A DNA stretch of 64,000 nt from an uncultured Acidobacteriota bacterium (lineage in GTDB: Bacteria; Acidobacteriota; Thermoanaerobaculia; Gp7-AA8): NCBI GenBank assembly GCA_963822445.1, contig CAWGHO010000001.1:1248001-1312000 (forward strand), given 5' to 3'. The notes below the pieces were generated by a model that saw only the letters and a list, made by a program, of their open reading frames with translations, made no database searches and was not told the DNA's origin. Of the stretch, positions 1 through 64,000 are shown one piece after another. Positions within the stretch are counted from its first letter, which is position 1. Each line of letters opens with the position of its first letter. Both the position numbers and the translations under genes were made by a program.

Positions 1-718
1 GCACCCATGCCGAGCAGGAGCAGGCGAAGGCGTCGCCCCTGAAGCTCGTCGAAAGATGCGTGAACGGCATCGGGCAGAACCTGTCGCTGAGGTCGTAGGC
101 CGTTTCCGGAACGGCGCGCGCGAGTAACTGCTGCGCGGTCTGACAAACCGCCTGCATCCGCAGTGCGCGCCGGATGAGCGGCGTTGCTTCGTCCGTTCTG
201 CCGCGATCGAGGAGCAGTTCGGCATGCACCAGCAGCGCTGCACGATCGTCAGGGGCGTGCTCGGCGACGGCCGCCGCGACCATCGCGGCATCGCCACCGA
301 ACGGCGGTTCCGGCGCAACGTACTCGGCAAGCGCACGAAGGGCAGCCATGCGAACGGAAATGTCGACGTAGGACTGCATCCCCGCGGGGCGGAAGCTCGC
401 CTTGGCGATGTGCGAGATCGCGATGAGCGAGTCTAAAAACGCCTTGCGCGCAGTGCCGTCGCCGCTCGTGACGGAGGACGCCAGCGCGCGGAGCCGCACG
501 GCTTCGAAGGCCAGGAGGCGCATTGCCTGGACCGGCGCGCCGCTGCGTGACTCGAAGTGCATGAACGCGCCGCGGATCGTTTTCAGCGCAGCGCGTCCTC
601 TGCGCCAGGCCATCGTGGACGCGACTTCGTACCTGACCCGTCCGGCGATCTCCCTCATCAGGAGCCGGGTGGGGGCGGGGATGAGCCGGGTCGCGACACG
701 CCGGACGGAGGTGGTCAT
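1..718 (-). CDS. SPASM-first radical SAM family protein, paralog of the upstream gene (N-terminal part only; runs off the window edge)
   Basis: Not in the ORF track. The ATG at 718 overlaps the upstream stop (ATGA). Manual translation is open to the edge: ...MQSYVDIS...RRALRMQAVCQTAQQLL...DLSDRFCPMPFTHLSTSFRGDAFACSCSAWV, which aligns with AYCDIN...RRALDIMSACPTSQKLL...DLRGRFCPRPF...YACDCAAWV of 715..2517. Confidence 0.8.
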   Translation of the reverse strand, partial: MTTSVRRVATRLIPAPTRLLMREIAGRVRYEVASTMAWRRGRAALKTIRGAFMHFESRSGAPVQAMRLLAFEAVRLRALASSVTSGDGTARKAFLDSLIAISHIAKASFRPAGMQSYVDISVRMAALRALAEYVAPEPPFGGDAAMVAAAVAEHAPDDRAALLVHAELLLDRGRTDEATPLIRRALRMQAVCQTAQQLLARAVPETAYDLSDRFCPMPFTHLSTSFRGDAFACSCSAWV

Positions 719-2517
719 GCGCTGCGAGCCTCGAGCTGCGTGAGGAACGCCGTCATGACCCGCGGATTCCGCATGGCCGGGTCGTGCAGGATGGCTTGAA
801 ACTCCTCGTGATCCGGATGTGCCGGCGAGGTGATGTCTCTCGATGCGAAGACTTCCGCTGGTTCGTGTCCGAAGCTGTAGTACTTCTGAAAAACGACGCC
901 GGCGCCGAGCTCCTCGCCGAGCTGGACGAAGGCCGGCATCTCCCGGAAGTTGTCGCTCTGCACGACGAAGTTGATCAGGAACCGATACGGCTGCTCGGTG
1001 TCGAGATGCAGATCGGTGCTGACGGATCGCGTCCCGTCAGCGAGCGAGTTGCGGTTGAACGTCCCGGTGCGATGCAGCTCCCCCATCAGGTCGAGGTTCT
1101 CGCGAATGACTTCCCAGCGTCCGGGGCGGCGCACGTTCTCGTAGGTCGGTTTCGTTGCCGCATCGACCGAGACCCGCAGCTCGACAATCTTTTCGGCGAG
1201 ATGCGGCATCGCCTTCCACGTCTGCGGGGTGAGGCCCAGGCCGTTGGTCAGCATGAACAGACGCACGCCGTCGAACTCCGGCGCGCGCAGAGCTTCGAGG
1301 ATCGACCGGTAATGGCGGCTGGCGAACGGATCGCCCCAGGACGTCATCTGCACGGCGGTCTGCCGGTTGCGCAGCATCGGCAGAATGACCCGGTCGCGGC
1401 CGCGATCCAGCCGCTCGCTCTCCTCTTTGTTGGCCATCATCAGATCGTTGCGACAGGTCGGGCAGGCGAGGTTGCACGAGCTGTCGTGGCCGAGGGCGAC
1501 GATGCGTGGGCCGTCTTCAACGACGGTCTCGCGATTGTCGATGATGCGGCGCAGACGCGGCGCCGTGATTTCTTCGGCGCGTGGCAGCAGGCCGTTCGTG
1601 ATGAAGGGGCACAGCGTCCGGCTGCAGTAGGAGAAATCGCCGTCGAGCACGGACCGCCGCACTTCCTGCATGCCGGGCGAGTTCCAGACGGCATCCGCCG
1701 ATTCGCCTTCCAGCATGTTGCCGGTGACGGCCGGCACCCACGCGGCGCAATCGCAGGCGTAGGTCGAGCCCATCACCTGCTCGGTCGTGCCTTTTGCTTC
1801 GTTCCATTGCAGGCCCTGCCCGCTGACGAGGATTTCGAACGGCCGCGGGCAGAAACGGCCGCGAAGATCGGCCAGGCCGTTCTCTTCCGTCGGAGTGAGC
1901 GTTGCGCCGGCGTTCCGCCGTGCGCGCAATGCGTCCATGAGGAGTTTCTGCGACGTGGGACAGGCGGACATGATGTCGAGTGCGCGACGCGCGTACGTGG
2001 CCGCGTCGTCATGCCGTACGGCGTCCAGCATGCGCCGGCCGGCGGCGAGGAGCGCTTCGCGTCCGCTTCCGCCCGCGTTCGCAAGGCGCATCGCAACATC
2101 CATCTCGTCCAGCGACAGCTCCTCCGCGATCGACCGCAGAAGAGCGTCGAAAACGGCCAGGGTCGCATTGATGTCGCAGTACGCGCGGACCCTGGTGCCT
2201 TTCGTGGTGATCGCGGCGCAGAACGTCAGCTCGTCGAGTGCGTGAGAAAGCTGGTACGCGAACCGGCTCTCGTCGAGCACCGCTGGCCCCTTTTCGAGCC
2301 CGGCCAGGGCCGCCGACAGTCGCGGCGCGACCCTTTCGAGAACTTCGCTGACGTGCGCGGGGCCGCGTTCACTGACCAGCAGCGATGCGACGTTCTTCTT
2401 CAGCCACGACCCCGACCGGCGCCGCCATGCGGGCGTCCGGAGCAGACGCGTACCACGCACAGCCAGGTTCCAATATTGGCGCATGAACGACGAATCATAC
2501 CGTGCGCGTGCGCTCAT
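715..2517 (-). CDS. Radical SAM protein with N-terminal helical region and a SPASM/twitch-like Cys module preceding the rSAM core
   Basis: CxxxCxxC motif (SCNLACPTCR), GDPFAS, TNG and SVDAA motifs; upstream CPRPF...CDC...GN...VWNS...YCSRTLCP auxiliary-cluster pattern. Confidence 0.85.
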   Translation of the reverse strand: MSARARYDSSFMRQYWNLAVRGTRLLRTPAWRRRSGSWLKKNVASLLVSERGPAHVSEVLERVAPRLSAALAGLEKGPAVLDESRFAYQLSHALDELTFCAAITTKGTRVRAYCDINATLAVFDALLRSIAEELSLDEMDVAMRLANAGGSGREALLAAGRRMLDAVRHDDAATYARRALDIMSACPTSQKLLMDALRARRNAGATLTPTEENGLADLRGRFCPRPFEILVSGQGLQWNEAKGTTEQVMGSTYACDCAAWVPAVTGNMLEGESADAVWNSPGMQEVRRSVLDGDFSYCSRTLCPFITNGLLPRAEEITAPRLRRIIDNRETVVEDGPRIVALGHDSSCNLACPTCRNDLMMANKEESERLDRGRDRVILPMLRNRQTAVQMTSWGDPFASRHYRSILEALRAPEFDGVRLFMLTNGLGLTPQTWKAMPHLAEKIVELRVSVDAATKPTYENVRRPGRWEVIRENLDLMGELHRTGTFNRNSLADGTRSVSTDLHLDTEQPYRFLINFVVQSDNFREMPAFVQLGEELGAGVVFQKYYSFGHEPAEVFASRDITSPAHPDHEEFQAILHDPAMRNPRVMTAFLTQLEARSA

Positions 2518-3128
2518 GCGACCCGCCTGAGGTAGCCGTCGACGTTCCAGGTCACGTTGTGCCCGTAGTAATCGCAGAACGTGCGATCGATCTCGTATCG
2601 CCCGCCTGAGCGCGCGAGAAACTCATGGATCGCGCGAAGCGGCCCGCCGTCGTATGTCTCTGCAACGCGCATGGCCGTGAGGATGCCGTCCTCGATCACG
2701 ATGTACTCGCCCGGCCGCAGCCAGCGATCGAAGAAATCGAGCACGGCCGTGGTGGTGCCGGCGAGATGGCTGGAGTCCTCGACCACGAGAAGCGGCCGCG
2801 CGAACGACTCCATCACATCCGGAGTCAGCACGTCGCCGAGACGTTGTGCATCGCCTCGAAGAAATCGCGCGGATGGATGCGACACGTCTGTCGGCGTCTC
2901 GAGGTCGATCGATAGCACCTGCAGGCCAGGCCGCTGGTCGGCGAACCAGAGCGCGCTCCCGCCGGCGTGCGTGCCGATCTCGATGAGCGTTGCCGGCCGC
3001 GCGCGCTCGAGCAGCATCGCGTAGAGCGCGAGATCGAACGGATTCTTCAGCATCGGAACGCCGCGGTAGCGGTAGCTCATCGTGCCCTGCTGAATCTTCA
3101 TCAGCAGCTCGTAGGGAATGTCGGTCAC
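2514..3128 (-). CDS. CmcI (cephalosporin hydroxylase)-family / rhamnosyl O-methyltransferase-like protein
   Basis: YRGVPMLKNPFDLALY, IEIGTHAGGSALW, EDSSH, GEYIVIEDG motifs. The probable start is the GTG at 3128 (GTGA overlap), not the ORF-track start at 3653. Confidence 0.85.
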   Translation of the reverse strand: MTDIPYELLMKIQQGTMSYRYRGVPMLKNPFDLALYAMLLERARPATLIEIGTHAGGSALWFADQRPGLQVLSIDLETPTDVSHPSARFLRGDAQRLGDVLTPDVMESFARPLLVVEDSSHLAGTTTAVLDFFDRWLRPGEYIVIEDGILTAMRVAETYDGGPLRAIHEFLARSGGRYEIDRTFCDYYGHNVTWNVDGYLRRVA

Positions 3129-4567
3129 GACGGCAGCATCTCCAGGAAATGCGCTTTCGCCGAGACGAGCAGATCGCGCTTTCGGCCGCTGAAGCGCGCG
3201 GCGGCGCGATCCATCAGCGCGCTGCGCTCGTCGACGGTGAGGCTGGCGACACTGTGGCGACGCAGCACCGACGGCGGAATCGCCTTCGTGTTCAGGAACA
3301 CCGCGGAGTTCACCTCCGTGTCGCAGACATACTCGAAGTAATCGGCGTACAGCTCCATCGTCACGTGCAGCCAGGCCACCCAGTGATGGTAGAGATAGTC
3401 CTGCTGCACGACCAGCGAGCGGCCGGGGATGAGGTGCGGGAAGAACTGCCAGGTCACCCAGTCCGAGACCGTCCAGTGCTTGGCGATGTCGATGAAGAGA
3501 ATCTCGATCGGCCCGCCGGTCCACTGCTGATCCATCACATCGCCGGCGTGCACTTCCACGAGGTCGGCGTACGGAGCGATGTTGCTGTCGAACTGCTCGC
3601 GGACGCTCGTTCCCGCCGCGACGTGCTCCGGAAAGTACACGCCTCGCATCCACTCCTCGACCTCGAACCGGTCGTACGAGTGGATCGGCTTACCGCTTGC
3701 GGGGCGGGTCCAGCGGCGATTGCGACGCAGGCCCTCGGCGAGGGCGACTGTCGATCCGCCGAGGAACGCGCCGGCGTCGACGATCGCGCCGGCGCCGGTG
3801 TAGACGTCCTGGGCCAGGTAATTCAGCAGCCGAAGCTCGGCGGGAACCAGCATCGTCGGCACGTTCGTGCAGGCCGCCGGCAGCGGCTGCCGGCGCCACT
3901 TCGCGCCGATGCTCTCGGTCGTGTGCGGAACGCGGAAGACGGCCTGCACCGTGTTCGCGTTCTTCAGCACCTTCGGCTCGGTGCGGTTCCAGAGGCGCGT
4001 CATCAGGAAAGCGATCAGCCACGCCGCGGCCTTGCGCAGCCTGCCGCCTTTTTCGCGCGCGTACTCCCAGAGGATCCAGCCGAGCGTCTGCGCGATCGAG
4101 TGCACCGGCAGCAGCTCGACGACTTCCAGCCCGGCGTTGCTCCCGAGCTGCGCCAATCCGTCGGCGGTGTAGCGCCGGTAATCGTCGGGCGAGGCGTGAT
4201 ACGGCTGCAGGAACGGCACCGTCACGACGAGGTACCCGCCCTTGCGCACCACGCGCGCGAGCTCCTCGATCCCGCGCTCGGCATCGAAGACGTGCTCGAG
4301 GACCGCGTTGCAAAGCGCGGAGTCGAAGCTCCCGTCGGCGAACGGCATCGACTCGATCGGCCCGAGGATCACGTCTGGCTCCGTCGAGGCGATGTCGTAG
4401 CGGGTCAGCTCCGTCACGCCGTGCGCGCGCAGGAAGGCCGTGATGTCGCGCATGCCGCAGCCCGCGTTCAGCATCCGCCCGGAGAGATAGCGCGCGACCG
4501 GCTTCAGCTCCTGTTCGAGAGATTGAAAGTGGATCGGGCTGACGAAGGAAAGCTTCAAGAAGGGCAC
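3125..4567 (-). CDS. Tandem class I SAM-dependent methyltransferase (two MTase domains)
   Basis: Domain 1: LNAGCG, FDSALCNAVLEHV, PFLQPYHASPDDYRRYT. Domain 2: DAGAFLGGST, ILFIDIAK, QQDY. Confidence 0.8.
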   Translation of the reverse strand: MPFLKLSFVSPIHFQSLEQELKPVARYLSGRMLNAGCGMRDITAFLRAHGVTELTRYDIASTEPDVILGPIESMPFADGSFDSALCNAVLEHVFDAERGIEELARVVRKGGYLVVTVPFLQPYHASPDDYRRYTADGLAQLGSNAGLEVVELLPVHSIAQTLGWILWEYAREKGGRLRKAAAWLIAFLMTRLWNRTEPKVLKNANTVQAVFRVPHTTESIGAKWRRQPLPAACTNVPTMLVPAELRLLNYLAQDVYTGAGAIVDAGAFLGGSTVALAEGLRRNRRWTRPASGKPIHSYDRFEVEEWMRGVYFPEHVAAGTSVREQFDSNIAPYADLVEVHAGDVMDQQWTGGPIEILFIDIAKHWTVSDWVTWQFFPHLIPGRSLVVQQDYLYHHWVAWLHVTMELYADYFEYVCDTEVNSAVFLNTKAIPPSVLRRHSVASLTVDERSALMDRAAARFSGRKRDLLVSAKAHFLEMLPS

Positions 4568-4573
4568 CGGCGA

Positions 4574-5785
4574 TTATGGCATGTGGCGGATGACCGCCGA
4601 AATGTCGGCCAGGCCGACGTAATGGCGCGGCACGGAGACGGTGAGATGCAGCACGTGGACGCGCGTGTCGAGGACGCTGATCGCGCCGCCCGCCAGCTCG
4701 AAGGCCGAGACGTCGATGAAGACGTCGCCCACGCCGACGTCCAGGCGGAACGACACCTCGACGCGGCGCCGCTCCCCCGCGAACGCGGGCACTGCCGCGA
4801 CGCCGAGCATGACCGTGGTGGTCATGTAGATGCGCGTTCCTTCTTTCGTCGAGCAGGCGAAGCCGAACTGAGGCGCTTCGACGTCGCGGGAGAAGTCGAC
4901 GTCGAACACGAGCCGCGCCGTCTCGCCGGCGGTGAACGACGTCGCTTCCTGCGAGCCGTTGCGGTAGGCCACGACGTGCGAGATCGTCGCGCCGCCCAGA
5001 CCATACCGGGGCTCGCCGCCGATGGCCGTCGTCCGCTCAGGTTGCTCCGGCGCGGAGAAGAAAAGCTCGTAGTAACGGTCGACGGCGCGGCCCGGCTCGC
5101 CGTCGAAGGCGATGCGGCCATGGTCGAGCACCAGCGCGCGATCGCAGATCGCGGTCAGGCCATGCATCACGTGGGTGACCAGCAGGATGGTCGTGCCGCG
5201 TTCGCGCATCTCGCGCAAACGGCCGTAGCACTTCTGCTGGAATCGCGCATCGCCAACAGCCAGCACTTCGTCGATCAGCAGAATGTCAGGCTCCTCGGCC
5301 GCCGCGCACGCAAACGCGAGCCGCAGGAACATGCCCGACGAGTACGTGCGCACCGGACGATCGAAAAACTCGCCGAGCTCGGCGAAGGCCTCCACCTCTC
5401 GCTCGCGAGCCAGCGGATCGCCCTCATCACGCGCGATGAGCCGATGATAGAAACGCGCGTTCTCGCGGCCGGTCAGCTCGGGAAGAAAGCTCCCGCCGAG
5501 GTCGAGCAGCGCCGTGACGCGGCCATCCACGGTGACGCGACCCGACGATGGATCCAGCAGTCCCGCGACCAGATGCAACAGCGTCGATTTGCCGACGCCG
5601 TTGGCGCCGATGACGGCCACGCTCTCCCCGCGGCTCACCGAGAAACTGACGTCGTCGAGCACCGGGACCGCGACGTCGTGCCGCCGCCCGAACGGCCAGA
5701 AGATGTCGAACAGGCGATGAATCGGCGAGCGGTAATGGCGGAACTGCTTCGACACCTGGTCGAACTGCAACGCGATCCCGGTCAT
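4574..5785 (-). CDS. wzt: Polysaccharide ABC exporter ATP-binding subunit with C-terminal Wzt_C-like carbohydrate-binding domain
   Basis: GANGVGKST, YSSGMFLRLAF, DEVLAVGD; ATG at 5785 overlaps the upstream stop. Confidence 0.9.
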   Translation of the reverse strand: MTGIALQFDQVSKQFRHYRSPIHRLFDIFWPFGRRHDVAVPVLDDVSFSVSRGESVAVIGANGVGKSTLLHLVAGLLDPSSGRVTVDGRVTALLDLGGSFLPELTGRENARFYHRLIARDEGDPLAREREVEAFAELGEFFDRPVRTYSSGMFLRLAFACAAAEEPDILLIDEVLAVGDARFQQKCYGRLREMRERGTTILLVTHVMHGLTAICDRALVLDHGRIAFDGEPGRAVDRYYELFFSAPEQPERTTAIGGEPRYGLGGATISHVVAYRNGSQEATSFTAGETARLVFDVDFSRDVEAPQFGFACSTKEGTRIYMTTTVMLGVAAVPAFAGERRRVEVSFRLDVGVGDVFIDVSAFELAGGAISVLDTRVHVLHLTVSVPRHYVGLADISAVIRHMP

Positions 5786-8607
5786 CGCCGCACCCATGTG
5801 CGCAGCCGTCTGAGCGCCCATCGCGCCGCGCGCAGCGCGAACGTGAAGCCGGAGTCGACCGCCGCGACGGCGAGTGTCTTCCCCCATCCGCTCGGCGAGT
5901 GACGTGCTGCGGCGTCGTAGCCGGCGGCGAGGATGTAGTAGCGATCGTTGGCCGACGTTTCACCGTATGGCGCGATGCGCGCGGGAAGCGAGCTGCGGAC
6001 GTCGATGGAAACCGTTTGCGGCCGTTCGACGACCGGCTCGGGATAGGGCCAGATGCGCTCGCCGCGCGTGACGCAGAAGTCTGCGAGGCCGAGGAAGGGA
6101 GATTCGATCGCCAGCGCGCGGCCTTCAATCGCACGTTGAAACATCTCGCGACGCACGATGAGCGCGCCGCCGGACGTGACGCCATCGAGAAGACTCACCG
6201 CGACGCTGCCGCCGAGCGGCGGAACGACACGGATCCCGAAGTTGCCGGTGATGCTGCCCGCGGGCACGAGGCCATCGACGTGCGCGCGGCCGAGGGCGTC
6301 GAGCATTGGCGTGAATGCTTCGGGGAGCAGCGCCACGCCGGAGTGAATCAGCAACACCGCATCCTGGGCGATGCCCGCGAGCTCCGTCGCGATGGCGTCG
6401 TTCTCGGCCGAGAGGAGATCGATGTTCTCGTGGCGCAAGGGCTCGCCGCCGCGGTTGAGGATGATCACGCGATGAATCTGCGGGCAGGCCCACAGCGACT
6501 CGAGCGTGCGCGCGAGCGGGGCGCCGGCGGGATGATCGACGATCGCCGTGACGCTCGAGGCAGGTGATTCCGCATCGACCGCGCCCGGAAGGAGCTCCTG
6601 CCAGTGGGCGTGCATCTCCTTCCAGCTCCGTCGCGTCTCTTCCATTGACACAGCTGGACGCGCGATCCATCCGCCGTGCTCGATCGCACCCTCGAGCGCT
6701 TTGCGCAGCGCTTCGGTCGTGTGTTCAAAGAGCACGTGCTCGCGGTCAGCCTTCTCCACCAGCTCGGGGATGCCGCCGGTGCGTGCCGCGAGAAAGGGGA
6801 TTCCCGCGCCGAGAGTCTCGTAAATCGTGCAGGGCGAGTTGTCGAACGGCGACGGCATGACCGCGAGCTTCTCCCCTTCCCGCAGGTACTGCAGCGCCTC
6901 GGGCTGCCCGAGATCCGTGATCGTCCGAACGGGGAAGCTCCACGCCGCGGCGCGTTTCGCGATGTACTCGAGGCTGGGCATGCCGGCGCAGATCTGCGGC
7001 TTGCCGAGGAATGTGACGGTGATCCCGCGTCGCGCGAGCTCATCGGCCATCGCGTTCACGGCATTGCAGAAGAGGCGCAGACCTTTGCGTTCTTCGAGGC
7101 GTCCGAAGAAAACGATTTCCTTCGGCGGCGCGGTGCGGCCACGCTCAACATCAGACGCGGGCGCTCCCGGCATCACGTACTGCTGGATGTAGGTCTGCCG
7201 CGGCAGCTCGAAACCGCGCGAGGTGACCCAGTCCAGCAGGTAGCGGCTCGGACTCCAGAGCACATCGGCACAGGCGAGGCTGAGCCGCTCCGCGTAATCG
7301 AATGCCGCGCAGGTACGCGTTGCCGGCAGGAAGTGGTTGAGGTCGAAAACCCATCGCGACGGGCTGTGAAGCGCGACCACGAGCAGCGAATCACCGAACG
7401 CGAGGCCGAGCGCCTTCGCGGCGAGGGTTAGGCTTCCATCACCGCAACAGTCATTGAAGTGGATGACGTCGAAGCGGCGCTCGCGCAGCCGCTGGTAGAC
7501 GAGCCAGGGCGTGACGAAGCCGATTTCCTTGAGCGGCCCGTCGATCGTCTTCGTCTCCTCGATCGACAGCGCGATCAGCTCGATGCCCCGCGCGGCGTAA
7601 TGCTTCACCCACGGCGCCAGCCGCACCTCCGGCTGCCAGATCGCGCCTGTGTACAGCACCGTCACCGCGAAACCGTCGGCCCCGAGCATCTCCGCGAGAC
7701 CGGTCATCGACGTACCGACACCGCCGTTGTTGAACGGTCCGATCAGCTCGTTCGTGACGATGCAGATGGAAGGCCGGGAGGGCGCGTCGCGGTAGGTGCG
7801 ATCGCGCAGCGACGGGTAATCAGCCCGCGCGCGCAACTGCACGTCGATTCCCGAGATCGGCAGGCCGGCCACATGCGGCGGAAGCTGCCAGGCCACGTCG
7901 GGATCGGGCACGTGCGCGACCGGTGTGACGTCGCCGCGCCAGGCCATGGCCATGATCTGCGCCGTTTGATACACGACGACGTTGAAGCCTTTTTCCTTCA
8001 GGAATCGCAGCGCCGCCGTCACCGCCGGCGAAGCGAGATCGTGAAAAACGAACGCACAATCCTCGGCTGCATACGACAGCGCGGCCGCGGTATCGCGCAG
8101 CGGCGCGGGCGATTCGTGATCGCCGTCGATGAAGAACAGGCTCCAGCGCTGGTTCAACTCCGCGATGGACTCCGGGCTGCGGCCGCGCACGAGGTTCACC
8201 CGCTCGGCGACGCCGCAGCCGCGCAGTGAGTCTTCCACCGAGGCGCGGATGATCGGGTCTTCGTGCGCGGGATCGATCACGTCGAGCTGAACGCCGGCCA
8301 TGGCAAGGTGGCACGTCGACCATCCGAGCCAGCTCCCGATCTCCAGCGCGCGTTTGCCGGCGAACTGCAGGGCGATGTTGTGCAGCAGGACCGCTTCATC
8401 GCGGTTGAGGAAGCCCATGAGCGGGAAGCGTTCGTCGGCATACCAGCGGTGGGGCACGTCGCGGCGAAGGTACTTCCAGGGATGGTGCAGCGGATCGCCC
8501 GGCCGCATGTGCGGGAAGGCGTCGTCGAGCCGCACGACGCTCAGCCCCGGGGAGATGTAGTCGTAGAGCGACCAGGTCGCCTCGTCGGTCGGCGTGGTTA
8601 GAGGCAT
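5782..8607 (-). CDS. Methyltransferase + GT-B (GT4-like) glycosyltransferase + degenerate GT-A-like fusion
   Basis: LEIGSWLGWST and FIDGDH (Methyltransf_24-like); NGGVGT, FFGRLEERKG, PSPFDNSPCTIYE, GGIPELV (GT4-like). The probable start is ATG 8607; the upstream part of the long ORF overlaps wzm out of frame. Confidence 0.85.
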   Translation of the reverse strand: MPLTTPTDEATWSLYDYISPGLSVVRLDDAFPHMRPGDPLHHPWKYLRRDVPHRWYADERFPLMGFLNRDEAVLLHNIALQFAGKRALEIGSWLGWSTCHLAMAGVQLDVIDPAHEDPIIRASVEDSLRGCGVAERVNLVRGRSPESIAELNQRWSLFFIDGDHESPAPLRDTAAALSYAAEDCAFVFHDLASPAVTAALRFLKEKGFNVVVYQTAQIMAMAWRGDVTPVAHVPDPDVAWQLPPHVAGLPISGIDVQLRARADYPSLRDRTYRDAPSRPSICIVTNELIGPFNNGGVGTSMTGLAEMLGADGFAVTVLYTGAIWQPEVRLAPWVKHYAARGIELIALSIEETKTIDGPLKEIGFVTPWLVYQRLRERRFDVIHFNDCCGDGSLTLAAKALGLAFGDSLLVVALHSPSRWVFDLNHFLPATRTCAAFDYAERLSLACADVLWSPSRYLLDWVTSRGFELPRQTYIQQYVMPGAPASDVERGRTAPPKEIVFFGRLEERKGLRLFCNAVNAMADELARRGITVTFLGKPQICAGMPSLEYIAKRAAAWSFPVRTITDLGQPEALQYLREGEKLAVMPSPFDNSPCTIYETLGAGIPFLAARTGGIPELVEKADREHVLFEHTTEALRKALEGAIEHGGWIARPAVSMEETRRSWKEMHAHWQELLPGAVDAESPASSVTAIVDHPAGAPLARTLESLWACPQIHRVIILNRGGEPLRHENIDLLSAENDAIATELAGIAQDAVLLIHSGVALLPEAFTPMLDALGRAHVDGLVPAGSITGNFGIRVVPPLGGSVAVSLLDGVTSGGALIVRREMFQRAIEGRALAIESPFLGLADFCVTRGERIWPYPEPVVERPQTVSIDVRSSLPARIAPYGETSANDRYYILAAGYDAAARHSPSGWGKTLAVAAVDSGFTFALRAARWALRRLRTWVRR

Positions 8608-9383
8608 TCCCAGAAATGAGGCCGGAGTCGACGGAAAAGGGCCGCGCCGATGAGCATCAAGCCGCCTGCGATCGTCCAGAAGGCAACTGCTTCGGCGACG
8701 GTCGGCGCGGCGAACGCCTGTGGCAGCAGCGCATGACGGTATCCGGAGACGACGTACGCGGCGGGGTTGAGAGCCAGCAGCGACTGTCCGCGCGGCGGCA
8801 GCGCCGTCGGCGCCCACGCGATCGGTGTCACCCAGAACCAGACGTTGAGAAAGGAGGGAAGGACCTGCTGCACGTCCCGCACGATGACGGCCAGGCCGGA
8901 GAGCATCATCCCGATTCCATGCGCGAGCACGACCGCGCAAGCATAGAAGTAAGGAAGGAGCAGCAGTCCGGGGAAGCTCGCGTAGCCGGACGAGACCGAC
9001 GCCGCGAGCGTGAGCGCCAGCAGCACGACGTGCGGCAGCGACTGCACGACGATCGAGCTCGCGGAGATGATCTGCAACGGAAAGCGGACGCGCTTGACGA
9101 GATGGCGGTGACCGATGATCGATCCCACGCCGCTGCCGATGCCCGTGGAGATGAGCACCCAGGGCACATACGCCGCGGCGAAGCCGAGGACGTAGGGCGC
9201 TTTGCCGAGCGGGAGACGAAGGCCGAGGGAAAAAATGGCCGTGAAGCACAGCAGCGGGATGAGCGGCGTGAGCACCGCCCAGGCCATGCCTGCCGCCGTG
9301 CCCGCGTACGTACGCCGAAGCTCCTGACGCGCAAGCGACGCCAGCAGATGCCGATTCGGCCAGAGGCCAGCCCGCTCGCGCAT
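8598..9383 (-). CDS. wzm: Polysaccharide ABC exporter permease
   Basis: ELRRTYAGTAAGMAWAVLTPL, LVKRVRFP, RDVQQVL, TPIAW, LNP motifs; several hydrophobic TM segments; probable start ATG 9383. Confidence 0.9.
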   Translation of the reverse strand: MRERAGLWPNRHLLASLARQELRRTYAGTAAGMAWAVLTPLIPLLCFTAIFSLGLRLPLGKAPYVLGFAAAYVPWVLISTGIGSGVGSIIGHRHLVKRVRFPLQIISASSIVVQSLPHVVLLALTLAASVSSGYASFPGLLLLPYFYACAVVLAHGIGMMLSGLAVIVRDVQQVLPSFLNVWFWVTPIAWAPTALPPRGQSLLALNPAAYVVSGYRHALLPQAFAAPTVAEAVAFWTIAGGLMLIGAALFRRLRPHFWECL

Positions 9384-9452
9384 GAACTGGTTAGGGTACC
9401 ACCGGCCCCGATGATCGCCTCGCCGTGAAACGCTTTCGCGGCCATCGCCACT

Positions 9453-10433
9453 ATGCAGGTGATGGCACTCCTTAACGAAGGACAAAACGCGACGTCCCTG
9501 CCGCCGCTGCCGAAGCGGTTCCGGCACCACGTGCTCTTTTCGTACGCCTCGGCGGACGCGGAGTACGTACGGGCCGTTCGCGCCGCCTTGCCCAAGGAAG
9601 TCGACGCGTTCGACTACGCGGAAGGGGGCATGTGGGGCGAACAGCTCGTGAAAGGGCTCGAGCACCGCTACAAGAATGAAGCGCCGTTCTGCGTCGTCTT
9701 CATTTCGAAGGCCTATCTCGCCAGTCCGTGGACGCAGAAAGAGCTCGGCATCGTCCAGCGCGTCGCCAAACGCAAGCCCGGATACATGTTGCCGGTCGTG
9801 CTCGACGGCACGATCGTCCCCGAGATCGAAGGGATCGTCTGGCTCGACAAGACCCTGACTCCCGAGCAGCTCGCGGCGCGTCTCGTCGCGAAAATTCGCG
9901 AGCCGCCGCCGAAGCCCTGGTGGTTTTACGTTTCCACCGAAGTCAAAGTCGCGATTGCGGCGGTGCTGCTCGCGCTGATCCTCTTCGCGCGTCCGGCGGT
10001 CAACTACTTCCGCCCCTCGCGCACGACGATCCGGTCGGTGAGCGCGAACGCGCAGGAAATCACCGCGCGCCTCGTGAACAGCGGCCCGAAGAGTTCCACC
10101 GTGGTCGGCCAGCGATTGAAGTTCGGTGCTCTGCCGATCGAGGACGCGGTGCTGCATCTCGACAAGAAGGCGTCCGCGACGATCGCCCCCGGCGGGCACG
10201 ACCTGAAGCTGAAAGCGCTGACGCTCCTGACCAAGTGCGACGCCAACGGCATCCTCCCGAACAACGACATGGTTGCGGCCCTCCTCGGTCAGCAACCCGT
10301 CACGCTTGAAGTCGATGTCCGGGAGTCCGACGACCCTCCCGGCCAGACGACGCGGAGGATCGCGACGATCCCTGCCGCGCGTCTCGAACCGTTCGTCAGA
10401 AGGTTGGCACCGAATGATCTCGATGATTGCTAA
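9453..10433 (+). CDS. TIR-domain protein with one TM helix and a predicted extracytoplasmic C-terminal domain
   Basis: VLFSYASAD...FCVVFISKAYLASPWTQKE (catalytic Glu position kept)...MLPVVLD; hydrophobic VAIAAVLLALILFA segment; beta-rich C-terminal region of about 140 aa. Confidence 0.85.
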   Translation: MQVMALLNEGQNATSLPPLPKRFRHHVLFSYASADAEYVRAVRAALPKEVDAFDYAEGGMWGEQLVKGLEHRYKNEAPFCVVFISKAYLASPWTQKELGIVQRVAKRKPGYMLPVVLDGTIVPEIEGIVWLDKTLTPEQLAARLVAKIREPPPKPWWFYVSTEVKVAIAAVLLALILFARPAVNYFRPSRTTIRSVSANAQEITARLVNSGPKSSTVVGQRLKFGALPIEDAVLHLDKKASATIAPGGHDLKLKALTLLTKCDANGILPNNDMVAALLGQQPVTLEVDVRESDDPPGQTTRRIATIPAARLEPFVRRLAPNDLDDC

Positions 10434-11175
10434 GGCCCTGGTTTGCGTTCTTCTCGCCGCGACCGCGGCACAAGCCCAGATCACCACGTCCCAGGTGAAT
10501 GTGTTCGTCAGGGGCAAGCGTTGCAGCGAACTGACGAACGTCTACCTCGTCATCAACGGCAAAGACCTCGACAGCGGCTGGGTCAAGCTCGAGCCGGCCG
10601 GGCCCTGCCGGTGGAAGGCCGACCTCGGCAGCGGCACGATCTCCACGAGCAACGCGCGCTTCAGCCTCCGCGGCGACTTCGCGCGCTCCGATTGCCAACG
10701 GGCCGCCCCGAACGAGGAGCAGCTCACCGCCAACCTCGAGTTTGCCTGCTGCGTCGAGGGGCCGCTCCGCAACGTGAGCGTGAAGATCGACCCTCCGATG
10801 CCGGTCAGTTACGTCCGCGACGTGCGGCCCTTCCCCGGCGCCCGGGTCCCCGGGATCAAATGCCTGGAAAGAGCGACCTTCAGTGAAGGACAAGGCTCGA
10901 TCGGCCATGCGCAGTTTTCCGGCGAAGACGTCTATCTCCATCTCGGCCCGTTCGACAGGAAACAGCCGATGCTCGGGCTGCTGCTCGATGACGTCGTCAA
11001 CGACGATGGTCCGCTGGTGCTAACGCGCGAAGGCGTGGTCTACCGGCTGGCCGTGCAGCGTGCGAAAGGAAAAGCGCGGAGCGCGCCGGCGGTGTCGTCG
11101 AACGCGATCCTGATCGACAGCAAGAAACTGGGCACGCTGAAGCTCGAGCGGGCCGAGATCGAGGTGATGAAATGA
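10414..11175 (+). CDS. Cys-rich secreted hypothetical protein
   Basis: Signal peptide MIAKALVCVLLAATAAQA-Q; six Cys in the mature region; start (10414 or 10423) overlaps the end of the TIR gene. Confidence 0.7.
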   Translation: MISMIAKALVCVLLAATAAQAQITTSQVNVFVRGKRCSELTNVYLVINGKDLDSGWVKLEPAGPCRWKADLGSGTISTSNARFSLRGDFARSDCQRAAPNEEQLTANLEFACCVEGPLRNVSVKIDPPMPVSYVRDVRPFPGARVPGIKCLERATFSEGQGSIGHAQFSGEDVYLHLGPFDRKQPMLGLLLDDVVNDDGPLVLTREGVVYRLAVQRAKGKARSAPAVSSNAILIDSKKLGTLKLERAEIEVMK

Positions 11176-12125
11176 CTCGTGCAGCCGCAATCCTCTTTGC
11201 TCTGGTCTTCGCCCTGACAGCCGCCGCGCAGGACCCGCTCTTCGGTCCGGATGACTCCGTCGATCCGCGCGCGACCGGCGGACGGCCGGTGTTCATCTCG
11301 CGGCTGGTCATCGGCGCCGCATCGAACATGAACGGCGACGGCTTCCGCCCCCTCGGCGAAAACGTCGGATACGTGCATCTCGCGACGAGTTTTTCCTGGC
11401 GGTCGGTGCAGTTCGATTACAAGCGGAGCCAGTTGAAGGCCGAAGATGGGGAGGCGGCGTTGTGGAACGTCAGCCAGGAGCGAGACCTGCTCATCTCTCC
11501 GCCACCACCGCAACAACCGCAGGAATCGCGGCTGATGCGCAACGCCACTCCGAAATCGAAAGACACGTTGAACGCGGCGGTTTACTGGCCGGTGCCGGTT
11601 GGCACGGGGATCCCGGTGATGCTTCGGTCACGGGTCACGTTCACGACGCAGCCGATCGATACGGAGGTCGTCGAGGACTCAGAGCTGCAACGCATGTCCG
11701 GCCGCGAGCGCACCTTCGCCATCGACACCGACACATGGTTTCGCGTCGCCGGTCTCAACGTATTCGGCTCACTCGCCGTCTCTGAAACGGAGACCACCGG
11801 CACACTTGCTGACCGCAAAGAGCGCGCACTCACCTACACCAATCGCTTTCCATCGCTCTCTCTCGATCGAGCAAAGATCCTGATCCGCCCGACTCTCACC
11901 GTCGGGGGCATCTCGAACCGCGGCGGCTCGGCGGTGAACCTCGTCAATCCGGCAATCGAGATCTTCCGGCCGTTCCTGCGCACCGGCGCAAACTTCCACC
12001 TCATCTACAGCCCGCAGTGGGTCAACGAAAACAATCCGCTCACTGAAATCGACGACGCGCGATGGGGGACCACGCATCAGGTCGCGATTTACCTCGACTA
12101 CCCGATCTTCGCGAAGATTTTCTAG
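11172..12125 (+). CDS. Secreted, probable outer-membrane beta-barrel hypothetical protein
   Basis: Signal peptide MTRAAAILFALVFALTAAA-Q; amphipathic beta-strand patterns; C-terminal Phe ([11 protein letters not shown]); ATGA-coupled to the upstream gene. Confidence 0.65.
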   Translation: MTRAAAILFALVFALTAAAQDPLFGPDDSVDPRATGGRPVFISRLVIGAASNMNGDGFRPLGENVGYVHLATSFSWRSVQFDYKRSQLKAEDGEAALWNVSQERDLLISPPPPQQPQESRLMRNATPKSKDTLNAAVYWPVPVGTGIPVMLRSRVTFTTQPIDTEVVEDSELQRMSGRERTFAIDTDTWFRVAGLNVFGSLAVSETETTGTLADRKERALTYTNRFPSLSLDRAKILIRPTLTVGGISNRGGSAVNLVNPAIEIFRPFLRTGANFHLIYSPQWVNENNPLTEIDDARWGTTHQVAIYLDYPIFAKIF

Positions 12126-14116
12126 AACACGGTTCCGAGGCCGATGCGGACGACCTCTCCGCCCCGGCGTTGAATCTGATCGACCATGTCCGCGGTGCCG
12201 CCCGGCCCGTCACCCTCTTTGCCGTTCCAGAGCGCGATGAGGGTCACGCGGCGGCTGCCGTTGGCGAGCGCGTTGTGCAGCATCCAGAGATTGTTGCGTT
12301 GCCAGACGCTGTAATCGGTGCGGTGCGCAAGCCACCGCGGCAGGTCCTCGGATGACTGCAGCACGCGGACGGGCGTCTTTTTCACGAGATCGTAAAACCT
12401 GCGCGTCCACTCAGGTCCGGCGGAGCTGACGGATCGCGTCGCGTACTCCTCCTCCGGAAGCGCGAGATAGACGGTCGTCGCGATTCCCCGCGCCTGACAT
12501 TCCTCATGGAAGAGGATGTCCCCTCCGCTCGCCGCGCCGGAAATTCCGATGACGTGATTGCCATGATGCGCAACGGCGCTGTCGATCGCGGCGCGTATCT
12601 CCTGTCGCGCGATGTCGACTTTGTCCGGAGGGAAACGGGGCGTCGCGCGATCCGGATCATCGACCCGATGTCCGGTGAACAGCAGCACATGCGGCGGATT
12701 CGGTCCGGATTGCGCTTCCGGCAATGTGTCGAGCGCCGCGCGTGCTGCCTCTTCGTAGATGCCGAGGCGGAGGAACATTTCCAGTTGTGCGCGTACGGCG
12801 CCGACCTGGAACGGCGAGATGCCGCGCACGAGGTTGTAGCGGCCCTTGACGCGACTGGCTGATTCGCCGCGATAGAACGACAGGTCCGCCTCGCTGATGT
12901 TCGCCCACAGATCCTGCGTGCCCGCGGCTTTGGCGAGCTCCTGTTCCGCATCGATCGAGGCCTGGACGGTCACGATCAGATCGGCGAGCCTTTTTTTACA
13001 CTGAGCCAGCTCGTGATCGGGATCATCGCTCTCGGAGCTGCCACGCCAGGTCTCCGAATCGGCGATCGCAAGTTGAGTAAGGATTACCAGCAGCCCGACG
13101 GCGTTGATGCCGGGAAAGTAGTTCGTGAGGTCGGTCCTGAATCCGGTCGAGTAGTGCTCGAAGGCCTGGCGCAGCCATCCCGATCCGAGTGCGCACCGGC
13201 GCGCCGCGTCGCGGTCTGCTTTCTCCGACCATTCCTTCAACCACTGGTTTTTTGCGTTGCGTCCTTTGAGCGCCAGCGCCTCGGCGCGTGCGCGGCGCGG
13301 AATGTCCGGCTGTGCGAGCACGCGATCGATGGCGATGTCCGAGTCGGCGAGACGGCCGAGTCGCTGATCGATGGTCGCCAGGAGGGTGTTGGTCTCGACG
13401 TCGTCCGCATCGAATCGGCGGACTGCTTCCCACGTCTCCTTCGCCGCTTCCATCGCCCGGAGTGCGAACTGCGCGCGGCCGATTGCCCGCAATCCCGTGC
13501 GCGCCCACGACACGCCCTCGATTTCCTCGGTGAGCAGCGCCAGATCGCCGGGAAGTTTTTCAGCCTTCGCGCGCTCGACCTCCGTGAGAAATGCCGGCGG
13601 CGCGGCGAGGAACGACTCCGCGTTCTGCTCGACCATGTCCGGCAGCAGGTTGAAAACGGGACTGTCGGTGACGCCTGCATGAATCGTCGCGTGAAGCGTC
13701 CGGACGAGATCGTCGACCGACGCCGCGGGGTTCTTGTCGTCGTAGGTGATGTAACGGTCGGTGAAGAGATCGAACACGACCTTGTCGCCGCCTTCCCGTC
13801 CGCGAATCATCACCGTCGCCGCGCGCCGCAACGCGTGGCGCAGACCGAGCTCGTAGAAGACGTTCGCGTTGTGAATGGAGACATCGGCGATGACGATGTC
13901 GGCAACCAGCAGCGCCTGGAACATGTCCGTGCGGATGTTGCCCGTGCGCAGGATCTCCATCGTCGTGCGTCCGTTGATGCCGAGGCGCTTCAGGGCGGGG
14001 TCGATCAACTCGGCCTCGACGCGGTCGAAATCGATTCCGCTCTTCGTTCCGAAGGGACGCACGATGAACGCGCGCCGGCTGCGCGTGTCCATGGTGGCCT
14101 GCGGGATGTCCGTCAT
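12122..14116 (-). CDS. Deoxyribohydrolase/nucleoside deoxyribosyltransferase-like domain + TPR (DUF4071/MAP3K TRAF-binding-like) + SLOG-like domain protein
   Basis: N-terminus: AFIVRPFG...DFDRV...[24 protein letters not shown]. Central TPR region: [16 protein letters not shown]-terminus: LFTGHRVD...PRFP...[13 protein letters not shown]...RNNLWM...[16 protein letters not shown]. Confidence 0.75.
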
Positions 14117-15234
14117 ACGAATCGGTCGAAGTGGTGCGCTTTCACCTTCATCTTACCCACGGCCTGTCCGACCTGCTGCAGTTCCGGAATGGCACCGATC
14201 GAATCGAGCTGCTGGACGTTCTGCGGTTTGATGCGCGGGAGCTTCAGTTTGTCGAGACCTTCGCGCGTGAGCTCGGTGTTGTAACGCACGTACGTGAAGA
14301 GCTTTTCTTTCGTGGGACCTTTCTTGCCGATCATGTCGCCGACCTCGCGATCGAGCTCGTCGCCGGCCAGCGTGTCTCCGAACGCGCGGCAGAGGAAATC
14401 CTGTTCATTGAGCGCGGCGAACATCAACGCGGACGGAATCGACGACGCGTTGTAGAGGAGGTTCATCTGGCCCGGCTGCAGGTCGTTGTTTGCGCTCGCG
14501 GCGGTGCCGGTGCCGATCGAGACGATGAGCATCCTGTCGCGGCCCGTCTCCCAGCAGAGGTTGTACGACTCGACCGTGGCCATCAGGAAAAGCTGGAAGG
14601 CCGGGTTGTTGTACATGGTCATTCCGCCGTCGACGAAGATGAAGCGCTGTTTCCCGATGTCGACCGCCTCGGGCGGAAAGTACGTCGGCGCGGCCGTGCT
14701 GGCGCGGACGAGCTGCCAGAGCGGCAGATTGAGATTGCAGTCGTCGCGATCGGCGGCGCAGTACTTCGCGGCCGGGTTGTTGGACAGCGGCCACGGAGAG
14801 TCGGTCGTCGCGTTGCGCAGGACCATCATCAGAAGGGTGCGCAGCTTCGTGCTCCCGAGCGTGGTGTTCGCACCGATGACCTGCCGCAGCTTCTTCGCCA
14901 GCGGCTCGTTCTCGAACTTGTAGTGCAGCTTGCGCAGCAGTCCGGCCCGGTCGAACATGGCCGGTCCGCTGTCGATGTAGAACTTGCGGATGTCGTCCAC
15001 GCGCATGCCGAGGGAGAGACAGGTGGCGATGATCGCGCCGGTGCTCGTGCCGGCGATGTAGTCGAAGTAATCGGAGAGAACGAACGTGTCGTCGCGCTTC
15101 AGGCGCTTCTGCAGCAGCGCTTCGATGGTGGCGAGGATCTCGACGGTCATCATCCCGCGAATGCCGCCTCCGTCGAGCGCGAGAAGCTTGCGGTTCGGTC
15201 TCGGTTCCAGTTTGGATTTGAAGGATGTGGCCAT
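14113..15234 (-). CDS. Patatin-like phospholipase (cytoplasmic)
   Basis: DGGGIRG, GTSTG (catalytic Ser), [13 protein letters not shown] (catalytic Asp); no signal peptide; ATGA-coupled to the downstream gene. Confidence 0.92.
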
Positions 15235-15280
15235 GCTCAGGGAGTGCCCGGGAGAGACGAGTTCCCTACCCTTGGCCGGT

Positions 15281-15904
15281 TCAACGGCTCATGCGAACGC
15301 CCACGTTCATGCGTCGATCGCGGTCCCACGCGGCGCCGTCGCCAGTGAGCGTCCGAAACTCGGCGAAGAGTGCCATCCGTCGCGTCACGAGTCCCGTCAC
15401 CGCGATTCCAAGATCGCCATTGATGCGTTCTTCGACATCAACCGCGAAAAAGGACCACGGCACGAGGTTTTGCGGTGTCAGATCCTCGACGGTGGGCTTC
15501 GCGACGTATCGAACACCGACTACTGTCGAAACGTCGACCCGCTCGGACAAGCGCCACGGAACGCGTGCGCCGAGGACCACGGCCGAACTGGAGATCTTCA
15601 TGCGGTGCGTGTCGAAGCAGGTATTCCGAACCGTGCCACAGAGCCTGCCGCCGGCGGTTACCGCGAGAACGTCCCGACGACGCTCGATCGCGACTTCCAG
15701 CGAGAAGCGCGGATGTACCGGCCACTCGAACGCCGCCCCGACAGCACCCTCCCACGAACGGATTTGCTCCCGGCCGTTAACGGAGGTTTGTTCCGTGGAG
15801 GGGTGAGTGATGCCGCTGCCGTACAAGGAGATCGTGGCCTTTCGCTGACCTTCTGCACGGCAGAGCGGCAGCAGCAAAAGCACCAGGAAAAGAACTTTCC
15901 TCAT
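15281..15904 (-). CDS. Outer-membrane beta-barrel protein (OmpW/OmpA-like)
   Basis: Signal peptide MRKVLFLVLLLLPLCRAEG; alternating beta-strand patterns (GAVGAAFEW, FSLEVAIE, VGVRYV, ALFAEFR). Confidence 0.6.
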   Translation of the reverse strand: MRKVLFLVLLLLPLCRAEGQRKATISLYGSGITHPSTEQTSVNGREQIRSWEGAVGAAFEWPVHPRFSLEVAIERRRDVLAVTAGGRLCGTVRNTCFDTHRMKISSSAVVLGARVPWRLSERVDVSTVVGVRYVAKPTVEDLTPQNLVPWSFFAVDVEERINGDLGIAVTGLVTRRMALFAEFRTLTGDGAAWDRDRRMNVGVRMSR

Positions 15905-15990
15905 GGTGGCTGAACAGATACGGCGTTGGGTGCACGGGTGTTGGCGGGGAGGCGTCACGGCGCCCGCGAGGTACAATCGCGCGAGTCATC

Positions 15991-16242
15991 ATGCCTGCAA
16001 CGCACACCACTGATCTGGAAACGGAGCTGCGTTACTTCGGCGAGCATCGATCCGATTTGTTGGAGACAGCGGCTGGTAAGTTTGCACTGGTCAAGGGTGA
16101 GACTCTGATCGGAACGTTCGACTCCGAAACGGAAGCAATACGGCATGGATATCAGACGCTCGGAAACGTCGCGTTTCTCGTCAAGCAAGTCACCGAAGCA
16201 GACATCCCGCTCAGCTTCACTTCTTTTAATCTCGGGGTGTAG
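15991..16242 (+). CDS. Small protein, DUF5678-like
   Basis: YF..HR..LL..AAGKFALVKGETLIGTFDSETEAIRHGY...FLVKQV pattern; directly abuts an aspartic protease gene. Confidence 0.65.
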   Translation: MPATHTTDLETELRYFGEHRSDLLETAAGKFALVKGETLIGTFDSETEAIRHGYQTLGNVAFLVKQVTEADIPLSFTSFNLGV

Positions 16243-16664
16243 TTGCCTTCCTTCGAGATTTCTCTTCCCGACCTGAAAACCTCAGGCCCGATCGTCCAGG
16301 GCTTCATCGGACCGTCTCGTGAGTTGATCAGTGCGCTGGGCGCCGATGCGGTTGCTGCGCCGATCCCTGTCTCGGCACTGGTCGATACAGGCGCGGCAGC
16401 CACGGTCATAACGCCCGAGACGGCGGCCTTGCTCCGGCTCCGCAGCGTTGGAGCCGTTTCAGTGCATACGCCCACGACGATCGAGCCGGTGCTTTGTCGG
16501 CAGTTCCACGTGAACGTGTATCTCTCGTCCAGTTTCGCAATCGAGAACGTCGTGAAGCACCGCTGACTGGTCAGTCATTCCAGTGTCTTGTCGGTCGTGA
16601 CGTTCTCAGTCGCGGCGTTTTCACGTACGACGGCATTCGCAGTCGTTTCAGTCTCACCTTCTGA
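16243..16664 (+). CDS. Retropepsin-like (clan AA) aspartic protease, frameshifted near 16553
   Basis: ALVDTGAAAT in the first frame (stop at 16566). The expected C-terminus, EAPLTGQSFQCLVGRDVLSRGVFTYDG...FSLTF*, continues in another frame to TGA 16662-16664. Confidence 0.8.
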
Positions 16665-16695
16665 AGTCCCCGCGGTCGGCGCGGGCTGATCCGAC

Positions 16696-19368
16696 CTACA
16701 AATCCGCCGGCGGATTCGTCCCGCTCGTCGCTGTCGTATCCGTATTCGTCGGCGGAGGCGGCTGGGTGCTGGTAGTCGTCGTGTTCGGGAGGGGCGGCTG
16801 CTGCACCGGCGGTTGCGTCGTCGTCGTGACCGGCGGCGGAACGGGGGCCGGATCCGTGCGGAACACGCCGCCGGTGAGTGTGGAATCAGGCGGTGTCGTC
16901 GAGTAGCCACTGGTGTCGGTCATCGCCGTGTCCGTCGTGATGATCAGATTGCCGAACTCGTCGTACATCGGCGTGGGAAACGCGGGAACGACCGCCGTGT
17001 GCAGCGTGCAGAGTTGTGCGGGCTCGGTTCCCGACTTGAACGCGTCGCGCGAGATCAGGCCCCGCGGGCAGTACGGGGACGCGAGTCCGCCGCTGGTCTT
17101 GTCGATCTCGGTGAAGACGATCCCCGGCGGCACGGCGAAGCCGACGTCGCGCTGACCCCCGGTGACGGCGACCATGTACCGCGCCCACATCGGCACGGCG
17201 GCATCGGATCCGGACAGACCGGTCGGATCGTTGTCGTCGTACCCCACCCAGGTCAAAGCGAGCGTCTGCGGCGTGAATCCGATGAACCACGAATCGCGCT
17301 TGTCGTTCGTCGTGCCGGTCTTGCCTGCCGCGGTCTTGCGGAACCCCATCGCCCGCGCGCTCGCCGCCGTGCCGCGATTCACGACGCCTTCCATCACGTG
17401 CGTGAGCAGATAAACGTCGCGCGCCGGAAAGACCTGCGCGGCCTCGGTTCGTTCCGCACCTTTGATCTCGCGTCCGCGATCGTCCGTCACGAACCGGATG
17501 GCCCGCGGCGCCAGCCGCGCACCCTGTCGCGCAATCGTCGAATACGCCTCGGCCATCTCGATCGCAGGCACGGCGACCGCGCCGAGCAGGATCGAGGGAT
17601 TGTCGTCGTCCATCTCCGTCTGCACGCCGAGGGTTCGCGCGGTCTTGAGAATCGGCTCGATGCCGCAGGCCAGACCGATGCGCACCGAGGCCGCATTGAG
17701 CGAGTGCTCGAGCGCGGTCCGCACGGTCACGTTGCCCATGTAGCGGCCCTCGTAATTCCGCGGTGACCAGTCCTCGGACCAGCGCCGCTTCAACACGAAT
17801 CGCGTGTCGCTGACGACCGTGGCCGGCGTGATGTTCTGATTCGAAAGACTCGGCTCGAACGCGGTCAGGTAGACGAACGGTTTGAACAGCGAGCCGATGC
17901 CCCGCTTCGCGTTCAGCGCGCGATTGAACTGGCTGCGATCGTAATTGCGGCCGCCGACCAGCGCCCGGATCTCGCCGGTGGGCACGTCGATGTGAATGAG
18001 ACTTCCTTCGAGACGCGGTGAGTGATTGCGGAGACGCCGGTTCCCCTTCTCCAGCGACGCGAGGCTCGACTCGACGACCCTCGCCGCCGCGTCCTGCGCA
18101 TCCAGATCGATTGCCGTGTAGATCCGCAGACCGCGGCCTTTCACGTCATCGATGCCGTAATCCTTCTCCAGTTCCTGGATCACGCGGTCGACGTAGAACG
18201 GCATCGAAGCGAGGCCGGTCTTGCGGCGGAAGGGCTTGGTCGGAATCTTCGCGGAGCGCGCCGTCTCGAACTGCGCCTGGGTGATCTTCTTTTCCTTCAG
18301 CATCGACTGCAGCACGGTGTTGCGGCGCTTCATCGCGATCTCGGGGTTCGCGAACGGCGAGTAGTTGTTCGGGCTGCGGATGATTCCCGCCAGCAACGCG
18401 GCCTCGGAGATCGAGATTTCCATCACCGGCTTGCCGAAATAGAAACGCGAGGCCTCGCCGACGCCGAGGATGGAGATGGAGCGGTTGCGGCCGAGGTAGA
18501 TGTCGTTGAGGTAGGCCTCGAGGATCTCGCGCTTCGAATAGCGCGCGTCGAGGATGACAGCCATGAAGGCTTCGATGATCTTCCGTTTGTACGTGCGCTC
18601 GCTGGTGAGGAAGTAGTTCTTCACGAGCTGCTGGGTGAGCGTCGACGCGCCTTCGGTGACGCCGCCCGCGCGCACGTTGCGGAAGACCGCGCGGAAGATG
18701 CCCCAGGGATCGACGCCGGGATGGCGCCAGAAGCGAACGTCCTCAGTCACGACCACCGCGTCCTGCAGATGCTGGGGAACCTGGGCCAGCGTAACCGGAC
18801 TGCGATTTTCGAGCTGCTCGCTGAGAACGGACGTCAGCAGCTCGGGCTCGAGCGCGGCCTTTTCGATCGGCCGCGGCTCGCGGAGGTTGGAGACGCTCTC
18901 GATCAACCCGCCGTCGACGGTGACGCGGATCTGCATCGGCGGGTAATCGCCGGTGGGATGGTTGAACTGGCGCGTGTAGATGTCGACGACGCCTTTTTCG
19001 GGATTCGTGTATTCGCCTTCAGCGGACAGACGCGGGACCTGGCGGTAACCAAGGCGATCGAGTTTCTCGAGCAGGTCATCGGTCCGCAGCGCGTTGCCCG
19101 CGGCGAGCGGCGTGTAGTCGGCGTAGATCCGCGTCGGCAGGCGGAGCTTGCGGACCTGAAAGCGGCCGACGGACTCGCGATAGACCCAGACGCCGAGGAG
19201 CAGCAGGATGCCGATCAGCGAGATCACCGTCCAGCTGATGATCCTGAATACCGTCCGGCGCGGCGGCATGCGACGCGTGCGCCTGGGTGAAGGCGTCGCC
19301 GGCGCCGGCGGCGCGGCCGAAACCTCAGGTTCCGGCGGCAGGTCGGGCGGCAGGGGCGGCTCGGTCAT
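16696..19368 (-). CDS. mrcB: Class A penicillin-binding protein (PBP1b-like transglycosylase/transpeptidase)
   Basis: TEDVRFWRHPGVD, GASTLTQQLVKN, RKIIE, SLFK (SxxK), SLN, KTGT; UB2H-like insert; Pro/Thr-rich tail. Confidence 0.88.
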   Translation of the reverse strand: MTEPPLPPDLPPEPEVSAAPPAPATPSPRRTRRMPPRRTVFRIISWTVISLIGILLLLGVWVYRESVGRFQVRKLRLPTRIYADYTPLAAGNALRTDDLLEKLDRLGYRQVPRLSAEGEYTNPEKGVVDIYTRQFNHPTGDYPPMQIRVTVDGGLIESVSNLREPRPIEKAALEPELLTSVLSEQLENRSPVTLAQVPQHLQDAVVVTEDVRFWRHPGVDPWGIFRAVFRNVRAGGVTEGASTLTQQLVKNYFLTSERTYKRKIIEAFMAVILDARYSKREILEAYLNDIYLGRNRSISILGVGEASRFYFGKPVMEISISEAALLAGIIRSPNNYSPFANPEIAMKRRNTVLQSMLKEKKITQAQFETARSAKIPTKPFRRKTGLASMPFYVDRVIQELEKDYGIDDVKGRGLRIYTAIDLDAQDAAARVVESSLASLEKGNRRLRNHSPRLEGSLIHIDVPTGEIRALVGGRNYDRSQFNRALNAKRGIGSLFKPFVYLTAFEPSLSNQNITPATVVSDTRFVLKRRWSEDWSPRNYEGRYMGNVTVRTALEHSLNAASVRIGLACGIEPILKTARTLGVQTEMDDDNPSILLGAVAVPAIEMAEAYSTIARQGARLAPRAIRFVTDDRGREIKGAERTEAAQVFPARDVYLLTHVMEGVVNRGTAASARAMGFRKTAAGKTGTTNDKRDSWFIGFTPQTLALTWVGYDDNDPTGLSGSDAAVPMWARYMVAVTGGQRDVGFAVPPGIVFTEIDKTSGGLASPYCPRGLISRDAFKSGTEPAQLCTLHTAVVPAFPTPMYDEFGNLIITTDTAMTDTSGYSTTPPDSTLTGGVFRTDPAPVPPPVTTTTQPPVQQPPLPNTTTTSTQPPPPTNTDTTATSGTNPPADL

Positions 19369-19371
19369 CGG

Positions 19372-20088
19372 TTATTGCGCGACGATCTGCAGATTGCGGC
19401 CGCCGCCTTTTCCATCGCGGCGGAATGAGTGGAAGAGCGAGCCATCGCAACGCGTGCAGAGGCCGGAGTCGGAGATCCGTTCATCGGCGAAGCCGCGGTC
19501 GCGAAGGATGTCGGTGGTGAAGGCGATGAGATCGACATGCGCTTTGGCGCGGGAGCGGTCGACGTAATGCGTCTCGAACTGCTCCGCAACCTCGTCGCCG
19601 ACTTCGAAGCAGCAGGCCCGGATCGAGGGGCCGAGGTAGGCGTGTGCCGAAGCTGTGTCGAACGCGGTCGACGACGTCACGGCGTCGATCGTTTCGGCGG
19701 TGATGCGCTGCACGGCACCGCGCCATCCGGAGTGTGCATTGGCAATGACCGCGTGGGTGGGATCGACCATCGTGACCGGGAGGCAATCTGCAACCTTAAT
19801 GCCGAGCGCTGTGTGAGTTACGTCACTCCAGAGCGCGTCGCAGGAGTCGCATTCGCGCCACTGATTCGAAGGGTCCGCGCGGGCGACGCGAGCGCCATGA
19901 ACCTGGACGCAGGTGGTGAGTGTCGATTCGACGCCGAACCTCTCCCGCGCCACGCCGGTGAGGTCGTTCGACAGCTCCGCGGTGATGCGGCCGAAGTAAT
20001 CGCGGGTCGTGCAGAAGACGGCGAAGCCGACCGGTACGAACGGCGGGACGGCGATGCGGCCGATGGAGGAAGGTTCGATGGTCCACAT
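19372..20088 (-). CDS. pgeF: Peptidoglycan editing factor / polyphenol oxidase-like (YfiH/PgeF)
   Basis: QVHG, ADCLPV, AHSGWRG, GPSIRACCFEVG, CTRC, FHSFRR. Confidence 0.9.
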   Translation of the reverse strand: MWTIEPSSIGRIAVPPFVPVGFAVFCTTRDYFGRITAELSNDLTGVARERFGVESTLTTCVQVHGARVARADPSNQWRECDSCDALWSDVTHTALGIKVADCLPVTMVDPTHAVIANAHSGWRGAVQRITAETIDAVTSSTAFDTASAHAYLGPSIRACCFEVGDEVAEQFETHYVDRSRAKAHVDLIAFTTDILRDRGFADERISDSGLCTRCDGSLFHSFRRDGKGGGRNLQIVAQ

Positions 20089-20093
20089 GGTTT

Positions 20094-20165
20094 TCAGAGT
20101 CTCAGAGTCTCAGAGTCTCAAAGATGGCGCCAACGAGCTCTCTGCGACTTTGAGACTCCGACTCC
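20094..20165. repeat. Octamer tandem repeat (TCAGAGTC)x3-4 with a degenerate inverted arm (GACTYYGA)
   Basis: tcagagtc tcagagtc tcagagtc tcaaaga ... gactttga gactccga ctcc between divergent genes. Confidence 0.8.
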
Positions 20166-20171
20166 TATACT
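20166..20171 (+). promoter_or_regulatory. Putative -10 box of a leaderless transcript
   Basis: TATACT 6 nt upstream of ATG 20178; no Shine-Dalgarno sequence. Confidence 0.5.
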
Positions 20172-20177
20172 CGCGCC

Positions 20178-21845
20178 ATGCGTAAGTGGTTACCGTTCAT
20201 GATCCTTTTCGCGGCCTGCGCAACAACCGCGCCCGAGTACGACGTCGTCATCCGCAACGGCATGATCTACGACGGGCGCGGCGGAGCGCCGTACCCGGGC
20301 GACGTCGCGTTGCGCGGCGATCGCATCGCCGCCGTGGGAACCGTCGCCGGCCACGGCAAGAGCGAGATCGACGCGCGAGGCATGGCCGTCGCGCCGGGCT
20401 TCATCAACATGCTCAGCTGGGCCACCGAATCGCTGATCGAAGACGGACGGGCCATGGCCGATGTGAAGCAGGGCGTCACGCTCGAAGTCATGGGCGAAGG
20501 GTGGTCGATGGGACCGCTCAACGACGTCATGAAAGCGGACGTGAAGAAGTACCAGGGGGACATCAAGTTCGACGTGGCCTGGACGACGCTTCGCGAGTAT
20601 CTCGACTGGCTCGTCTCGCGCGGCATCTCCGTCAACGTCGCTTCCTTCGTTGGAGCCACCACCGTCCGCATGCACGTCCTCGGCGAAGTCGATCGCGCGC
20701 CGAATGCCGAAGAGCTCGAGCAGATGCGCGCTCTGGTCCGCCGTGCCATGGAAGACGGCGCGCTCGGCGTCGGATCGTCATTGATCTACGCGCCGGCCTT
20801 TTACGCGAAGACCGACGAGCTGATCGAATTGAACAAAGCCGCGGCACCGTACGGCGGCATGTACATCTCCCACATGCGCAGCGAGGCCAATCGCCTGCTC
20901 GAAGCGGTCGATGAACTGATCACCATCGCCCGCGAGGCCGGCGTCCCCGCGGAGATCTACCACCTCAAAGCGGCCGGCCGTGACAACTGGCCGAAGATCG
21001 ATCAGGTCATTGCCAAAGTCGAAGCGGCGCGCGCGCAGGGTCTGCGCATCACCGCGGACATGTACACCTACCCCGCCGGCGCGACCGGCCTCGATGCCGC
21101 GATGCCCCCGTGGGTGCAGGAAGGCGGTTACGAACAGTGGCGCAAGCGGCTGATGGATCCGGCGACGCGCGCGAAGGTGCTCGAGGAGATGCGCACGCCC
21201 ACGGACAAATGGGAGAACCTGATGCTGCTGGCCGGCTCTCCCGATCGCGTGCTGCTGATCGGATTCAAGAACGAGAAGCTGAAGCCGTTGACGGGCAAGA
21301 CGCTGGCCGAGGTTGCGCGGATGCGGGGCGTGTCGGCGGAAGATGCGGCGATCGATCTCGTCATCGAGGACGAAAGCCGCGTCAGCACCGTCTACTTTCT
21401 GATGAGCGAGGACAACATCCGCAAGCAGATCAAACTGCCCTGGGTGAGCTTCGGCTCGGATGCCGGCGCGTCCGCACCGGAAGGCGTGTTCCTGAAAAGC
21501 AGCACCCATCCCCGCGAGTACGGCAACTTCGCCAACCTCCTCGGCCGCTATGTGCGCGACGAGAAAGTGATCCCGCTCGAAGAAGCGATCCGCAGATTGA
21601 CGACTCTCCCCGCGTCCAACCTCGGCATCGCCGAACGCGGATCGCTCACCGCGGGCAACTTCGGCGACGTGGTGGTCTTCGATCCAAAGACCGTGTCCGC
21701 GCCGGCGACCTTCGAAAAGCCGATGCAATACGCGACGGGCATGCAGCACGTGTTCGTGAACGGCGAACAGATTCTCAAAAACGGCGAGCACACCGGTGCG
21801 AAGCCGGGACGGGTGGTGGTCCGTGCGCGACCTGGTGCTCGCTGA
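20178..21845 (+). CDS. N-acyl-D-amino-acid deacylase (D-aminoacylase), probable lipoprotein
   Basis: Lipobox-like FAAC; YDVVIRNGMIYDG, APGFINMLS, QGVT, SHMRSE, YHLKAAG, GSD, HPR. Confidence 0.88.
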   Translation: MRKWLPFMILFAACATTAPEYDVVIRNGMIYDGRGGAPYPGDVALRGDRIAAVGTVAGHGKSEIDARGMAVAPGFINMLSWATESLIEDGRAMADVKQGVTLEVMGEGWSMGPLNDVMKADVKKYQGDIKFDVAWTTLREYLDWLVSRGISVNVASFVGATTVRMHVLGEVDRAPNAEELEQMRALVRRAMEDGALGVGSSLIYAPAFYAKTDELIELNKAAAPYGGMYISHMRSEANRLLEAVDELITIAREAGVPAEIYHLKAAGRDNWPKIDQVIAKVEAARAQGLRITADMYTYPAGATGLDAAMPPWVQEGGYEQWRKRLMDPATRAKVLEEMRTPTDKWENLMLLAGSPDRVLLIGFKNEKLKPLTGKTLAEVARMRGVSAEDAAIDLVIEDESRVSTVYFLMSEDNIRKQIKLPWVSFGSDAGASAPEGVFLKSSTHPREYGNFANLLGRYVRDEKVIPLEEAIRRLTTLPASNLGIAERGSLTAGNFGDVVVFDPKTVSAPATFEKPMQYATGMQHVFVNGEQILKNGEHTGAKPGRVVVRARPGAR

Positions 21846-22233
21846 CGGGACGGTGATCCCGGAGTCGCTGCTGCGCACGACCACCTCGCGCAGCGGCGGG
21901 CCGGGCGGCCAGCACGTGAACAAGGTCGAGACGCGCGTGACGATCGAAGTCAGCGTGGACGCGCTGCCGCTGCCCGAGGAAAAGCGCGCGAAGATCAAGG
22001 AGCGCCTGGCGGGCCGCATCAACAAAGAAGGCGACCTCCGCGTGACGACGCAGGCCACCCGCAGCCAGATCGAGAATCGCGACCGCGCCCTCCTGCGCCT
22101 CGAAGAGCTGCTCAACGGCGCGATGGTCGAGCAGAAGAAGAGGAAGAAGACGCGGGTGACGCGCGCCGCAAAAGAGAAACGCCTCGAAGAAAAGAAAAAG
22201 CGCTCGGAGACGAAGCGTTTGCGGAGAGTCTAG
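21823..22233 (+). CDS. arfB: Alternative ribosome-rescue peptidyl-tRNA hydrolase
   Basis: SRSGGPGGQHVNKVET, RSQIENR, basic C-terminal tail; probable GTG start at 21823. Confidence 0.92.
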   Translation: MRDLVLADGTVIPESLLRTTTSRSGGPGGQHVNKVETRVTIEVSVDALPLPEEKRAKIKERLAGRINKEGDLRVTTQATRSQIENRDRALLRLEELLNGAMVEQKKRKKTRVTRAAKEKRLEEKKKRSETKRLRRV

Positions 22234-23612
22234 AACTCGATCGTGCCGTCGTCGTTGACGGTGAACGAGTACGCCTCCTTCGACTTGTCCTGGCCGCTGT
22301 GCGTCGCCACGAGGACGCGCTTCCCATCGGTCCGCACGTGCACGATCCCGAATGACGACTTGTCGAAGGCGTTGCGCAGCTCGCGCTCCTTCTTTTTCGG
22401 CAGGCGCTGGAACGCGTCCTTCAGCGGCGCAAAGTACGCCACCATCTCCGTCACGTACACGAGCGGCCGCTCCACACCCTCACGCGAGTACTTGCCGAGC
22501 GCACCGACCAGACCGGCCCGAGGATGAATGTGATCGCTGCCGGCCAGCGATTGATCGCCCGACGACACGATGCTCACCACGGGCGCGGCCTTCCTGAGCA
22601 TGTCCGGAACGAACTCGTGACTGCCGTGATGGGGCACCTTCAGCACTTCCGATTCGATGGAAATGCCGTTCTTTTCGATGTAATCGAGCAGCCGCTGTTC
22701 CGACTCGATGTTCAGGTCCGCGCCGAGAAGGATGCGGACATTGCCGATGGTCAGCTTCAGGACGATGGAGTGGCCATTGATCGTGTGACCGACGGAGAAC
22801 TTGTTGTGCGGATCCTTGAGGAGCGGAAGGGCCGGTTTCTTGCCGACCTTGCCCGAGATCGGGCCGAGGACCTGGGTCTGAACGCCGAGGAAATCGAATG
22901 CCTTGTCGTCGCCAACCTCGATCCGGCGGATCTCGAGGTTGGGCTCGCGCTTCTTCAACTTCTTGAGCGCCTTCTTCCAGGCAACAAATGTCGCGTTGAG
23001 TTTCTTGTCCGGAACGTCGGTGATGTCGTCGACCAGTGACGTGACCCAGCGGCGGTCCTCCGGTCCCGGCTCGGTCTTCCCGAACACGACCTTCGGATCA
23101 TCCCCGCTGGCCTTGGCCAGTCCGTTGTGAAAGACCCGCTTCGTCGTGACCAGTGGCTGCCCCGACACTTCCTTCTCGAGCAGTTGCACCAGACCGCTGT
23201 AATGGTCGGCATCGCCGTGGCTCACGATGATCGCGTCCAGCGGGATCGGACCATCGACGAGGCGATGCGCGAACGCGCGATGGAGATAGCGGCGGAACGA
23301 AGCCTCGTGACCGCCGTCGATCACGGTCAGGCGATCGTCGGGCGTCTCGATGACGGCGCCGTCACCCTGCCCTACGTCGACGATGCGCACCTTGAACACG
23401 CCCTCTTCGCGGAAGCTCGGCACTTCCTTCGTGTGGACCTTCTTCGTGACGAGTTTGTAGTCGCCCTTCTTCGCGTCCCACTCGGTGGTGATCAGGCGGA
23501 AGTTCTTCCCTTTGACCTGCTCGATGCGGTCGCCCCAGAAAAGCGTGGCGGCGAGCTTCTCGTCTTCGTCGAAAAACTTGACCAGGTCGTCGTCGAGAAT
23601 GCGGATAGGCAT
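22230..23612 (-). CDS. ComEC/Rec2-type metallo-beta-lactamase-fold hydrolase (soluble)
   Basis: DVGQGDG, IDGG, SHGDADHYSG, NGHSIVL, KVPHHGS, HPR. Confidence 0.85.
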   Translation of the reverse strand: MPIRILDDDLVKFFDEDEKLAATLFWGDRIEQVKGKNFRLITTEWDAKKGDYKLVTKKVHTKEVPSFREEGVFKVRIVDVGQGDGAVIETPDDRLTVIDGGHEASFRRYLHRAFAHRLVDGPIPLDAIIVSHGDADHYSGLVQLLEKEVSGQPLVTTKRVFHNGLAKASGDDPKVVFGKTEPGPEDRRWVTSLVDDITDVPDKKLNATFVAWKKALKKLKKREPNLEIRRIEVGDDKAFDFLGVQTQVLGPISGKVGKKPALPLLKDPHNKFSVGHTINGHSIVLKLTIGNVRILLGADLNIESEQRLLDYIEKNGISIESEVLKVPHHGSHEFVPDMLRKAAPVVSIVSSGDQSLAGSDHIHPRAGLVGALGKYSREGVERPLVYVTEMVAYFAPLKDAFQRLPKKKERELRNAFDKSSFGIVHVRTDGKRVLVATHSGQDKSKEAYSFTVNDDGTIEF

Positions 23613-23675
23613 GGTTGTCCCTCTCTGATGATGGGAGTGACGCGCCGGAAAGTTTCCCTACCTCGCGCCGGCGAT

Positions 23676-24479
23676 CTAGACCGCGCGGACTTCCGCGATC
23701 CGCGTCCGCAACTTCTCGGTGATCGCACCGCCGCGCAGCAGGGACGCGGTCTTCTCGAACTCGTTGACCATCGCTTCGACCGCGTGCGGGCCGTCGCCGT
23801 TCATGATGCCGTCCAGCGCATGCAGGAAGTGTTTCTCGATGGTCTTGTGCGCGGAGGCGCCGATGAACTCTTCGGCTACCTGGCGAATGCGTGCGGCGAG
23901 GTCGACGAGCTGTCCGTTTTCCTCGTCGGCGCTTCGATCAAATTTTTTTTTTAACTGAACGAGCTCGCCGGTGATCATCCCGTACAGGATTTTGGCGACG
24001 TCGAAGGACGACATGTTCAGCGCGCGGCCGATGTCGGCGATGGAGCGGTGGCCGTCGATCTTCGTGATCAGCATCCACTCCTGCGGGTTGAGCGTGACCT
24101 GCTCGTGGCGGTTGTCGCGGGCCAGGAGCTCGGGGACCAGCTCGACCGAGGCGATCTTCTTCGAGAGCACGCGCCACTCGTCGAGACGGCGCGCGGCTTC
24201 CATCAACAGGTTCGTATTCGACTTGGTGATGGTCTGCCGGTCGGGCTCCTCGGCGGGGTTGAACTGAAACTCGCCCTGATTCCAGATGGCCAGCGAGTAG
24301 ATGGCTTCCTCACCTACCAGATCGCTGACGGTCGCGTGCACCATCTGTCCGTTTTTCAGGTAGATGAAGCCGCGATCGCCTTCCCTGGTGAGGGTGAACT
24401 TTCCGGTCTTACCCGACACACTGACGAGTTGAATGATGTCAGGAAGCGGAAGTTCCTTGAGAGATCCCTGGAATGCCAT
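23676..24479 (-). CDS. DUF4388 (PatA N-terminal-like) domain protein
   Basis: MAFQGSLKELPLPDIIQL...KTG...G.IY...G..VHA...GEEA...W.GEF.F...LLMEAARRLDEW followed by a wHTH-like region. Confidence 0.85.
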   Translation of the reverse strand: MAFQGSLKELPLPDIIQLVSVSGKTGKFTLTREGDRGFIYLKNGQMVHATVSDLVGEEAIYSLAIWNQGEFQFNPAEEPDRQTITKSNTNLLMEAARRLDEWRVLSKKIASVELVPELLARDNRHEQVTLNPQEWMLITKIDGHRSIADIGRALNMSSFDVAKILYGMITGELVQLKKKFDRSADEENGQLVDLAARIRQVAEEFIGASAHKTIEKHFLHALDGIMNGDGPHAVEAMVNEFEKTASLLRGGAITEKLRTRIAEVRAV

Positions 24480-24491
24480 GTGAGCGCTTGG

Positions 24492-24520
24492 AGCGTAACC
24501 GGTTGCATGTGAGAGGTCAA
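24492..24520 (-). promoter_or_regulatory. Putative sigma70 promoter of the DUF4388 gene
   Basis: TTGACC-17 bp-TACGCT on the minus strand. Confidence 0.5.
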
Positions 24521-24975
24521 GAAGCTGTGAACACCGCATCATCACGGCGTTCGACCGCGCTCAAAATCCACAAACCAAAGGCGATACCGGCGACGAGACC
24601 GGTGGCGATGCGCAGCTCGTTCGTGCTTTCGCGAAAGCCTGTTAGCTGCGTAAGTCCGTCAATCGCCAGCGGCGTGACCGCGACGAACGCCACGATGCGC
24701 ATCGTCTTCTCGGAGACGAACCGGAACATCCAGAAGATCGCGAGCCCGATCAGCAGTCCGGCGTAGATCGCCGTGCACCTCGCGCAGATCGGCATCGGCA
24801 CTCCGAAAAGCTCCAGCGATCGCTCGACCCGCCCGTGACAGATTAGGCGGAAGAGATAGCGCCACTTCATCGACGCGCCGGACGCGATCGCCCACGAGCA
24901 GATCGTCGATGCGGCCAGGATCAGCGCCGGAATCGCGCCGGTGAACGCGAAGACGATCCTTGTGTCGCGTTTCAC
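24517..24975 (-). CDS. DUF2085 membrane protein
   Basis: LICHGRVERS...MPICARCTAIYAG...IDGLTQ...STNELRIATG; probable GTG start at 24975. Confidence 0.85.
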   Translation of the reverse strand: MKRDTRIVFAFTGAIPALILAASTICSWAIASGASMKWRYLFRLICHGRVERSLELFGVPMPICARCTAIYAGLLIGLAIFWMFRFVSEKTMRIVAFVAVTPLAIDGLTQLTGFRESTNELRIATGLVAGIAFGLWILSAVERRDDAVFTAS

Positions 24976-24985
24976 GCTGTCATGG

Positions 24986-25738
24986 TCACTTCGGCTTCGT
25001 CGCGATCCGGTACACCTGCGCGAAGCCATGTGTCGTCGACCAGCAATCCCCAGAACGCGGTGAAGACCACGCCGATGCAGAACAGGAAGATGCCGAAGCC
25101 GCCGATGAACCGCGCGATCAGGTACACGACTACCGCGAGCAGGTAGTTGCCGATGTTCGCTTTGATGAACGGCCAGATCCGTCCGAACTCGAACGCCGCG
25201 CCGAAGCGTCGCTCCACCACCGCGAACAGCAGCGACGCCGGCAGGAAGATCATCACGAACAGCGACAGCGGCACGATCAGGCACCACACGCAGCCGGCCA
25301 TCCCGCCGCTCAGCGCTTCCGCGACTTCGTTCCCTTCCGCCACGGCGCCGACGAAGACCGCCGGCATGATGAAGGTCAACACCAGGGCGATCATCGGGAT
25401 GATGTAGATGATCACGACGCCGATGATCCGCGCGCCCTCAGTGAACAGACTCGCCGAGGTCGTCCCACTCCGGAAGCGGGTACTGCTTGTCGAGCGATGA
25501 CGTTGCGCGCAAGCGCGGCCATGTAGCCGAGGATGAAGAACCAGCCCACGATGAAGAAGCCGGCCAGATAGAAGAGTCCGCCGAGGAGGATCTTCTGCAT
25601 CCAGCGCGGATCGTCGAACACGAACGTGAACGGCTTCCCGAAGTCGAACTGGTTCGGATTCGGCGGCGCCGGAGGAGGCAATGATGCGGTCCCGCTCGGC
25701 GGCGGGGGTGGCGGCGGAACGAACGTCATATCCGACAT
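24986..25738 (-). CDS. DUF4013 membrane protein, broken by about 3 frameshifts (probably sequencing errors)
   Basis: Fragments in successive frames: FDFGKPFTFVFDDPRWMQKILLGG...GY / LPEWDDLGE / FTEGARIIGV...AAFEF...FTAFW / HGFAQVYR...*. Confidence 0.75.
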
Positions 25739-25823
25739 GGTCTCTGTAGGTACGGCCGGAGTTTACTTCTGTTGCATCCGGAACTTGGAACAAAGATCCC
25801 GCGTCCAACCTTGTACCCGAAGC

Positions 25824-26780
25824 GTGCACGAACCCATTGATCTTGTCGTCACGGAAGAGAGCCAGCGTGCGAGCGGAATCAGTTTCGCCGTGCTGGTCTC
25901 CTTCGTTCTGCACGCCAGCCTGATCGCCTGGTTCATGCTCAAGTACCAGCCTGTCCAGCGGGCGGCGCCGGCCGGTCCGATGACCCGCTACGTCGAGCTG
26001 ATGAAGCAGAACCCGACGCAGTTCACCGAGGCGCCGGGGAAGAAGGTCGAAGAGCGGCCGATCAACGCGCCGCTCTCCGATGCGAACCGCAAAGCGGCGA
26101 TGCCCGAGCCGACCGGCGATCGTCCCACCCTTCGGCCGAGCGATCGCGAAGGCATCTATCAGCCGACGCCGAATCCGGCGCCGCGCGGTCCGCAACCCTC
26201 GCAGCAGGCGCCGCAGATCGCATCCCAACAACCGCAGCCACAGCCGCCTTCGACGGCGGCAACCCAGCAACCGCAAATCGACTCCGATCGCATGGTCTAT
26301 CGCGAGCCGGCCAAGGCGTCGGTCGCCGCGGCCACGATCGACTGGAATACCGCCATCCGCGAGGTCGGCAAAGTCGCCTCCCTCGGCGGCGGCGACGGCA
26401 TCAACCTCGGCCAGCTCGGCGCCGGCGAGAAAGGCACCGCCGAACAGGGCGCTCTTTCCTTCGAGACCGCCTGGTACGACTGGGGCGAGTACGCGCAGTC
26501 GATGGTCAGCCGCATCCGTGTGAACTGGTACGCGAACATGCCACAGATCATCCGCACCGGATTGCAGGGCGTGGTCACCATCCGCTTCACCATCCAGCGC
26601 GACGGGCGGATCACCGACGTCACCATTCTCAACAGCTCCACCGTCCCGCCGTACGATTTCGCCGCCCGCAAGGCCATCGAGCTTTCCTCCCCGCTCAATC
26701 CCCTGCCGAAGGATTTCCCCAATCCGAATGAGCGCGTAACGGCAATGTTTTATTACAACCGCGACCTGCCGAACCGCTAA
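25824..26780 (+). CDS. TonB/TolA-like energy transducer (TM, Pro/Gln-rich linker, TonB-C domain)
   Basis: SFVLHA TM motif; YAQSMVSRIRVNW...VTIRFTIQRDG...SS..PYDFAARKAI...PLP; probable GTG start at 25824. Confidence 0.8.
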   Translation: MHEPIDLVVTEESQRASGISFAVLVSFVLHASLIAWFMLKYQPVQRAAPAGPMTRYVELMKQNPTQFTEAPGKKVEERPINAPLSDANRKAAMPEPTGDRPTLRPSDREGIYQPTPNPAPRGPQPSQQAPQIASQQPQPQPPSTAATQQPQIDSDRMVYREPAKASVAAATIDWNTAIREVGKVASLGGGDGINLGQLGAGEKGTAEQGALSFETAWYDWGEYAQSMVSRIRVNWYANMPQIIRTGLQGVVTIRFTIQRDGRITDVTILNSSTVPPYDFAARKAIELSSPLNPLPKDFPNPNERVTAMFYYNRDLPNR

Positions 26781-26812
26781 GATCTCCTGGTCCAGAATCG
26801 ACAGGAGGCCCC

Positions 26813-28501
26813 ATGAAGCGGTCTGCGCTTCTTCTCGTCTTATTTGCAGTGCCGGCGCTAGCTGACTTCACGCCCGCGAAATGGGCGGTCTCGAGCTCCC
26901 AGCCGCGGACCTTCGGCGAGCCGCCGCTTCGTGCCGGGAAAGCCGCCGCGTCCGTGGTCACGGCACTCGAGGCCACGAGTGACGAGGACATCGCCGCGCT
27001 GCGCGAATACAACGAGAGTGGTGCGTCACCGGCACGCGTCGGCGTGGTGAGGCCGCTCGCCGACGTGATCATGGCGAAGCGTGGGATCAGCGCGTCGTCC
27101 CTTGAACCGTCGGCTAACAACCCGTGGCGATGGCGCGCGCAGGTGCGGGTCGCGAATGCGCACAACCTCCGCCTCCAGCTCACGAATGTGAATGCGCCCG
27201 CCGGCACGACCTTCTGGGTCTACGGCACCAGCGGTCCCGCTCAAGGCTTCGACACGTCGCTCGCGCATGAGGGGACGCTGTGGACGCCGAGCGTCGACGG
27301 CGACACGATCGTCATCGAATTCGAAACGACATCGGACTTTGCGCCGTTCGCCATCGGCGCGGTCGCCGACATCCGTCCGTTCGCGGAAGTGATTCCGAGC
27401 GACAGCTCCTGCATCAAGGACGCGCAGTGCTACACCGGCCTCGGCGACCTCGGCACAGCCATCGCCCACATGCGCTACGTGAGCGGCAGCAGCGTGTTCA
27501 TCTGCACGGGCGGCCTGGTCAACGACATGTCCACTTCGGGCACGCCGTATTTCCTGACGGCGAACCATTGCATCGCGACGCAGGCGGAGGCGGCGTCGCT
27601 GGAGACGTACTGGGATTACAAGACCCCGGCCTGCGACGGCGCGATCCCGCCGAAAGGCGCGAAGAACAGCGGCGCGTCGCTGCTGGTCACGAATCCGGTC
27701 ACCGACGTCACGCTGCTGAAGCTGAATTCTGTCCCGGGCCGCCGGCTCTTCCTCGGCTGGACGACCGTCGCCCCCGAAACCGGCACGACGCTGTACCGGA
27801 TCTCGCATCCGGAAGGGCAGCCGCAGCGCTTCTCGACGGCCACAGTGACCGCGGGCGGGACCACCTGTACCGAATGGCCGCGGCCGAACTTCGTTTACTC
27901 GACGCATGTCATCGGCACCCCCGCGGGCGGCAGCTCGGGCTCACCGGTCTTCACGAATGAAGGGGTGATCGTCGGACAGCTCGCCGGCGCGTGCGGCATC
28001 GAGCCGGACAACCCCTGCAATCACGCGAACAAGACTGTCGACGGGGCGTTCTCGGCGTCGTACACGGTGCTCAAGCCGTTTCTCAATCCCGCCGTGACGA
28101 ACGGCTGCACGCCCTGCACGCCGAACGGGAAGACGGCCTGCATGATGGATGGCCGTTTCAAGGTGACCGTGACCTGGAAGGACCACTCGGCGAAGCTGCA
28201 GGGCGAGGGCAGCATCCTCGCCTTCAACGACAACCGCCCGGAGATGAACCCGCAGTACGGGACGATGTCCCAGACCACGTTCTTCTCGATGTACGACAGC
28301 GCGCCGAACTCGATCGAGCTCATGGTGCGCATGCTCCGCGGGCTGAACATCAATAACAAGTTCTGGGTCTTCATGACCGGCTTCTCGCCGAACGAATACG
28401 TCGTCACCGTGACGGATACGCAGACCTGCACGAACTGGACGCGATCGAATGCGAGCGGCAGCTTCTCGATCGTGGCGGATTACGACGCGTTTCCGTTCTA
28501 A
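26813..28501 (+). CDS. Secreted lysyl-endopeptidase-like trypsin-family serine protease with extra C-terminal domain
   Basis: Signal peptide; CTG, LTANHC (His), DVTLL (Asp), SHPEG, GSSGSP (Ser); SD GGAGG. Confidence 0.85.
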   Translation: MKRSALLLVLFAVPALADFTPAKWAVSSSQPRTFGEPPLRAGKAAASVVTALEATSDEDIAALREYNESGASPARVGVVRPLADVIMAKRGISASSLEPSANNPWRWRAQVRVANAHNLRLQLTNVNAPAGTTFWVYGTSGPAQGFDTSLAHEGTLWTPSVDGDTIVIEFETTSDFAPFAIGAVADIRPFAEVIPSDSSCIKDAQCYTGLGDLGTAIAHMRYVSGSSVFICTGGLVNDMSTSGTPYFLTANHCIATQAEAASLETYWDYKTPACDGAIPPKGAKNSGASLLVTNPVTDVTLLKLNSVPGRRLFLGWTTVAPETGTTLYRISHPEGQPQRFSTATVTAGGTTCTEWPRPNFVYSTHVIGTPAGGSSGSPVFTNEGVIVGQLAGACGIEPDNPCNHANKTVDGAFSASYTVLKPFLNPAVTNGCTPCTPNGKTACMMDGRFKVTVTWKDHSAKLQGEGSILAFNDNRPEMNPQYGTMSQTTFFSMYDSAPNSIELMVRMLRGLNINNKFWVFMTGFSPNEYVVTVTDTQTCTNWTRSNASGSFSIVADYDAFPF

Positions 28502-28510
28502 GGTAGCTCC

Positions 28511-28978
28511 GTGCCCCGCGACGTCGTCATCCGCAAGCCGTTGACCGTTCTGATGCTGGTGATCGCCACTCTGGCGATCATCGCCATCACCGTCTGGATG
28601 GCCGGCAAGAGCTACGAAAACCTCGATCCGATTCCGTTCGACGACGTCCGCTACATCGCCAGGCGACTCGCGGCGCGGCCGATCTCGACGCACATCCTGG
28701 CCGTGCTGATCGTGCCGATGATCGCCAACGTCATGCTCTTCGTGCCCTGGGGATTGCTGACGTTCATCAGCCTGTACAACGTCGAACGGCCGACGCTGCA
28801 GACGTACGTGCTGACCATCCTGCTCGGCTTCTCGTTCTCGCTGGGCATCGAGGCCTGGCAGTATTTTCTGCCGTCACGCGTGGCCGACATCAACGACGTC
28901 ATCTGGAACACGTTCGGCACGATCCTCGGCGCCTTCCTCGGCCACGCCCGCCTGCGCGTGAGGTTCGAGTTCGTCTAA
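28511..28978 (+). CDS. VanZ family membrane protein
   Basis: NVMLFVPWG, SLGIEAWQYFLPSRVADINDVIWNTFG. Confidence 0.88.
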   Translation: MPRDVVIRKPLTVLMLVIATLAIIAITVWMAGKSYENLDPIPFDDVRYIARRLAARPISTHILAVLIVPMIANVMLFVPWGLLTFISLYNVERPTLQTYVLTILLGFSFSLGIEAWQYFLPSRVADINDVIWNTFGTILGAFLGHARLRVRFEFV

Positions 28979-28993
28979 CATTCGCCCAATCCC

Positions 28994-30634
28994 ATGATCC
29001 CGGAGCTCAAAGAGATCGAGCCGCGTCTCAAGCAGATCCTGTACGGGTGTGTCGAGCATGTGCAGGCGACGAAAGCGGCGCTCTACCTCTCCGCGTCACA
29101 CGATCTCAATCAGAAAACTTACGAGCTGGTCACGCACTACCAGTACAACCCCGCCGACCGGAAGGTCGTCACCGCGAATGACGATCTCGTCGATCGCCTG
29201 CACGTGAAGCGCTCGCCGTTTTTCGTGAACGGACTCGGCGCCGACCAGCGGTTCGCGGAGATGTTGTTCCGGCAGGGCAACGACCGCCTGCTGGTCGCGC
29301 CGCTGTTCTCCCGAGGGCGGATGGTCGGCTTCATCGACATGCGCGACAAGGCCGGCAAGAAGCCGTTCGAGACCCTCGACGTCGACGCGGCGCAGAAGAT
29401 CGTCGATCAGATGATCAGCGTTCTCGCCGAGAACAAGCTGTTCGGGCTGGCCGGGATCCCGCTCGTCGACGATCCCCGGGTACGCCCGTCGCCACCATCT
29501 TCGGCACCCGCGCCCAGCGCACCAGCGCAACCGCTTGCGGCCGGACAGATCTTCTCGCCGGAAGCGTCGAAGGCGATCGAAGCGGCGCGGCAGTACCTCA
29601 CCCGCCGGCAGCACATCACCAACACCGGCAAGCGCGTGCTGACCGATGCGCACATCGACATCGCCAAACTGATCCTCCCCGCGGCGCTGGGGATCCCCCG
29701 AGCACTGATCGCCTGCCTCAGCGCCGTCGGTCACGTGACGAATCCGCAGTCGACCGTGGCCCGATCGACGGTCGCCGACGATGCCCTCGACCTCGTTCAT
29801 GCGCATCTGCAGGCAGGGCTGAAGCGCTTGAACAAACCGCACATGACCCGGCACGGACAGATCGTCTACCCGCTCGGCGTGCAGCCCGCGCCGATCAGCG
29901 CTGACGCGATCAGCGCCATCGTGAGCGGCCCGGTCATCCCCCAGTCGGTTCAGGGGCTGATCCTGACCGTGGCCTTCGAGCGCGCAACCGATGAACAGGC
30001 CCGGGCGGCGTTGCAGATCTTCCTCTCCCAGATGGAGCCGATCATCGAATCGGCGCTCGCGGCAACCGGCCGCGGCGATCGCGTGCAGGTCGCCGAGCGC
30101 CTTCTCGAGCCCGACTTTCAGCGCTACCCCGAGCTGGCCGAACACTCCCGCGAAGTCGCGGCACTCGCGCAACGATTCGCGCTCGCGCTGGAGCTGCCGT
30201 CGACGCAGGTCGAGACGGTTCACATCGCCGCGCTGGTTCACGACGTCGGTCTGCGCCTGCTCGACTACGAGCGGATGTACAGCCGCGCGAACCTGACTGC
30301 CGAGGAGATGCGTGGGCTTGCCGAGCATCCCGTTGTCGGCGCGGCCCTGGTCGAGCCCGTCCTGGGACAGGACGTCGCCCACGCCGTCCTCCGCCATCAC
30401 GAGCGCGCCGACGGCAAGGGCTACCCGAGCCGCCTGGCCGGGTCGCAGATCCCCCTTCCCGCGCGCATCGTTCAGATCGTCGATGCCTGGGTGGCCATGA
30501 CCTCCCATCAGCCGTATCAGCCTGCCATTCCAAGAGATAAGGCCATCGCCCGGATGCGGGAGAGCGCCGGGACGCAGTTCGACGCCGCGCTCGTGGAACG
30601 ATTCCTGGCCGTGCTGCCGGACATCGTGCAGTAA
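28994..30634 (+). CDS. GAF + HD-GYP cyclic-dinucleotide phosphodiesterase
   Basis: HSREVA, HDVG, HPVVGA, HHERADGKGYP, IPLPARI..VDAW.AM, GTQFD; N-terminal GAF-like region. Confidence 0.85.
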   Translation: MIPELKEIEPRLKQILYGCVEHVQATKAALYLSASHDLNQKTYELVTHYQYNPADRKVVTANDDLVDRLHVKRSPFFVNGLGADQRFAEMLFRQGNDRLLVAPLFSRGRMVGFIDMRDKAGKKPFETLDVDAAQKIVDQMISVLAENKLFGLAGIPLVDDPRVRPSPPSSAPAPSAPAQPLAAGQIFSPEASKAIEAARQYLTRRQHITNTGKRVLTDAHIDIAKLILPAALGIPRALIACLSAVGHVTNPQSTVARSTVADDALDLVHAHLQAGLKRLNKPHMTRHGQIVYPLGVQPAPISADAISAIVSGPVIPQSVQGLILTVAFERATDEQARAALQIFLSQMEPIIESALAATGRGDRVQVAERLLEPDFQRYPELAEHSREVAALAQRFALALELPSTQVETVHIAALVHDVGLRLLDYERMYSRANLTAEEMRGLAEHPVVGAALVEPVLGQDVAHAVLRHHERADGKGYPSRLAGSQIPLPARIVQIVDAWVAMTSHQPYQPAIPRDKAIARMRESAGTQFDAALVERFLAVLPDIVQ

Positions 30635-30635
30635 T

Positions 30636-30733
30636 CGGGTTACGAGGTTCCGGGGTTACGGAGGTTCCGGGGTGGAAAGAACCCGTTCTGCGCTGCCACC
30701 TCGCAACCCCGAAACCCCGAAACCCCGCAACCT
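30636..30733. repeat. Octamer inverted tandem-repeat element (GRGGTTHC)n...(CCYCGHAA)n, copy 1
   Basis: gggttac gaggttcc ggggttac ggaggttcc ggggt ... cctcgcaa ccccgaaa ccccgaaa ccccgcaa cc. Confidence 0.85.
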
Positions 30734-30791
30734 TAGATCCCTCCCACCGTACAATCCCCGGACCTCGAATCGTCCAGAAGGAGACTCCTGT

Positions 30792-31550
30792 ATGCGCCCA
30801 CGCACCCTCTTTACGTTAGCCATTGCACTGTTCGCCGCGGTCTCGATGCAGGCCGCCGATCTCACCGTCGACGAGATCCTCGCCAAGAACGCCGAAGCCA
30901 AGGGGGGCATCGACAAGCTGCGCGCCCTCAACTCCATCCGTTTCACGGGGAAGATGACCCTCGGCGGCGGCATGGAAGCCCCGATCGTCATGTCCAAGAA
31001 GCGCCCCGAAATGATGCGCATGGACTTCACCGTCCAGGGCATGACCGGCAGCCAGGCCTACGACGGCACGGGCGGCTGGATGCTCATGCCCTTCATGGGT
31101 AAGAAAGACGCCGAGCCGATGTCCGGCGACATGCTCAAGGAAGTGAAGGACATGGCCGACTTCGACGGTCCGTTCATCGACTACGCGAAGAAGGGCTACA
31201 AGGTCGAGCTCCTCGGCAAGGGCGAAGTCGAAGGCACCGCCGCCTACAAGATCAAGATGAGCCGCGACGGTCAGGACACGGTCATCTACATCGACGCCGA
31301 CTCGTTCCTCGACATCAAGGCCGAAGCGAAGCGAAAGATGCAGGGGCAGGAAGTCGAGGGTGAGACCACCTACGGCAACTACCAGGAGTTCGGTGGACTG
31401 CTCTTCCCGATGTCGATCGAGATGAAGGCCAAGGGCATGCCCGCCGGCCAGACCATCACCATCGAAAAGGTCGAGCTCAACCCGGCCATCGCCGACGACA
31501 CGTTCAAGATGCCGAAGAAGGCCGAAGCGGCCACGCCGCCGGCCAAGTAA
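30792..31550 (+). CDS. LolA-like / outer-membrane lipoprotein-sorting protein
   Basis: Signal peptide; TVDEILAKNAEAKGG, KRP..MRMD, AYDG..GW, YGNYQEFGGLLFP; SD AGGAG. Confidence 0.75.
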   Translation: MRPRTLFTLAIALFAAVSMQAADLTVDEILAKNAEAKGGIDKLRALNSIRFTGKMTLGGGMEAPIVMSKKRPEMMRMDFTVQGMTGSQAYDGTGGWMLMPFMGKKDAEPMSGDMLKEVKDMADFDGPFIDYAKKGYKVELLGKGEVEGTAAYKIKMSRDGQDTVIYIDADSFLDIKAEAKRKMQGQEVEGETTYGNYQEFGGLLFPMSIEMKAKGMPAGQTITIEKVELNPAIADDTFKMPKKAEAATPPAK

Positions 31551-31651
31551 GACAGTAGGCGGTAGGCAGTAGGCGGTAGGCAGGGGAAAACCAAAACCCC
31601 CGCCACCGCCTTTTTCATACCTTCTGCTTTCTGCCTTCTGCCTTCTGCCTT
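31551..31651. repeat. Heptamer inverted tandem-repeat element (RGTAGGC)x4...(TTCTGCY)x4
   Basis: agtaggc ggtaggc agtaggc ggtaggc ... ttctgct ttctgcc ttctgcc ttctgcc. Confidence 0.85.
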
Positions 31652-31667
31652 CCCCACAAGGAGCACC

Positions 31668-34600
31668 ATGCGCAAGCACTACATCGCACTACTCACGGCA
31701 ATCGCCCTCCCCCTCCTCGCCGCCGACGAAGACATCAAGCTCGACTCCTCCACACTCGGTGGATTGCGCGCGCGGTCCATCGGGCCGGCGGTCATGGGCG
31801 GGCGTATCGCGGCGATGGATGGTCATGCAACCGCGGATGCGCCGGTCACGGTTTACGTCGGCGCGGCCGGCGGCGGCATCTGGAAGTCGACCGACGGCGG
31901 CACGTCCTTCAAGCCGGTCTTCGAAGAGCACATCCAGTCCATCGGCGCCATCGCCATCGATCATGCGAATCCGCAGACCGTCTGGGCAAGTACCGGCGAG
32001 TCGTGGGTCCGCAACAGCGTGTCCGTCGGCAACGGCGTCTACAAGACCACCGACGGCGGCGCGACCTGGACCAGCGTCGGCCTCACCGACACCGAGCACA
32101 TCGCCCGCATCGCCGTGCATCCGAAAAAGTCGGACACGGTTTACGTCTGCGCGACCGGCCATGCCTGGGACGCGAATGAAGAGCGGGGCGTCTTCCGCAC
32201 TACCGACGGTGGAAAGACCTGGAAAAAAGTCCTCTACGTCGACAAGGACACCGGCTGCGCGGACATCAGCCAGGATCCGGGCGATCCGAACATCCTCTAC
32301 GCCGGCATGTGGCAGTTCCGCCGGCGCGCCGACAACTTCAACTCCGGCGGTCCGGGCAGCGCGCTGTATCGCACGAAGGACGGCGGCGAAACCTGGGAGA
32401 AACTGAACGCTAATGCGGCAAGCGGCCTGCCCAAGGGACCGCTCGGCCGCATTGCCGTCGCGGTCGCGCCGTCACGTCCGAGCACGCTGTACGCGGTCGT
32501 CGAAGCAAAGAAGACCGCCCTCTATCGCAGCGACGATCTCGGCGAGCACTGGCGCGAGATGAACGACTCGTTCAACATCCAGGTCCGCCCCTTCTACTTC
32601 GCGTACGTCGTCGTCGATCCCTCGAATCACGAGCGGGTCTACAAGCCCGGCTACAACCTCACCTTCAGCGATGACGGCGGCAAGACCTTCATGCAGTCGG
32701 CCTTCAGCAGCGGCGTGCATCCCGATCATCACGCCCTCTGGATCAACCCGCGGAACACGAACGAGCTCTTCGTCGGCACGGACGGCGGCGTCTATCAATC
32801 GTTCGACAAGGCCCAGCGCTGGCGGTTCCTGAACGTGCTGCCGGTCTCGCAGTTCTACCACGTGAATTTCGACCTCGACGTGCCATACAACGTCTACGGC
32901 GGCCTGCAGGACAACGGCACGTGGATGGGACCCTCACAGGCGCCGGGTGGCGTCTCGAACCATGACTGGAAGGCCATCGGCAGCGGCGACGGATTCGCCG
33001 TCACCACCGATCCCACCGAGCCGGACATCGTCTATCTCGAATCGCAGGGCGGCCGCATCGTCCGCTATCGCCGCTCCACAGGCGAGGCCAAGGAAATCTA
33101 TCCGTACGCCACGCAGGACGAATCGAAGCTCCGCTTCAACTGGAACACGCCGATCTACGCCAGCCCCACGCAGAAGGGAACGATCTACATCGGCTCGCAG
33201 TTCCTGATGCGCTCGCGCGATCGCGGCGAGTCGTGGGAGCGCATTTCCGGCGACCTCACCACGAACGACAAGAGCGGGCAGAAGCAGCTCGAGTCGGGCG
33301 GTCTCACGGTCGACAACTCCAGCGCGGAGAACTACACGACCATCATCACCATCTCCGAGTCGATCAAAAACGCGAACGTGATCTGGGTCGGCACCGACGA
33401 CGGGAACGTGCAGCTGACGAAGGACGGCGGGAAGAGCTGGACGAACGTCGGCGGCAACGTGCCCGGTCTGCCGAAGCGCACCTGGGTCTCGCGTGTCGAG
33501 GCCGGCCACTTCGATGAGAACGTCGCTTACGCAACGTTCGACGGTCATCGCACCGGCGACATGAAGACCTACGTCTATCGCACGCGCGACGCCGGCAAGA
33601 GCTGGGAAGCGCTGGCCACCGCGGACCTCAAGGGTTACGCGCAGGTCATCCGCGAAGACCTGATCAACCCCAACCTCCTCTTCCTCGGCACGGAAATGGG
33701 TCTCTACATGTCCCTCGATGCCGGGAAGAACTGGGCGCAGTTCAAGGAGAACTTCCCTCCCGCGCCCGTTTACGACATCGCTCTTCATCCACGGGATGGA
33801 GATGCGGTCATCGGCACGCACGGCCGCGGGATTTACATCATCGACGACCTCTCCCCGCTGCGCGCGCTCACGCCCGATCAGCTGGCGAAGGATGTGGTCA
33901 TGCTTCCTTCGCGTCCGTCGCTGCTGGGTATCCCGGCGTACGGTGGCCGCATGGAAGGAGACGACCTGTACTCGGCCGGGGAGGTCGCAGACGTCGCGTC
34001 GATCACCTACTACCTGAAGAAGCGCCACATCGTCGGCGACTCGAAGGTGGAGATTTACGATCCGTCCGGAAAGCTCATCTCGACGATTCCGGCCGGCAAG
34101 CGCCGCGGGATCAATCGCGTCGACTGGCCGATGCGGGCGAAGGCCCCGAAGATGCCTGCCGGCAGCTCGATCGTCTTCTCCGGCGGCGCGTTCTACGGCC
34201 CGCGGGCGCAGCAGGGCGAATACACCGTGAAGCTGATCAAAGGCAAGGAAACCTACACCTCGAAGATCACGCTCGCGCCCGATCCGCGCGCGACGTACAC
34301 AGCGGAAGAGCGCGGCCTGCAGCAGAAAACCGTGCGGCGTCTGTACGACATGCTGGCCGACTTCACGTTCCTCACCGAGCGGGTGAAGTCGCTGCGCGAT
34401 CAGGCCAACGCCCGCGCCGAAAAACTCTCCGGCGCGGAGAAGAAAAAGGTCGCGGCCTTCGCCTCGAAGATGGACGAACAGTACAAAACCCTGGTGGCCA
34501 CTCGCGAAGGCGGATGGCTGTCCGGCGAAGAGCAGCTCCGCGAACAGATCGGCGCGCTGTACGGCGCGATCAACAGCTTCGACGGCCCGCCGACGGACTC

Positions 34601-34829
34601 GCAGATCGCCGAGACCGAGCGCGTCGCCGGCGAGCTGGCGAAGAAGATCACCTGGTTCGATTCGACCTCGAAAGAGCTCGCCGAGATCAACCGCACCCTC
34701 GCTTCGAAGAAACTCGAAACGCTGACCGTCCTGGCGCGTGAAGAGTGGGAAAAGAAAGAGAGCGGCGTGATCGGCGGAACGACGAAGAATCAGTTTCGCG
34801 CGATCGTCGCGCGCCCGATGACGTTCTAG
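31668..34829 (+). CDS. Secreted BNR/Asp-box (VPS10/sortilin-like) beta-propeller glycosyl hydrolase-like protein
   Basis: RSIGPAVMGGRI, repeated S/T-x-D-G-G-x-T/S-W Asp boxes, HPDHH, GGLQDNG, RFNWNTP, GTHGRG. Confidence 0.88.
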   Translation: MRKHYIALLTAIALPLLAADEDIKLDSSTLGGLRARSIGPAVMGGRIAAMDGHATADAPVTVYVGAAGGGIWKSTDGGTSFKPVFEEHIQSIGAIAIDHANPQTVWASTGESWVRNSVSVGNGVYKTTDGGATWTSVGLTDTEHIARIAVHPKKSDTVYVCATGHAWDANEERGVFRTTDGGKTWKKVLYVDKDTGCADISQDPGDPNILYAGMWQFRRRADNFNSGGPGSALYRTKDGGETWEKLNANAASGLPKGPLGRIAVAVAPSRPSTLYAVVEAKKTALYRSDDLGEHWREMNDSFNIQVRPFYFAYVVVDPSNHERVYKPGYNLTFSDDGGKTFMQSAFSSGVHPDHHALWINPRNTNELFVGTDGGVYQSFDKAQRWRFLNVLPVSQFYHVNFDLDVPYNVYGGLQDNGTWMGPSQAPGGVSNHDWKAIGSGDGFAVTTDPTEPDIVYLESQGGRIVRYRRSTGEAKEIYPYATQDESKLRFNWNTPIYASPTQKGTIYIGSQFLMRSRDRGESWERISGDLTTNDKSGQKQLESGGLTVDNSSAENYTTIITISESIKNANVIWVGTDDGNVQLTKDGGKSWTNVGGNVPGLPKRTWVSRVEAGHFDENVAYATFDGHRTGDMKTYVYRTRDAGKSWEALATADLKGYAQVIREDLINPNLLFLGTEMGLYMSLDAGKNWAQFKENFPPAPVYDIALHPRDGDAVIGTHGRGIYIIDDLSPLRALTPDQLAKDVVMLPSRPSLLGIPAYGGRMEGDDLYSAGEVADVASITYYLKKRHIVGDSKVEIYDPSGKLISTIPAGKRRGINRVDWPMRAKAPKMPAGSSIVFSGGAFYGPRAQQGEYTVKLIKGKETYTSKITLAPDPRATYTAEERGLQQKTVRRLYDMLADFTFLTERVKSLRDQANARAEKLSGAEKKKVAAFASKMDEQYKTLVATREGGWLSGEEQLREQIGALYGAINSFDGPPTDSQIAETERVAGELAKKITWFDSTSKELAEINRTLASKKLETLTVLAREEWEKKESGVIGGTTKNQFRAIVARPMTF

Positions 34830-34833
34830 TTCG

Positions 34834-34890
34834 TGTAGTGTGGGCCTCCGGCCTACCTTTCCAAGGGTAGGCCCGGAGGCCCACACTACA
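34834..34890. repeat. REP doublet-like long hairpin
   Basis: tgtagtgtgggcctccggcctacc...ggtaggcccggaggcccacactaca near-perfect inverted repeat; each arm contains a GTRG-led short palindrome. Confidence 0.75.
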
Positions 34891-34894
34891 CCGT

Positions 34895-36637
34895 ATGCGG
34901 TTTGTCGTTTTCACCTCCCTCCTCCTCTGCGCCTGCACCACCGCGCGCGTGCCGCGCGTCGAAGACCTCTCCCTCGACGAAAAGGTCGGGCAGATGTTCG
35001 TGTACGCGGCGCATGCGACGTTCATGAACGAGGAGTCGGCGGGGTTTCGCCAGTTGCAGCGGCAGGTGCGCGACAACAAGGTCGGGGGGATCATCTGGTA
35101 CGTCTCGGATGTCTACGAGACGGCCTTCCTCACGCGGAAACTGCAGGACGCGGCGCGGATACCGCTGCTGATCAGTGCGGATCTCGAGGCCGGCGTGGGC
35201 ATGCGCTTCAGCGACACCACCTACTGGCCGCCGGCCATGGCTGTGGCGGCGACGGGTGATCCCGCGTTCGCCGAACAGACCGGAAAGATCGCCGCCGCCT
35301 CCAGTCAGCTCATCGGCGTCAACCACATCCTCGCGCCGGTCGCGGACGTGAACATCAATCCCGACAATCCGGTGATCAACACCCGCAGCTTCGGCGAGGA
35401 TCCGGAAACCGTCGGCCGCTTCGTTGCTGCATTCGTGAAGGGCGTGCAATCGGAGCCGGTGCTGGCGACAGCGAAACACTTCCCCGGCCACGGCGACACG
35501 AAGACCGACACCCATCGCTCCCTTCCTGTCTTCGACGTCGATCGGGCCCGCCTCGATCGGATCGAACTGGTTCCCTTCCGCGCCGCCATCGAAGTCGGTG
35601 TGGCGTCGGTCATGACCAGCCACCTGTCCATCCGCTCGCTCGATCCCACGCCCGCTCCGGTTCGCCGGCATGACGAATCGTCCGACGAGAATCCGTACAC
35701 GAAAGACGAGACCGAGACGACCCAGGGCGGAACGATTCCCGTCTCCCTTTCGCGGCCGGTGATCGAAGGCCTGCTACGCAAAGACCTCGGCTTCGAAGGC
35801 ATCGTCATCGGCGACGCGTTCGACATGGGCGGCCTCGTCGCCCACTTCGACGCCGGCGAAGCAGCGATCCGCGCGATCGAAGCAGGCACGGACATGATCC
35901 TGAAATCGGCGAACACCGATGCCGCGATCGCCGCGGTGAAAGAAGCGGTCCGCGGCGGACGCCTCTCCGAAGCGCGCATCGATCAGTCGGTGAAGCGGAT
36001 TCTCGATGCGAAGAGCCGCGTGCGGACGCACGTCGCAACCGACGAGGAAATCTTCCGCGGTGTCGACACCGCCGAACATCGCAAGGCCGCGGCGAACATC
36101 GCCGGCCGGGCCATCACCCTTCTTCGCGAAGAAGACGGCGCCCTTCCCCTGAAGCCGGACGCGCGAACGATCATCGTCTCGGTCAGCGACTTCCCCGAGA
36201 CCATCAATCCCGTCGGCGGCGTGGAGCGCGAAGTGCGGCGGCGGTTGAAATCGTACGCACCGGCGTTTCTCATCGACTCGCGATCGCGCGACGATGAAAT
36301 GACAGTGATTGCCGACGCGGCGAAGCAAGCCGATGTAGTCATCCTGGCCCTGGCCATTCGCGCGGTCTCCGGCGCGGGTCACATGAAGCTGCCCGATGCG
36401 GCGAAGCATCTCGTCGGAACGCTCCCATCAAACGTAAAGATCGTTGCCGTCGCTTTCGGATCGCCGTACGTGCTCCGCGATCTGCCATCGCTCCGCACGT
36501 ACCTTTGCGCGTACGGCACGCAACCGGTCCTGCAACGCGCGGCGGTCGAAGCGTTGTTCGGCGAGCGTCCCATCACTGGCAAATTGCCGGTCTCCATTCC
36601 CGGGCTGCATGCGAGGGGAGAAGGGCTCACGAAATGA
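34895..36637 (+). CDS. GH3 beta-N-acetylhexosaminidase, probable lipoprotein
   Basis: LLCAC lipobox; SADLEAG, APVADVN, RSFGED, KHFPGHGDT..DTH, GDAFDM. Confidence 0.9.
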   Translation: MRFVVFTSLLLCACTTARVPRVEDLSLDEKVGQMFVYAAHATFMNEESAGFRQLQRQVRDNKVGGIIWYVSDVYETAFLTRKLQDAARIPLLISADLEAGVGMRFSDTTYWPPAMAVAATGDPAFAEQTGKIAAASSQLIGVNHILAPVADVNINPDNPVINTRSFGEDPETVGRFVAAFVKGVQSEPVLATAKHFPGHGDTKTDTHRSLPVFDVDRARLDRIELVPFRAAIEVGVASVMTSHLSIRSLDPTPAPVRRHDESSDENPYTKDETETTQGGTIPVSLSRPVIEGLLRKDLGFEGIVIGDAFDMGGLVAHFDAGEAAIRAIEAGTDMILKSANTDAAIAAVKEAVRGGRLSEARIDQSVKRILDAKSRVRTHVATDEEIFRGVDTAEHRKAAANIAGRAITLLREEDGALPLKPDARTIIVSVSDFPETINPVGGVEREVRRRLKSYAPAFLIDSRSRDDEMTVIADAAKQADVVILALAIRAVSGAGHMKLPDAAKHLVGTLPSNVKIVAVAFGSPYVLRDLPSLRTYLCAYGTQPVLQRAAVEALFGERPITGKLPVSIPGLHARGEGLTK

Positions 36638-36657
36638 AACCGCCGCAAAGAACGGTG

Positions 36658-36686
36658 TTGACCGGCGGCAGCGAACAACCTACCTT
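36658..36686 (+). promoter_or_regulatory. Putative sigma70 promoter of the TBDR gene
   Basis: TTGACC-17 bp-TACCTT; SD AAGGAG before ATG 36740. Confidence 0.5.
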
Positions 36687-36739
36687 GGCCTGACCAACGG
36701 ACCTTTCCACGGAAACAACTCGGCAGCGAAGGAGACCTC

Positions 36740-39700
36740 ATGCGTCACCTCACCCGGTGGATTCTCGTGTCCCTGGCAGTTTTCCTCGGCGTCACTCCCC
36801 TTCTCGCCCAGACGGTTACCGGCACGATGAACGGCACCATCGTCGACTCGTCCGGCGCGGCTCTGCCCGGCGTCACCGTCACCATCCGCAACGCGGAGAC
36901 GGGACTCGAGCGCATCGTCGTCACCGACAGCGCGGGCTTCTTCAACGCGCCCTTCCTCCCCATCGGCCGCTACAACGTCGAAGCGCAGCTCGGTGGATTC
37001 GGAATGCAGACGCGGCAGAACGTGCGCGTCGATCTGAATCAGACAGTCGTGCAGGACTTCATCCTCGGCATGGCCCTCGCCGAGAGCGTGACCGTCACCG
37101 CCGACGCGCCGCGTATCAACGTGGCCGACGGCGAGATCAAGCAGACCCTGCGCGCCGAAGAGATCATGAACATCCCCTCGCGCGACCAGACCAGCTTCCT
37201 CGGGCTCGCGGCAACGCTGGCCGGTTATCAGGAAACGAATCCGGGTGCGGGCATGGACAACCCCACGCTCTCGGTCGGCTCATCGGCGAACTTCAACGGC
37301 GCCGGAACGCGCGGCACGACCTTCCAGATCAACGGCGTGAACAACGACGACTCCTCGGAAAACCAGCATCGCCAGGGCGTGGCGCTGGCGACGATCAAGT
37401 CCTTCCAGGTCCTGAGCAACAGCTACAGCGCGGAGTTCGGTCGCGGCTACGGCGCGGTGGTGCTCGTGCAGACCATGTCCGGCACGAACCAGGTCGCCGG
37501 CGAGGTTTACGGCTACGCGCAGGACGGCCAGTGGAACGAAAAGAACTTCTTCGCGCGGACCCAGCCGAAGCCGGAGAACTACCGCCGCCAGTTCGGCGCG
37601 ACCGGCGGCTTCCCGATCATGCGGGACAAGCTCTTCGCGTTCGTCAACTACGACTCCACGCAGTTCAAAGGCAACACCTTCGTGTCGCGGCCGCTCATTC
37701 TCGCGAGCGACATGTCCCTGCCCCGCCTGACTCTCGGCAATGACACGCCGGCGAACCGCGCGTTCCAGGACGCGATCCTGGCGCGCTTCCCGACCGGACT
37801 CACGCCGAACAACCCGGCCCTCTCCAACCGCGCCTACCAGTACCCGCAGTTCGCTGACAATCCCGACAAGGACTGGTCGGCGCGCGTCGACTGGAACATC
37901 AGCAACAGCAACATCGTCTACGGCCGCTACCAGCGGAGCGGTCAGATCCGCGAGAACCAGGAACTGATCATCGGAGAGCAGACCCTCCAGGACAACGATC
38001 AGTCGAACTTCGGTCTGACCTGGACGAACGTGCTCAGCTCGAACACGGTCCAGGAAGTGCGCCTCGGCATCGGTGAGCGCAGCACCAACGTGAACATTCT
38101 GGCCGGCAACGACACACCGATCGTGCGCTGGGCAGCGGTCACACCCGGACACATCATCGGCAACGCCGGCGCCTATCCCATCAACCGCGACCAGACCGAC
38201 AAGCAGTTCGTCTACAACATCTCCAGCGCGCGATGGGCCGGGCACACGCTGAAACTGGGCACGGACATCCGCCGCTCCACGCTCGACGATCGCGCCTCGA
38301 ACAACAATCGCGGCTTCTGGAACTTCACCGCGGCCTGCGGCGGCGTGACCTACGCGAGCGGACTGCACGCCTTCATGGCCGGATGCGTGGCCACGTACCA
38401 GAAGAGCATCGGCCCCGACTTTCTCGAAAATGAATTGAACGAGCTCAACGCCTACGTGCAGGACGACTGGCGTCCGTTCAACAACCTCACTCTAAATCTC
38501 GGCGTGCGCTACGAGCGCGTCGCCGCGCCGGAGGAAAGAGAGAATCGGATCGACTACTTCTTCGACGACAGCCAGTACATCGATCCGCGACTCGGCTTCG
38601 CCTACACGCCGAACTGGGACAACAACCGCTTCCTCCGCGCGCTGACCGGCGGCAACGGACGCTTCTCCATCCGCGGCGGATACGGCGTCTCTCACGGGCG
38701 GGTGTTCCAGTCGATCTTCTCGCAGGGCGGCGCAAACGTTCGCTACAACCCGCCCGACGCGATCTCTCTCAGCATTCCCAGCTCCACCAACATCGCCGAT
38801 CCGACGAACGGCTTCGTGTTCGTTCCGGGACAGCCGCTGACCACGCGCGTTGCGCTCACCACGATCGATCCCGATCTGGTGATGCCGGAGACGCGGCAGT
38901 GGAACCTCACCTTCGAGCGGCAGATCTTCAATCAGGCCCGCGTGCGAGCCAGCTACATCGGAACGCTGGGCAAGAATCTCCTGCAGTACCGCTTCGAGAA
39001 TCTGCCGCTCCGTCCGGATGCGCCGGGCTCGCAGTACGTGGTCGCCGCGGACTGGCGTTGCGCCGGCACCGGCACACCCGGCCAGGCGGTAAACGCGACC
39101 TGTCCCGTGGCCGTGCCGATCGCGCCGAACGAGATCAGCCTGCGCATTCCTCGCACGAACGAGCGGCGTCCCGACGCGCGCTACACGACGAACCTCGTGG
39201 TCGACAACATCGCCGACAGCTCGTACCACGGCGGTCAGTTCGAGTTCGAGACGGGCCTGGTCCGCAATTTCACCGGCCGCATGTCCTACACGTTCAGCAA
39301 AGCGATGGACAGCGGTTCCGAGGCTACGGCTTCGGGGACCGGGGACATCAATATCTTTCCGCCGGAGTACGAGGACTACAAACGGGGGCTTTCCCGCTTC
39401 GACACCCGCCATCGCTTCGTCGGAACGGCCAGTTACCACCTGCCGTTCTTCCGCGACCAGAAGGACTGGAAGGGCCTGCTGTTCGGCGGCTGGCAGGTAT
39501 CGTCGGTCATCCGGCTCTCGTCGGGCACGCCCTTCACGATCATCGACACGGGTGCGGTCGACATCGACTTCGATGGTGTCGCCAATCAGCGGCCGGTCGC
39601 CGTCACGCCCGACGCGAACGGCGGATGGCACGTCAACTATCCCGGCGACGCGACGAAGAAGCTGAACACGAGCAAGTTCCGCCGCGCCACGGCGAGCGAC

Positions 39701-39955
39701 GGCCTCGACGATCTGGTGGGCCGCAACACCTACTTCACCGACGGGCGCGAGCAGGTGGACATGGGCATCTACAAGACCTTCCACATGCTTCAGAACTCGG
39801 TGGTGGTCCGCCTGGACATGTTCAACGTCTTCGATCACGTGACCTTCGGCGTGCCGGTCAACGACTTCGCCAACGCGAACTTCGGCCGCATCCTCGGCGC
39901 GCACCCGGACTACATTCCCCGGACGTATCAGATCGGGATCCGGCTGCTGTACTAA
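36740..39955 (+). CDS. Oar-type TonB-dependent receptor with carboxypeptidase regulatory-like N-terminal domain
   Basis: GTIVDSSGAALPGVTVT, YSAEFGR, RDKLFAF, YVQDDWR..LTLNLGVRYE, PRLGFAY, C-terminal PRTYQIGIRLLY. Confidence 0.92.
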   Translation: MRHLTRWILVSLAVFLGVTPLLAQTVTGTMNGTIVDSSGAALPGVTVTIRNAETGLERIVVTDSAGFFNAPFLPIGRYNVEAQLGGFGMQTRQNVRVDLNQTVVQDFILGMALAESVTVTADAPRINVADGEIKQTLRAEEIMNIPSRDQTSFLGLAATLAGYQETNPGAGMDNPTLSVGSSANFNGAGTRGTTFQINGVNNDDSSENQHRQGVALATIKSFQVLSNSYSAEFGRGYGAVVLVQTMSGTNQVAGEVYGYAQDGQWNEKNFFARTQPKPENYRRQFGATGGFPIMRDKLFAFVNYDSTQFKGNTFVSRPLILASDMSLPRLTLGNDTPANRAFQDAILARFPTGLTPNNPALSNRAYQYPQFADNPDKDWSARVDWNISNSNIVYGRYQRSGQIRENQELIIGEQTLQDNDQSNFGLTWTNVLSSNTVQEVRLGIGERSTNVNILAGNDTPIVRWAAVTPGHIIGNAGAYPINRDQTDKQFVYNISSARWAGHTLKLGTDIRRSTLDDRASNNNRGFWNFTAACGGVTYASGLHAFMAGCVATYQKSIGPDFLENELNELNAYVQDDWRPFNNLTLNLGVRYERVAAPEERENRIDYFFDDSQYIDPRLGFAYTPNWDNNRFLRALTGGNGRFSIRGGYGVSHGRVFQSIFSQGGANVRYNPPDAISLSIPSSTNIADPTNGFVFVPGQPLTTRVALTTIDPDLVMPETRQWNLTFERQIFNQARVRASYIGTLGKNLLQYRFENLPLRPDAPGSQYVVAADWRCAGTGTPGQAVNATCPVAVPIAPNEISLRIPRTNERRPDARYTTNLVVDNIADSSYHGGQFEFETGLVRNFTGRMSYTFSKAMDSGSEATASGTGDINIFPPEYEDYKRGLSRFDTRHRFVGTASYHLPFFRDQKDWKGLLFGGWQVSSVIRLSSGTPFTIIDTGAVDIDFDGVANQRPVAVTPDANGGWHVNYPGDATKKLNTSKFRRATASDGLDDLVGRNTYFTDGREQVDMGIYKTFHMLQNSVVVRLDMFNVFDHVTFGVPVNDFANANFGRILGAHPDYIPRTYQIGIRLLY

Positions 39956-40055
39956 GTACGGCGAGCGTCTCGCTCGCGCCGCGCGGGGCATCCTGCCCCG
40001 CGCTTCGGCGCCGGGCGGGACGCCCGGCGCTGAGCGGCCGGGACGGCCACCGTAC
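39956..40055. repeat. About 100-bp multi-hairpin REP/REPIN-like element (single copy, inverse orientation to the 56328 array)
   Basis: Bounded by GTACGG...CCGTAC; contains GCGAGCGTCTCGCTCGC, GCGCGGGGCATCCTGCCCCGCGC and GCGCCGGGCGGGACGCCCGGCGC palindromes. Confidence 0.8.
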
Positions 40056-40057
40056 GA

Positions 40058-41245
40058 ATGACCATCACTCCCTCCCTCCTTTCGAACCTGCGCGGGCTGC
40101 CCCGGCCCGCGTGGGTTCTGTTCGGAGGGACGTTCGTCAATCGCTTCGGCACCTTCGTGATGCCGTTCCTGGCGATTTACGTCACGCGGCTGAAGTTCTC
40201 GGCAACGCAGGCCGGCCTGGCCATCAGCCTCTACGGCGCCGGAACGATCCTCGCGTCCATGCTCGGCGGCCATCTCGCCGATCGGATCGGTCGGCGGCAC
40301 ACCATAGCGTTGTCGATGCTCGGCAGCGCGGCGGCGATGATGGCGCTGTCGCAGGCGCGCTCGTTTCCTGCCATCGTCACCTGCGCGTTTTTCGTCGGCC
40401 TTGCCGGAGAGCTTTACCGTCCAGCCGCTTCCGCCCTCCTCGGTGATCTGGTTACGCCCGAACAGCGCGTCGTGGCGTTCGGCATGTACCGCTTCGCGAT
40501 CAATCTCGGCTTCGCGATCGGCCCGGCCACCGCTGGCTTTCTCGCGGACCGATCCTTCTTCTGGCTCTTCGCGGTCGATGCCGCGACGTCCCTTGCGTAC
40601 GGTGTGGTCGCGCTCTTCGCGTTGCCGCACGGAGTGCGCTCCTCGGCCTCGCAGGAAAAGACGGGCGAGGCATTGGCCGTGGCGCTGCGGGATCGCGCGT
40701 TCGTCCTTTTTCTCATCGCGACTTTTTTCCTGACCTGGGTTGAATTTCAGGTCACCTCGACTGTCCCGCTTTACATCCAGAGCCTCGGCCACTCCGCCGC
40801 CACGTACGGCATGCTCATGTCGCTCAACGGCGTAATCATCGTGACTCTCGAGCTTGTGCTGATTGCGTGGACGCAGCGCTTCCCGGCGCAAACGATGATC
40901 GCCGTCGGCTACGCGCTCACCGGCATCGGGTTCTCGCTGATGGCCGTCGCGCACGGCGTTCCGATGCTGGCGATGACCGTGGTGATCTGGACGCTCGGCG
41001 AGATGATCTACGCGCCGGTGACCGGGGCGTACGTCACGACGCTCGCGCCCGAGCGCTATCGCGGCCGCTACATGGGCCTGTGGCACCTGATGTGGTCGAT
41101 GGGCCTGCTCATCGGACCGGCGACCGGGACGATGCTGCTCGAATACAACCCCAACGTGCTGTGGGGCGCATGTCTGGTGATGGGATTGCTGGCGGCCGGG
41201 CTCGCGCTGTTGAAGCCGAGACCGGCGGTACAATCTTCGCCATGA
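40058..41245 (+). CDS. MFS transporter
   Basis: GGHLADRIGRR motif A; about 12 TM segments; APERYRGRYMG. Confidence 0.9.
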   Translation: MTITPSLLSNLRGLPRPAWVLFGGTFVNRFGTFVMPFLAIYVTRLKFSATQAGLAISLYGAGTILASMLGGHLADRIGRRHTIALSMLGSAAAMMALSQARSFPAIVTCAFFVGLAGELYRPAASALLGDLVTPEQRVVAFGMYRFAINLGFAIGPATAGFLADRSFFWLFAVDAATSLAYGVVALFALPHGVRSSASQEKTGEALAVALRDRAFVLFLIATFFLTWVEFQVTSTVPLYIQSLGHSAATYGMLMSLNGVIIVTLELVLIAWTQRFPAQTMIAVGYALTGIGFSLMAVAHGVPMLAMTVVIWTLGEMIYAPVTGAYVTTLAPERYRGRYMGLWHLMWSMGLLIGPATGTMLLEYNPNVLWGACLVMGLLAAGLALLKPRPAVQSSP

Positions 41246-42216
41246 TCCGGAAGCTCTCCCTCCTCCTCGCGCTTCTCCTCGCCACATTCGCATCCGCCGG
41301 TACACGCACGCTCGACGGCACGCGCATCGCCAATGGCGCGACTGTCGGCGGCATCGTCACCGCCGTAAATGGCAATCTCATTCATCTCGCCGGCGGAGCG
41401 ATCACCATCGACGCGACCGGCGCGAAGGCCAACGGGACCGTCGAGCCGGGGATGATCGTCCTGGCCACGCTGGACAGCTCCGACGTCGCGGCGAACGCAC
41501 CTCTCCGCGCGACGTCGATCACGGTCTCGCCGCTTCCGGACGGCACGCTCTTCGGAGCCGTACAGAGCGTCGACACGGCGAACAGCACGTTCACCATTCT
41601 CGGTCGCACGATCCGCGTTACATCCGACACGAGCTTCGGCGGCATGCACAAGAGCCGCGACAGCGAGCGGCCGAGCCTCGCCGACATCCTTCCGAATCAA
41701 CTCGTCACCGTCACCGTCGATGCGGTCAACGGCCAGCTCGTGGCCACCAACGTCCTCCTGCTCGCGCCGGCGCTCCCGGAGATTCATTCGACGAGAGGAA
41801 CGGTGAAGACCATCGGCACCGACTCGTGGGTCATCGAGCGCGAGCGCGGCGACGAGATCACCGTGGTCATCGACGCGCAGACGAAGATCGTTGGATCGCC
41901 GAAAGCCGGCGACACCGTCGAGCTGCTCTACCGCGTCGACTCCTCGAACACCTTCGTGGCCATCTCCATCATCAAGTTCACCCCGCCCAAGCTGCCGACG
42001 ATCGACATCTTCCGCTTCTCCGGCGTCGTCGAGTCGATCGAATCGTCTGCCTGGGTCGTGGCGAAGGACGAAGGCAGCGAGAAGGTCAAACTGGTGATCG
42101 ATCGAAACTCGCAGATCGACCCAGGCATCAGGACCGGCGACAAGGTGGAAGTGCTCGCGCAGCGCAACAAAGACGGCAGCGTCACCGCGCTGGTGATCGT
42201 GAGGCGTCTTTTCTAA
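41242..42216 (+). CDS. Secreted DUF5666 (repeated OB-fold) protein
   Basis: Signal peptide from ATG 41242; repeated G.V..V/I.....T..G..V..D..T units; TACAAT 7 nt upstream of the ATG. Confidence 0.75.
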   Translation: MIRKLSLLLALLLATFASAGTRTLDGTRIANGATVGGIVTAVNGNLIHLAGGAITIDATGAKANGTVEPGMIVLATLDSSDVAANAPLRATSITVSPLPDGTLFGAVQSVDTANSTFTILGRTIRVTSDTSFGGMHKSRDSERPSLADILPNQLVTVTVDAVNGQLVATNVLLLAPALPEIHSTRGTVKTIGTDSWVIERERGDEITVVIDAQTKIVGSPKAGDTVELLYRVDSSNTFVAISIIKFTPPKLPTIDIFRFSGVVESIESSAWVVAKDEGSEKVKLVIDRNSQIDPGIRTGDKVEVLAQRNKDGSVTALVIVRRLF

Positions 42217-42962
42217 GACGGCACGATCCAGCCTTCGACGACCTTCCCCTCAAACCCGAAAAACTCGCGAATGACCGCCGGCCGCATCACCTCGGCCGGC
42301 GTCGCGTCGAGCGCGAGCGCGCCGTTCTGCATCACGAGCATGCGGTCGCTGCGCGCCGACGCCCAGTTCAGATCGTGCGCCGCGAAGACGACAGTGCAGC
42401 CCGTGCGATCGACGACGTCGCGCAGCAGCGCTGAGAACTGCTGCACGTGGGAGAGATCGAGCGCGGCCAGCGGCTCATCGAGCAGGATCAGTTTCGGCGT
42501 TCCGGCCAGCACGCGCGCGAGAAACACACGCTTCCGCTCGCCGCCGCTCATCTCATCGAGATAGCGATCGGCGAGATGCGCGGCATCGCAGAGCTCGAGT
42601 GCGCGCCGCGCTTCATCGAAGTCGCTCGCCGTTTCCCACGCAAAGCGTCCGAGGTAGGGCGCGCGGCCGGAGACGACGACGTCGAGCGCGCGCATCGTAA
42701 ATGCTGGATCGGGATCCTGCGGCAGGTAGCCCACGCGCCGCGCGTACTCCTTGCCGTTCCATTGCGCGAGCGGTTTCGCTTCGAACAGAACTACGCCTGT
42801 CTGCGGCGCGAGGACTCTCGCCGCGATCTTCAGCAAAGTCGATTTACCGGAGCCGTTCGGACCGGTGAGCGCGACGAGTTGTCCCTCGCCGATTCGCAGC
42901 GACACGTCGCGCACCGCGTTCGTGCCGGCATACGAATACGTCGCGCCGCGAAGCTCGAGCAT
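42213..42962 (-). CDS. Cobalamin/iron-chelate ABC transporter ATP-binding protein
   Basis: GPNGSGKST, MSGGERKRVFLAR, LLDEP, HDLN. Confidence 0.9.
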   Translation of the reverse strand: MLELRGATYSYAGTNAVRDVSLRIGEGQLVALTGPNGSGKSTLLKIAARVLAPQTGVVLFEAKPLAQWNGKEYARRVGYLPQDPDPAFTMRALDVVVSGRAPYLGRFAWETASDFDEARRALELCDAAHLADRYLDEMSGGERKRVFLARVLAGTPKLILLDEPLAALDLSHVQQFSALLRDVVDRTGCTVVFAAHDLNWASARSDRMLVMQNGALALDATPAEVMRPAVIREFFGFEGKVVEGWIVPS

Positions 42963-43904
42963 CAGCGCGCTCTCCGCAACAACGACAGAAAGAACGGGAC
43001 CCCCAGGATCGCTGTGAATGCGCCGATCGGGAGCTCGATCGAGGTGACCGCGGTGCGCGACACGACGTCGGCGAAGACGACCAGCGCCGCGCCGCCGAGC
43101 GCTGTGAGCGGGAGGAGAAAGCGGAAGTCGCGATGCCAGATCAGGCGGATCAGATGGGGAACGAGCAGGCCGACGAAACCGATGATGCCGCTGACGGCGA
43201 CCGCGGCACCGGTGATGATCGACGCCGCGCCGAAGCCGATCAGCTTCACCCGCTCGACATCCACGCCGCGCGATTTCGCATCCTCTTCACCGAAGGCGAG
43301 CAGGCGCAGATCGTTCGCGTAAAACGCGAGCGCGGCCATCGTGACGATCAGCAGCGACGCGATCACCGCGACGTTCGGCCAGCTCGCGCCGAAGAGCGTT
43401 CCCATCATCCAGCGCAAGCGCCGCGGTGAGATCGGCCTGCGGCGAGAGGGCGAAGGAAATGAGGATGATCGCGGAGAAGAACGCGTTGAGCACCAGTCCG
43501 GAAATCAGCAGCCGCGTCGGATCGGTGTGATCGCGGCGACGCGCGAGCGCGAAGACAGCCGCGGTTGCGCCGATCGCCCCCACGAACGCGACCAGTTGCA
43601 CGGCACCGGGAACGCGCCCGAATCCCAACGCCGTCGACACCGCCGCGCCGCAGGCCGCACCGCCGGAGACGCCGAGGATGAATGGGTCCGCGAGTGGGTT
43701 CCGCAGCAGGGTTTGAAAGGTCAGACCCGCGACGGCCAGCGTCGCGCCGATGACCGCGGCGAGCAGCACGCGCGGCAGGCGGATGCGCATCACGATCGTG
43801 CGCGCGGTCTCATCGTCCCAGTCGATGCGCGTCGAGCCGAAGGCCACGGCGATGGCAATTGCCAGCAGCAGGACGAGAGTCAGGAGAAGGATCGCGCGCG
43901 TCAT
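42962..43904 (-). CDS. FecCD/BtuC-family permease, frameshifted near 43416
   Basis: RLPRV, LRNPLADPFILGVSGGA in the first frame; WMMG, GFVGLLVPH, ELPIG in the second frame; an extra T in GCG CT(T)G CGC TGG. Confidence 0.85.
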
Positions 43905-44740
43905 TCCGCGCGGTCGAGTATCGCATTCAGCGCCCGGGCCGCCTCGGCAACCCGCGGACCCGGCCGCTGAAAGATGTCCTGATCGACGGCTTCGATTCGC
44001 GGGCGGATGCCTGGCGCGCGCGCGAGCAGCGCGTCGACCTGCTCCGGCGTGACCGCGCCTCGGGGATAAAGAATCAGATCGGGCGGATTCGCGACCAGCG
44101 ATTCCAGCGAGTACTGCGGCCAGCCGCTGACCTCGACCGCGTTCTGCGCCCCCGTGTGCGTGAAGAGATCGTCGATGAATGTGTTGCGGCCGGCGACGTA
44201 CAGCGGATCGGTCCAGACGGCGAACAGCACGCGCAGGGATTTCGCACGCGTTCGTTTCTCCGAATCGAGGTAGCGCTCCAGCACGGGAATCGCGGTGTTG
44301 GTTCGATACCCGTTCGTCTTCTGCCCGAGCATGCGCATGGCCGGCGCGATTTCAGCGAGACGGTCGGTCTTCACCAGCATCAGCGGGACATTCACCGCCT
44401 TCAGCGCCTGGGCGAGATTCGGATGATTCCCTTCCGTCGAAGCGATCACCAGGTCGGGCTTCAGCGCGGCGATCTTCTCGATGTCCGGCTGCATCGCGCC
44501 GACTTTCGGCAGCCGTTGCGCGGCCGGCGGGAAATTCGAAGCGTCGTCGGTCCCGACGAGATTCTTCTCCGCGCCGACGGCGAACATCATCTCGGTGAGG
44601 TTCGGCGCGAGGCTGACCACGCGCACGGGACGCGCCGCGGGGGCGGGCGCTTCGGTCTTCTGACATCCGACCAGACAAACAAAAACCGCGGCCGAAGCCG
44701 CGGCTCGAATCCAGCGGATGCGGGAGCGGTTAGGACTCAC
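43901..44740 (-). CDS. BtuF-like helical-backbone substrate-binding lipoprotein
   Basis: LVGC lipobox; RVVSLAPNLTE, PDIEKIAALKPDLV, RPGPR; start GTG 44740 or ATG 44755. Confidence 0.85.
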   Translation of the reverse strand: MSPNRSRIRWIRAAASAAVFVCLVGCQKTEAPAPAARPVRVVSLAPNLTEMMFAVGAEKNLVGTDDASNFPPAAQRLPKVGAMQPDIEKIAALKPDLVIASTEGNHPNLAQALKAVNVPLMLVKTDRLAEIAPAMRMLGQKTNGYRTNTAIPVLERYLDSEKRTRAKSLRVLFAVWTDPLYVAGRNTFIDDLFTHTGAQNAVEVSGWPQYSLESLVANPPDLILYPRGAVTPEQVDALLARAPGIRPRIEAVDQDIFQRPGPRVAEAARALNAILDRAE

Positions 44741-44960
44741 CGCCCTCGTCGTCATCGAGATCGTTGGGGACGCCGAGGCGAGTGCAGGCGGCGGCGTACA
44801 TCTGCTTGGAGGCGTTGATCGCGGACTGCAACTCGGCGATGCGGTCCTTGACCTTCGCCAGCTCTTCCTCGATCGAGTCCTTGAGATCGTTGATCTCCTG
44901 CTTGGTCACGCTGAGCGTGGTCTCGTAGAACTTTCGCTGCTGGTCTGTCAGAACGGGCAT
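44730..44960 (-). CDS. Small coiled-coil hypothetical protein (76 aa)
   Basis: Strongly biased codon usage; heptad pattern INDLKDSIEEELAKVKDRIAELQSAI; SD-like GGAG upstream. Confidence 0.7.
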   Translation of the reverse strand: MPVLTDQQRKFYETTLSVTKQEINDLKDSIEEELAKVKDRIAELQSAINASKQMYAAACTRLGVPNDLDDDEGGES

Positions 44961-44985
44961 TGAGCACTCTCCAAAGCGATTTCTA

Positions 44986-47842
44986 TCATGGCTGGAAGTC
45001 GATCGGCACGGTGAGCCACGACTTCACCCGCACGCCGTCCTTGGTGGCGGGCGCGAACGTGGAGCGGCGCATCGTTTCCTGGGCGGCCTCGTTCAGGCCC
45101 ACGGCGCGATTCACTCCGCGAATCACGTCGACGCGCATCACCTGTCCGGTCTCCGACACGAGCACGTTCATCACCACCCGTCCGCCGATTTTCTGAATGC
45201 GCGCGACGGGCGGATACGGAACGGTGCCGCGACGGGTGATGCGCGGTGGAGTGAGCCCTTCCGTTCCCGCGGGAACGAGGTCGCCTTCGCGGGCCCGGGC
45301 GGCGGCCGGCGCGGCTTGCTGCGGGGCGGGGGCCGGAGCGGTGACTTGCGGCGCCGGTTCCTGGGTCTGGGTGACGGGAGCGGGCGTGGGACGGGTCTCG
45401 ACCGGCGCGGGAGCTTCCTGCTGCGGCGTGGGACGGTTGTCCGCCACCGGAACCGGAGCGGGACGCGCCGGCGCGGTCGTCGCGGTCGCACCCTGTTGTT
45501 GCGCCTGTTGCCGGGCGAGCGCTTCGAGTCGCGCGCGTTCCGCGGCAATGCGCTTCTGCACTTCGGCATCGACGGCCGACGGATCGAGGGCCGTACCGGT
45601 CGTACCGGTGGTCAGTGTCGTATCGGTGGACAGCGGAATGACAGTGGATGTTGCCGGAGCGCCGGTCGTTGCGCTCGTTGCCGTGGCGACCGGCGTCGTG
45701 GCTGCCGGCGTGTCGGATTTCTTGTTCATCACCACGACCGCGCCGGCGATTCCCGCCAGGAGCAGAACGACGCCGATGGCGATGAGCGGCATCGCCGAGC
45801 CCTTCTTCGCGGCCGGCGGATGCTGTTCCCACGGCTCCGGCGTCGCTACGGGCGCGGGCACGGCCATCGCCGGTGCTGACGCGACGGCGGCAACGGCCGG
45901 GATAATCGTGGCGGGCTTCGCGGGCGTCACGACCGGCGGTGGCGGCAGGTGGGACGGCTCCGGCTCGGGCGCCATCATCGGCTCGGTCGTGGACATGCGG
46001 TGCATGTAGATCGCGAGGTCCGCGCTGGTCGGTGTCGGCTTGAAGCTGTAGAGGATGGCGTCGATGTCGCGAGCCATCTCCCCGGCGGTCTGATAGCGAT
46101 TGGCCGGATCTTTCTGCAGCGCCTTGAGCACGACCCGATCGATGTCTTGCGGTGACCTCGTCGTTCAACTGCGAAGGCGGCTGCGACCCGCGCTTCGCGG
46201 ACCTGCTCGAGGATCGACAGCTCGTTGTCGCCGGTGAAGAGCTTGCGGCCGGTGAGCATCTCGAAGAGCACCGTCGCCAGCGAGAAGATGTCCGAGCGCG
46301 GTCGATCGAGCGGCCCCAGGCCTGCTCGGGCGACATGTACTGCAGCTTGCCCTTGAGCGCGCCGGCCTGCGTGTGCGAAGCCTTCGACGCTGCCTTGGCG
46401 ATGCCGAAGTCGCAGAGCTTGATGTCGCCTTCCTGCGAGATCAGCACGTTCTGCGGCGAGACGTCGCGATGAACGAGGCCCATCTCCTTGTCTTCGAAGT
46501 CGCGCTTGCGGTGCGCGTAGTCGAGCGCGGAGGCGATCTTCGAGGCGATGAACAGCGCGAGCTGCGGCTGCATCGGCTGTCCGCGCTCCTCGCCGCGGCG
46601 GAGGATGGCTTTCAGATCGTAGCCATCGATGTACTCCATGGCGATGTAGTAGGAGTTCTGGATCTTGCCGAGGTCGTAGATGTGGATGATGTTGTTGTGG
46701 TTGAGCTGCGCGGCCAGCTTGGCCTCATCGACGAACATCTCGATGAAGTCCTGGTTGTCCGACAGATGGGGAAGGATCTTCTTGATGGCGACCGTCTTCT
46801 GGAATCCTTCGACGCCGCGCATCCGCGCCTTCCAGACCTCGGCCATGCCGCCCGTGGCGATCTTCTCGATCATCACGTACTGGCCGAACTTCACGCCGTC
46901 CGTGACTTCCTCTTCCTCGACGCGCGGTGCTTCCGGCGTTGCGAAGACGGGCTGCGACACCGGCACGCGGTCGGCGACGTAAGCCTTCATCCGCTCGGTG
47001 TTGAACTTCGGCGCCGGTGCGGGCGCGGGCGGAGGCTCGGGAGGAGCGACCGGCGTGGCAGGACGCGATCCCGCCGTTCCGGCCGCGGCGTTCTTGCGCG
47101 CCGATTTCTCGAGACCGGAAAGCGTGTCGTGCAGACGCTTGTCGAGATCCGACGTGCCGGTGCCGGGCATCGTGCGCGGCTTCGTCTGCGGACCCGATTG
47201 AGGCTGTGCTGGTGCTGCCGGCGGTGCCGGTGTTCCCGCGGCCGGCGTTGAAGGCTGCGCGGCGGCCGGATCTTTCCGCCGCGGGAGGTTCATGCCCGCG
47301 AGCGTGTCGGCGAGCATCTTGTCGACGTCGCCGGTCGACTGCCGCGAGGCGGTGGGCTTCTTGGCCGGCTTATCTTCCTCGAGCACGTCTCCGAAGATGT
47401 CGTTCGAGGTCAGGCCGGCAGGCGCGTCCGAGCTCGGATGCACCGTGAAGTCTTCGAACGGCGGAAGCTCGCCGCGGATGCCGAGCATCTGCTGGACCTT
47501 GCCGAGAAACTCGTGCTCGGAGTATGGCTTGGGAAGGATGTCCGATGCGCCGACGCGCTGCGCGTCCTGCTTGGGACTCTTGCCGTTGTAGCCGGAGACG
47601 GTCAGCAGGATGGGTGTCTCCTGCAGAGGCTTGCGGCCGCGGATCGCGCGAATCAGCTCGGTGGTGCTGATTTTCGGGACGACCGAGGAGAGCACGATCA
47701 GGCGCGGCTCGGCTTCGAGGGCCTTCATCGCCTCCTCGCCGTCGCGGGCAAAGGTGGTGGTGAATGGCTGCCCCGCGAGCGCCTGCTTCACGCGATCGGT
47801 GTAGCGCGGCTCGTACTCGACAACAAGAATGTTTTCAGACAT
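44986..47842 (-). CDS. Pseudo-receiver + Ser/Thr kinase + TM + TonB-C fusion; three indels near 46300, 46183 and 46148
   Basis: REC-like start ILVVEYE...KP; kinase motifs IATGGMAEV, AIK, HRDVSPQN, DFG, YMSPE; continues across frames (SDIFSL, QPPSQLN, VLKALQKDPANRYQ); TM helix; YPPVAR...FAPATKDGVRVKSW. Confidence 0.82.
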
Positions 47843-47926
47843 GTACGTGAGGGCCCATCGGTTTTCGGGAATGAGGCTGTGATTTTGGCACAAGCCCGTA
47901 GGACTTGCTACCGCCTCCGCCCGCCC

Positions 47927-48008
47927 GGTTGCGGGGTTACGGGGGTTTCGGGGTTCGAGAGAGCTCGGTTCTCCCCCGAAACCTCGTAACCCCGTGACCT
48001 CGCAACCC
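47927..48008. repeat. Octamer inverted tandem-repeat element, copy 2
   Basis: ggttgc ggggttac gggggtttc ggggttc ... ccccgaaa cctcgtaa ccccgtga cctcgcaa ccc. Confidence 0.85.
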
Positions 48009-48009
48009 G

Positions 48010-48681
48010 TCAGCTGGCGAGGAACGCCGCTATGGCGATGATCGCCGGGCTGATCCCGGTGAGGACCAGCGTCCCGAACCCCCGCGCCGCCGAGAACCGG
48101 TTCGCCTCGGCCACGGTGTTGCTGGCCACGACGAAGTACCAGATCAGCATCGTCAGCTCCAGGGCTCCGAAGATGACCGTGCCGATGCAGCCGGCGCCCA
48201 TGGCCTCGGGCCTGAACGTCAGCTCGCCCGGGCCCACGCGCATCCGGTTCGCCATCGGGCCCGACCAGAGCAGCACCGCGGCCAGGCGATACGAGATCGC
48301 CCAGATGATCGGCGCGAGCCCCCAGGCCATGGCCGAGCGAACCTCGCGCGGCGTGCCGGTCCCTTCGAGCAGGCGGCTCACTCCATAGGCGATCCAGGAG
48401 AAGACATAAAACAAAAGGATGAAGACCGCGGCGACGGCGATGCAGATCCCGACCGCCAGCAGCCCGAAATGGACCGGCACCTTGCGCAGCCGGTCGAGCG
48501 ACGAGCGATCGAAGTCGCCGAGAATCGCTGACACCGTCGCCAGTAGAACCAGGGGGATGATCATGCGGTCGCGCCCGGCGTCGAGAATCCGCCGCATGGT
48601 GATGCGCGGGCGGATCATGATCGTGGCGAGACTCTTGAGCGCACTCGGGCGGGCGGTCGGTTCGGCGGCGACGGCTTCCAC
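48010..48681 (-). CDS. Yip1-domain membrane protein
   Basis: IMIRPRITMRRIL, LLEGTGT..EVRSAMAW..AP, VAEANRFS; probable GTG start at 48681. Confidence 0.75.
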   Translation of the reverse strand: MEAVAAEPTARPSALKSLATIMIRPRITMRRILDAGRDRMIIPLVLLATVSAILGDFDRSSLDRLRKVPVHFGLLAVGICIAVAAVFILLFYVFSWIAYGVSRLLEGTGTPREVRSAMAWGLAPIIWAISYRLAAVLLWSGPMANRMRVGPGELTFRPEAMGAGCIGTVIFGALELTMLIWYFVVASNTVAEANRFSAARGFGTLVLTGISPAIIAIAAFLAS

Positions 48682-48777
48682 TGGATTGTCGATACGGTAC
48701 GCGACCGCCCGAGTTTCCGCGCGGGGAAAAAGACACCCGCGACTCTCTAAGGAGGTGAACCGACAAGGAGGCAATTC

Positions 48778-50592
48778 ATGTCCGAGTACACCTATTACGG
48801 TGGGCAGAAGCTCTATCTCAACAAGAAGACCGACGAGTTCGTCACGCGCGCATTGCCCGAGGACCTCCGCGCCGGCGGCTTCGATGCACGCGAACAACTC
48901 TCGTCGCAGTCGAGCCGCGTCAAGACGTCCCCCGGTGAGCTCGAGGAAACCATGGCCGCGGCGCGCGAGGTCGCGCCGACGCACCATGCCTACACCGTCG
49001 ACGAGACCAGCGAGGACTTCCTCCTCACCGATCGCATCCTGGTGAGATTCCGTGAAGTACTCCCTGACGCCGATGTAGCGGCGTTCGCCGGGCGCTACGG
49101 TCTCTTCATGAAGGAGAAGTACGGCGATCGCGACTACCTGTTCCAGGTGCTCACGGCGGCGGGCCGCAATCCGGTGAAGATCGTCGTCGACCTGAACGAA
49201 AACGCATCGGACATCGTCGAGATGGCTGAGAACGACGCGAACATGGTCGCCTCGACGTACGCGCGGCCCCTCCCCACCGATCCGTCCTTCAACGATCAGT
49301 GGCACCTGCACACAAACCGCTCCCATCCCGACTTCGACGCACGCTCGTCGTCGCTCTGCGTCAACGCCTGGGAACAGCTCGGACAGGGGAACATCCTCGG
49401 CACGGGCAATCCCGACGTCGTCATCGGCGTCACCGACGACGGCTGCCGTCTCGATCATGCCGACTTCAACTCGACCGGGAAGTTCGCGCAGTGGGGCTAC
49501 TTCGTGGGCGAGCGTCTCGTGCGGCGCGACGACGGCGATGCCGAGCCGGAGAAGATGTATCAGAGCGGCTCGAATCACGGGACCTCGTGCGCGGGCGTGA
49601 TCGCCGCTGAATCCGATACCGAGCTGACCGTCGGAGCCGCGCCGGGCTGCCGGCTGCTGCCGATCAAATGGGAATCGAGCGGGTCGAGTCTGTTCATCAG
49701 CGACTCGAAGCTGCTCACGGCCATCAACTTCATGGCCTCGCGTGTCGACATCGTTTCAAACTCCTGGGGCAGCCGGCCGACCACTCGTCGCAGCGCGTTC
49801 GTGACCGCGCGTATCCGGGCGCTCGCTGCGACCGGCGGACGCCGCGGCAAAGGAATCGTCTTCCTCTGGGCCGCGGGAAACGAAAACTGCCCGGTGGCTC
49901 ACAGCGGAAACGTCGACGTGCCGTTCACGCACGGCTGGGCTTTCCAGGGCAACACACCGGTGTGGGTGGGCGTGGAGACCAGCCGCACGTTCGTGAACAA
50001 CCTCGCCGGAATCGAGAACGTCATGATCGTTGCCGCGCTGGCAAGCACCGCGCGCAGAAGCCACTACTCGAACTACGGCACCGGTCTGACCCTGTGTGCG
50101 CCGACGAGCAATTCACACGCGTACGGCCGCGGCCCGGTGCGGGGTCTCGGCATCACCACGGCGAGCGGCGACACCACGCAGACCGTCACCTCACGTTTCG
50201 GCGGCACGTCGAGCGCGACGCCACTGGTGGCAGGCATCGCCGCGCTGGTCATCTCGGCCAATCCCGATCTCACGGCCGCGCAAGTGATCTCGATCCTCAA
50301 GCGCACGGCCGGAAAGGATCTCGACACGACGCCCTACGTGCGCACGCCGCCCGCGAACTTCGATCCGAATCCGAACTGGGACGTCTCGCCGATCGCGCCG
50401 TTCGTCGACCCCACCTTCGTCGACATCGGCGATCCCGATGGCACCTGGAGTCCCTGGTTCGGCCACGGACGCGCGGACGCGGGACGCGCCGTCGAGGCGG
50501 CGCTCCAGAGCCTGACGGCCACGCCCGTGATCGAGGGCGGTCGCTCGCCGAAGCTCAAACCGATCGAAGAGTCCCGCCAGATCTCCGCGTAG
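48778..50592 (+). CDS. Subtilisin-like S8 serine peptidase without an obvious signal peptide
   Basis: VTDDG (Asp), HGTSCAG (His), AAGN, FGGTSSATP (Ser); SD AAGGAGG. Confidence 0.9.
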   Translation: MSEYTYYGGQKLYLNKKTDEFVTRALPEDLRAGGFDAREQLSSQSSRVKTSPGELEETMAAAREVAPTHHAYTVDETSEDFLLTDRILVRFREVLPDADVAAFAGRYGLFMKEKYGDRDYLFQVLTAAGRNPVKIVVDLNENASDIVEMAENDANMVASTYARPLPTDPSFNDQWHLHTNRSHPDFDARSSSLCVNAWEQLGQGNILGTGNPDVVIGVTDDGCRLDHADFNSTGKFAQWGYFVGERLVRRDDGDAEPEKMYQSGSNHGTSCAGVIAAESDTELTVGAAPGCRLLPIKWESSGSSLFISDSKLLTAINFMASRVDIVSNSWGSRPTTRRSAFVTARIRALAATGGRRGKGIVFLWAAGNENCPVAHSGNVDVPFTHGWAFQGNTPVWVGVETSRTFVNNLAGIENVMIVAALASTARRSHYSNYGTGLTLCAPTSNSHAYGRGPVRGLGITTASGDTTQTVTSRFGGTSSATPLVAGIAALVISANPDLTAAQVISILKRTAGKDLDTTPYVRTPPANFDPNPNWDVSPIAPFVDPTFVDIGDPDGTWSPWFGHGRADAGRAVEAALQSLTATPVIEGGRSPKLKPIEESRQISA

Positions 50593-50608
50593 AAAAAGGG
50601 ATCCCGGG

Positions 50609-50647
50609 AGGTCCGCCGGCGCAAGGCCGGCGGACCTTTTCATTTTC
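50609..50647 (+). terminator. Intrinsic terminator after the S8 peptidase gene
   Basis: AGGTCCGCCGGC-loop-GCCGGCGGACCT followed by TTTCATTTT. Confidence 0.75.
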
Positions 50648-50651
50648 CGCC

Positions 50652-50680
50652 TTGCATTCTCCCCCGGCCTTGGCGATACT
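50652..50680 (+). promoter_or_regulatory. Putative sigma70 promoter of rho (leader of about 125 nt)
   Basis: TTGCAT-17 bp-GATACT. Confidence 0.5.
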
Positions 50681-50813
50681 ACGCCGCACCTCGCGCGACG
50701 ATTCATGCGTTAGGCATTCCCGCTGGGCGTTGAGACTTGATCCTCCGCCCCGAGTCGTCGATTCCCGGGACTCGCAGGTGATAAAGCTCATTCGGTTTTG
50801 AATTTGAGTTCAG

Positions 50814-52181
50814 ATGACACCAGACGATCGCACTCCGCGTAAGCGGCGTCGCCGCAGACGCCGCGGGGGCAGTGCCGGGCCTGAAGGGCAACCTCAGGGC
50901 AACGGCAACGGCCCTTCACCAGGCAATGAAGCAGCTTCTTCCGGCCAGTACGGCGCCGGCGGAGGAGGACGTCGCCGGCGTCGCTCCCGCCGCGGGCGAG
51001 GCAGCGGCGAGGGTCGCGAAGGCGCCCGGCCGTCGCAGGACACCGGGAGCGTTCCGTTGCCGCTCGACATCGCCCCGGGCGAGCTCGTGCCGGCCAGAGG
51101 CGTTCTGTTCATCAAGCAGAACGGCACCGGCATTCTCGTCAAGCCGGAGAACAACTACTACACGATGCCGGGCGATCCGATCGTGCCGCGCTCGCTGGTG
51201 GAGAAGCTCCATCTGCAGGCCGGCCTCGAGATCAGCGGCTCGGCGCGCCGCGCCGGCAACAACCTCGAGTTCATCGGTCTCGAGTCCATCGAGGGGATGA
51301 CCGTCGAGGAGTATCGCGACTCGCGCCGTCCGTTCTCCGAGCTCATTTCCATCGATCCGAACGAAGTGTTCAAGCTCGAGACCGAGCCCGAGCGCCTCAC
51401 CACGCGCGTCCTCGATCTGCTATCCCCGCTCGGCAAAGGGCAGCGCTGCCTCATCGTCGCGCCGCCGAAAGCCGGCAAGACGACGCTCCTCAAGGACATC
51501 GCCCACGGCATCAACCTGAATCATCCCGACGTGATGCTCTTCGTGCTGCTCGTCGATGAGCGCCCCGAGGAAGTCACCGACTTCCGGCGCTCCGTGGAGC
51601 AGGGAGAAGTGGTGGCGTCGAGCTCCGACGAGACCGCGGAGAGCCACATTCACCTCGCCGAGATCATCCTCGAGCGCGCCCGCCGGCTGGTCGAGATCAA
51701 GAAGGACGTAGTCATCCTCTGCGACTCGATCACCCGCATGTCGCGCGCGTACAACAACGAGCAGCGCGGCTCGGGCAAGATCCTCTCCGGCGGCATCGAC
51801 GCCCGGACCATGGAAAAGCCGCGGCGCTTTTTCGGTGCTGCACGCAATGCCGAGGACTGGGGCTCGCTGACCATCATCGCCACGGCGCTGGTCGACACCG
51901 GCTCGCGCATGGACGAGGTCATCTTCCAGGAATTCAAAGGCACCGGGAACACCGAAATCGTGCTCGACCGCGGCCTTTTCGAGCGGCGGATCTTCCCGGC
52001 CATGAACATCGGCCAGACCGGCACGCGCAAGGAAGAAAAGCTTCTGCCGCCGACCGTTCTGCCGAAGATCCACATCCTCCGCCGGGCTCTGGCGGGGACC
52101 GATCCGCTCACGGCCATGAAGATGCTGCTCGAGAAACTCCAGAAGTACCCGTCGAACGAAGCGTTCCTCAAGAGCTTCTAA
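50814..52181 (+). CDS. rho: Transcription termination factor Rho (atypical N-terminus)
   Basis: PLGKGQR.LIVAPPKAGKT, LVDERPEEVTD, DSITR, SGGID, GSLTIIATALVDTGSRMDEVIFQEFKGTGN. Confidence 0.95.
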   Translation: MTPDDRTPRKRRRRRRRGGSAGPEGQPQGNGNGPSPGNEAASSGQYGAGGGGRRRRRSRRGRGSGEGREGARPSQDTGSVPLPLDIAPGELVPARGVLFIKQNGTGILVKPENNYYTMPGDPIVPRSLVEKLHLQAGLEISGSARRAGNNLEFIGLESIEGMTVEEYRDSRRPFSELISIDPNEVFKLETEPERLTTRVLDLLSPLGKGQRCLIVAPPKAGKTTLLKDIAHGINLNHPDVMLFVLLVDERPEEVTDFRRSVEQGEVVASSSDETAESHIHLAEIILERARRLVEIKKDVVILCDSITRMSRAYNNEQRGSGKILSGGIDARTMEKPRRFFGAARNAEDWGSLTIIATALVDTGSRMDEVIFQEFKGTGNTEIVLDRGLFERRIFPAMNIGQTGTRKEEKLLPPTVLPKIHILRRALAGTDPLTAMKMLLEKLQKYPSNEAFLKSF

Positions 52182-52189
52182 CCCGGTTT

Positions 52190-52332
52190 TCGCAACCATA
52201 TTTTTGAACTTCTGTACACAAAATTGAAGTCCTTGACTTGGGTCGGGGACAGAATCACCATGCCTCACTACTTCCGCTCTAATTTGTGAGGGCGCGGTCC
52301 ACTTCAGCTTTCAAATCCTGTCAGGAGGATCT
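52190..52332 (+). promoter_or_regulatory. AT-rich promoter region of the second TBDR gene
   Basis: TTGACT at 52233; ACTTC...GAAGT inverted repeat around TGTACA; SD AGGAGG. Confidence 0.35.
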
Positions 52333-55300
52333 ATGTCCGTACCCCGTCGTCTAGTAGTTTTGATGATCGTGGGCTTGCTGGCGATTACGCCGGCCGCCTT
52401 TGCCCAGGTGACGACCGGCAGCATCGCCGGAACCGTTACTGCCGCGGGTGAAGCGCTGCCTGGCGTCACCGTCGAAGCAGTCCACGTCCCGACCGGCACG
52501 CGCTATGACGCCATCAGCGGCGCGAATGGCCGGTTCGTAATTGCGAACGTTCGCGTCGGCGGCCCGTACCGCGTGACGGCGACGCTGGAAGGCTTCCGAA
52601 CGTTCGAAGCCACCAACGTCACCGTGCCGCTCGGAGCCACCGCCGACGTCCCGGTGAATCTCGCGCTGGCCACCGTGTCCGAGGCCATCACCGTGACGGC
52701 CGAAGCGGACCCGCTGATCAACCCGAACCGCACCGGTGCGACGTCGACCGTCTCGACTGAAGAGATCGAGACGCTGCCGACGGTGAACCGCACGCTGCAG
52801 GACTTCGCCCGTACGAACCCGTACGTCAACGTCGACCCGCAGGACTTCTCGGCCACCCGCATGACCGTGGCCGGCAAGAACAACCGCTACAACTCGATTC
52901 AGATCGACGGCGCGGTCAACAACGATCTGTTCGGTCTCGCCGACACCGGTACGCCGGGCGGTCAGGCCGACGCGCTGGCGATCTCGCTCGACGCGATCCA
53001 GGAGATCCAGGTCGCGGTCTCGCCGTACGACGTCCGCCAGGGCGGCTTCACGGGCGGCGGCGTCAACGCCATCACCCGCTCGGGCACGAACGACCTGGCA
53101 GGATCGGTCTTCTATTCGAAGCGCGATCCGAAGTTCGTCGGCGAAGGCCCGAACAACAACCCCATCGCCGAGTTCTCGGCGGAGCAGTACGGCGGCCGCC
53201 TCGGCGGACGCATCCTCCGCGACAAGCTGTTCTTCTTCGTCAACGGCGAGCGCAGCGACCGCGCCGAGGATGACGACTACACGGCGCAGGATTACCGGCA
53301 GCCGGCGGACGTCCAGACTGTCGCCGATTTCCTCATGGACCGGTTCGACTACGATCCGGGCACACTCGGATCGATCGCGCGCACCAAGTACAGCAAGAAC
53401 CTCTTCGGCCGCATCGACTGGAACGTGAACAACTCCAACCAGTTCACGGTCCGCCACAACTACGTCGATGCCGCGAACGACGTCATCTCCGACCGCTTCG
53501 CGACCCGCTTCCGTTTCCCGAACTCGACGTACTTCTTCGCCGACGAGACCAATCAGACCGTCGCGCAGTTGAACAGCACGTTCGGCGCGGCCTATAACGA
53601 AGCCCGCGTCAACTACACCACCATCCGCGACCGCCGCGCCTCCCCGGGAGCTTTCCCCGGAATCGAGATCGGCGGCACGGGCCCGCGCAGCGCCGACATC
53701 ATCGCCGGCGCCGAGCAGTTCTCCACGGCGAACTCGCTCGACCAGGACATCCTCGAGATCACGGACGACTTCACGTTCATCCGCGGGTCCCACACCATCA
53801 CGGTCGGCACGCACAACGAGCTCTTCGAGTTCAACAACGTGTTCATGCCGAGCGCGTTCGGCCATTACTACTTCCCGACCCTCGCCGACTTCCTGGCGCT
53901 GAACCCATCGCAGTACTTCTACACATTTGCCGAAGGCGGTATCAACCCGTCGCAGTTCCAGGTCAACCAGCTCGGCGTCTACGCCAGCGACCAGTGGACC
54001 ATGCGGCCGAACCTCACGCTCACCTTCGGTCTGCGTGCGGACATGACCCAGTATCCCGACGCACCGAACTACAACCCCATCGTCGAGACGGCCGTCGGCT
54101 ACAAGACCTCGGCAACGCCGGATGAGAGCCCGACCATCTCCCCGCGCCTCGGCTTCAACTGGCAGATCAGCGACGGCCAGCAGCTGCGTGGCGGCGTCGG
54201 CATCTTCGCCGGCCGCACGCCTTATGTCTGGGTGTCCAACGCCTATGGCGGATCCGGCATCGGCCAGCTCTCGATCTCGTGCATCGAGACGACCAACCCC
54301 GCGACCAACTGCTCGCCGACGTTCGTCGCCGACCCGTTCAACCAGCCTACGAGCTTCCCGGCCGGCGGTGGTGCGTTCGAAACGTCGCTGACCGATCCCG
54401 ATTTCCAGGCCCCGCGTGTGTGGCGCGCCACTCTCGGCTATGACCGCGTGCTTCCGTTCGACATTCGCGCGACTGCCGAAGTGCTCTACTCGAAGAACAT
54501 CCAGGACGTGTACTACCAGAACCCCAACTACATCGACACCGGCACACCCAGCCCGATCGACGGACGCCCGGTGTATCGCCGCAAGAGCACCGCGCTCAGC
54601 AACGCCCTGCTGCTCACGAACACGGACAAGGGCGAGCAGCTCATGGGGTCGATCCAGTTCAACAAGGACTTCGGCCGCTTCTTCACGATGAGCGCTCAGT
54701 ACGCTCATCAGGATGCGACCTCCGCGTTCGACGGCGGATCTGCCACGGCGAGCTCGCAGTGGCGCTTCCACCACACCTCGGGCGACATCTACGAGCCCGA
54801 AGTCTCCCGCTCTGCTTACGAGACGAAACACCGCATCAACATTTCCGGCACGTTCAACTTCAACACCGGATTCCTGACCCACGGCCTCGGCCTTTACTAC
54901 AACGCCACTTCGGGCCGCCCGTACTCGCTGCTGTTCGGTACGGACGTCAACGGCGACGGCCAGAGCTCGAACGATCTGCTCTACATCCCGGGCAGCGCCG
55001 ACCAGATCATTCTCCAGAACGCCGCGGGCCAGGTCATCAGCTATGCCCGTCTCGAGGACTACCTCCGGTACGCCGGTCTGGACCCGTTCGCCGGCCGGGT
55101 GATGGATCGCTACGAAGCGTTCGAGCCGTGGACGCGCCAGCTCGATCTCCACTACGAGATCGGTCTGCCGCCCTTCTCCGGCGTGGCGACGATGCTGACC
55201 GCCGACGTTTCGAACATCCTGGCCATGGTCGACAGCGAGTACGGCAACGTGCGCTATGTCCCCAATCAGAACTTCAATCCGGTGACCTACCGCGGTATCG

Positions 55301-55428
55301 ACACCGCCACCGGAAAACCGATCTACCGGGAGCGCGCCGCCGGCTTGCTCGATCCGGGCAGCCAGTTCAGCCTGGCCACGGACCGCTCACGCTGGCAGGC
55401 CCGCCTCGGCGTGCGCGTCACCTTCTAA
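52333..55428 (+). CDS. Oar-type TonB-dependent receptor
   Basis: LPGVTVEAVHVPTGT, VRVGGPY, IDGAVNNDLFGL, YDVRQGGFTGG.VNAITRSGTN, PRLGFNW, C-terminal RWQARLGVRVTF. Confidence 0.93.
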   Translation: MSVPRRLVVLMIVGLLAITPAAFAQVTTGSIAGTVTAAGEALPGVTVEAVHVPTGTRYDAISGANGRFVIANVRVGGPYRVTATLEGFRTFEATNVTVPLGATADVPVNLALATVSEAITVTAEADPLINPNRTGATSTVSTEEIETLPTVNRTLQDFARTNPYVNVDPQDFSATRMTVAGKNNRYNSIQIDGAVNNDLFGLADTGTPGGQADALAISLDAIQEIQVAVSPYDVRQGGFTGGGVNAITRSGTNDLAGSVFYSKRDPKFVGEGPNNNPIAEFSAEQYGGRLGGRILRDKLFFFVNGERSDRAEDDDYTAQDYRQPADVQTVADFLMDRFDYDPGTLGSIARTKYSKNLFGRIDWNVNNSNQFTVRHNYVDAANDVISDRFATRFRFPNSTYFFADETNQTVAQLNSTFGAAYNEARVNYTTIRDRRASPGAFPGIEIGGTGPRSADIIAGAEQFSTANSLDQDILEITDDFTFIRGSHTITVGTHNELFEFNNVFMPSAFGHYYFPTLADFLALNPSQYFYTFAEGGINPSQFQVNQLGVYASDQWTMRPNLTLTFGLRADMTQYPDAPNYNPIVETAVGYKTSATPDESPTISPRLGFNWQISDGQQLRGGVGIFAGRTPYVWVSNAYGGSGIGQLSISCIETTNPATNCSPTFVADPFNQPTSFPAGGGAFETSLTDPDFQAPRVWRATLGYDRVLPFDIRATAEVLYSKNIQDVYYQNPNYIDTGTPSPIDGRPVYRRKSTALSNALLLTNTDKGEQLMGSIQFNKDFGRFFTMSAQYAHQDATSAFDGGSATASSQWRFHHTSGDIYEPEVSRSAYETKHRINISGTFNFNTGFLTHGLGLYYNATSGRPYSLLFGTDVNGDGQSSNDLLYIPGSADQIILQNAAGQVISYARLEDYLRYAGLDPFAGRVMDRYEAFEPWTRQLDLHYEIGLPPFSGVATMLTADVSNILAMVDSEYGNVRYVPNQNFNPVTYRGIDTATGKPIYRERAAGLLDPGSQFSLATDRSRWQARLGVRVTF

Positions 55429-55446
55429 TACCAGTCTCAACGTGAT

Positions 55447-55487
55447 AAACGAGACGGCCACCCGCAACGGGTGGCCGTTTTCGTTTT
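55447..55487 (+). terminator. Intrinsic terminator after the TBDR gene
   Basis: ACGGCCACCCG-CAA-CGGGTGGCCGT followed by TTTCGTTTT. Confidence 0.75.
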
Positions 55488-55498
55488 CTGGAGGCTCG

Positions 55499-56326
55499 AT
55501 GAACCGGACTGTTTTCGTTCTCTCTCTTCTCCTCGCTTCGGCATGCACGACGACCACCACACCGCCCGCGTCGCAATGCAATGCCGGCCACACGCTGGTC
55601 AACGCGACGCTATGGGTTCAGAGCGCCGCCGAGTATCGCGCCTCGGCGCTGCAGACGTACGCGGCGGCAAAACAGCAACTCGACGCCGCGCTCGCTGATC
55701 GCACCTGGACCGGCGCCGAAGAAGAGAAGAATGAGGATGCGTCGCAGCCGCCGGCGGTGATCCTCGACCTCGACGAGACGACGCTCGACAACTCCGGCTT
55801 CGAGATCCGTGCGATCCGGCGGGGAATTACCTACGACAAGGCGCTGTGGCGCGAATGGGTGGCCGAGTCTGCGGCGGGCGCGGTTCCGGGCGCCGCGGAG
55901 TTTCTCGCTTACGCGCAGAGCCGCGGGGTCACTCCGTTTTACGTCACCAATCGCGACTTCGATCCCGAGCATCCCGGAACGCGCCGCAACCTCGAGCGCC
56001 TCGGATTTCCGCTGAGCGCGGACAACCTGCTGATGCGAGGCACGCGTCCGGAGTGGAAGAGCGACAAGTCCGGCCGCCGCGCGCACGTGGCCTCCACGCA
56101 TCGGGTGTTGATGCTCATCGGCGACGATCTCAACGACTTCATCAACGCGCGCGACAAATCGAAGGCGGAGCGCGACGCGATCATGGACCGCACCGCGAGC
56201 TGGTGGGGCACGCGCTGGTTCATGCTCCCCAATCCGATGTACGGATCATGGGAGAGCGCGGCCACGGGTGGCGGCGAGGGCACGCCGTGCGAACAGCTGC
56301 AGCGCAAGATCGACGCGCTGCGGTAA
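55499..56326 (+). CDS. Class C acid phosphatase / 5'-nucleotidase lipoprotein, e(P4) family (HAD)
   Basis: LASAC lipobox; WVQSAAEY, DLDET.LDNS, VTNR, K..RR, GDDLNDF, LPNPMYGSWE. Confidence 0.92.
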   Translation: MNRTVFVLSLLLASACTTTTTPPASQCNAGHTLVNATLWVQSAAEYRASALQTYAAAKQQLDAALADRTWTGAEEEKNEDASQPPAVILDLDETTLDNSGFEIRAIRRGITYDKALWREWVAESAAGAVPGAAEFLAYAQSRGVTPFYVTNRDFDPEHPGTRRNLERLGFPLSADNLLMRGTRPEWKSDKSGRRAHVASTHRVLMLIGDDLNDFINARDKSKAERDAIMDRTASWWGTRWFMLPNPMYGSWESAATGGGEGTPCEQLQRKIDALR

Positions 56327-56327
56327 A

Positions 56328-56607
56328 ACAGCGCGGCGCAGGATGCGCCGCGCGATGCGAGCGAGACGCTCGCTCTACGTCGTATGGCGGCCGTCCCGGC
56401 CGCATCGCGCCGGGCGTCCCGCCCGGCGCTGACAGCGCGGCGCAGGATGCGCCGCGCGTTGCGAGCGAGACGCTCGCCCTACGTCGTACGGCGGCCGTCC
56501 CGGCCGCTCGCGCCGGGCGTCTCGCCCGGCGCTGAACAGCGCGGCGCAGGATGCGCCGCGCGATGCGAGCGAGACGCTCGCCCCCCTTTGCGAGCGGGAC
56601 GCTCGCT
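56328..56607. repeat. Tandem array (about 2.5 copies, period 104 bp) of the multi-hairpin REP-like element
   Basis: Units starting acagcgcggcgcaggatgcgccgcgcg at 56328, 56432 and 56536; homologous to 39956..40055. Confidence 0.88.
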
Positions 56608-56635
56608 CCCCTGTGCGCTATCCTTCCGCGATCCT

Positions 56636-59275
56636 TTGATCACCACAGGCTCCCGCCTCGGCCCATACGAGGTCACCGCGCAACTGGGCGCGGGCGGCAT
56701 GGGCGAAGTCTATCGAGCGCGTGACTCGCGCCTCGACCGCACGGTGGCCATCAAAGTCCTTCCCGCGCGGCTCTCCTCCGATCCACGTTTCCGCGAGCGA
56801 TTCGAGCGCGAAGCGAAAGCCATCTCCTCCCTCACCCACCCGCACATCTGCACGCTCTACGACGTCGGCTCGCAGGACGGCACCGACTACCTGGTGATGG
56901 AGTACCTCGAAGGCGAATCGCTCGCGGAGCGTCTCGCCAAAGGACCGTTGCCCATCGATCAGGTGATCCGCTACGGAACGGAAGTCGCCGAAGCATTGGA
57001 ACGGGCGCATCGCGCGGGCATCGTCCATCGCGACCTCAAGCCGGGCAACGTCGTCATCACCAAAGGCGGCGCAAAGCTCCTCGACTTCGGACTCGCGAAG
57101 TTCTCGCAGACCGGCCAGTCCGATCCGCACGCGGCCACCGCGGCGATGACGAGCGCGAAGCCACTCACCGAGGAAGGGACGGTGCTGGGGACGTTCCAGT
57201 ACATGGCGCCGGAACAGATCGAAGGCCGCGACGCCGACCCTCGAACGGACATCTTCGCCCTCGGCGTCCTGCTCTACGAAATGGCTACCGGCAAGCGCGC
57301 CTTCGAAGCAAAGACGCGCGCGAGTCTCATCGCCTCGATTCTCGATCGCGATCCGCCGCCGATCTCCGCGGTGCAACCGCTCACCCCTCCCGCGCTCGAG
57401 CGGGTGATCCGCATGTGCCTGCACAAGGATCCCGACGAGCGCTGGCAAAGCGCACACGACGTGGCCGCGGAGCTGAAGTGGATCGCTTCGACGTCCACCG
57501 AAACGATCGGTCCGGGCGTCAAGCGTCGCGCGCGGCGCTCGCTGCTGCGCAGTGCGGCGATTCTTCTCGTGGGTCTCGCGATCGGCGCGCTCGCGGCGTG
57601 GCTGCTCATGCGGCGCGAGACAGCGCCGATAAGACCCGCGCGCTTCACGATCGCCACCGCGCCGAACGCGCCGCTGAGTTTGAGGCTGAATTCCGTCGGC
57701 CTCTCGCCCGACGGAAACCACGTGGTCTATCGCGCGTCCGTCGGCAACGGGGGGGCAAAGCTCTATCTTCGTGCGATCGACACCCTGACCGCCGTCCCGA
57801 TCGCCGGAACCGACGGCGTCGGCTACTGGACGTTTTCGCCCGACGGGCGCTGGATCGGATTCATAACCGAGGTCGGGCTATGGAAAGTACCGCGCGAGGG
57901 CGGCACTCCGACGAAGCTATCCGACGAAACCGGCCTGGGCATGGCTTGGCACGGCGACACGATCGTCATCAACAAGTCTTTCAGCGGCGGACTGCACGCG
58001 ATGCCGGCCAGCGGCGGAGAGCTTCGGGAGATCGTCAAGAGCAACGCCGCGAATAAGGAAAACGCGATCGTCTGGCCCGACGTCCTCCCCGACGGCAAGC
58101 ATGTGATCGCCACGGTCTGGAGCGTCGGCGACTGGGACACGGCCAGGATCATCGCCTACTCGATGAAAGACGGCTCGTCGAAGGTCCTCATCGAAGGCGG
58201 CTACTTCGCGCGCTATTCGCCCACCGGTCACCTGCTGTTCATGCGCGGCAACAACCTGATGGCGGTCGCGTTCGATCCCAAAACACTCGTCGTGGGCTCC
58301 GCACCCGTGGCAGTCTTGAACGGTGTGGCGCACGGCACAGCCGACGGCGAGGCGCACTTCGCGGTCTCGGAAACGGGTCATCTCGTCTACGCACCGGGCG
58401 GCGCGACGCTGCCGAACGACCAGCTCGTCTGGATCGATCGCGATGGGAAGAGCGCGCCAATGGTCCCGACCCTCCGCCGTTACGGCAGCATCGACATCTC
58501 GCCCGACAGCCGGACCGCCGCGGTCACGATCGAGGAATCTACCTTCGACATCTGGCAGCTCGATCTCGAGCGCGACTCGCTGACCCGCGTGTCCCACGGC
58601 GGCGACGACCTCGAAGGCATCTGGACCGCCGACGGCAATCGCCTGATCTGGACGTCGAGCCGCTCGGGCAAGTACAACCTCCACTGGCGCGCCGCCGACA
58701 ACAGCACCGCGGAAGAGCGCATCGCACCCGCCGACGCACATCAGTTCGCACCATCGGTGACCGCGGACGGCAAATATCTCTTATTCGGCCAGATAGGCAA
58801 GAAAACGAAGATGGATCTCTGGCTCATGCCGTTCGAGACGCGCAAGGCCCAGCCGCTGATCGCGACGGAGTTCTCCGAAAACGAACCGGTGGTCTCCCCC
58901 GATGGACGCTGGCTCGCGTATGAATCCGACCAGTCGGGACGCGGCGAGATCTACATCACATCGTTCCCGAAACCGGCAGGCCATTGGCCCGTTTCGGTCG
59001 CTGGCGGAACATCACCCCGCTGGATGCCGGACGGCAGCGCGATCGTCTACGAGAAATCCAACAAATACTTCATCGTGCCGATCGAAACCGCCGGCCCACG
59101 GCCACGGCCAGGCAAACCGCGGTTGCTCTTCGAAGGGACCTACGACAACGAATACAGCATCGCTCGCGACGGCCGGATCGCCATCATCAAGGATGGCCCG
59201 CAGCCGACCGCGACACAGTTCAACATCGTGATGAATTGGGGTGAGGAACTGAAGCGCCGCGTCTCCGCGCGCTAA
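56636..59275 (+). CDS. Ser/Thr protein kinase with TM and C-terminal TolB/PD40-like beta-propeller
   Basis: GAGGMGEVY, VAIK, HRDLKPGN, DFG, YMAPE; TM helix; SPDG repeats; probable TTG start at 56636 (the upstream ORF extension is the repeat array). Confidence 0.9.
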   Translation: MITTGSRLGPYEVTAQLGAGGMGEVYRARDSRLDRTVAIKVLPARLSSDPRFRERFEREAKAISSLTHPHICTLYDVGSQDGTDYLVMEYLEGESLAERLAKGPLPIDQVIRYGTEVAEALERAHRAGIVHRDLKPGNVVITKGGAKLLDFGLAKFSQTGQSDPHAATAAMTSAKPLTEEGTVLGTFQYMAPEQIEGRDADPRTDIFALGVLLYEMATGKRAFEAKTRASLIASILDRDPPPISAVQPLTPPALERVIRMCLHKDPDERWQSAHDVAAELKWIASTSTETIGPGVKRRARRSLLRSAAILLVGLAIGALAAWLLMRRETAPIRPARFTIATAPNAPLSLRLNSVGLSPDGNHVVYRASVGNGGAKLYLRAIDTLTAVPIAGTDGVGYWTFSPDGRWIGFITEVGLWKVPREGGTPTKLSDETGLGMAWHGDTIVINKSFSGGLHAMPASGGELREIVKSNAANKENAIVWPDVLPDGKHVIATVWSVGDWDTARIIAYSMKDGSSKVLIEGGYFARYSPTGHLLFMRGNNLMAVAFDPKTLVVGSAPVAVLNGVAHGTADGEAHFAVSETGHLVYAPGGATLPNDQLVWIDRDGKSAPMVPTLRRYGSIDISPDSRTAAVTIEESTFDIWQLDLERDSLTRVSHGGDDLEGIWTADGNRLIWTSSRSGKYNLHWRAADNSTAEERIAPADAHQFAPSVTADGKYLLFGQIGKKTKMDLWLMPFETRKAQPLIATEFSENEPVVSPDGRWLAYESDQSGRGEIYITSFPKPAGHWPVSVAGGTSPRWMPDGSAIVYEKSNKYFIVPIETAGPRPRPGKPRLLFEGTYDNEYSIARDGRIAIIKDGPQPTATQFNIVMNWGEELKRRVSAR

Positions 59276-60643
59276 TTCACGACCGCGCCGACGAGATCGT
59301 ACGGATGCGCTTCCGTGATCTCGACGCGAGCGAACGCGGGCAATGATTTCGGCAGCAGATCGATCCCGTCGTTGATCAGCAGGCGGCCGTCGATCTCGGG
59401 AGCCTGGCCGACGAGGCGTCCTTCCAGCAGGTGCTCGGTCTCTTCGCAGACGCCGGTGATGATCGCGTCGAACGTCTGCCCAACCTTCGTCTCGTTGCGC
59501 GAGAGAGCGATCTTCTGCTGCAGTTCCATGAGCTTCGCGCGGCGTCGCTCGGCGGTCTTGCGCGTGGGGATGTCGGTCATGCGCGCGGAAAGCGTGTTGT
59601 CCTCGGTCGAGTAGACGAAGGCGCCCATGTTGTCGAACTGCGCCCACTCCACGAAGTCGTACAGCTCGCCGAAATCCTTCGGCGTCTCACCGGGGTGGCC
59701 GGTGATGAACGTCGTCCGCAAGGTGATGTCCGGCACGAGCTCGCGCATGCGCGTGACCATCTCCCGATACTCCTTCGGCGAGCCGGGACGGCGCATGCGG
59801 CCGAGGACGTTCGCGGAGACGTGCTGCAAGGGGATGTCGCAATACGAGGCGAACCGCGGCTCGCGTCCCATCAGCTCGAAGAGCGACCAGTCGAGCGAGC
59901 CCGGATAGGCATACAGAAAACGGATCCAGCGGAAATCGGTCTCGGCGAGCAGGGTCTCGACGAGCTTCGTAAGGCCGCCGGCGATGCCGATGTCTTCGCC
60001 GTAACGCGTCGTGTCCTGAGCGACGAGATTGAGCTCCTTCACGCCGGCCTGCTGCAGCGCCTGCGCTTCGCGAACGATGCCTTCGACTGATCGCGAGCGG
60101 AACTTGCCTCGCATCTGCGGAATCGCGCAGAACGTGCACGGATTCGAGCACCCCTCGGAGACCTTCAGATACGCGTGCGCGGTGCCCTGGGTGAGTACGC
60201 GCGGAAAGTCTTCATACAGCCGCTGCGACATCTTCCGCCGCGTCGGCGCGAGCTCGTCCGCGGACAGCCCGGTCACGGCCTGGGTGATCTTCTCGAGGTG
60301 ATCGAGCCCGACGAAGGCATCGATCTCGGGAATCGACTCCTGCAGATCGGTCCGGTACTTCTGAACCATGCAGCCGGTGACGATCAGCCGCTCCACGCCG
60401 TGGCCCTTGCGGTCTGGCGATCTCCAGAATCGTGTCGATCGACTCCTGCTTGGCCGCGTCGATGAACCCGCACGTGTTGACGATGACCACGTCCGCCTCT
60501 TCGAGGTCGTTCGTGATCTCCACATGCCCGGCATCCTGCTGCAACTGCCCGAGCATGATCTCGGCATCGACGAGATTCTTCGGGCAGCCGAGGGAGATCA
60601 TTCCCACTTTTCGGACGGACGGATCGGGTGTGACCACGGGCAT
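59272..60643 (-). CDS. rimO: Ribosomal protein S12 methylthiotransferase, frameshifted at about 60415
   Basis: [54 protein letters not shown] domain; extra A in GCC (A)GAC CGC. Confidence 0.92.
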
Positions 60644-60681
60644 GGATGGATGGCAACAGGCTGGGCCGCTGGGGTGTTCCC

Positions 60682-60760
60682 GTTGCGGGGTTACGGGGTT
60701 TCGGGGTTACGAGGAAGACAGCCACCTCGTAACCCCGAAACCTCGTAACCCCGTAACCCC
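60682..60760. repeat. Octamer inverted tandem-repeat element, copy 3
   Basis: gttgc ggggttac ggggtttc ggggttac gagg ... cctcgtaa ccccgaaa cctcgtaa ccccgtaa cccc. Confidence 0.85.
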
Positions 60761-63164
60761 TACTTCAGCGTCCCCTCGAACAACTTCAAAATCCGCTCGA
60801 TACTCATCCGCCCAGCTCGTCGCTTCCACGAAGCTGTGGTCCTCCAGCGGGTACATCGCCACTTCCCAGTTCTCTTTGCGGAGCTCGATCAGGCGCTGGG
60901 CGAGGCGGACGGTGTCCTGGAAATGGACGTTCACGTCGATCATGCCGTGGCAGATCAGCAGGTGTCCTTTCAGCCCTTCCGCGAAGTAGATCGGGGACGA
61001 TTTCCGGTGCGCCTCGGGGTCGCCTTGAGGGGTGTTCAGGATGTTCGAGGTGTACGGGTGGTTGTAATGCGCCCAGTCCGTCACCGGCCGTAGCGCGGCG
61101 CCGGCGGCGAAGACGTCGGGCGTCGTGAACAGTGCCATCAGCGTGATGAAGCCGCCGTAGCTGCCGCCGTAGATCCCGATCCGTTTCGGGTCGACTTCGT
61201 GCTCGCTGGTCAGCCACTTCGCGCCGTCAACGTGATCGTTCAGATCCACGCCGCCCATGTGCCGGTAGATCGCGGTGCGCCAGTCGCGGCCGTAGCCGGC
61301 TGAGGCTCGGTAGTCGATGTCGAGGACGAGGTAGCCGCGCTCCATGAGGAGGTGGTGGAACATGTACTCGCGGTAGTAACTCGACCAGCCGCGATGCACG
61401 TTCTGCAGATAGCCGGCGCCGTGGACGAAGATCACCGCCGGGCCGCCGTTCCAGTTCGCCGGCTTGTAGATGCGGGCGGGAACGGATTTGCCGTCGCGCG
61501 CGGGGAAGTGAACGATGGGAACGTCGAGCCAGGGATAGGTCGCGAACTCCGGCGCATGCGAAGTCGTCACACGAACGCCACTGACATGAACCTCGGTCGG
61601 CCTGTTCGCGTACGAGTAGAGATCGGCGATCGTCTTCCCGTCCGGCGAGACCACCGCGTCGTGACAGACCGATCTCCGTCGTCAGCTTCGTCATCGCCCC
61701 GCCGCTGAGCGGCATGCGATACAGATGCATCTCGAACAGCGATTCCTTGCTCGCCTGGATGAGGAAGCTCTTCCGGTCACCGGCGAGCTGCACCTCGTCG
61801 ACTTCCTACTCTCCGCTCGTCAGCGCGCGCGGTTGCCCGCCCGCGAACGGCACGGTGTAGAGATGCATCCAGCCCGTTTTCTCGCTGATGAAGCAGACGT
61901 GCTGCGAATCGGGAACGAAGCCGATCCAGCCGTCGCTGAACCACTGCACCCAGGCGTCGTCGTGCTCGCGGAAGATCTCTCTTGTCTTTCCGGTGACGGG
62001 ATCGAAGGCCAGCAGCCAAAAGTCCTTGTTGTCGACCGCGCGAACCGGCAGGACCGCGGATTTGCCGTCGTCCGACCAGATTAGCGTCTCGATGTCGAGG
62101 TCGCGCGCTGGCGGCTCCTTGACCTCCGTCTTTTCGGCGGTGGCCTGCCCTTCCGTCTTCTCCTCGGTTTTCTGTTCCGCGGTTTTCTCTTCGGTCGTCG
62201 CCGACACTTCCTTCTTTTCGGGCTCGACCCGCTTCAGATCGTGCTTCAGCCAGTTCACCTTGCCGTCGATGGTGGAGATGCTGGCGAGCTTCGATGACGG
62301 CTGCGTGTCGCCGACTTTTCGCCGCGCCGGCAGATCGGTGGTGAAGCCCGTGTCGGTGACGTAGCTCGGGACGATGGTGCGCTTCCCTTCCTCCGACTCC
62401 ACGGCAATGAGGACGATCGCGTACTTGCGATCGGGCGTCAGTTCGGCTTCGCTGACGGACTCCCCCTTCTTCAACTTCAACGGTGCAATCGCGATCTCGG
62501 CCTTGCGCTTCGCGTCTTGTTCCTTCTTCTCCGCCGCGCGCCGCGTGAGCACGTCGCTCAGTTTCTTCGCCTCCTCGGCGATCCACTTCTGGCTGGCGGT
62601 CTTGTCCTTGTTCTCATCCTCGAACAGCGTGACGTGCGCGCCCTTCTCATCCGCGGCGACGACGTTCGTCACCTGCGTGAGCGAGCCATCGGTCAGCGAC
62701 ACGAGAAAGAGATTGTTGCGGCGGACGAAGGTCACGGCCTTGTCGTCGTGCGTGAACCGCGCGCTCGATTCCCCCTCGGTCGTATCGGTCAACGCGCGAC
62801 GTTTGCCGGCGGCGCTGTCGTAGAGAAACACGTCGCCGCCATCGGTGTAGACCGCCATGCGGCGATCGCGGGTCCAGTCGCCGCGCGTCGGCGGAGCATG
62901 CTTCGCCTCTTCGTCGGTGAGCTTGCGCAAGCCCTTGCCGTCGCGGCCGACGACGTACGTTTCGTAGTTCTCCTCGATCGGATCGGTGTGCTGCTTCCAG
63001 TCAAAGTAGACGAGCTTCGAATCGTGGGACCAGCGCAGGGTTCGTGGCGTGTAGCCGGCCAGGTTCGGCCCGCGCATGATCGTGTCGACCGAGAGCTGAA
63101 GCCGCTCCTGGCCGATCAGCGAGAGCGAGATGAGGAGTGTCGCGGCGATGAGCAGGCGTCTCAT
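60760..63164 (-). CDS. S9 family (DPP IV/prolyl oligopeptidase-like) secreted peptidase, interrupted by an in-frame TAG at 61806-61808 and indels near 61667 and 60796
   Basis: Signal peptide; beta-propeller; [15 protein letters not shown] (Ser), D.NV (Asp), EDH (His); reconstructed C-terminus [11 protein letters not shown]. Confidence 0.85.
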
Positions 63165-63191
63165 GGGACGCGGATCATAAACGCGCGACGG

Positions 63192-64000
63192 CTATTTGAA
63201 GACGGCGCTGGCCCGCTCGTCGGCGAGGATTTTCGTGAACGTTTTATTGAGCTCGGGCAGTGACTCCTTCGCGACGAAGTACGTCTGCAACGCGTACCGC
63301 CGCTTGTACCGAAGGACACCGTCCTTGAACTCCGACTGGCTGGAGTAGGCAACGGCGGGTGTGGTCACCGTCACCGCGGCGGGCAGCTCATCGAGCTTGA
63401 ACGACGGCGCAATCGCGATCTCGACTTCATCGGTCTGCACCGACGGACCCTCGGTGACGTACCCGTAGTCGCGCTCGGCCATGTCGACGATGGTCTCCGG
63501 CTTCTGACCCAGCACCCGCGGGCGGACGAGCAACATGTCCGCGACCTTGCGGGCATACCCCTTCGCCGTAATCCCGTAGCGGATGATGAGATCGGTCTCG
63601 GCATCATCGACGTTCTCGATGGCGATGCCGCTGGCCGAGTAGTTGGTCAGATGGGCGGAGAGGACCGACTCGACGTAACGAACGCGCTCGTTCGTGTTCA
63701 TGGCCTGCAGTGCCGATCGCATTTCCGCGGCGATGCGGCCGGTGCGGATCTCCTCGATCTTTCCGCTGAGCGTCCCCTCGGCATCCAGGGCCAGGGCCGC
63801 CTTCCGCCGCAGTTGATTGGCGTCCGCCGCATGTGCGGGCATGGCAATCAGCTCACCGCCGGCCGGCGTCACGAGAAGGCCGCGGCCGTCCTGCAGGTAC
63901 GACGGCAGGTAGCCGTACGGCGTGGTCGTGCTGGTGGGATCGAAGAGCAGGAGCTTGCCGAGCTTCGGATGATCGATCGTCGCGTGAGCCTTCTCCGGCG
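63192..64000 (-). CDS. C-terminal part of a DUF3857/transglutaminase-like domain protein (starts outside the window)
   Basis: ...LLFDPTSTTTPYGYLPSYLQDGRGLLV...ALDAEGTLSG...ELP...YSS...L.Y.R pattern; the frame is open to the window edge. Confidence 0.75.
   Translation of the reverse strand, partial: PEKAHATIDHPKLGKLLLFDPTSTTTPYGYLPSYLQDGRGLLVTPAGGELIAMPAHAADANQLRRKAALALDAEGTLSGKIEEIRTGRIAAEMRSALQAMNTNERVRYVESVLSAHLTNYSASGIAIENVDDAETDLIIRYGITAKGYARKVADMLLVRPRVLGQKPETIVDMAERDYGYVTEGPSVQTDEVEIAIAPSFKLDELPAAVTVTTPAVAYSSQSEFKDGVLRYKRRYALQTYFVAKESLPELNKTFTKILADERASAVFK

Follow-up and report, generated by a model that had tools for sequence, protein, structure and literature searches.

Genes D and E, which encode a three-domain protein with a TPR-S core and a patatin-like phospholipase, appear to form a widespread, self-contained two-gene module of immune type that moves horizontally and belongs to the TPR-S family; with moderate confidence, we regard the neighboring TIR operon A-B-C as separate and not an obligatory partner. 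Both operons lie in a 64,000-nucleotide stretch of DNA from an uncultured Acidobacteriota bacterium (hereinafter the window), where they are convergent and tightly packed, and all five open reading frames (ORFs) are confirmed:

9453-10433, + strand: A, 326 aa, TIR domain, single transmembrane (TM) segment and periplasmic domain
about 10414-11175, + strand: B, about 253 aa, exported, signal peptide ...AAQA/Q
11172-12125, + strand: C, 317 aa, exported
12122-14116, - strand: D, 664 aa, three domains, resembling ThsI but extended by a SLOG tail
14113-15234, - strand: E, 373 aa, CapV-like patatin-like phospholipase

Neighboring genes overlap by 4 nt at both B/C and E/D, and by 11 or 20 nt at A/B, depending on which ATG starts B. 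Judging from where its relatives begin, A probably starts at its second ATG (9462). ORFs, overlaps and stops bear out the original prediction of two tightly coupled, head-on operons with a common CTAG at 12122-12125, in which TAG on the + strand is the stop codon of C and its complement that of D on the - strand. The common CTAG follows trivially from the abutment of two stop codons and is statistically uninformative. A-B-C is a transcription unit apart from D-E, and both operons sit in a variable chromosome region, with no PBP1A-side synteny in any of the same-genus genomes compared (16/16).

E matches the Pfam family Patatin (PF01734; 3.1e-27, 96.5 bits), the PADLOC phospholipase effector PDLC00758 (1.6e-46) and NCBIfam CBASS_lipase (6.8e-36; 124 bits, under the cut-off of 200). 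All hallmarks of patatin-like phospholipases, namely the Gly-rich oxyanion loop, the GxSxG nucleophile and the DG[AG] Asp, are present, in agreement with the patatin lipase predicted originally:

15154-15174, - strand: oxyanion motif DGGGIRG, residues 21-27 of E
15037-15051, - strand: nucleophile motif GTSTG (Ser64), residues 62-66 of E
14620-14634, - strand: VDGGM motif, residues 201-205 of E

D is built from a head, a TPR-S middle and a SLOG tail:

13667-14074, - strand: head, residues about 15-150, Rossmann-like N-glycosidase-type domain
13844-13864, - strand: head motif NVFYELG with the invariant E89
12725-13660, - strand: middle, residues about 153-464, all-helical TPR region (helical in the model)
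13091-13453, - strand: Pfam TPR-S match (PF20308)
12125-12709, - strand: tail, residues 470-664, SLOG-fold domain of YpsA type
12518-12538, - strand: invariant tail loop GxASGGD
12194-12214, - strand: invariant tail loop GDGPGGT

The head may be of the nucleoside-deoxyribosyltransferase/DNPH1-like type, a weak assignment: its profile matches DNPH1/Rcl at E 0.03-0.07 with the catalytic YELG Glu of DNPH1 aligned, and E89 is invariant in 30/30 and 31/31 alignment rows. The head also matches the PADLOC 'CBASS effector TIR' model (8.7e-7) and displays no profile similarity to the TIR domain of A (hhalign probability 0.1%). With an N-glycosidase-type head of its own, D may not need a separate TIR. 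The TPR-S match in the middle (4.6e-12) scores 46.9 bits, above the gathering score of 27.6. The full-length AlphaFold model of D has a pLDDT of 86.6, and the highest query TM score among the Foldseek hits of D belongs to the ASK1 cryo-EM chain 8qgy_B (0.29 over 505 columns). A likeness to the N-terminal region of animal ASK1 (MAP3K5) is further indicated by D-like relatives that match Pfam MAP3K_TRAF_bd (1e-46 to 3e-47); unlike ASK1, D has no kinase domain and its context is a bacterial conflict system. The SLOG-like end that had been proposed for D is weak by sequence (Pfam YAcAr, E 0.084, below threshold) and is confirmed by the fold of its predicted domain model (pLDDT 91.7), for which the top PDB match in Foldseek is YpsA 2nx2 (E 1.8e-5, TM 0.62/0.67), with further matches to ShosA, DprA, the TRPM2 chanzyme, MCP and TM1055. 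The two invariant Gly-rich loops are presumably the ligand loops of this nucleotide-binding SLOG type, and ESM Atlas points the tail to the YspA SLOG family (0.87) as a lead only.

Across genomes, 59 of 80 loci have a patatin gene next to D in the same orientation, 51 times upstream and 8 times downstream, with a median gap of 48 nt, which establishes the patatin and the hydrolase-TPR-SLOG protein as a genuine conserved pair in both gene orders. These loci span Acidobacteriota, Nitrospirota, Myxococcota, Cyanobacteria, Bacteroidota, Actinomycetota and Pseudomonadota. Full-length relatives of D number at least 2,202, and a D relative is encoded in 447 of the 494 pattern-matched stretches from a species-genome collection. 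D is 73% and 71% identical at the two closest loci (L001 and L002), and locus L005 combines an E that is 82% identical with a D that is only 49% identical. Where the patatin gene is missing, TIR_2, DUF4062-iSTAND, Metallophos or Trypsin-TPR-S genes neighbor D instead. The linkage of the TPR-S core to effector genes is conserved, as in TPR-S-centered conflict systems, and the patchy spread across phyla, the D/E shuffling and the effector swapping point to conflict-system dynamics.

The same dynamics argue against an alternative that we consider quite improbable, in which D-E is not anti-phage but a physiological nucleotide-sensing module for lipid remodeling or stress, or a non-phage conflict system, and the TIR operon is an unrelated envelope complex. 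Three observations fit this alternative: full-length D is absent among the 80 listed of 88 relatives in viral contigs and among 63 plasmid records; a literature search on the D(SLOG)-patatin pair turned up only the BcTir/Tpr preprint (bioRxiv 10.1101/2023.05.26.542521) and no tested member; and zinc-ribbon-headed relatives of A-B-C resemble ordinary envelope modules. Against it, the nearest families of E are CBASS and anti-phage lipases, and relatives that combine TIR with a TPR core are experimentally defensive.

Systems centered on TPR-S and NAD-derived signals are said to have been predicted by Burroughs and Aravind in J Bacteriol in 2020. Such predicted TPR-S systems and type VIII Thoeris are the nearest known relatives of D-E. 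D-E is not the new kind of system that the original prediction envisaged, but a member of the TPR-S family, to which type VIII Thoeris also belongs, with the SLOG tail and the patatin partner as a variation. Type VIII Thoeris is described as a ThsB TIR (signal: canonical cADPR) together with ThsI, a 'CMP hydrolase' plus TPR (Yirmiya et al. 2025, bioRxiv 10.64898/2025.12.03.692087); the same paper states that the ThsI TPR was predicted by Aravind's group to sense NAD-derived signals and that added cADPR is toxic to cells with the system. D likewise joins a putative nucleotide N-glycosidase-type head to a TPR region with a TIR gene nearby, a likeness to ThsI at the level of domain descriptions. 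Unlike type VIII Thoeris, D adds a C-terminal SLOG domain and has a patatin lipase as partner, an adjacent TIR is missing from most D-E loci (a co-directional one is present in 7/80 D loci), and the only TIR of the window, A, is convergent and membrane-anchored, whereas ThsB lies in the effector operon. Tables S1-S3 of the type VIII Thoeris paper may include the D-E configuration.

In BcTir/Tpr, the N-terminal glycosidase of Tpr makes a cADPR isomer, and that preprint gives 78 Tpr-core operons with the partner classes Tir (28), YspA (5) and patatin (4), and also LSDAT and calcineurin (bioRxiv 10.1101/2023.05.26.542521). D shares the TPR-S core and probably the N-terminal glycosidase with BcTir/Tpr and TPR-S systems, and its neighbors match the TIR, YspA/SLOG, patatin and calcineurin partner classes. 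By contrast with TPR-S systems that have a separate SLOG gene, SLOG is fused to the core in D; patatin pairing is dominant for D and rare among the Tpr-core operons of the preprint (59/80 versus 4/78), and the D subfamily is very large. E is most similar to the phospholipase effectors of CBASS, of which CapV is one, but unlike in CBASS there is no CD-NTase cyclase among the 6 proteins scanned with PADLOC, which matched only effector models, or the 8 scanned with Pfam. The co-occurrence of a TIR gene and a SLOG-bearing protein recalls type I Thoeris (ThsB TIR and ThsA SIR2-SLOG), from which the locus differs in that the Pfam scan of 8 proteins yields no SIR2 family, the YpsA-type SLOG stands behind an N-glycosidase-TPR-S body and the TIR lies outside the operon. 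The absence of a cyclase and of SIR2 that had been envisaged agrees with these scans.

A-B-C is an envelope-spanning module, with a cytoplasmic TIR, a TM segment and a periplasmic domain in A, the exported B and the probable outer-membrane protein C:

9531-9854, + strand: TIR_2 domain of A
9729-9743, + strand: WTQKE motif of A with the catalytic-position Glu (E97)
9930-9986, + strand: TM segment of A, by hydropathy
9993-10430, + strand: periplasmic domain of A, with two near-invariant Cys

The TIR domain of A (residues 27-134) matches Pfam TIR_2 at 4.1e-13 (50.3 bits versus a cut-off of 28), and E97 is invariant in 24/24 aligned relatives; A is thus a TIR fold with a catalytic-position Glu, as originally proposed, and NADase activity is predicted. 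C262 and C326 are conserved at 90% or more, and the 93 relatives of A are each at least 49% identical. B, the signal peptide of which is read from the sequence, has no Pfam, PADLOC or NCBIfam match and no usable lead in ESM Atlas. Of 12 genome loci, 11 have B after A and one is cut off by its contig end; the order is the same in 20/20 metagenome loci. C has no family match in Pfam, PADLOC or NCBIfam and terminates in F317, which is invariant in the C-family alignment. A-B-C is confined to one acidobacterial family, in which the C family is present in 38 of 124 genomes. The cytoplasmic head varies among the envelope operons: an ad hoc profile finds TIR in 4 of 20 further C-family loci, and the 8 non-TIR heads scanned comprise 5 double zinc ribbons, 1 weak EAD1, 1 sub-threshold DUF4396 match and 1 without a match.

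A rival reading that we regard as possible but doubtful joins all five genes in one system, in which the envelope TIR receptor A-B-C would answer an outer-membrane or periplasmic event with a cADPR-type signal, which would act through D (TPR-S/SLOG) on the D head and the patatin E. Triggering from the envelope, which the original prediction had also put forward, we infer rather than observe. The distribution of the genes speaks against a single system. No homologue of A, B or C is found in the 80 D loci, the two closest included; D and E are absent from 3/3 metagenome loci where A-B-C is followed by a long flank, and D, E and D-like genes from 20/20 further C-family loci. Nine A-bearing loci include C and extend far enough downstream; of these, only the window and L257 (genome G421) have a TPR-S module, which is absent downstream at the other seven (L109, L113-L115, L126, L129 and L135). 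Both modules are present but far apart in genomes G087 and G043, the latter of which has the closest A-B-C (83%), yet carries its D-E pair on another contig. Within the family, 20 of 21 other D-like loci are without a TIR in the fetched stretch (at most about 8 kb per side), and a by-eye comparison of 45 C-family places shows only those of G421 and of the genome carrying the window (G000) to share a neighborhood with a TPR-S place. In addition, convergent orientation implies separate promoters, and membrane-anchored TIRs are common in G000, where about half of the 17 TIR ORFs contain a TM segment.

The five-gene reading is favored by the recurrence of the arrangement. A-type TIR operons adjoin three different TPR-S/patatin module types in three lineages: in the window, D(SLOG)-E; in the g9 lineage, a TPR-S-patatin fusion accompanied by a 450-aa D-like gene (L108, L111 and L130; the D-like gene alone is found at L112 and at L133, which is ended by a contig end, and the fusion directly follows A-B at L139); and at L257, a patatin with a 418-aa D-like gene. 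Real coupling with D-E is therefore conceivable, but all three juxtapositions fall within one bacterial family. The adjacency has outlived A-B allele replacement, with flanking genes 93-95% identical and A and B 50-70%. TPR-S (E<=1e-10) is present in 13/13 genomes with A versus 25/111 without (Fisher 4e-8 uncorrected; p = 0.016 and 0.035 within genera), statistics that ignore phylogeny and genome size. The single TPR-S gene of G000, D, abuts one of the 17 TIR ORFs in 6 Mb, and the chance of D lying within 2 kb of any of them is about 1% by an arithmetic estimate. Recurrent adjacency and genome-level co-occurrence count against treating the two operons as fully independent.

Elsewhere, an ad hoc profile places a TIR within 8 kb of D in 18/80 loci. 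The seven co-directional adjacent TIR genes include three with patatin (L008, L011 and L030) and four without (L016, L022, L050 and L070), a convergent TIR gene directly follows D at L015, L054 and L068, and plasmid operons of the form TIR-TIR-core-TIR exist. Type VIII Thoeris and BcTir/Tpr also each require a TIR plus a TPR protein. However, the convergent TIR neighbors of D mostly belong to independent system types, e.g. TIR-NACHT-TPR and TIR-WD40, and TIR is only about 6.5-fold richer in D loci than the G000 genome average; together, these fit the clustering in a defense island that the original prediction had allowed for. Of the TIR-SLOG-patatin circuit proposed there, operons of TIR and D, with or without patatin, are found in other genomes, but A-B-C is not co-inherited with D-E. 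TIR operons beside three modules and TIR operon partners in 7/80 loci make a TIR-sensor-patatin circuit plausible, though unproven.

The self-contained reading of D-E, which we prefer, has to accommodate that D-like/ThsI-type effectors are described as TIR-signal-dependent, although a TIR is lacking at most D-E loci. In the proposed mechanism, infection would give rise to an ADP-ribose-derived signal, the source of which could be a TIR in cis, a TIR in trans or the head of D itself. The TPR-S and/or SLOG domains of D would bind the signal, and D would then activate its own head, leading to attack on nucleotides or NAD, and would also license E to degrade membrane lipids. By analogy, the nucleotide-gated lipase is likely the killing step, and the infected cell would be killed or arrested.

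The five genes lie in two convergent operons as originally predicted, and both the coordinates and the CTAG double stop held on checking.

Five-gene block and its bordering genes (window coordinates)
8598-9428, minus strand, Wzm-type permease gene (NCBIfam, 9.7e-12), one border of the block
9453-10433, plus strand, A, ORF encoding a TIR-TM-periplasmic protein
about 10414-11175, plus strand, B, ORF encoding an exported protein
11172-12125, plus strand, C, ORF encoding an exported protein
12122-14116, minus strand, D, ORF encoding a head/TPR-S/SLOG protein
14113-15234, minus strand, E, ORF encoding a CapV-like patatin
15281-15976, small exported protein gene, the other border of the block

The genes are as tightly packed as claimed: the overlaps measure 4 nt for B/C and for E/D and 11 or 20 nt for A/B, and the CTAG at 12122-12125 is common to the stop codons of C and D. 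GC content over the region is unremarkable (0.61-0.66), and A, B, C, D and E each occur once in the 6.0-Mb genome. Scanning for promoters and terminators yielded 0 promoter-like sites, and terminator-like sites were not clearly above shuffled controls. A synteny comparison beside PBP1A, aimed at the insertion history, found no gene common to any of 16 same-genus genomes, indicating that the five-gene region is a variable part of the chromosome. Between the small exported protein gene and PBP1A (15991-16566) lie an 83-aa ORF and then a 107-aa ORF, the latter matching a retropepsin-like aspartyl protease (Asp_protease_2, 3.6e-5, at the cut-off); the two ORFs stand beside PBP1A in no same-genus genome.

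The assignment of E as a patatin lipase is borne out by its Pfam match (PF01734, 3.1e-27) and by an intact oxyanion loop, GTSTG nucleophile and DGG Asp. Its closest curated families are CBASS phospholipase effectors (PADLOC, 1.6e-46), and on the NCBIfam CBASS_lipase model it scores 124 bits, under the cut-off of 200. The structure model of D (pLDDT 86.6) contains three domains. The head (residues about 15-150) is an alpha/beta domain with an NVFYELG motif that is invariant in alignments of relatives; its sole matches in a profile search are DNPH1/Rcl N-glycosidases, at weak significance (E 0.03-0.07), in an alignment that places the catalytic Glu on E89 of D. The head also matches a PADLOC CBASS effector model labelled TIR (8.7e-7). 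Aligned with the canonical TIR of A by hhalign, it returned a probability of 0.1%, that is, no profile similarity, and we therefore do not class the head as a TIR domain.

The middle part of D (residues about 153-464) is helical and carries Pfam TPR-S above the cut-off. A whole-D profile search against PDB sequences returned generic TPR proteins only, and TPR proteins dominated the whole-D Foldseek search, among whose matches an ASK1 chain had the best query coverage; the tail (residues 470-664) was therefore folded alone (pLDDT 91.7). Its best Foldseek match is YpsA (E 1.8e-5, TM 0.62/0.67), followed by ShosA, DprA, TRPM2 chanzyme and Moco carrier protein, and a SLOG-domain profile search gave nothing meaningful. 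By its model the tail has the SLOG fold. With a weakly DNPH1-like head, TPR-S and a YpsA-type fold, the 'hydrolase-TPR-SLOG' label proposed for D is borne out, its hydrolase part as a probable assignment.

The D family is large: a word-index search (8,000 candidates) recovered at least 2,202 proteins at E<=0.001, nearly all of about 660 aa, and a D relative is encoded in 447 of 494 pattern-matched stretches of a species-genome collection. We compared the best 80 of these 447 loci, leaving the other 367 aside; the 80 are spread over at least seven phyla. In 59 of them a patatin homologue is the neighbour of D on its own strand, lying upstream as in the window in 51 loci and downstream in eight, with a median gap of 48 nt. 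D and E identities disagree between loci (in L005, E is 82% and D 49% identical), indicating that the two are shuffled as parts between loci. The 21 loci lacking patatin, two of which are too short to judge, often adjoin other conflict-type genes: TIR_2 proteins neighbour D in L016, L022, L050, L070 and L015, a DUF4062-iSTAND protein takes the place of patatin in L028, and a calcineurin-like phosphoesterase and a Trypsin-TPR-S protein do so in L059. L016 (6444-10031) and L070 (6420-10019) encode D behind a ParA-like/nSTAND1 N-terminal part of ~520 aa in a single fusion protein of 1,195-1,199 aa, and the TIR_2 gene lies directly upstream of the fusion.

A shorter D core (residues 16-346, without SLOG) occurs in 63 plasmid records. 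A 9.9-kb Acinetobacter plasmid carries a TIR-TIR-core-TIR operon around it, and Rhizobium plasmid loci combine the core with three TIR genes, DUF4231 and patatin. In one of these, L161 (NZ_CP104156.1, 13424-24431), the core ('TRAFs-binding domain protein') lies amid three TIR genes, together with a QueC-like 7-cyano-7-deazaguanine synthase, an HhH-GPD glycosylase, a carbohydrate kinase and a DUF4231 protein, a nucleotide-modifying context richer than that of the window. On IMG/VR viral contigs, 88 of 119 pattern-matched stretches were confirmed as relatives; the 80 listed (L164-L243) are stand-alone relatives of the D head only (~residues 14-125, 28-38% identity), and none extends past residue 230 toward a full-length D. 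These viral proteins could be nucleoside-modifying enzymes or decoys.

PADLOC 2.0 has no system-level model that covers D-E, and a full-text literature search for an experimentally tested pair of patatin and TPR-S/SLOG proteins brought up only the preprint of Liu et al. (bioRxiv 10.1101/2023.05.26.542521). According to that preprint, defence by BcTir/Tpr requires both genes, and a cADPR isomer is made by the N-terminal glycosidase of Tpr. Its authors also re-analyse 78 Tpr-core operons from the Burroughs & Aravind 2020 set, in which the core stands alone in 29 and partners include Tir (28), YspA (5), patatin (4), LSDAT and calcineurin. Type VIII Thoeris, as set out in another preprint (Yirmiya et al., bioRxiv 10.64898/2025.12.03.692087), comprises a TIR protein that produces canonical cADPR on infection and the effector ThsI, a 'CMP hydrolase' joined to a TPR that its authors identify with the one predicted by Aravind's group; cells with the system are poisoned by added cADPR. 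Given these relatives, D-E belongs to a known and partly validated kind, the likeness of D to ThsI being drawn from domain descriptions. Unlike in ThsI systems, the ThsI-like hub of D-E carries SLOG as a fused tail and has a lipase as its partner. The reading we favour for D-E is a self-contained TPR-S-family module in which a ThsI-like/SLOG protein, so likened by its domains, is paired with a patatin.

On the plus strand, A was predicted to be a TIR protein with the catalytic-position Glu, and it indeed carries a cytoplasmic TIR_2 domain (4.1e-13) in which this Glu is invariant, followed by one TM helix (160-178) and an outer domain of 145 residues in which two cysteines are near-invariant. 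B and C each carry a signal peptide and matched no family in Pfam, PADLOC or NCBIfam; an ESM Atlas search with B gave a best score of 0.83, with recognition below the mark and no usable lead. C ends in an invariant Phe and is therefore a putative outer-membrane protein. The A family is narrow, with 93 proteins that are all at least 49% identical; within the window's bacterial family A is encoded by 13 of 124 genomes, and no other family sampled from the class has it, matches outside the family being confined to the TIR domain. The gene after A is B in 11 of 12 genome loci (the twelfth stops at a contig end) and in 20 of 20 metagenome loci, and C is present in some A-B loci only. A D relative (P0008) and an A relative (P0139) both have a longest contig of 11,366 bases and may lie on one contig repeating the window's layout.

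Searched with a C profile, the 124 genomes gave 45 places in 38 genomes; 20 of these places were retrieved (L264-L283). An A-type outer-domain gene lies upstream of C in 16 of these 20, and by an ad hoc profile only four of the 16 are TIR-headed. Eight non-TIR heads were scanned: five match a double zinc ribbon, one matches EAD1 weakly, one has only a sub-threshold DUF4396 match and one is without match. A-B-C thus has paralogous envelope operons across the bacterial family, all built on one conserved outer part to which different cytoplasmic heads are joined, in the order [variable cytoplasmic head]-TM-A-type outer domain, B-like gene, C. The domains of A diverge uniformly (TIR 52%, periplasmic 54%), with no sign that the outward-facing part alone is diversifying. 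In genus g9 and related metagenome loci (L108, L111, L130, L133, L139), A and B are 50-70% identical between loci, and the flanking gene upstream of A and a D-like gene are 93-95% identical, suggesting allele replacement or diversifying selection on A-B. Distant A'-B'-C' operons in L113, L114 and L257 are preceded on the same strand by genes for large surface proteins. In L113 and L114 the proteins carry Ice-binding-like and He_PIG domains, in L257 He_PIG repeats and an IPTL-CTERM motif; the genes may be part of that operon unit.

The original prediction joined the two operons in a single circuit, and the neighbourhood comparison supports this in part. On the negative side, a homologue of A, B or C was found in none of the best 80 of 447 D loci, the closest included, and D, E or a D-like gene in none of the 20 further C-family loci. 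Nine A-bearing loci have C and enough downstream flank; a TPR-S module is present in two (the window and L257 of genome G421) and absent from L109, L113-L115, L126, L129 and L135. The closest A-B-C (83% identity, G043) has D-E on a separate contig, and in G087 the A-type and D-E modules are 1.6 Mb apart. Of the 24 D-like places in the bacterial family, three are on short contig ends; in 20 of the other 21 there is no TIR in the retrieved stretch (<=~8 kb each side). In other phyla, convergent TIR genes after D mostly belong to independent system types, for example TIR-NACHT-TPR and TIR-TM-WD40. At other places A-B(-C) lies beside further genes of the conflict type, among them CHAT-TPR and HEPN AbiU2, which fits clustering in a defence island. 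We rejected the TIR-TM architecture as a marker of a special partner, since about half of the 17 TIR ORFs in the window's own genome carry a TM segment. A complex prediction of D with the TIR domain of A (residues 1-150) scored 0.00 and 0.00, a result that, from a run without controls, is neutral on binding.

In favour of coupling, A-type operons adjoin three module types, all inside one bacterial family. The first is in the window, where the single TPR-S gene of the 6-Mb genome (D) meets one of its 17 TIR ORFs. In genus g9 and related metagenome contigs, the gene after A-B is a convergent D-like gene of 450 aa (L108, L111, L112, L130, L133; MAP3K_TRAF_bd about 1e-47, TPR-S about 1e-25, no SLOG), with a TPR-S-patatin fusion beside it in L108, L111 and L130 and directly after A-B in L139. 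In L257, the distant A'-B'-C' operon (outer domain of A' 27% identical to that of A, E 1e-8; C' 33% identical to C) and a second TIR gene adjoin a patatin and a 418-aa D-like gene. TPR-S (E<=1e-10) is present in 13 of 13 genomes with A vs 25 of 111 without (Fisher 4e-8, which ignores phylogeny and genome size), and inside genera the co-occurrence gives p 0.016 and 0.035; these tallies and that of the C profile include G418 and G179, flagged as unpublished, and no claim hangs on those two alone. By an ad hoc profile, 18 of the 80 D loci contain a TIR ORF, which in seven is a co-directional neighbour of D, three of these operons (L008, L011, L030) also containing patatin. TIR density in D loci is ~6.5x the average of the window's genome, and a 0.27-Mb control contained no TIR. 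Elsewhere in the window's genome, on contig C2 (~2,159,000-2,228,000), eight of the 17 TIR-domain ORFs lie within ~70 kb, two of them being identical 450-aa frames.

Taken on its own, A-B-C is a separate, TIR-headed envelope module. That A should signal to D makes biological sense, and the comparison of loci and genomes lends it some support; we consider such a link possible, if rather unlikely. The periplasmic domain of A, with exported B and outer-membrane C, would sense a cell-surface event such as phage adsorption or injection and relay it across the membrane to the cytoplasmic TIR domain, whose ADPR-derived product ThsI-like TPR-S/SLOG hubs would detect in trans, firing the patatin lipase; both the sensor heads (TIR, zinc ribbon, EAD1) and the effector hubs would be interchangeable. 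We hold this full scheme to be doubtful; the identity of the signal, the domain that binds it and the licensing of the lipase are all steps that we infer. If true, a Thoeris-type pathway would here keep watch on the envelope, not the cytoplasm.

With at least 2,202 proteins in many phyla, the D-E pair would be among the larger members of the immune world built on TIR and NAD-derived signals, and it joins three features so far studied only apart: a head like that of ThsI, a SLOG domain in the same chain and a lipase as partner. Most D-E copies have no TIR gene alongside. The trigger of D-E, once found, would tell whether ThsI-type hubs work without a dedicated TIR, heed TIRs encoded elsewhere or produce their own signal, and such work would reveal the ligands of TPR-S and of SLOG separately. 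The A-B-C family, which keeps its envelope core as the cytoplasmic head alternates between TIR and zinc ribbon, is a candidate route by which the cell envelope could feed into immunity or signalling.

Follow-up and report, generated by a model that had tools for sequence, protein, structure and literature searches.

A patatin lipase gene coupled to a DRHyd/TPR-S/SLOG gene in an uncultured Acidobacteriota bacterium: a putative new member of a predicted class of conflict systems

Conflict systems that join a DRHyd domain to TPR-S were reportedly predicted by Burroughs and Aravind in J Bacteriol in 2020, and the same authors, to whom the TPR-S family is credited, are said to have expected TPR-S to read NAD-derived signals and not invaders. 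As described, the partner genes of these systems, whose core is termed Tpr, encode TIR, YspA-type SLOG, patatin, LSDAT, calcineurin or caspase proteins. One preprint counts 78 Tpr operons, with five YspA-Tpr and four Patatin-Tpr among them, notes that the domains can be fused, and finds 29 of the 78 cores standing alone (10.1101/2023.05.26.542521). The sole functional precedent comes from the same preprint and concerns a relative without SLOG and without patatin, BcTpr of Bacillus cereus. This glycosidase-TPR protein is reported to make a cADPR isomer and deplete NAD+, to be autoinhibited, and to lose both activity and defense when mutated to N82A or E86A, while BcTir/Tpr is reported to defend against phage (10.1101/2023.05.26.542521).

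The locus analyzed here lies in a stretch of 64,000 nucleotides of contig CAWGHO010000001.1 (assembly GCA_963822445.1), referred to as the window, within which all coordinates are given. In the ORF list, a gene for a patatin-like phospholipase resembling CBASS lipases (14113..15234, minus strand, 373 residues) is followed by a gene for a DRHyd/TPR-S/SLOG protein (12122..14116, minus strand, 664 residues), each with an ATG start. The plus strand reads TCAT at 14113..14116, which is ATGA on the minus strand, so that the patatin stop codon overlaps the start of the larger gene, as the initial annotation had proposed. Four-base overlaps by themselves are frequent in operons. What goes beyond chance is the conservation of the pair rather than the overlap. 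Among 67 genome loci, which come from many phyla, patatin adjoins the large gene in 43, lying upstream on the same strand in 39, downstream in three and on the opposite strand in one; of the metagenome loci, 32 could be evaluated, and 22 have it as a neighbor. Spacing is also tight: in 23 of 34 related loci, no more than 45 nt separate the stop codon of patatin from the large protein's first conserved residues, the gaps being short or negative. Patatin is the only neighbor family common to the loci, and no third conserved gene was found. The conserved-pair analysis suggested with the annotation leaves its self-contained two-gene unit standing as a conserved unit of patatin and the large gene.

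The association is nevertheless not obligatory. Patatin is missing nearby in 21 of the 64 genome loci with usable flank (three of the 24 genome loci without patatin have almost no upstream flank) and in 10 of 32 metagenome loci, so the large protein is not strictly dependent on it. Effector-type genes adjoin the large gene in seven loci without patatin; its neighbors include a family of lipase-CHAT proteins at L030, L032 and L036 (1,632 residues; domains from a scan of the L030 copy), SLATT/DUF4231 genes at L026 and L047, an alpha/beta-hydrolase lipase at L017 and a TIR gene at L015. Fusions of the nSTAND1/ParA-like kind are also associated with the family. Relatives of the system are present on conjugative plasmids, and plasmid loci carry either patatin followed by a DUF4071 protein or a TRAFs-binding protein followed by DUF4231 and TIR genes.

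Across genomes, the family is large and scattered. Among 8,000 scored candidates, 2,202 matched the 664-residue protein at E <= 0.001, those among the matches listed being mostly about 660 residues long, and 578 relatives occur in species-representative genomes of many phyla; both figures exceed the 78 operons that the preprint quotes for Tpr cores. A full-length copy was found in one of 24 congeners, at 49% identity, and the SLOG domain in six of 300 further genomes from the phylum. Cultured carriers with adjacent patatin are Pyxidicoccus caerfyrddinensis CA032A, Bradyrhizobium japonicum SZCCT0231, Segetibacter sp. 3557_3 and Arenibacter certesii DSM 19833.

The AlphaFold2 model of the 664-residue protein (pLDDT 87.2, pTM 0.78) begins with a Rossmannoid DRHyd domain at residues 15 to 160 (13637..14074, minus strand), related to nucleoside deoxyribosyltransferase (NDT), DNPH1 and MilB by Foldseek and VIA. 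Modeled alone (pLDDT 86.8), this domain had DNPH1 8rpt (E 2.5e-5) and NDT 8pqr as its best Foldseek matches, with DNPH1 and NDT entries at E 2.5e-5 to 1e-4 and MilB 4jem at rank 38; VIA Z scores were 12.2 for MilB, 12.1 for TIR and 12.0 for NDT, and a PADLOC TIR-effector profile also matched the region at E 8.7e-7. Its NANVFYELG motif (13844..13870, minus strand), which holds the predicted catalytic Glu89 together with Asn83 and Asn85, aligns to GYELG of DNPH1 at a subthreshold E of 0.18, and N83, A84, N85, Y88, E89, L90 and G91 are invariant in alignments of 36 and 46 sequences. The NDT-like fold with an intact motif that had been read from the sequence is thus confirmed.

Like the published Tpr cores, the 664-residue protein combines a deoxyribohydrolase-type domain with TPR-S. 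An NDT-like domain with a conserved Glu, TPR-S after it and linked genes of the conflict type place the pair in the DRHyd/TPR-S class, a class already predicted in print, which the initial annotation did not mention. By the preprint's description and motif spacing, N83, N85 and E89 repeat the N-x-N-x3-E pattern of N80, N82 and E86 in BcTpr, which is likewise followed by TPRs and encoded in a two-gene operon. BcTpr differs in its length of 415 residues, in having no SLOG domain, and in its partner, an inactive TIR protein instead of a lipase. Judged by the same description, what sets this locus apart from published Tpr cores is that patatin and a YpsA-like SLOG domain occur together, with the SLOG domain fused to the core.

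The helical repeats at residues 172 to 470 (12707..13603, minus strand; Pfam and VIA) match Pfam TPR-S (PF20308) at residues 222 to 342 (E 4.6e-12; 46.9 bits against a cutoff of 27.6), and nearly all of the 120 homologs listed carry this family. VIA aligned the region with RapF (Z 16.2) and, also among its three best matches, with the central regulatory region of ASK1 (5ulm_B, Z 15.1, 246 residues aligned, rmsd 3.7; 8qgy_B, Z 14.9), while many other TPR proteins scored about 13; the Foldseek match to 8qgy_B spans 499 columns, which VIA confines to residues 172 to 470. Both a TPR region and its ASK1-like character had been claimed; the TPR-S match upholds the former and, together with the superposition on ASK1, favors the latter. 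The putative likeness to the N-terminal regulatory region of ASK1/MAP3K5 consists in this superposition and the common Pfam family. Unlike the animal kinase, the 664-residue protein has no kinase domain by Pfam scan and no PH domain, and PF13281 (MAP3K_TRAF_bd) stays below threshold (E 0.031; 13.7 bits against 24.1). ASK1, whose thioredoxin-binding domain would be the expected counterpart of DRHyd, is also absent among the listed Foldseek and VIA matches of the N-terminal domain model, and it is much nearer to the neighboring paralogous family in the congener G011 (PF13281, E 5.6e-47). Among relatives, identity is lowest in the TPR region (32 to 42%, compared with 55 to 68% in DRHyd), as might also be expected if it sensed variable phage proteins.

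The C-terminal domain, residues 474 to 664 (12125..12697, minus strand), carries the TGH (12668..12676), GGD (12518..12526) and GGT (12194..12202) motifs, which, with NANVFYELG, are invariant across an alignment of 36 homologs; all motifs quoted in the initial annotation occur where it had placed them. The top structural match in VIA is Bacillus subtilis YpsA (2nx2), founding member of the YpsA clade of SLOG (Z 16.9, rmsd 2.7, 158 of 178 residues aligned), with DprA (Z 12.9) and ShosA (Z 12.7) also retrieved, so that the domain is of SLOG fold, as had been predicted. Of the refuting outcomes named with the initial annotation, neither a C-terminal domain of another fold nor a lack of pair conservation was thus observed. 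The sequence match to YpsA is not significant. Invariant G531-G532-D533 may be likened, by motif type alone, to G53 and E55, the predicted nucleotide-binding residues of YpsA, a stand-alone factor in cell division and oxidative stress (PMC6459960). Pfam YAcAr (PF10686) reached E 0.017 to 0.084 (13 to 15 bits, gathering cutoff 28.2), and four of 41 family members matched it at E <= 1, the best at 5.3e-4; since the domain misses the Pfam SLOG thresholds, it may be a sensor or an enzyme. The nearest named ESM Atlas clusters, YspA/YpsA SLOG with a score of 0.87, serve only as a lead.

That the SLOG domain is an added one, as first proposed, holds because it exists both fused and as a gene of its own. 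A split form, in which the gene after patatin encodes SLOG alone, occurs in three loci, namely, the congener G011 and the metagenome contigs L076 and L078. In G011, a patatin 84% identical to ours precedes a 197-residue SLOG protein with 78% identity, which has its own GGAG and GTG start and is faced by a separate gene for a DRHyd and MAP3K_TRAF_bd/TPR-S protein. L076 has the same layout, and the separate DRHyd-TPR gene is therefore present in two of the three split loci. At L079, a different DRHyd-TPR lineage is fused to SLOG.

The lipase matches Pfam PF01734 (E 3.1e-27) and has the complete patatin signature of GGGxRG, GxSxG and DGG. Its oxyanion-hole motif DGGGIRG spans residues 21 to 27, and the codons for the nucleophile Ser64 in GTSTG (15043..15045) and the catalytic Asp202 in VDGG (14629..14631), both on the minus strand, were assigned from sequence motifs and the family alignment. 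All but one of the family's 45 patatin ORFs contain GTSTG, and S64, D202, G203 and G204 are all invariant (patatin alignment A3). The predicted Ser-Asp dyad is thus kept, and the sequence resembles those of CBASS lipases. CapV-type patatins of CBASS are its best-scoring relatives, with the same catalytic motifs (PADLOC CBASS phospholipase effector PDLC00758, E 1.6e-46). The locus differs from CBASS in that the lipase, at 124.1 bits (E 6.8e-36), is under the equivalog cutoff of 200 of NCBIfam CBASS_lipase, whose alignment leaves out its C-terminal 80 residues, and in that no third conserved gene, as a CD-NTase partner would be, emerged among the neighbor families.

Thoeris offers a second comparison. 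Its ThsA SLOG recognizes variant cADPR (PMC9503650), and we predict for our locus the same kind of chain, in which an NAD-derived cyclic ADPR-type signal is read by a YpsA-clade SLOG domain and a cell-killing effector follows (PMC9503650). However, the Thoeris generator is the TIR protein ThsB, whereas here it would be DRHyd; the Thoeris SLOG is fused to the effector, whereas here it is joined to the generator or encoded separately; and the effector is SIR2, Macro or TM instead of a patatin lipase. The locus itself falls outside Thoeris, given that the top Foldseek matches of the N-terminal domain are NDT and DNPH1, notwithstanding the TIR-effector profile match, and that SLOG is fused to the generator and not the effector.

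Considering these data, we find it quite probable that the pair is a two-gene conflict module of the DRHyd/TPR-S class with an immune role, most likely in anti-phage defense of the abortive-infection type. In this scenario, the 664-residue protein would be held inactive until infection, with the TPR-S array gating DRHyd. The DRHyd N-glycosidase, through Glu89, Asn83 and Asn85, would then cleave NAD+ to a messenger derived from ADP-ribose, a cADPR isomer in kind, which the C-terminal SLOG may read by analogy with ThsA. Liganded SLOG would license the cotranslated patatin (Ser64/Asp202), probably via oligomerization or direct contact, and the lipase would degrade membrane phospholipids so that the infected cell is stopped. 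This particular order of events is put forward tentatively; class and order taken together, we assign the explanation a probability of roughly 0.55. Likewise hypothetical is the chain drawn in the initial annotation, in which the TPR would sense an invader, a nucleotide would be made or bound, and the lipase would be activated as a result. A more daring and rather doubtful extension is that the 664-residue protein is a single-chain "write-and-read" device, wherein DRHyd writes a cADPR-type signal that its own SLOG reads, probably between protomers, as a self-amplifying threshold switch licensing the separate lipase. The split forms would then show SLOG and lipase to be the receiver arm, and ASK kinases would contain a cADPR-responsive module whose equivalent in prokaryotes is the TPR-S gate. 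In flies, a 2026 study puts Ask1 downstream of cADPR and suggests it as a possible cADPR receptor (PMC13455253).

Another reading, unlikely but deserving weight, makes the patatin itself the receptor, to which a diffusible NAD-derived messenger made by DRHyd would bind as cGAMP binds CapV in CBASS, leaving SLOG as a feedback element or as a messenger-trimming or messenger-degrading enzyme. The best patatin scores are indeed to nucleotide-activated CBASS lipases, and N-glycosidase activity on ADPR derivatives occurs among SLOG domains (PMC9503650). Divergence of patatin correlates weakly with that of the large protein (Spearman 0.25 to 0.31, against 0.74 for TPR and SLOG), and at L007 a patatin 82% identical accompanies a large protein only 42 to 58% identical, which together argue against a tightly coevolving protein interface; such weak coevolution and partner exchange fit a small-molecule link. 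On the other hand, patatin has the stand-alone SLOG gene immediately after it in all three split forms, with DRHyd-TPR apart in two, the small SLATT proteins and the plain lipase found as neighbors have no nucleotide-sensor domain by Pfam, and the score of 124 bits is well short of the CBASS_lipase cutoff. The same weak coevolution, along with nucleotide pockets, both predicted, that are invariant across phyla and would be needless in a mere binder, leaves only the slimmest chance to a toxin-antitoxin-like arrangement, in which the large protein binds and neutralizes the lipase stoichiometrically, is degraded or inactivated on infection, and has a nucleotide chemistry without signaling role, even though translational coupling and the fixed lipase-first order suggest stoichiometric coproduction.

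It is improbable that NAD+ depletion by DRHyd is the effector arm with patatin as an accessory, or that the pair is a nonimmune regulator of stress or lipid remodeling. The reported NAD+ depletion by BcTpr and the Tpr cores that stand alone (10.1101/2023.05.26.542521) favor the former, the role of YpsA in cell division and oxidative stress (PMC6459960) favors the latter, and the roughly one-third of loci here without patatin would suit either. Against both stand the patchy, horizontally shuffled distribution, the typical conflict effectors and nSTAND1/ParA-like fusions, carriage of relatives on conjugative plasmids, and an intact, tightly coupled lipase. There is a small chance, finally, that a constitutive messenger keeps SLOG occupied and the lipase off until phage sponges or hydrolases of cADPR-type signals release it. 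Panoptes uses such guard logic with a SLATT-type effector (PMC12657218), SLATT proteins stand in for patatin at two of our loci, and, according to the preprint, BcTpr alone sustained a high level of the cADPR isomer at every time point and lowered NAD+ in the absence of phage (10.1101/2023.05.26.542521); the TPR gate and the reported BcTpr autoinhibition nevertheless point to induced activity.

In conclusion, the patatin gene and the 664-residue gene form a putative new member of a predicted class, for which we infer the mechanism given above. If that proposal is true, it would add a widespread defense system, with at least 2,202 protein clusters at 90% identity besides the relatives in species-representative genomes, to PADLOC 2.0 and NCBIfam, neither of which has a model for the 664-residue protein. 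It would also describe a Thoeris-like NAD-messenger pathway in which DRHyd replaces TIR as generator and a lipase serves as effector. Nature provides both fused and split variants, a ready-made dissection of interdomain communication. Furthermore, as TPR-S is common to animal ASK1-3, and cADPR is reported to act upstream of Ask1 in flies, work on a tractable relative from bacteria could help to show whether ADPR-derived ligands bind to this scaffold.

The patatin gene and the gene encoding the 664-amino-acid protein lie together on the minus strand, the 373-amino-acid patatin frame at 15234-14113 and the larger frame at 14116-12122, each with an ATG start. An ATGA is common to both, reading TCAT on the plus strand at 14113-14116, just as the initial annotation had it, and close homologues of the 664-residue protein also have its N-terminal extension ahead of the first conserved strand, evidence in favour of the upstream ATG and with it of the overlap. 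The motifs quoted there were likewise all found, NANVFYELG at residues 83-91 (13844-13870) and TGH, GGD and GGT of the SLOG domain at residues 481-483, 531-533 and 639-641, and each is invariant across 36 aligned homologues of 48-80% identity. A promoter and terminator scan gave no promoter-like sites and terminator-like sites at no more than chance level. The GC content dips slightly (0.61-0.64 versus 0.65-0.68), too slightly to be diagnostic, and we rejected it as a sign of an island. Among the sequencing runs listed as carrying this DNA there was no RNA run, and just 5-9% of sampled words were present in six DNA metagenome runs.

The family of the large protein is itself large and constant in length, with 2202 proteins at E <= 0.001 among 8000 scored candidates. 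Relatives are encoded in 578 stretches of species-representative genomes, 67 of which were kept; these come from Acidobacteriota, Nitrospirota, Cyanobacteria, Planctomycetota, Myxococcota, Verrucomicrobiota, Chloroflexota, Alpha-, Beta- and Gammaproteobacteria, Actinomycetota, Bacteroidota and Chlorobium. The pair proved to be conserved, as a patatin homologue is found within the 5-kb flanks of 43 of the 67 loci, directly upstream on the same strand in 39, downstream in three (L002, L023 and L063) and on the opposite strand in one (L044), while among the 24 patatin-less loci three (L048, L056 and L062) have almost no upstream DNA. All-against-all clustering of the flanking frames left patatin as the sole real neighbour in common (43 loci and the window), the remaining large clusters being shadow frames over patatin and the large gene. 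The spacing is tight, with 45 nt or less between the patatin stop and the first conserved residues of the large protein in 23 of 34 measurable loci. A further 80 metagenome loci were found via the SLOG domain, and of the 32 evaluable ones (N terminus present and at least 1150 nt upstream) patatin adjoins the large gene in 22, upstream in 20, downstream in one and on the opposite strand in one, and is absent from 10. In the closest relative (L075), the two genes abut likewise, and the large protein and patatin are 84% and 92% identical to those of the window.

The 373-residue protein is a patatin (PF01734, E 3.1e-27) with the motifs DGGGIRG, GTSTG (Ser64) and VDGG (Asp202), which are kept throughout the family. 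Searched against defence libraries, it scores best with phospholipase effectors of CBASS (PADLOC PDLC00758, E 1.6e-46), but at 124 bits it falls below the cut-off of 200 for the NCBIfam CBASS_lipase equivalog.

All three domains attributed to the large protein in the initial annotation were recovered. An alignment-based AlphaFold2 model was confident (pLDDT 87.2, pTM 0.78); because TPR proteins swamped the terminal domains when the whole model was searched with Foldseek, we relied on structural re-alignment (VIA) and on a separate model of the N-terminal domain (pLDDT 86.8). At the top of the Foldseek list for the latter stand human DNPH1 and nucleoside 2'-deoxyribosyltransferases (from E 2.5e-5 upward), and MilB comes further down, which bears out the deoxyribosyltransferase-like fold. 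A Foldseek-independent search scored MilB (Z 12.2), the deoxyribosyltransferases (Z 12.0 and 11.8) and TIR domains (Z 12.1 and 11.5) about equally, and residues 16-129 match a PADLOC TIR-effector profile (E 8.7e-7). In a PDB search, the N-terminal profile placed ADxxIADxS...NVFYELG onto the GYELG stretch of DNPH1 at a sub-threshold E of 0.18-0.4; the single full-length sequence found no match in the PDB, and the full-length profile found designed or generic TPR proteins only. The predicted TPR region was detected by Pfam as TPR-S (PF20308, E 4.6e-12, residues 222-342), a domain that Burroughs and Aravind in 2020 and Burroughs et al. in 2015 reportedly predicted to read NAD-derived signals. Structural comparison matched residues 172-470 to RapF (Z 16.2) and to the ASK1 central regulatory region (5ulm_B, Z 15.1; 8qgy_B, Z 14.9), with generic TPR proteins at Z around 13; the likeness to ASK1 concerns this TPR part.

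The C-terminal domain goes unrecognised at the sequence level. The weak Pfam matches of the large protein are MAP3K_TRAF_bd (E 0.031) and the YAcAr SLOG family (E 0.084), and YAcAr is reached at E <= 1 by only 4 of 41 members; a profile of the domain found no credible relative in the PDB. The predicted SLOG-like fold was nevertheless borne out structurally when Foldseek candidates were re-aligned: the best match to residues 474-664 is Bacillus subtilis YpsA (2nx2; Z 16.9, rmsd 2.7, 158 of 178 residues), and DprA (Z 12.9) and ShosA (Z 12.7) cover the same residues. Among named ESM Atlas clusters, those of YspA/YpsA SLOG proteins come nearest (0.87), which we take as a lead only. YpsA is described as the founder of a SLOG clade, and its ligand is predicted to bind at a GxD/E motif (PMC6459960). 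In the large protein, the invariant G531-G532-D533 agrees with this motif by pattern, as distinct from a residue-by-residue equivalence.

The module is sporadic among close relatives. The window's genome has a single copy of the large gene, and one of 24 congeners has a full-length homologue, 49% identical, with a TIR gene adjoining in place of patatin; in 300 further genomes of the phylum the SLOG domain occurs in six, each time within an open frame of 652-791 amino acids. Of the three domains, the TPR region is the most divergent (32-42% identity to the window, against 55-68% for DRHyd and 42-60% for SLOG). A mirror-tree test for one domain co-evolving with patatin made none stand out: the Spearman correlation of pairwise divergence is weak for all three (0.25-0.31), against 0.74 between TPR and SLOG. 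At L007 (3845-6956 of that locus), a patatin 82% identical to that of the window accompanies a large protein only 42-58% identical by domain, a contrast that suggests that effector and sensor genes have recombined.

Natural split forms separate the same parts further. In a genome of the window's genus (L070, G011:C324, 1130-4819), a patatin 84% identical to ours is followed 12 nt later, with GGAG in the gap, by a 197-amino-acid gene that starts with GTG and is 78% identical to residues 470-664, hence a stand-alone SLOG domain. The gene that faces it belongs to another lineage and has NANVFYELG, a strong MAP3K_TRAF_bd match (E 5.6e-47), by which it is far closer to ASK1 in Pfam than the window's protein, and TPR-S (E 4.8e-29); it is only 27% identical to residues 16-343 of the window's protein. 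L076 has the same layout, its short gene retaining a piece that matches residues 172-219 ahead of SLOG; in L078 the SLOG domain comes directly after patatin, and in L079 the DRHyd-TPR protein of this second type is fused to SLOG. When the same parts occur now fused, now split in neighbouring genes, this is classically taken as evidence of joint action. At each of the three split loci observed, the SLOG gene comes immediately after the gene for the lipase, and for this reason we place the SLOG domain between signal and effector. Among the best 150 of 4441 SLOG-domain representatives (E <= 0.001), 46 are 640-720 amino acids long and 87 are shorter than 450; 72 of the latter begin with Met and many have the same short helical leader, but they may include short-contig fragments, and we therefore give no frequency of stand-alone forms. 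Separately, L069/L014 (G008:C61) and L077 retain nothing of the large protein but a SLOG domain, 71-73% identical to residues 471-664, directly after an unrelated 756-amino-acid secreted repeat protein and with no patatin nearby; in that lineage the module looks decayed or rearranged.

Other partners occupy the place of patatin elsewhere, and swapped cell-killing partners are a typical pattern of conflict systems. Twelve chosen neighbour frames were scanned in the loci without patatin. Downstream of the large gene, L030 encodes a 1632-amino-acid protein combining DUF7379/LCAT-lipase, CHAT and TPR, and L032 and L036 have same-sized frames of the same cluster family (the domains were read in L030); L023 carries a member of this family (9144-11963) in addition to patatin. 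SLATT/DUF4231 membrane proteins lie upstream of the large gene in L026 and L047, an alpha/beta-hydrolase lipase and a metallophosphoesterase beside it in L017, a metallophosphoesterase in L055 and a TIR gene just upstream in L015. On plasmids, Rhizobium leguminosarum has patatin followed by a DUF4071 protein, and Rhizobium sophoriradicis has a TRAFs-binding protein followed by DUF4231 and TIR, the DUF4071 and TRAFs-binding proteins being relatives of the DRHyd-TPR part. In two Acidobacteriota loci (L003, 3444-7028; L015, 3420-7016), the DRHyd-TPR-S-SLOG frame stays open on its upstream side and takes in a ParA-like P-loop and nSTAND1 region, about 1195 amino acids in all; these are either true fusions or adjacent in-frame genes. 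As side observations, the giant protein, of more than 1630 amino acids and truncated where the locus stops, is encoded downstream of the large gene in four betaproteobacterial-type loci (from about 7100 to the locus end in L030, L032 and L036), and in L030 it shows two lipase-like alpha/beta-hydrolase regions (DUF7379 and LCAT-like), a CHAT protease domain and TPR. Temperate phages of Staphylococcus and Streptococcus encode a hypothetical protein 36-37% identical to DRHyd residues 14-125 (E 5e-8 to 2e-7); judged by this similarity, the catalytic domain has a relative carried by phages.

Around the pair in the window, three plus-strand genes (9453-12125) converge on the large gene: a 326-amino-acid TIR_2-domain protein (Pfam E 4.1e-13; PADLOC PDC-S66, 1.7e-7), then frames of 300 and 317 amino acids with no family match, which share 4 bases, the stop of the last overlapping that of the large gene in CTAG at 12122-12125. 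By eye, the 317-residue frame, and the 300-residue frame from an internal Met, have a signal-peptide-like hydrophobic start. Together the three may form a second unit of defence type, in which case the region would be a small island. Upstream of patatin, a minus-strand frame of 231 amino acids (15281-15976; no family match, N-terminal region signal-peptide-like by eye) ends 46 nt before the patatin start; co-transcription is possible, but it is probably unrelated to the module because it lacks conservation in related loci. None of the TIR gene, the two secreted-protein genes and the 231-residue frame has a relative in the 67 related loci, a PADLOC scan of these neighbours gave no hits, and we rejected them as parts of the module. 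Two abutting plus-strand frames of 83 and 107 amino acids (15991-16566) lie between the module and a PBP1A gene, the longer weakly matching a retropepsin-like aspartyl protease (PF13650, E 3.6e-5).

The closest experimental precedent is a Bacillus cereus operon that, according to the preprint describing it, came from Burroughs and Aravind 2020 (10.1101/2023.05.26.542521). Its BcTpr protein, of 415 amino acids, is described as a MilB-like glycosidase domain followed by a TPR at the C terminus, as depleting NAD+ and synthesizing a cADPR isomer, and as binding cADPR with a Kd of 1.9 uM; with N82A or E86A, NAD+ depletion and isomer synthesis are reportedly both lost, as is defence against T phages (10.1101/2023.05.26.542521). 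The N80-x-N82-x3-E86 spacing of BcTpr equals N83-x-N85-x3-E89 in the window. Of 78 'Tpr core' operons listed in the same preprint, 29 stand alone, 28 have TIR, 5 YspA and 4 patatin, others have LSDAT or calcineurin, and the partner domains can be fused. TIR, DrHyd and SLOG are elsewhere grouped in one Rossmannoid clade, with DrHyd members working as NADases or cyclases and variant cADPR sensed by YpsA-clade SLOG domains, as in ThsA (PMC9503650). A literature search for later experimental work on the patatin and DRHyd-TPR-S-SLOG architecture found the BcTir/BcTpr preprint alone, and PADLOC 2.0 and NCBIfam hold no model for the large protein.

The anatomy, conservation, shuffling and intact pockets of the module are matters of observation; for its action we propose a model that takes BcTpr, Thoeris and CBASS as analogues. 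On infection, a TPR-gated block on the large protein would be lifted, and its DRHyd domain would use NAD+ to make a messenger derived from ADPR. Binding of this messenger would allow the SLOG domain to switch on the patatin lipase, and the resulting membrane damage would abort the infection. In the main rival explanation, the lipase itself binds the messenger and SLOG is a feedback or degrading element, which the weak co-evolution of patatin with the large protein favours. Against a lipase receptor stand the fixed adjacency of SLOG and lipase in the split forms and the alternative neighbours examined, which are without a recognised sensor domain. NAD depletion, reported for BcTpr, might instead be the real effector, the pair might follow a decoy or guard logic, or it might be a plain toxin-antitoxin pair, all of which we consider less likely.

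The module belongs to the class predicted in 2020, one member of which was tested in the preprint. What our analysis adds is a measure of how extensive and how tight the pairing with patatin is, the structural confirmation of a divergent SLOG domain that sequence libraries miss, and the natural variants in fused and split form. According to a 2026 fly study, Ask1 acts downstream of cADPR and may be its receptor (PMC13455253), a link that lends bacterial TPR-S proteins some wider interest.
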